Shown here in pieces: positions 1 through 16,060 of a stretch of 16,060 nucleotides of DNA. The number at the start of each line of letters is the position of its first letter. Positions within the stretch are counted from its first letter, which is position 1. Under the pieces are notes generated by a model. That model searched no databases. It worked only from the letters and a program-made list of their open reading frames with translations, and was not told the origin of the DNA. This stretch comes from Terrimicrobiaceae bacterium (GTDB lineage: Bacteria; Verrucomicrobiota; Verrucomicrobiia; Chthoniobacterales; Terrimicrobiaceae): positions 1-16,060 of the forward strand of contig JBIIPZ010000053.1 of NCBI GenBank assembly GCA_044342325.1, in the 5' to 3' direction. The position numbers and the translations under genes were made by a program.

Positions 1-12
1 TGATGCTCTTGG

Positions 13-1026
13 CTACGGGGCGACTTTTTTTGCGATATACTGGACTACTTTATCCAGGCCTTCTTTGATCTCGGCGCAGATGGGAATGACCTTGAGTTTT
101 GGGAAGCGGGTCTTGAAGGCCTTGAGATTCTCTTCGGCCTCAGGCAGGTCCATTTTATTGGCAATGATGCACGACGGCTTGGCTGTGAGCGTGGGATCGT
201 AGAGGCGCAGTTCCTTGCGGAGCGATTGATAGTCGTCAATCGGGTTTCGGCCTTCGCTGCCAGCCATGTCGAGGACAAAGAAGAGGGATTTGCAGCGAAC
301 GATGTGGCGGAGGAACTCGTGACCGAGGCCGCGATTTTCGTGGGCACCCTCGATCAAACCGGGGATGTCCGCCATGGTGGAGCGACCGTATTCAGGAAGG
401 TCAATGACACCGACCAAGGGATGCAGCGTGGTGAAAGGATATGCAGCCGTCTTGGGCTTCGCTGCGGAGAGTTCACGGAGGAGTGTGGATTTCCCAGCAT
501 TCGGATATCCCACCAGGCCGATATCGGCAATCGTTCGGAGCTCAAATAAAAACCAGCCCTCTTCGCCAGGGTAGCCTTTGGTGACCTGACGCGGCACACG
601 ATTCGTGGAGGACTTGAAATGCGTGTTGCCCTTTCCGCCGTCCCCACCTTTGCTCAAAATGAACTCCTGCCCCGGCTCGGAGAGATCCGCGATAGGCTCT
701 ATTTCCACCTCATCGCGCTGGGACTGGCCCGCACGGTAGATCACCGTGCCAATGGGAACTTTGATGTAGTTATGCTCGGCACTCCGGCCATGCTTGTCCT
801 TCCCTTTACCATGCCCTCCACGCTTGGAGCGGATCAATGGCTCGAAAAACAAGGCCACCAAGCTGTCCACATCGTGGTCGGCCACGAGGATGATATCGCC
901 GCCCCTGCCGCCATCACCACCATCCGGGCCGCCGCGCGGGACGAACTTTTCGCGGCGAAAGCTGCAGCAACCATTACCTCCATCACCCGCTTTGGCATGC
1001 ACGCGGATCTCATCGACAAATTTCAT
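13..1026 (-). CDS. obgE: GTPase Obg/CgtA (337 aa)
   Basis: Starts MKFVDEIRVHAKAGDGGNGCCSFRREKFVPRGGPDGGDGG (glycine-rich Obg fold). G motifs are GYPNAGKST, YPFTT, DIPG and NKMD. True start is the ATG at 1026, not the ORF-track start at 1230. Confidence 0.97.
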   Translation of the reverse strand: MKFVDEIRVHAKAGDGGNGCCSFRREKFVPRGGPDGGDGGRGGDIILVADHDVDSLVALFFEPLIRSKRGGHGKGKDKHGRSAEHNYIKVPIGTVIYRAGQSQRDEVEIEPIADLSEPGQEFILSKGGDGGKGNTHFKSSTNRVPRQVTKGYPGEEGWFLFELRTIADIGLVGYPNAGKSTLLRELSAAKPKTAAYPFTTLHPLVGVIDLPEYGRSTMADIPGLIEGAHENRGLGHEFLRHIVRCKSLFFVLDMAGSEGRNPIDDYQSLRKELRLYDPTLTAKPSCIIANKMDLPEAEENLKAFKTRFPKLKVIPICAEIKEGLDKVVQYIAKKVAP

Positions 1027-1113
1027 ACCCGCAAAGTGGCCGACATGACTGGACAAGTCGAACTCGAATTGGAAAACGAGGGAGTTTTGAGTATGGAAAA
1101 TCGATCGGTCGAG

Positions 1114-1122
1114 TGCTATGAT
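1114..1122 (+). promoter_or_regulatory. Candidate extended -10 promoter (TGcTATGAT) for the aminotransferase
   Basis: TG-c-TATGAT ends 6 nt before the ATG at 1129, with no Shine-Dalgarno in between. Confidence 0.45.
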
Positions 1123-1128
1123 TTCAGC

Positions 1129-2478
1129 ATGAGCACCAGCCCCTCGATTGAAACGCTGCGCGACTTGGACCGGCAATACCACCTGCATCCCTTCACGAAC
1201 CATCTGGACATGCACCAGCCCGGCACACACCTGATCAAGTCAGGCGATGGATGCCACCTCATCGATGAGAACGACCGCCGTCTGCTCGATGGACTCGCCG
1301 GCCTCTGGTGCGTGAATGTGGGCTACAGCTGCGCCCCCATCGTTAAGGCTGTCGAAGCGCAGATGACGAGGCTTCCCTTTTACCCATCGTTTTTCAACAC
1401 CACCACCGAGCCGCCCATCCGCGTTGCGGAATTTCTGGCAAAAAAAGCTCCCGCCCGCGTGAACCGCACAGTGTTTTCAAACTCCGGCTCCGAAGCGAAT
1501 GAAACCGCTCTCAAGCTCATCCGCTCCTACCACAAGCTGCGCGGTCAGCCGCAAAAGAAGAAAATCCTCTCTCGCACATTTTCGTATCACGGAGTGACGC
1601 TGGCCACCTCGAGTCTCACCGGCCTGCCGACAGTCTATGAGCCTTTCGATCTGCCTCTGTCAGGCTTCATCCATGTTCCTGGCCCTCACCCTTACGGCTA
1701 CAACTCGCCGATGGATGCCGAAGCGTTCGGCCGCTGGTGTCTTGAGGAAACCTCGCGCATCATCCGCGAGGAAGGCCCCGAAACCATCGCCGCCATGTTC
1801 GTCGAGCCTATTCAAGGCGCAGGCGGCGTCATTCCGCCGCCTCCAGGCTACCTCTCCGAACTCCGCGAACTCCTCCGAAAAAATGACATCCTCTTCGTTG
1901 CCGACGAAGTCATCACCGCCTTCGGGCGTGTCGGCGATTGGTTCGCCAGCACACTCTGGAATCTGGATCCCGACATCATCACATTGGCAAAAGGCATTAC
2001 CAGCGGCTACCTCCCGCTCGGAGCCACCATGGTCAGTGACGAAATCGCCGAGACCGTTTTTAAAGGTGGCTATTTCGCCCATGGCTTCACCTACTCCGGG
2101 CACCCCACCAGCGCCGCCGCCGCCCTCGCTAACCTCGAAACGATTGAGAACCTCGGCCTGATCGAGCGCGTGAGAGATGATGTCGGCCCCTACTTTCAGA
2201 AAAAACTCCACGCCTTTGCTGACCACCCCGCCGTCGGCGAAATCCGGGGCCACATGCTCATCGGCGCCATCGAACTTCTCCCGAAAGGCGGTCGCGAAGC
2301 CATTACTCCCGCCACCTCGCTCGGCATCCCCGCTGCCGCACACATTCGCAATGAAGGCTCGATCGTCCGAGGCATTCGCAACCTCATCGCTGTGGCGCCG
2401 CCGCTCATCATCACCCACGCTGAAATCGATGAGCTCTTCGCCAGCATCGAACGCGGATTGGAGAAACTCTGGGAGTGA
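1129..2478 (+). CDS. Class III PLP-dependent aminotransferase (omega-amine/putrescine:pyruvate transaminase-like, 449 aa)
   Basis: Motifs LHPFT, DGLAGLWCVNVG, NSGSEANETA, SYHG, FVEPIQGAGG, ADEVITAFGR, TLAKGITSGY (PLP lysine) and HGFTYSGHP. Start taken as MSTSPS at 1129. Confidence 0.93.
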   Translation: MSTSPSIETLRDLDRQYHLHPFTNHLDMHQPGTHLIKSGDGCHLIDENDRRLLDGLAGLWCVNVGYSCAPIVKAVEAQMTRLPFYPSFFNTTTEPPIRVAEFLAKKAPARVNRTVFSNSGSEANETALKLIRSYHKLRGQPQKKKILSRTFSYHGVTLATSSLTGLPTVYEPFDLPLSGFIHVPGPHPYGYNSPMDAEAFGRWCLEETSRIIREEGPETIAAMFVEPIQGAGGVIPPPPGYLSELRELLRKNDILFVADEVITAFGRVGDWFASTLWNLDPDIITLAKGITSGYLPLGATMVSDEIAETVFKGGYFAHGFTYSGHPTSAAAALANLETIENLGLIERVRDDVGPYFQKKLHAFADHPAVGEIRGHMLIGAIELLPKGGREAITPATSLGIPAAAHIRNEGSIVRGIRNLIAVAPPLIITHAEIDELFASIERGLEKLWE

Positions 2479-2565
2479 GCCTTTAAAAAAGGCGGAATAC
2501 GAAAATCGCCGCGAACGGAAGATGTGATTTACTTTTCACGCATTCCCTGATAGACGCCGCTCAAG

Positions 2566-2961
2566 ATGAAACCTTTTGACCCACTGGTTAAGGAACTTTT
2601 GGAATCCGTTCAGACAGAAACCTCATTCAAGAATGTCATGAGCAAGTTTTTAGAGTTGGTTGAAACGACAGATTTTATGTCGCACTGCAATCATAAGAAA
2701 AACGACACGGTGCAACAGTTGTCGGCTTCCGCACTCAAGGCCAAGCTGGGCATCGAGGCTCCGATCAACTCCATGAGGCTTATGCACTACCCCAAGTTTG
2801 ATTTCTTCCATGGCACGGCCTTCATTGCCACAGGGTTCTTCCAAGTTTTCTATTTCCGACGCGAAAAGATCGGCCTCGTTTCAGTGGTCGGGCCCGCAGG
2901 AAGTATGGATTACATCCGCCTCTCGGTGGTCGGCGAGTCCCCAGACCCGTCCCTGAATTAG
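2566..2961 (+). CDS. Hypothetical protein (131 aa)
   Basis: ATG-started ORF that fills the gap between the aminotransferase and the response regulator and has protein-like composition. No motif recognised. Confidence 0.7.
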   Translation: MKPFDPLVKELLESVQTETSFKNVMSKFLELVETTDFMSHCNHKKNDTVQQLSASALKAKLGIEAPINSMRLMHYPKFDFFHGTAFIATGFFQVFYFRREKIGLVSVVGPAGSMDYIRLSVVGESPDPSLN

Positions 2962-2997
2962 GCGTGGCAATCAACCGGGAATCCACTAACAGGAGGT

Positions 2998-3375
2998 ATG
3001 CCCAAGATTCTACTTGTTGAAGACAACGAGATGAACCGCGATATGCTCTCCCGCCGTCTGGCGAAGCGGGGATTCGAAGTCGTCATGGCTGTGGATGGCG
3101 CAGAGGGCGTGGAGATGGCGCGCAGCGCACGGCCGGATGTGATCCTCATGGACATGAGCCTGCCAGTCATGGATGGCTGGACGGCGACGCGGAAATTGAA
3201 GGCGGATGCCTCGACGAGAGGGATTCCAGTGATCGGTCTCACGGCCCACGCTATGGCAGGCGACCGCGAGAAGTGCCTGGAAGCAGGATGCGACGAGTAT
3301 GACACGAAGCCGGTCGATTTCCCCCGCTTGCTGGAGAAAATTCAAGTCCACATTGATAAAAAACCTGCCGCTTGA
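2998..3375 (+). CDS. Single-domain response regulator (CheY/DivK-like receiver)
   Basis: Motifs ILLVEDN, ILMDMSLPVMDG (phospho-Asp), LTAHAM and YDTKP. AGGAGG lies directly before the start. Confidence 0.95.
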   Translation: MPKILLVEDNEMNRDMLSRRLAKRGFEVVMAVDGAEGVEMARSARPDVILMDMSLPVMDGWTATRKLKADASTRGIPVIGLTAHAMAGDREKCLEAGCDEYDTKPVDFPRLLEKIQVHIDKKPAA

Positions 3376-4817
3376 ATCCAGACTCCCACAGCTCACCGGA
3401 TGCAGCGTCCCAGCTGCGTCATGATCTGCGGACGCCGGTCAATCACATCATCGGCTACAGCGAGATGTTGCTCGAGGATGCGGAGGAGTGCGGCAATGAA
3501 TCCAGCGCCTCGGATTTGAAAAAAATCCGCTCCGCCGCGCACGAGTTGCTGGGATTGATCAATACGCGGTTGAGTGCCGGCGGGCTTCAAGAGCTGCCGA
3601 AGCCATCCAATGCTGCGACATGGAAGGGCGGCGATTCCAAGCGGTCGGAGAAACTTTTTTACGGAAAGGTGCTCGCGGTGGATGACAACCGCGAAAATCT
3701 CGATGTGCTAGCGCGCCGTCTGGCTCGTCATGGCTTGGATGTGGAGACGGCGGAGAGCGGGCTTGTGGCCTTGGCTACGATCCGCTCCCAAGCGTTCGAC
3801 TTGGTGCTTCTCGATGTCATGATGCCGGGCGTTGATGGCTATACGGTGCTGCGGGAATTGAAGTCGGATCCGGAGACCCGGGACATTCCTGTGATTATGA
3901 TTTCGGCGTTGGATGAATTGGATAGCGTCACGCGGTGCATCGAGGCGGGTGCGGAGGATTACCTCCCGAAGCCCTTCGACCCGACGCTGCTTGAGGCCCG
4001 CATAGGCGCCTGCTTGGAAAAGAAAGCCCTGCGCGACGCCGAGCATGGGCATTTGCACAAAATCGAGGAAACCCAAAATCGCTTGGATAAAGAGCTCGCC
4101 GAGGCAGCGGCCTATGTGCGCTCGACCCTGCCTGTCCCGACGGAATCCCCTCTCCCGGTGAACTGGAAATACCGCCCCTCGAGCGAACTCGCTGGGGATT
4201 CCTTCGGCTACCATTGGATCGATGCGGAGCATTTTGCGATTTACCTGCTGGATGTCTGCGGGCACGGCGTCGGAGCCTGTCTGCTCTCGGTCTCCGCCAT
4301 CAATGTCCTGCGCTCGGGTTCTCTCCCAGGCGTTGATTTGCGAAATCCCGGCGAGGTGCTCACGGCATTGAACAACGCGTTTCCGATGGAGAAGCAGAAC
4401 AACCTCTACTTCACTCTCTGGTATGGCGTGTATCACGCGCCAAGCCGCACCCTGAGCTTCGCCAGCGGCGGGCATCCCCCGGCGCTTTTGCTTGAGCCCA
4501 CCACTAGCGGAGCGTTTCAATCCCGCCGCCTGAGCTCGAATGGTATGATCATCGGAGTGATGGAAGACACGCCATTCAGCACGCAGAATTGCACCATCCT
4601 GCCGGGGGCCAGGCTTTATGTGCTGTGCGATGGATGCTATGAAATCCGCAACGCATCAGGGGAGATGGCGGATTATGCGGCATTCGAGGCCTTCATGACG
4701 GCCCATGCCGACTCCCCGGATCCGCTCGGCGACTTGGAAAACTGGGCCATCGCACAACGCGGCGAGAGCACTTTGGAGGATGATTTTTCCATCATGCAGA
4801 TTCAGTTCCCCGCATGA
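3372..4817 (+). CDS. HisKA-like helix + receiver domain + PP2C/SpoIIE (RsbU-like) serine phosphatase
   Basis: N-terminal H-box [19 protein letters not shown]. Receiver motifs AVDDN, LLDVMMP and YLPKPF. PP2C motifs AGDSF, DVCGHG, CDG and EDDFS. The TTG start overlaps the upstream stop. Confidence 0.92.
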   Translation: MNPDSHSSPDAASQLRHDLRTPVNHIIGYSEMLLEDAEECGNESSASDLKKIRSAAHELLGLINTRLSAGGLQELPKPSNAATWKGGDSKRSEKLFYGKVLAVDDNRENLDVLARRLARHGLDVETAESGLVALATIRSQAFDLVLLDVMMPGVDGYTVLRELKSDPETRDIPVIMISALDELDSVTRCIEAGAEDYLPKPFDPTLLEARIGACLEKKALRDAEHGHLHKIEETQNRLDKELAEAAAYVRSTLPVPTESPLPVNWKYRPSSELAGDSFGYHWIDAEHFAIYLLDVCGHGVGACLLSVSAINVLRSGSLPGVDLRNPGEVLTALNNAFPMEKQNNLYFTLWYGVYHAPSRTLSFASGGHPPALLLEPTTSGAFQSRRLSSNGMIIGVMEDTPFSTQNCTILPGARLYVLCDGCYEIRNASGEMADYAAFEAFMTAHADSPDPLGDLENWAIAQRGESTLEDDFSIMQIQFPA

Positions 4818-5230
4818 ACGAGCAGCACTCCATTCGCATCGGGAATTCCATGACAGAGGTGGCATCCGCGCTGGACGAAGTCGCGAACTGGATCGAGCCG
4901 CTTCAAGTGTCAGCGAAGGCGCGATATTTCTTGAGCCTCGCCATCGAGGAATTGGCTACGAACTGGATCAAATACGGATGCCGCGACACAGGTGCGCATT
5001 CCATGATATTTGATCTCTTGGTCTGTGATGGCAGGCTGACCCTCACAGCCACAGACGATGGCCTCCCCTTCAACCCCATGGACGCGCCAGTGCCCTCGAC
5101 CAACCTTCCGCTTGAGGAACGCGATACCGGAGGGCTTGGCATTCTTCTCTTGCGAAAAATGGCCGATGAAATGAGCTATGAGCACCGCGAAGGAATGAAT
5201 ATTCTCACACTCGAAAAAGCACTCTACTGA
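4814..5230 (+). CDS. Anti-sigma factor / serine kinase, RsbW/SpoIIAB-like (HATPase_c_2)
   Basis: Motifs LAIEELATNWIKYG, TDDGLPFNP, GGLGILLLRKMAD and GMNILTLEK. ATGA overlap with the phosphatase gene. Confidence 0.92.
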   Translation: MNEQHSIRIGNSMTEVASALDEVANWIEPLQVSAKARYFLSLAIEELATNWIKYGCRDTGAHSMIFDLLVCDGRLTLTATDDGLPFNPMDAPVPSTNLPLEERDTGGLGILLLRKMADEMSYEHREGMNILTLEKALY

Positions 5231-5237
5231 TCCAACG

Positions 5238-5864
5238 ATGAGCAAACTTGATATCAAAATCCGCTCCAAGCCCCACTCCGAGCAATTCCGCGAAGTATTC
5301 ATGACGCTTTCCGGGACATTGGACGCAACGACCGTTCTGAAATTCGAGAGGGAAATCGCGACGCTCATTGCGACAAAACCGCATCGGATCGTGCTGGAAA
5401 CCGCCGAGGTCAACCACATCCATGGGCAGGTTTTTGAAATCCTGAACAATGCCCATGCGGAGCAGCGCCGCCACGACGGGGAACTCCTGATCATCAATAA
5501 GCATGAGGTTGTGGAATCCATTCGCCTGGAGGCGCGAGATCTCGATGGCGTGCAAATTGTGAAACTCAGCGGACACCTGGATATTCGAGGCGTGGCCAGC
5601 ATCGAATCGAGGTTTCTGGAATTCTTTGAAACTGCAAATCCACAAGTGTTGGTGGATTTTTCAACAGCGGATTCGTTGTCATCCCTTGGAATTCGTCTGC
5701 TGCTTCAAGGCATTAAAAACGCGGCAGCACGAGGCGGACGCACCTTGATCTTGAACCCCACGCCACCGATCTCCGCCGCGCTGGAGACCGCCGGCCTGGG
5801 CCAATTCATTGCCCGTGGCACGGAGGCTGAGATCGCCGCCGGGTTCCCAGCCAGCAAAAAGTAA
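5238..5864 (+). CDS. Tandem STAS-domain anti-sigma factor antagonist (RsbV/SpoIIAA-like)
   Basis: Two STAS-like halves (LSGTLDA...IVLE and LSGHLDI...[15 protein letters not shown]). Only the second half has the phosphorylatable Ser motif. Confidence 0.88.
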
Positions 5865-5888
5865 AATGTTACTCAAAAATATTTTGTT

Positions 5889-6021
5889 TAACCACGGAGG
5901 ACACGGAGAGCACGGAGGAGAATTGCAAGCCGAAGGAAAAATCCTCCACGGCTTTTTGCCCTTTTCTACATGCTGCGAAACCTCATTTTCTACTCCGTGC
6001 TCTCCGTGCTCTCCGTGGTTA
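5889..6021. repeat. REP/MITE-like element with 29-bp terminal inverted repeats made of 9-bp CACGGAGAG units
   Basis: 5889-5917 taaccacggaggacacggagagcacggag matches the reverse complement of 5993-6021 (taaccacggagagcacggagagcacggag) at 27 of 29 positions. Confidence 0.85.
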
Positions 6022-6040
6022 TTCCCCCTCAAACCCATTC

Positions 6041-8074
6041 ATGGTTGAGAAACTGATGAGTAAAAGCCACGAAGTCATTTTCTCGAAAGCAGGTGTTTTT
6101 ATTCGATCCCTGCTGCGCTTCGGCATTGCCCGCCAGTTGCAATTCTTTGTCGCGCTTGCGGCCATTGTCACCTTAGGGATTACCACTTGGACAAACTACC
6201 GGCTTGGCAGGGCGGAATTGCTGAAAGTGGCCAATGCGCGGGCCATGACTGAAGTGACCGACTCCGCCCGCGAACTGGATGATTTGTTTTCCCGCATCGC
6301 CATGCTGCCGCGCAGCATCGCCACATTGCAGGAGGCCTACGGCAACACGCCCGACCCGGCCATGACGAATTTCCTCCGTGAGTTGATGGCTCGCACGCCG
6401 CCGGAGGATGTTTACGGGCTCTACATAGCCTACGAGAATGTCGACTCCTTCTTAGCCTTCCACCGCAGATTCTGGCCGAACCTCACCCCGCTCGAATACG
6501 ACTACCGCGCGCCGGGGCAGGAATGGTATCAGGGCCCAAAAAACACAAGGACTCTGTTTTTTACTGAACCCTACTTCGACGAAGGCGCAGGAAATACCAG
6601 CATGGTCAGCCTGACTGTTCCCGTCATTGGAAAGAACCAAGAATTCCTCGGCGTGGCCGGCGCCGATCTGTCGCTGGAGCAAATCCGCCGCATGGTGAGC
6701 GCGATTCACATCCGGCTCCACATGGATTCGGTCAGCGAAAAAACTAACGATCAGATCGCATATCTCATCAGCCGCAGTGGCCGCATCATCGCTCATCCCG
6801 AGCCTACGCTCATGTTGAGAAAGGATTTTCCCGGAGCCGAGCTCGCGACCCTGCCGGCCGGAAAGGAAATCGCACAACGCGCGGAGGGCTTCGAGGCATT
6901 TACTGCCGGAGGGCACGCGATGCGGGCGTATTGGGCCACCGCACCACTCGCGAAGTGGAAACTTGTGCTCATCGTCCCCGAAGCCACCATCCTCGAGCCC
7001 GTGGTGCAAATGGCCTGGCAAACCCTGCAAGTTGGCTTGGGAGGAGTGGTGTTGGCCGTGCTCATGGCCACAGTCGTGGCACGACGGTTTTCAAGACCCG
7101 TCCTGCGACTCCGCACCGCTTCCAGCGCATTGCAGGAGGGCGAGTTCAAAAGCCTAGAACTTTCAGACCTCACCCGCCGGGCCGATGAACTCGGAGATCT
7201 TGCTCGCACTTTCGAAACCATGGCGGAGCGCATCAAGATGCGGGAACTTGAACTCGCGGATATGAACCTGAACCTCGAGTCCACCGTCGCCCAGCGCACT
7301 TCGGAGCTCGCTCAGGCCGTCAAGTTGGCCGAGTCGGCAAACCGCACAAAAAGCGCCTTCCTCGCCAACATGAGCCATGAACTCCGCACTCCGATGAACG
7401 CGATCATCGGCTACAGCGAAATGCTGGCGGAGGAGGCCGAAGAACTCGGTCAGGAAGGCTTCTTACCGGATCTCAAAAAAATACAAACCGCCGGCAAGCA
7501 TTTGCTCGAACTCATAAACGATGTCCTCGACCTGTCCAAAATCGAGTCAGGCAAAATGACCATCTACTACGAAAACATCGAAATCGCCACCATGGTTCGC
7601 GACATGGAATCCACCATGCAGCCCGCCGTGCAAAAGAACGGCAATACGCTCACCATCGAAATGCCCGACGACATTGGCAGCATGCAGAGCGACCTCACAA
7701 AAATCCGGCAAACCCTCTTCAACATCCTCGGCAACGCCGCGAAATTCACCCAGGAGGGTCAGATCAAGCTCACAGTCGGAGCGCATACCAAAAGCCGCCG
7801 CCAATTTATCAGTTTTGCCATCTCGGACACAGGCATCGGCATGAAGCCAAATCAACTCGAAAGGCTCTTCGAACCATTCACCCAAGCCGACGAATCCACA
7901 ACACGCAAATACGGCGGCACAGGTCTCGGACTCGCCATCAGCCGCAGATTTTGCAGAATGCTCGGCGGCGACATCGAAGCGCAAAGCAAACCCCGCAAAG
8001 GATCAACCTTCACAGTCACCCTACCCCGCAAAACAAAAAAGCCCCCAAAGACCGAGACCTCCACAGAGTCTTGA
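6041..8074 (+). CDS. Membrane sensor histidine kinase (TM - dCache-like - TM - HAMP - HisKA - HATPase_c)
   Basis: Two hydrophobic segments. Cache motifs QEWYQGP, FTEPYFD and [24 protein letters not shown]-box [19 protein letters not shown]-box [11 protein letters not shown] boxes DTGIG and GGTGLGL. An alternative start exists at 6056. Confidence 0.95.
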
Positions 8075-8112
8075 GGCAACTGCGAGGTATTGCTCGCCTC
8101 GTTGCGCGGGAT

Positions 8113-8508
8113 GGTCATCGTCTCGCATGACCCAAATTTCAGCCGAGTAGCGGCGTTTCTGCCTGATACGATGGCGGCGCTGCCGCGCATATGCAGGTCA
8201 GCGACGGCGCTTGGTGGTAGGAGCGTGACGATGCGATGGCGGAGCCGTGCAATCTTGGGTCAAGCCGGAGGTTGACCCTCCAACGGTTTGCACGATGCCG
8301 CGCGGGTCGTGAATCCGGGAGGGTCATCGTCTCGCATGACCCAAGTTTCAGCCGCGTAGCGGCGTCTCTGCTTGATGATATTGCGGCGTTGCCGCGTAGA
8401 TTGGTGAGCGACGGCGCTTGGTGTTGGGAGCGTGACGATGCGATGGCGGAGCCGTGCAATCTTGGGTCAAGCCGGAGGTTGACCCTCCAACGGTTTGCAC
8501 GATGCCGC
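8113..8508. repeat. Two tandem copies (8113-8301, 8322-8508) of a ~188-bp palindrome-rich non-coding element
   Basis: The last 82 bp are identical (8220-8301 = 8427-8508) and the 5' parts are diverged. Internal stems are GGTCAT/ATGACC, CGTGCAA/TTGCACG and GGGTCAA/TTGACCC. Confidence 0.92.
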
Positions 8509-8533
8509 AGAATCCCTTCTCGCGGTTTTCGGG

Positions 8534-9220
8534 CTAAACTTCCCGGCCGCCGTAGAGCCGCTCCAACCGGATGCGGGCCACGGCCAAGCTTACCTCGAAG
8601 GTATCTCGCACCAGGGCATGGAGAGCCGGGTCCTCCCATGCACGAGTGGCCGCCATGCTCTCGGGCTCATGCCCCCACCCTCTCAGTGCCGCACGAAGAG
8701 GAAAGACCGGCAGGAGCAGCGCAGAAATCATCCGGTCTGCCTGGTATTCCCACCAGTCCGGGGAGTTCTTGGTAAAATGGCCTTCCACATTCTCGTTCCG
8801 CTCGCGCCAAGTAATGAGGCGACGCGAATCCTCAAAGCCACCGGTGCGTTTTTTCTGCTCCCACAGCTCCAAAAAGAGATCGGTGTGCAGCAGACCGTGG
8901 CCACACTCATGGGCGAGCGTGCTCCGGCAGCGGCGGTTCACCACCGGGTTTTCCGGATCATTGAGCTTGGTATGCACAAACAGACCTTTCGGCCCCGTCT
9001 CGCCAAAATGCATGAGGCCCAAACAATCCTCGCCGAGATCGCGGAACTCATAGCTGAACCCGAATTCCATATCTACGAAGAGTTCGATATTCACCGGCCC
9101 GGGAACTTTGGAAATGAGCCCATGCCGCTTGAGTGCCTCCCTTGCTATGTCGTCGAACTCGTGTTCCTCAAACCAGCGCCGCCTCAGGAACGGCCCCGAC
9201 TTGGCCGGCAAATCCTTCAT
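8534..9220 (-). CDS. ImmA/IrrE-family zinc metallopeptidase (228 aa)
   Basis: Motif RRCRSTLAHECGHGLLH (HEXXH), then EYQADRMISALLLP and C-terminal FEVSLAVARIRL. The ATG at 9220 overlaps the xre stop (ATGA). Confidence 0.92.
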   Translation of the reverse strand: MKDLPAKSGPFLRRRWFEEHEFDDIAREALKRHGLISKVPGPVNIELFVDMEFGFSYEFRDLGEDCLGLMHFGETGPKGLFVHTKLNDPENPVVNRRCRSTLAHECGHGLLHTDLFLELWEQKKRTGGFEDSRRLITWRERNENVEGHFTKNSPDWWEYQADRMISALLLPVFPLRAALRGWGHEPESMAATRAWEDPALHALVRDTFEVSLAVARIRLERLYGGREV

Positions 9221-9588
9221 TCGCCTTTTTTCTCGTCCACCCGCACCTCGATCAAGCGCACCAGACCTCCCGGCGTGAGATTCGAGTTCTGCGCCTCCTT
9301 TACCATCCGCCGGAAGGCAGTGGCCCACTCGGGATTCTCCTCCACCAACCTCCGGATTTCACTCACCGGGGCGCGGTCATCGAGTTCCTTCAATTCCTCC
9401 ACGGGCACCTCCAGCGCCTGCGCGATCCGCTCCAGATTTTCCGGTGCGGGTTTGCGATACCCCTTTTCGATGTCTGCGATAAACGCCACAGACTTGATGC
9501 CCGCCTTCAAAGCGAGCGCACGCATTGAGAGTTTTTTCTCCAGGCGAAGCTGGCGAATGCGGTCCCCCAGCGAGTTTGCTTGGCTCAT
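9217..9588 (-). CDS. XRE-family helix-turn-helix transcriptional regulator (123 aa)
   Basis: LGDRIRQLRLEKKLSMRALALKAGIKSVAFIADIEKGYRKP...LERIAQALEV is a typical HTH_3 sequence. Start MSQANS at 9588. Confidence 0.93.
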   Translation of the reverse strand: MSQANSLGDRIRQLRLEKKLSMRALALKAGIKSVAFIADIEKGYRKPAPENLERIAQALEVPVEELKELDDRAPVSEIRRLVEENPEWATAFRRMVKEAQNSNLTPGGLVRLIEVRVDEKKGE

Positions 9589-9622
9589 ATTTAGTTGGAT
9601 TAATTTTTCATGCGTTGTCTGC

Positions 9623-9708
9623 TTGTTTGCGAACAACGGCCGGGAAGTCTCCATTCAATCCCGCAAAATGTCAAAGATAATTTTGTTACAAATTATTTAC
9701 AGAAATAA
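9623..9708. promoter_or_regulatory. AT-rich divergent control region: minus-strand TTGACA -35 and several palindromic operator candidates
   Basis: TTGACA on the minus strand at 9669-9674, with GAGACT 17 nt further on. Palindromes TTGTT-TGCG-AACAA (9623-9636), ATAATTT-N6-AAATTAT (9677-9696) and TTATTT-ACAG-AAATAA (9693-9708). Confidence 0.55.
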
Positions 9709-9760
9709 TAAAAAAACCGTTTGCAGCGTTCGCAGTGTGCGCGTAAAAAATTCACATGTC

Positions 9761-9862
9761 ATGAAAGGAACCTTAAAAAACCTCCATGACAACGCACCTG
9801 CCACCGAAGCCGACCGGCCGCACAAAGCGGACCCGGAACTACCGGACGAGGCGGCACGGTGA
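9761..9862 (+). CDS. Possible 33-aa peptide (MKGTLKNLHDNAPATEADRPHKADPELPDEAAR)
   Basis: ATG-started short ORF located first after the divergent promoter. No motif. Confidence 0.25.
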   Translation: MKGTLKNLHDNAPATEADRPHKADPELPDEAAR

Positions 9863-9904
9863 CGCCGGCGGCGAAATGCGCGTCGGCAAAAAGCAAAACG
9901 GCCC

Positions 9905-10399
9905 ATGCCAAAAACCAACCAAATCCACGCAACATTAAGCCCCGAGGCGATGAACAACATCAAATCGGCCATCGCAACCATCCAATCGAACCTCCCGTTC
10001 CTCGTGGACCTCGGAGCCGATGAGATCCGCCGTTTGGCGAAAGCCGGAGACCTCACTGAGAGTTTCCTCCAAAAGGCCCTCGTCATCGCCGAGCAATCCC
10101 CGGATATCCTCCCGCGCAACTTCGCGATCGAGGAGTTCCGGGCTGACATGGCGCTTGCAGCGAACCTTGAGGAGATCACCCACGCCCTCCAGCAACTCCT
10201 CGAGCGCATCGGCAACACAATCACAGTCGCCCGCTCGGATGCCTACGGCCATGCACTGATCACCTACGACCGCAGCAAAAAAAGCGCCCCACAAGGCCTC
10301 CACGCTGCGACACTGGACCTCGGTCAGCGTTTTGCCCGCCGCTCCCAAGGTAAAAAGACGGAACCTGCCCCGGCCCCGCAGTCTCAGATTCTGAGCTGA
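9905..10399 (+). CDS. Conserved hypothetical alpha-helical protein (164 aa)
   Basis: Amphipathic helical sequence with LPFLVDL, LAKAGD, FLQKAL, PDILPRNF and ARSDAY. From memory it resembles an uncharacterised family seen in cyanobacteria and Bacteroidota. It is followed by a terminator. Confidence 0.85.
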   Translation: MPKTNQIHATLSPEAMNNIKSAIATIQSNLPFLVDLGADEIRRLAKAGDLTESFLQKALVIAEQSPDILPRNFAIEEFRADMALAANLEEITHALQQLLERIGNTITVARSDAYGHALITYDRSKKSAPQGLHAATLDLGQRFARRSQGKKTEPAPAPQSQILS

Positions 10400-10429
10400 C
10401 GCCGGCCTGACCACGCAGTTCCTCCCATT

Positions 10430-10471
10430 GCGGCCGTGTGCTTCACCGAAGCACACGGCCGCTTTTCTTTT
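10430..10471 (+). terminator. Rho-independent terminator
   Basis: Perfect 15-bp stem GCGGCCGTGTGCTTC-acc-GAAGCACACGGCCGC followed by TTTTCTTTT. Confidence 0.9.
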
Positions 10472-10547
10472 ATTCGGGAACGACAGGAACCCAACGCACC
10501 CGATGCTTGAGACAAAAAATCCATGCAATGCCCCCCCCCTTGCGCGC

Positions 10548-10826
10548 CGCACTACTCACTGGAGATTAAAAATCACTCATCGATGAGTGCCACCTCACTC
10601 AACGGAGACCGAAATCAACTCGGCATTCTATACCACCTCACTCTATGGAGATTGAAAACGACTCGTCACTGTGTTCCACCTCACTCTATGGAGATTGAAA
10701 ACAACGGATCGTTGAGTTCCACCTTACTCTACGGAGACTGAAAACAACTCATCGTTGAGTGTCACCTCACTCAAAGGAGAGTTGAATGCCCCTCACCATT
10801 GAGCCTCGCCGCACTCGATTCAGTGT
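10548..10826. repeat. Degenerate 43-bp tandem repeat array (6 units plus a partial seventh)
   Basis: Units start at 10548, 10591, 10634, 10677, 10720, 10763 and 10807. Approximate consensus CACCTCACTCTATGGAGATTGAAAACAACTCATCGTTGAGTGC. Confidence 0.92.
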
Positions 10827-11051
10827 AACTTTTGGACTCCTTCACGCGTCCTGGAGTGCCTCCCATTTGTTAGTAATTTTTTTTCAAAAAAATTTTTGCA
10901 CCCCCAGCGGATGTCTAACCGGGCTTGTTAGGCTCCAGTCGAAATGATCACCAAAATTCTATCCGCCACCCAAGTAGCCACGCGCTGCTTCCGCCCGCAG
11001 TCCCAATTCCCAAGCCGCTTCGCGCGGCAGAGCGAGTTTGTGTTTTGAGCT

Positions 11052-11354
11052 ATGGAGACCAACGCCTATGGAAAACCGATTCGGGATCGCGAGTTGCTTC
11101 GCCGAATCGAAAAAGCCCGAGCCGAACAGTGCCTGAACGACCCGCAAGGCGCACTCCATGACCCCATCGAGGATGCCCCGGACATCAGGCCAATCGTAAG
11201 GCAAGTCGAGCGCCGTGCCGAAAAGGAGTCAGCGATCCAAGGCATGGGCCGCTGCCACGATGTTTGGGGCCGCATGCGCAGTATTCTGAAAACCGAGCAC
11301 GGCATAGTCTGGTATCCACCCAGCCAGATGAATACCCACATCCTCTTCGATTGA
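11052..11354 (+). CDS. Conserved hypothetical protein (100 aa)
   Basis: The pattern DPIED...GMGRCHDVW...ILKTEHGIVWYPPSQMN..ILFD looks like a small uncharacterised family. Translationally coupled to the next ORF. Confidence 0.8.
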   Translation: METNAYGKPIRDRELLRRIEKARAEQCLNDPQGALHDPIEDAPDIRPIVRQVERRAEKESAIQGMGRCHDVWGRMRSILKTEHGIVWYPPSQMNTHILFD

Positions 11355-11356
11355 GC

Positions 11357-11827
11357 GTGAGATTTCTCGTGCCACGCATTCCTTTTATCCGCCTGCTCCG
11401 CGCTGTTTGCAGCGGTATGCAGCCGATGTTGCGCATTCGGGCCTCGGAGGGGCGTGTGACGCTCTCCTGCGGAGAGATCGGAGGCGGGTGTGAAGGCACT
11501 GTCGAGCGGGCCGGCGTGTGCTTTCTTCGCCATTCTAAGTTGAAGAAGCTCATCCAGACCTACCATGCCGATGCTGGGCACTCCACAACCATCGAGATCG
11601 AGGTGACGCCGGTCGGAATTCGTGTCGGGCGCACCGAGGTTTCGCGCGCAGGCTGGGAAATCTCGCTCTTTGCAAATCCCGCATCCGCCCCGAAGACGCT
11701 CCGCTTTCGCGATCCGTTTGTGCCAGAGGAACCACCCCAAGTGGACTTGCAAATGCAACCGCCCTTGTTTCCCGCTGGCGTTGACGATGCTGCATTGACC
11801 TCCACTCCGCGCCACACGCCATTTTAA
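11357..11827 (+). CDS. Hypothetical protein (156 aa), possibly one beta-sliding-clamp-like domain plus a Pro-rich tail
   Basis: GTG at 11357 (or TTG at 11351) follows the upstream stop, and the TAA overlaps the next ATG. Residue pattern resembles DnaN domain I by eye. Confidence 0.65.
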   Translation: MRFLVPRIPFIRLLRAVCSGMQPMLRIRASEGRVTLSCGEIGGGCEGTVERAGVCFLRHSKLKKLIQTYHADAGHSTTIEIEVTPVGIRVGRTEVSRAGWEISLFANPASAPKTLRFRDPFVPEEPPQVDLQMQPPLFPAGVDDAALTSTPRHTPF

Positions 11828-12243
11828 TGAACGCTATCACCCCGCTCTTTCTTGCTCTGCTCCTGAGCGCCTGCACCGCTATTCAGAAACCCGAGCCAGA
11901 GATCAAGCGCGCGCAGCCCAAGCCACAGGAAATCCAGATCCAGACCGCACCACCAGGCGCACTGGTGGATTGGAACGGCAATGTTCTTGGCGTGGCTCCC
12001 GTCACCATCGAGCTCACGCCATCGTTCTACCAGTATGCCTCGCATTACACCTGGCCCTCAAATGGAGCCCGCACCCAGCGCTTCCGCGCCCGCTGGCCCG
12101 ACGGAGCCATGAACACCGAATTCTTCGACAGCAACACCCCGCCGCCGCAAGCCATCGCCATCGTCTCACCAAGCGTTGGCAACTACCGCGACATTTGGAC
12201 CACACCCGCCAAGAAGGAACTGCAAATTAAGAAAGGACCATGA
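11827..12243 (+). CDS. PEGA-domain lipoprotein (138 aa)
   Basis: Signal peptide with lipobox LLLSA-C. IQIQTAPPGALVDWNGNVLGVAPVTIEL is a PEGA-type motif. Confidence 0.85.
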   Translation: MNAITPLFLALLLSACTAIQKPEPEIKRAQPKPQEIQIQTAPPGALVDWNGNVLGVAPVTIELTPSFYQYASHYTWPSNGARTQRFRARWPDGAMNTEFFDSNTPPPQAIAIVSPSVGNYRDIWTTPAKKELQIKKGP

Positions 12244-12286
12244 ATCTCTGCCGCCTATCCATTTCATTCTTTGAAAACTCACCATT
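12007..12286 (+). repeat. Direct repeat copy 1 (~280 bp; 3' half of the PEGA lipoprotein gene plus downstream bases)
   Basis: Near-identical to 14455-14735, with a constant offset of 2448 across the coding part. Confidence 0.95.
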
Positions 12287-12421
12287 TAAAAATTGCTCCT
12301 CCACTTTTTCGGGTGATTCCGGTAAGCTTGGATATCCGAAGAAGATGCCGATGCATGAAACACGGTTCAAGTTCGCAGGACTCTGCGACTACCGCACAAG
12401 ACCACTTGAAGGGATGAAACA

Positions 12422-12914
12422 GTGAAGGAAATCGCTTATATCGAAACGACCATCGTGAGCTATCTGGTTGCCCGGCCTAGCCGCGATCTGGTGCTCTCTG
12501 CGCACCAGCAGGTGACGAGGGAGTGGTGGGAGAACGAGCGTGTGAATTACCATTGCATCGCCTCCGAGGAGGTCGCGCGCGAAGCCATGCTGGGTGATAC
12601 CGGAATGGCGCAGGCGAGGATCAAGGTCCTTGAGGAGGTGCAGATCGTCGGAATCACCGCCGAGGTCGAGGCGATGGCGGCCACATTCATGGCGACGGGT
12701 GCACTGCCGCCCACGATGCGACCTGATGCGACGCACCTAGCCGCTGCGACGCTGAGCGGAGCGGAGCGGAGCGGACTACCTGCTCACATGGAACTGCCGG
12801 CACCTGGCGAATGCCCATGTGCTGCGCAGGCTGCAAAAGGAGGCGGAGAGGCGTGGCTGGCAGTTGCCCGGAGTTTGCACGCCTCTGGAACTCATGGGAG
12901 ACTGCGAGCCATGA
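12422..12914 (+). pseudogene. PIN-domain (VapC-like) toxin gene, frameshifted at a (GAGCG)4 repeat
   Basis: The N-part has YIETTIVSYLVARPSRD...TREWW...DATHLAAA. The conserved C-part DYLLTWNCRHLAN...VCTPLEL is in another frame from 12774 and stops at 12912-12914. The pentamer repeat at 12754-12773 sits at the junction. Confidence 0.88.
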
Positions 12915-13150
12915 TCACTAATCCTCTCTTGGAAGAAATCTGGGCGGTCAAAGACCGGCTGAATGCGGAGTCCGGCGGGGACATTCATGTTTTTTGCCAG
13001 CAACTGCGGGACTGGTCGGCAAAAAACCTGCCCCGGAATATGGTAGTGTGCGACCCCGCGGGACTGCGCGCGTTGCTCGTAAAGGAAGACCAAGAGGATT
13101 CCTTGATTTTAAGGGAGGATCCGCCGGAATACGGCCGAAAGAAGGACTGA
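12911..13150 (+). CDS. Small partner of the PIN gene (putative antitoxin, 79 aa)
   Basis: MITNPLLEEIWAVKDRLNAESGGDI..., with an ATGA overlap at the restored PIN stop. Resembles the 'DPIVEEVR' small proteins found next to this PIN family. Confidence 0.75.
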   Translation: MITNPLLEEIWAVKDRLNAESGGDIHVFCQQLRDWSAKNLPRNMVVCDPAGLRALLVKEDQEDSLILREDPPEYGRKKD

Positions 13151-13250
13151 CGCGGCATGAAGTTTCAGCTCAAGGATTTTCAGGCGACTTTCCGAAACTC
13201 GCAAAATCCGCTTCGTCGGAACCCACGCGCAGTATGACAAGATTCGGACG

Positions 13251-13841
13251 ATGAAACCAACTCCTCACATGCCCGTTTGCCATTTGATTGCCGGACCAAA
13301 CGGAGCCGGGAAGTCCACCTTCGCTCTGGAGCACCTGCCAGCTTTGGCAAAGTGCATTGAGTTTGTGAATGCCGATCTCATCGCCGCTGGTTTGTCGCCC
13401 TTGGACCCTACTCGCAGCGCGCTTCGCGCCGGGCGTTTGGTTTTGGAGCGCATCAAGGAATTTGGCTTGGCTAAAAAAACCTTCGGCTTCGAATCCACAC
13501 TCTCCGGTCGAAGTTACCTCTCCACCTTGGCGGAATTGAAAAAAATGGGCTTCCGCTTAGCGCTTTATTACCTCTGGCTTCCGTCGCCCAAGGTCGCAAT
13601 CGCCCGCGTCAAAGGACGAGTGAAGCTCGGAGGGCACCATGTTCCCTCTATCGACATCCGCCGCCGGTTCCAGCGCTCGCTTGAGAATCTCCCTGCCTAT
13701 TTTGCCATCGCAGACGAGTTCTTTCTGTTCGACGCATCCACTTGCCCTCCGACGCCTGTTTTTTCGAAAACGATGGTCGGCGTCCAAATCGAAAACCCCG
13801 TCACATTCCGGAAAATCTCACCACATCTCGACCTGCCATGA
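13251..13841 (+). CDS. Zeta-toxin-like / COG4185-type P-loop ATPase
   Basis: Walker A IAGPNGAGKSTF, then FVNADLIAAGLSP, FESTLSG and RVKGRVKLGGHHVP. An alternative start exists at 13269. Confidence 0.9.
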   Translation: MKPTPHMPVCHLIAGPNGAGKSTFALEHLPALAKCIEFVNADLIAAGLSPLDPTRSALRAGRLVLERIKEFGLAKKTFGFESTLSGRSYLSTLAELKKMGFRLALYYLWLPSPKVAIARVKGRVKLGGHHVPSIDIRRRFQRSLENLPAYFAIADEFFLFDASTCPPTPVFSKTMVGVQIENPVTFRKISPHLDLP

Positions 13842-14059
13842 AAACCGCTCACCAACGCATCCAAGAAATTTCCAAAGTCATGAAGAGGGCCGTGGAGAAA
13901 GCCGCCGAGAAGCACCGGCTCATGGGCGTTCCGATGGCCGTTTGGAAAGACGGGAAAGTCGTCGAGTTCCTGCCCGAACCCGCCCGCGAACCACACGGAA
14001 ACAATCTTCTGCCCTCCGTCACCTTTCTGGAAACAAAACGCAAACCCGCCAAGAAATGA
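13838..14059 (+). CDS. Small partner protein of the zeta-like ATPase (putative antitoxin, 73 aa)
   Basis: MKTAHQRI...KRAVEKAAEKHRLMGVPMAVWKDGKVV is typical of small genes coupled to this ATPase family. ATGA overlap with the ATPase stop. Confidence 0.8.
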   Translation: MKTAHQRIQEISKVMKRAVEKAAEKHRLMGVPMAVWKDGKVVEFLPEPAREPHGNNLLPSVTFLETKRKPAKK

Positions 14060-14226
14060 ACCCCAATGTGACAATAAGCGGGGGACTGACCACATCCATT
14101 TCCGACACCCTTAGAGGCAACCTCATTCTCATGTCTGATGGTCTGCTTGCTCCCATAGACCTCCGCATTCAAAAACTCTCCGGAAGCCTCCTCGATATCG
14201 CGAAATCACTCACAGCAACGCAATGA
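14056..14226 (+). CDS. Possible 56-aa ORF or gene remnant
   Basis: The ATG overlaps the previous stop (ATGA). Sequence MNPNVTISGGLTTSISDTLRG...; no motif recognised. Confidence 0.3.
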   Translation: MNPNVTISGGLTTSISDTLRGNLILMSDGLLAPIDLRIQKLSGSLLDIAKSLTATQ

Positions 14227-14454
14227 TGCCAGTGAATTTCACAAAACAAAATCCTCCGTCCTGCTAATTCTGCTAATTGACTCGCTTCCGCTTACCCTAC
14301 GGGCTGCTTCCAGCGCTCTTTCTCCGCTCCGATTCTGTCCAAAAAATGCTTTCTGAATCGAAAATCCAATGCACCGTAAAGAGCATTTTTTATACTGAAA
14401 CCGATTCGCAGTTTATTGAATGTCAATAAATAGTTCCTGCCCCCTTCACTACCG

Positions 14455-14735
14455 ATCGAACTCACGCCATCGTTCTACCAGTATGCCTCGCATTACACCT
14501 GGCCCTCAAATGGAGCCCGCACCCAGCGCTTCCGCGCCCGCTGGCCCGACGGAGCCATGAACACCGAATTCTTCGACAGCAATACCCCGCCGCCGCAAGC
14601 CATCGCCATCGTCTCGCCAAGCGTTGGCAACTACCGGGAGATTTGGCCCGCCCCTGCCAAGAAGGAACTGCAAATTAAGAAAGGACCATGAATCTCTGCC
14701 GCCTCTCAATTTCATTCTTCAAAAAAACCACCATT
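14455..14735 (+). pseudogene. Direct repeat copy 2: start-less 3' fragment of the PEGA lipoprotein gene
   Basis: Encodes IELTPSFYQYASHYTWPS...KKELQIKKGP-stop (TGA at 14689-14691) without the signal peptide or N-terminus. Confidence 0.9.
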
Positions 14736-14763
14736 CATTCAAACTCACGCCCAGCCCATCTTT

Positions 14764-15915
14764 GTGCCTGCTAAAAAATCATCAAAGTTGAATCCTCCAG
14801 CGCCGCCCGAAATCGGCAGTCGCTTGGCACGCGGTCGAACCCGCGAGGACGCTCGTTTCACCGCGCCACCTTCGCTGGCGGGCTTACCGGACTCCTATGG
14901 CACCACATTGGAGGAGATCAAGAGTCATCTGCGCAGCGCGCGTGTCCGTGCCGTTCTGGCAGCCAACCCCATCGTCATCGAAGCCTATTGGCATACCGGA
15001 AAAATCATCCTTCAGCGCCAACTGGAAGCTGCCTGGGGAGCCAAGGTCATCGACCGCCTCTCCGCCGATCTCCGCGACGCCTTCCCCGACATGCGGGGCC
15101 TATCGACACGCAACCTGCTGGCAATGAAAATATTCGCCCGCGAGTTTCCGAAAGCTCCAATTGCGCAACAACCTGTTGCGCAATTGCCCTGGGGCCATGT
15201 TCTGCAGATCCTTCAGCGAATCAAAGACTCTGCCGTTCGAGACTTCTACATCCAGCAAACCATCGCCCACGGCTGGAGCCGAAGCATCTTGGAAATCCAG
15301 ATCGGGCAACAACTCCATTTGCGGATCGGCAAAGCTCAAAACAACTTTTCCGCCACCCTCCCCCCCTCGGACTCGGACCTCGCTGTTCAGGTCTTCAAAG
15401 ACCCCTATCTTTTCGACTTCCTTGGCACAGCCGATCCCCGCCGCGAGGCCGAGGTCGAGCAGGCCCTTGTCGATCACATCCAACAGTTCCTTTTGGAATT
15501 GGGAGCCGGTTTCGCCTTTGTTGGACGCCAAGTGCATCTCGAGGTCGGTGACGAGGATTTCTACCTCGACCTCCTTTTCTACCATCTCAAGCTCCGGCGC
15601 TATGTCGTCATCGAACTCAAGGCCCGCGCCTTCGAACCCGGCGATGCCGGCCAGATCAATCTCTACCGCTCTGCCGTGGACGATTTGCTCCGCCACCCTG
15701 ATGACCAGCCCACGATTGGCCTTCTTCTATGCAAGGGAAAAAACAAGGTCCTCGTCGAGTATGCCCTCAGCGGCCTTGAGCAATCCATCGCTGTCGCGGA
15801 TTGGAAAACCCAGCTCACTGAGGCCCTCCCTCCTGAATTCCAAGGCAGCCTACCCACCATTCAGGAAATCGAAGCCGAACTCTCGCGTGATTTGCAGAAG
15901 GAGGAAGAGCGATGA
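14764..15915 (+). CDS. yhcG: YhcG/DUF1016-family PD-(D/E)XK nuclease-domain protein (383 aa)
   Basis: Motifs YWHTGKII, WGAKVIDRLSADL, QLPWGH, KDPYLFDFL, FLLELGAGFAFVGRQ, DLLFYHLKLRRYVVIELK, GQINLY and PTIGLLLCK. The GTG start is uncertain. Confidence 0.93.
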   Translation: MPAKKSSKLNPPAPPEIGSRLARGRTREDARFTAPPSLAGLPDSYGTTLEEIKSHLRSARVRAVLAANPIVIEAYWHTGKIILQRQLEAAWGAKVIDRLSADLRDAFPDMRGLSTRNLLAMKIFAREFPKAPIAQQPVAQLPWGHVLQILQRIKDSAVRDFYIQQTIAHGWSRSILEIQIGQQLHLRIGKAQNNFSATLPPSDSDLAVQVFKDPYLFDFLGTADPRREAEVEQALVDHIQQFLLELGAGFAFVGRQVHLEVGDEDFYLDLLFYHLKLRRYVVIELKARAFEPGDAGQINLYRSAVDDLLRHPDDQPTIGLLLCKGKNKVLVEYALSGLEQSIAVADWKTQLTEALPPEFQGSLPTIQEIEAELSRDLQKEEER

Positions 15916-16060
15916 AACCTCAGCGTAAAAAAGCAATGGGCCAAGAGACCAGCGTTGAGCCCTGTTCAAATCCACAATCCAACATTCAAAATTAGCCTGC
16001 TCTGCCACTTAACCCCCGTCCTGCTCATCGTGTTTATCCTGTAAATTGAATCGCTTCCGC

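Follow-up and report, generated by a model that had tools for sequence, protein, structure and literature searches.

The window analysed here, a 16,060-nucleotide stretch of a Terrimicrobiaceae (Verrucomicrobia) chromosome, contains an array of six direct repeats in front of a conserved operon of three genes, geneX, geneY and a lipoprotein gene, which is found within defence islands (Table 1). A scan of 185,579 species genomes recovered the same array in only two other genomes, both Chthoniobacterales-type Verrucomicrobia MAGs (loci L010 and L011), and 10 further matches were discarded as single chance matches. The comparative set consists of these three genomes, two of them MAGs.

Table 1. 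Features of the array and its surroundings, with positions in the window
Feature	Position	Strand	Description
Intrinsic terminator, strong	10430..10462	+	15-bp stem with 11 GC pairs, then T-run
Array	10545..10806	+	Six units; from Tandem Repeats Finder (TRF), unit-core matches and three-locus alignment
Unit U1	10548-10590	+	43 bp
Unit U2	10591-10633	+	43 bp
Unit U3	10634-10676	+	43 bp
Unit U4	10677-10719	+	43 bp
Unit U5	10720-10762	+	43 bp
Unit U6	10763-10806	+	44 bp
Degenerate seventh unit	10807..10849	+	Opens with CGCCGCACT, like U1; overlaps promoter-like motif
Putative ECF-sigma-like promoter motif	10825..10850	+	G[GT]AA[CT]-N17-CGTC; faces geneX
Inverted repeat	10836..10857	.	ACTCC-N12-GGAGT with ACGCGT centre; spans -10-like CGTC
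AT-rich spacer	10869..10902	.	34 bp, 79% A+T; 62 bp after U6
Conserved leader blocks	10903..11000	+	CCCCCAGCGGATGTC..ACCG...TTG.TAGGCTCC and GAAATGATCACCAAAAT
geneX	11052..11354	+	100-aa all-alpha protein; first gene 3' of array
geneY	11357..11827	+	Conserved hypothetical protein; GTG start directly 3' of geneX stop
PEGA-like lipoprotein gene	11827..12243	+	Third operon gene; PEGA match weak, below Pfam cut-off

A 43-bp array with phased ACTC boxes

The array in this Verrucomicrobia chromosome is genuine. TRF reports a period of 43 with 5.2 copies, 75% matches and 0% indels at 10561-10786, and the unit core CACCTYACTCNNNGGAGANNRAAA is matched six times with at most three mismatches, exactly 43 bp apart, where 0.01 matches are expected by chance and six were reached in 0 of 200 shuffles. 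The original prediction of a 43-bp array with a constant unit length, 44 in the last unit, is borne out by these data, the additional base of U6 lying 3' of GGAGA. The units adjoin directly, with neither unique spacers nor inserted variable DNA between them, and follow the consensus CaCCTcACTC-nnn-GGAGAtTgAAAac-nACtcatCgtTgagTnC; their second halves are strongly divergent from one another. CGCCGCACT is present on both flanks of the six-unit run. The degenerate seventh unit has both ACTC boxes (10813 and 10836) and has lost GGAGA. No inverted copy of a unit was found within 10 kb on either side. It had also rightly been predicted that this is not a coding repeat: there is no 3-base periodicity among the variable columns (12/10/8, p=0.67), and a 72-aa ORF at 10523-10741 is lost in L010, where a 4-nt gap is present upstream.

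The + strand of 10545-10830 contains ACTC 11 times, against about 1.4 occurrences expected from the window-wide density (80 per 16,060 bp). Within the array its spacings alternate (21/22/21/22...). Fourteen phased slots, 21-23 bp apart, can be distinguished, of which 12/14, 13/14 and 13/14 are filled across the three genomes, and after U6 the series goes on into the promoter-like motif. GGAGA is present once per unit: every second ACTC box is extended to ACTC-N3-GGAGA-N3/4-AA, and the units alternate two box types. Measured between their centres, ACTC and GGAGA are separated by about 7.5 bp, unlike a classic two-groove spacing. The original prediction described two ACTC-N6-GAGT-like palindromes in each unit. 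ACTC boxes are indeed found every 21-23 bp, but most of them are not part of a palindrome. ACTCNNNNNNGAGT has three perfect and eight one-mismatch matches between 10554 and 10857 (17 matches window-wide versus 4.0 +/- 1.9 expected), only two of the three perfect ones are in the second-half position, and the GAGT count is only 4. U1 has a perfect 16-bp palindrome, CACTCATCGATGAGTG, that most units do not retain in full. In the second half of U2 and U3 (and of U4 in the window and L010) the palindrome has degenerated, and these decayed forms are themselves kept across species. The arms decay uncompensated (0 compensatory pairs; helix 2 paired in 78%), so that a 'run of palindromes' does not describe the array. 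Judging from the aligned units, the conserved features are the direct ACTC boxes and the GGAGA of each unit, not the palindromes.

Unit-for-unit conservation in three genomes

All three copies have six units, which correspond unit for unit. The pairwise identities of the array are 92.7, 92.3 and 91.9%, the last value being that of L010 versus L011; over 2,893 bp of shared core genes these two are 76.9% identical. The geneX proteins of the window and L011, by comparison, have only 40% identity. ACTC (unit positions 7-10), GGAGA (14-18), A23, C34 and T37 are invariant in 18/18 units (six units in three genomes). Sites that are invariant among the window's own units vary between species in 4/96 cases, versus 26/162 elsewhere (Fisher p=0.004). 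With site classes that were set after the data were seen, none of the 54 ACTC and GGAGA sites varies, against 13/30 in the 3-nt gap and at positions 26-27. The alignment with L010 has gap columns upstream of the array (6/146), in the AT-rich spacer (12) and in 10961-11045 (7), and none in the array (0/262). The array is also aligned without gaps to L011, for which homology begins exactly at 10545. The conserved block, the seventh unit included, extends from 10545 to about 11000. On this comparative evidence, the array is under purifying selection on the repeated motif. Unit-specific features are retained between genomes, and concerted evolution can thus be discarded. The original prediction had taken a lack of conservation in related loci as a sign of a neutral minisatellite; instead, period, unit number and motif are all kept in the only two related arrays found.

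Flanks, operon and a candidate docking platform

The strong terminator upstream of the array belongs to the preceding gene (9905-10399) and is present at the same site in L010. In these two genomes it would shield the array from + strand transcripts entering from upstream; it is absent from L011, which has a different upstream flank. The upstream sequence was also considered as a remnant of an R element, but the nhmmer model of R gives no match there. No conserved promoter for transcription of the array was found, the upstream flank being unconserved in L011, and a scan for sigma-70-like promoters, which does not cover the promoter types of the phylum, gave 0 sites in all three loci. After other promoter types had been tried, a putative ECF-type motif was found on the other side of the array, with a consensus that we take to be that of ECF promoters. 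It is located at an identical offset (271 from the first ACTC) in 3/3 genomes, and ACTC slot 14 lies within its spacer. Window-wide, on both strands, the motif is observed twice versus 1.5 expected per 16 kb; for one strand of the 226-nt leader the expectation is, by arithmetic, about 0.01. In the overlapping inverted repeat, L011 has one arm change that is wobble-compatible (+ strand) and another that breaks a pair. An AT-rich stretch follows about 60 bp past the array in 3/3 genomes, and both its length and its sequence vary between them (against L010: 81.8% identity, with 12 gap columns). Past about 11000-11045 the window is no longer homologous to L010 or L011. A small leader ORF (MITKIL...) shows mostly non-synonymous changes between L010 and L011. 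A weak terminator-like site is present at 11019-11036 in the window. L010 has no equivalent + strand terminator between array and gene, and L011 has one terminator-like site on the strand of the array, at 9720-9699 before the ATG of the gene, which is not at the aligned position.

geneX has 121 homologous clusters, nearly all of 100 aa, and its product matches, at 40% identity, the C-terminal domain of the protein encoded after the L011 array, a form that is membrane-anchored. Its all-alpha AF2 model (pLDDT 89.7) gave no match in a fold search against the PDB (best E=1.6), known DNA-binding folds included. No Pfam, NCBIfam, PADLOC or PHROG match was obtained, the PDB-sequence profile search gave nothing meaningful, and the atlas returned only unnamed clusters, below 0.9. 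A profile search with geneX collected 631 representative clusters, in which the domain is invariably C-terminal. Another Pfam family is present in 6/25 of the long forms (TPR in two; Tpt1/KptA, AI-2E, DUF4131 and a weak zinc ribbon in one each), which indicates no clear function. In L010 the array is intact and geneX is cut after about 45 codons. This could mean that the array does not exist for geneX. geneY has 89 homologous clusters of 137-163 aa, the full-length relatives beginning with MRFLVPR...; it is unmatched in Pfam and PDB and its AF2 model is poor (pLDDT 39.9). The lipoprotein is weakly similar to the PEGA-like protein encoded after geneX in L011 (26% over 65 aa, pairwise E=5e-4). 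The other downstream proteins have no PDB sequence match.

The block formed by the array is found in differing chromosomal contexts among the three genomes, with unrelated defence genes on both sides. In L011 the array is located beyond a symporter-QueC-QueE block, in opposite orientation. Other rearrangement scars in the region are a 271-bp direct repeat, a 207-bp duplication and R elements. No tRNA or tmRNA gene was found. No DNA-binding gene is common to the three neighbourhoods. The capH-like regulator encoded upstream was considered as the binder of the array and rejected: its own intergenic region has no ACTC-N6-GAGT-like site, and L011 lacks the gene.

The reading that we prefer, although it is still tentative, is that the array is a phased DNA docking platform for a protein and acts as an operator or silencer. 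It would be a cis-acting element, functioning as DNA rather than as RNA, in which fourteen direct ACTC boxes, one per two helical turns, form a same-face platform where a sequence-specific DNA-binding protein may assemble cooperatively. This protein is probably a host factor, since it is not encoded beside the array. Starting at about -300, the platform would reach the promoter-like motif that faces the geneX-geneY-lipoprotein operon and end within its spacer. Its likeliest effect would be control of this promoter, by repression or silencing through occlusion or, with less likelihood, by recruitment. The 14 phased slots, the selection on the motif and the lack of indels in the array versus their presence in the flanks favour the same-face protein-binding platform of the original prediction. 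The labels that accompanied it (iteron, centromere, repressor sponge) each fail a defining feature, as detailed below. Several observations count against this reading: no DNA-binding gene is common to the three neighbourhoods, the all-alpha geneX product is unmatched to DNA-binding folds and membrane-anchored in L011, the L010 array is intact beside a cut geneX, the ECF-like motif is no commoner in the window than by chance, and the distance between ACTC and GGAGA is not a two-groove one. The invariant GGAGA is Shine-Dalgarno-like, which counts against a DNA platform and would suit an RNA too. GAAAAC would suit an RNA also, being an A-tract such as those at which type III antitoxin RNAs are cleaved.

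The closest parallel to such a platform may be TP228, where ACTC-box arrays precede an operon and are, in the available part of the report, coated cooperatively by ParG with one dimer per box (PMC3130281). Like parH/OF as described there, the array here is made of many degenerate ACTC boxes, mostly direct, that are located upstream of an operon and reach the promoter. According to the same text, the TP228 array can double as an operator, which the position of the present array would also allow. The 4-bp AT-rich spacers (8-bp period) given for TP228 differ from the 21-23 bp found here. Unlike TP228, the present locus has an extra invariant GGAGA at every second box, is chromosomal and lies in a defence island. 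It also has no ParF/ParG homologue, the downstream genes being devoid of such families and geneX being all-alpha.

To our knowledge, the plasmids and phages of model bacteria are almost the only known sources of phased repeat arrays on which protein filaments are assembled. The present array would add a chromosomal case, from a phylum that has received little study, and shows clear signs of selection. It heads a three-gene operon in phage-defence islands and has been retained while the surrounding genes were swapped. As an operator or silencer, it would point to a regulatory protein, and to a way of controlling defence-island genes, that are both undescribed.

Alternative explanations

The main rival, which we regard as unlikely, is a functional tandem-repeat RNA transcribed from the array. 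This RNA could resemble a type III antitoxin, cut into 43-nt units that each restrain one protein of the neighbouring module, or it could titrate, as a sponge with a CsrB-like logic, an RNA-binding protein that recognises ACUC-N3-GGAGA. Either would mark a new RNA-protein defence pair. The strict unit length without indels, the invariant GGA motif and the A-tract of each unit and the defence-island setting are consistent with an RNA, as is the small conserved gene that follows on the same strand, in the window after the weak terminator-like site. Two hairpins also point in this direction: on the + strand, U6 can form ACUC-(A/U)AAGGA-GAGU with GGA in the loop in 3/3 genomes, and on the - strand, in 2/3, a hairpin formed by U1 would run into a stretch of 5-6 U at the border of the conserved block. 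However, no promoter-like site was found upstream of the array, where the L011 flank is moreover unconserved. The sole promoter-like motif is 3' of the array, and a strong terminator is located just upstream in 2/3 loci.

Folding also argues against the small-hairpin repeat RNA that had been proposed. The consensus fold of a unit is merely an invariant 3-bp stem, and with MFE z-scores of -1.68 (+ strand) and +0.10 (- strand) the fold is no more stable than that of shuffles. The suggested check for covariation among homologous arrays gave 0/8 compensatory pairs at the unit level, which with three genomes is weak as evidence of absence. For the full element, 2/101 pairs are compensatory, both in a helix outside the units, and the long-range pairing between units predicted by RNAalifold rests on invariant columns. 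Rfam gave no gathering-score match in the window, the region, window, L010 and L011 giving only chance-level miRNA matches. The strong differences between the second halves of the units also disfavour an RNA.

CsrB/RsmZ-type sponge RNAs have a repeated GGA motif, one per 15-20 nt. The array resembles them in its repeated invariant GGA-containing motif and differs in having one motif per 43 nt, with GGA mostly outside a hairpin loop, and in the lack of a detected promoter or terminator and of an Rfam match. That the 43-nt units of an array RNA are the antitoxin or sensor partner of an undescribed geneX/geneY defence module is improbable. If true, type III-like toxin-antitoxin systems would gain a fourth lineage, one from Verrucomicrobia that uses a new all-alpha protein. 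In the available part of PMC12283969, type III loci are composed of promoter, tandem repeats, terminator and toxin, and tenpI repeats may differ by up to 35%, which would speak in favour of an RNA. The array shares with ToxI, CptI and TenpI, as presented in that text, non-coding tandem repeats of tens of nt and fixed length, a phage-defence context and a small gene downstream. Unlike these systems, it has no preceding promoter that the sigma-70 scan would detect, nor is it clearly followed by a terminator. The downstream all-alpha protein is not a relative of ToxN, CptN or TenpN and is unmatched to other Pfam families and PADLOC, and the array of L010 persists although geneX is broken.

That the array is an iteron set, or a sopC/parH-like centromere, of an integrated mobile element whose partner protein is encoded outside the available sequence has little likelihood. 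Plasmid iterons are direct repeats of 17-22 bp, spaced by about 22 bp, beside an AT-rich region. The array likewise has non-palindromic direct repeats on one DNA face at two-turn spacing, and an AT-rich stretch near it in all three genomes, and the different chromosomal contexts suggest that the block is mobile. Unlike iterons, it is accompanied by neither a Rep gene nor a DnaA box (TTATCCACA, 0 matches with up to one mismatch within the window), it alternates two unit types, and its AT stretch is unconserved in sequence and length. Among centromeres, ACTC is also the ParG box in the accessible text of PMC3130281, and the period equals that of F-plasmid sopC, described in the available part of PMC3177203 as 12 direct 43-bp repeats bound by SopB, with a 16-bp inverted repeat per unit. 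The absence of indels and the 16-bp palindrome of U1 add to the likeness with sopC as described there. In contrast to the SopB site present in each of the 12 sopC repeats according to that text, the palindrome is here restricted to a minority of units and unconserved. Also unlike sopC, no sopA/sopB-like genes are present within about 10 kb on each side in the three loci. More generally, the ORFs scanned in these loci include no Rep, ParA, ParB, ParM, TubZ or RHH family, and array plus leader were unmatched by BLAST in 72,556 plasmids and 50,697 phages.

It is quite improbable that the block is a recombination site or the boundary of an integration hot spot, kept as islands recombine at or next to it. 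This would account for the L011 homology that starts exactly at the first unit and stops 190-370 bp past the last, for the unrelated defence genes on either side, for the inverted position of the L011 array across the symporter-QueC-QueE block, for CGCCGCACT flanking the six units and for the repeats, duplication and R elements of the region. But no integrase, transposase or recombinase family is encoded by the scanned ORFs, inverted unit copies are absent within 10 kb on either side and variable DNA is absent between units, and a boundary role leaves the selection on a six-fold repeated motif unexplained.

A functionless minisatellite, neutral or decaying, is very unlikely. In its favour, the array diverges by 7.3% between the window and L010, and the third codon positions of 9905-10399 (14/165 changed) and the upstream intergenic DNA are kept at least as well. 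Nevertheless, invariant sites rarely vary and the array is about 92% identical where core genes are 77% identical (L010 versus L011), and the array is for these reasons not a neutral minisatellite; the uneven distribution of substitutions (p=0.004), the absence of indels and the retention of unit-specific features are in agreement with this. A CRISPR-derived or CRISPR-mimicking array, with ATTGAAAAC as crRNA handle, is hardly credible: the ...GATTGAAAAC end and the CACTC/GAGTG hairpin presumably resemble some CRISPR repeats, as the original prediction noted in part, but no Rfam CRISPR direct-repeat model matches at E<=10, unique spacers are lacking and no cas family was found among the scanned ORFs of the three loci. 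VIPR tandem-repeat guide RNAs were rejected as a parallel as well, their units being 5-nt YNNGG in the available part of the preprint (bioRxiv 10.64898/2026.04.26.720920), versus 43 nt here.

The ACTC-N3-GGAGA motif at its 43-bp phase offers a short handle for pull-downs, and the module can be searched for in metagenomes, where the 121 clusters related to geneX and the 89 related to geneY are found.

The 43-bp array and its two relatives

At 10561-10786, Tandem Repeats Finder detects an indel-free repeat with a period of 43 bp (5.2 copies, 75% matches). Six matches to the unit core CACCTYACTCNNNGGAGANNRAAA lie exactly 43 bp apart, against ~0.01 matches expected by chance, and six were reached in none of 200 shuffles. 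The observation of the repeat array made in the original prediction is confirmed in substance. The run of palindromes also described there, ACTC-N6-GAGT-like and spaced every 21-22 bp, holds as a sub-period of the ACTC box. This box occurs 11 times on the + strand of 10545-10830, versus ~1.4 expected at window-wide density, and its spacing in the array alternates 21/22/21/22 bp. The palindromes themselves are weaker, with only 4 GAGT in the same stretch and only 3 perfect cases. The first ACTC opens a series of 14 slots at intervals of 21-23 bp, of which ACTC occupies 12 in the window and 13 each in L010 and L011, the two related loci.

These loci come from a scan with the unit core of one genome per species (185,579 species), which returned 12 loci; by our own arithmetic (36-bit pattern, 1.2e12 positions), ~17 chance matches were expected. 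Ten are single chance matches, in which the unit HMM shows nothing further. The other two, L010 (Spartobacteria bacterium UBA5019) and L011 (a Terrimicrobiaceae MAG), carry arrays of six 43-bp units (the last of 44 bp), without indels relative to the window. The units correspond one by one across the three arrays, and units 2 and 3 have identical decayed second halves in all three genomes, a pattern that excludes concerted evolution as well as recent slippage. The window and L010 are homologous from 8525 to 11000 (92.3%), the window and L011 only over 10545-11000 (86.8%). L010 and L011 share the array and ~370 bp (88.8% over 644 bp). Outside these limits the flanks are unrelated among the three loci. 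Compared with L010, the L011 array lies on the opposite side of a symporter-QueC-QueE block and is reversed relative to it. A non-coding block of ~450-640 bp has therefore been kept while its surroundings were exchanged.

Array identity is 92.7% for window-L010, 92.3% for window-L011 and 91.9% for L010-L011, versus 76.9% DNA identity for core genes common to L010 and L011; the geneX proteins encoded directly downstream in the window and L011 are only 40% identical. The 30 between-species variable columns (of 259) are unevenly distributed. Of the positions at which the window's six units all agree, 4 of 96 vary between species, versus 26 of 162 elsewhere (p=0.004, Fisher test, chosen because these classes were set from the window units before the cross-species look). 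With classes defined post hoc, none of the 54 sites in ACTC and GGAGA varies, versus 13 of 30 in the 3-nt gap between them together with positions 26-27. Gap columns number 0 in the array versus 6, 12 and 7 in neighbouring non-coding stretches. When only the window and L010 are compared, nearby third codon positions are conserved at least as well as the array, and the case for selection thus comes from the substitution pattern and from L011. Period and unit number are kept in both related loci, and the neutral minisatellite that the original prediction had set against a functional array is rejected.

Possible DNA platform or repeat RNA

The original prediction proposed a same-face protein-binding platform or a repeat RNA of small hairpins. 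The best-supported mechanism, which we put forward tentatively, is that the phased boxes form a docking platform on the DNA that acts on the adjacent, putative promoter. The nearly complete filling of the phased slots argues for it; against it, no DNA-binding gene is common to the neighbourhoods of the window, L010 and L011, so that any binding protein would have to be encoded elsewhere. The motif G[GT]AA[CT]-N17-CGTC, facing geneX, is found at equal offset in all three genomes, with slot 14 falling within its spacer. It resembles the consensus of ECF-sigma promoters. Window-wide it occurs at chance rate (2 seen, 1.5 expected), and ~0.01 are expected on one strand of the 226-nt leader. This putative geneX promoter is a lead rather than a result, since it was located after other promoter types failed. 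Should it prove to be the promoter, occupation of the phased boxes by a protein would extend into the promoter. The same arrangement, a box array extending to the promoter of a downstream operon, is described for plasmid TP228, where ParG occupies ACTC-box arrays upstream of parFG (PMC3130281). However, the TP228 boxes have an 8-bp period versus 21-23 bp here, and neither ParF nor ParG is encoded near the array.

The main rival, that the array is a tandem-repeat RNA, appears rather unlikely. The resemblance of GGAGA to a Shine-Dalgarno sequence and the A-tract in every unit speak for it, as does unit 1 on the - strand, which forms a hairpin followed by 5-6 U in two of the three genomes (not L011), at the extreme edge of the conserved block. 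However, Rfam has no match in the array region, the window, L010 or L011, the MFE z-score is -1.68 on the + strand and +0.10 on the - strand, and the unit consensus folds only into an invariant 3-bp CUC/GAG stem. The suggested covariation gave nothing for RNA structure: the ACTCA/TGAGT hairpin is paired in 78% of cells with zero compensatory changes, and only 2 of 101 pairs in the full element are compensatory, both within a helix outside the units, although three sequences are too few to speak clearly. Moreover, no sigma-70-like promoter was found at the three loci, conservation of the sequence upstream of the array does not extend to L011, and both the window and L010 have a strong terminator 85 bp before the array. 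Type III toxin-antitoxin loci require repeats that lie between a promoter and a terminator, together with a ToxN-like toxin, as described in PMC12283969. Membership in this group is rejected: geneX is predicted to be all-alpha and has no ToxN-like relatives, and in L010 the array is retained with geneX cut short.

It is improbable that the array is a mobile-element origin or centromere. The sopC centromere of the F-plasmid has the same 43-bp period (PMC3177203). However, sopC requires a 16-bp palindrome in each unit and the sopAB genes, neither of which holds for the array and the ORFs scanned around it, which argues against the predicted centromere label. Iterons require a Rep gene and usually DnaA boxes; no Rep gene was found among the ORFs of the three loci and no DnaA box in the window, so the iteron label also falls. 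That the array, at whose first unit the window-L011 homology begins, is a recombination boundary seems very improbable. A CRISPR array, at which the original prediction hinted through the repeat core, is ruled out by the unit structure, as is a VIPR array, and Rfam likewise found no CRISPR repeat.

Neighbouring genes and other repeats

Features around the array and copies of R, a second non-coding repeat family
Feature	Position	Strand	Remark
capP-like ImmA/IrrE peptidase	8534-9328	-
capH-like XRE regulator	9217-9654	-
164-aa gene	9905-10399	+	codon-position substitutions 3/1/14 vs L010
Strong terminator	10430-10462		end of 164-aa gene
Unit 1	10548-10590
Unit 2	10591-10633
Unit 3	10634-10676
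Unit 4	10677-10719
Unit 5	10720-10762
Unit 6	10763-10806		one base longer than other units
Degenerate seventh unit	10807-10849
geneX	11052-11354	+	starts 226 bp after array
geneY	11357-11827	+	GTG start immediately after geneX stop
PEGA-like lipoprotein gene	11827-12243	+	next after geneY
R copy	14324-14430
R copies (L010)	11310-11442, 11464-11574, 13011-13122, 13149-13227

The geneX family comprises at least 121 clusters (90% identity), nearly all of 100 aa, and its domain is the C-terminal domain in 631 representative clusters (E<=1e-3). No relatives are known by Pfam, NCBIfam, PADLOC, PHROGs or PDB sequence or fold. This widespread, uncharacterised domain has a nearly invariant G-R-C-H-D motif; among 25 long forms scanned, one also carries a Tpt1/KptA RNA 2'-phosphotransferase domain as a fusion, and two carry TPR repeats. 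In L011, geneX is fused behind a membrane helix, predicted from our own reading of the sequence, and a proline-rich linker. The metagenomic relative P0115 has the geneX N-terminus fused to the lipoprotein C-terminus. The geneY family has 89 clusters; 'hypothetical protein' is the sole name in both families, and source names point to Verrucomicrobia and Spartobacteria MAGs. Downstream of its array, L010 is a graveyard of broken island genes: at 10393-11018, past breakpoint 10542, the geneX frame gives way to fragments including a Fic-like C-terminal domain.

The window is bacterial chromosome, with Obg, an aminotransferase, a partner-switching module and a Cache-HAMP histidine kinase. The partner-switching set (2998-8074: a receiver protein, a HisKA-receiver-SpoIIE phosphatase, an RsbW-like HATPase_c_2 kinase and a tandem-STAS protein) is followed by the histidine kinase; nothing evident connects these ordinary signalling genes with the array. 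Between the histidine-kinase stop (8074) and the capP-like stop (8534) lies a 207-bp tandem duplication (8107-8508, 1.9 copies, 90% matches). It ends where L010 homology starts (8525) and could be the left boundary of the variable region.

A + strand ORF at 8495-9862 was rejected as a gene, its substitutions relative to L010 being 51/12/28 by codon position; the - strand ORFs across this region, which are the capP-like and capH-like genes, give 17/7/45 and 7/6/14. These two share 112 nt, read in different frames, and diverge from the 164-aa gene, which has a weak LemA-like match. The three are 91-96% identical in L010, in another chromosomal context, and probably constitute a regulated defence module of their own.

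Defence genes are present farther downstream and at the related loci: the window carries YhcG/PDC-S02 and an AAA_33 kinase with a Kinase-PolyVal-like gene; L010 has SoFic, a type III restriction-modification system and HEC-06, and L011 has type I Zorya (ZorABCD) and PD-Lambda-2_B. The Kinase-PolyVal-like gene lies directly upstream of the array in L011 and 3.3 kb downstream in the window, where R follows; its 3' ends (window 14096-14226, L011 10231-10361) are 92% identical. A 271-bp direct repeat (12007-12277 and 14455-14725, 95% identical), corresponding to the 3' end of the PEGA-like lipoprotein gene, flanks 2.2 kb with a 242-aa protein, the AAA_33 kinase, the Kinase-PolyVal-like gene and R, and looks like a scar of insertion or duplication.

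R is ~110 bp long, with a conserved core ...AAAAATGCTTTCTGAATCGAAAATCCAATGCAC...TTTTATAC..., and has five copies in the window and L010 and none in L011. Its copies precede island genes (SoFic, the type III methylase, YhcG/PDC-S02), and R could be a common promoter or leader cassette.
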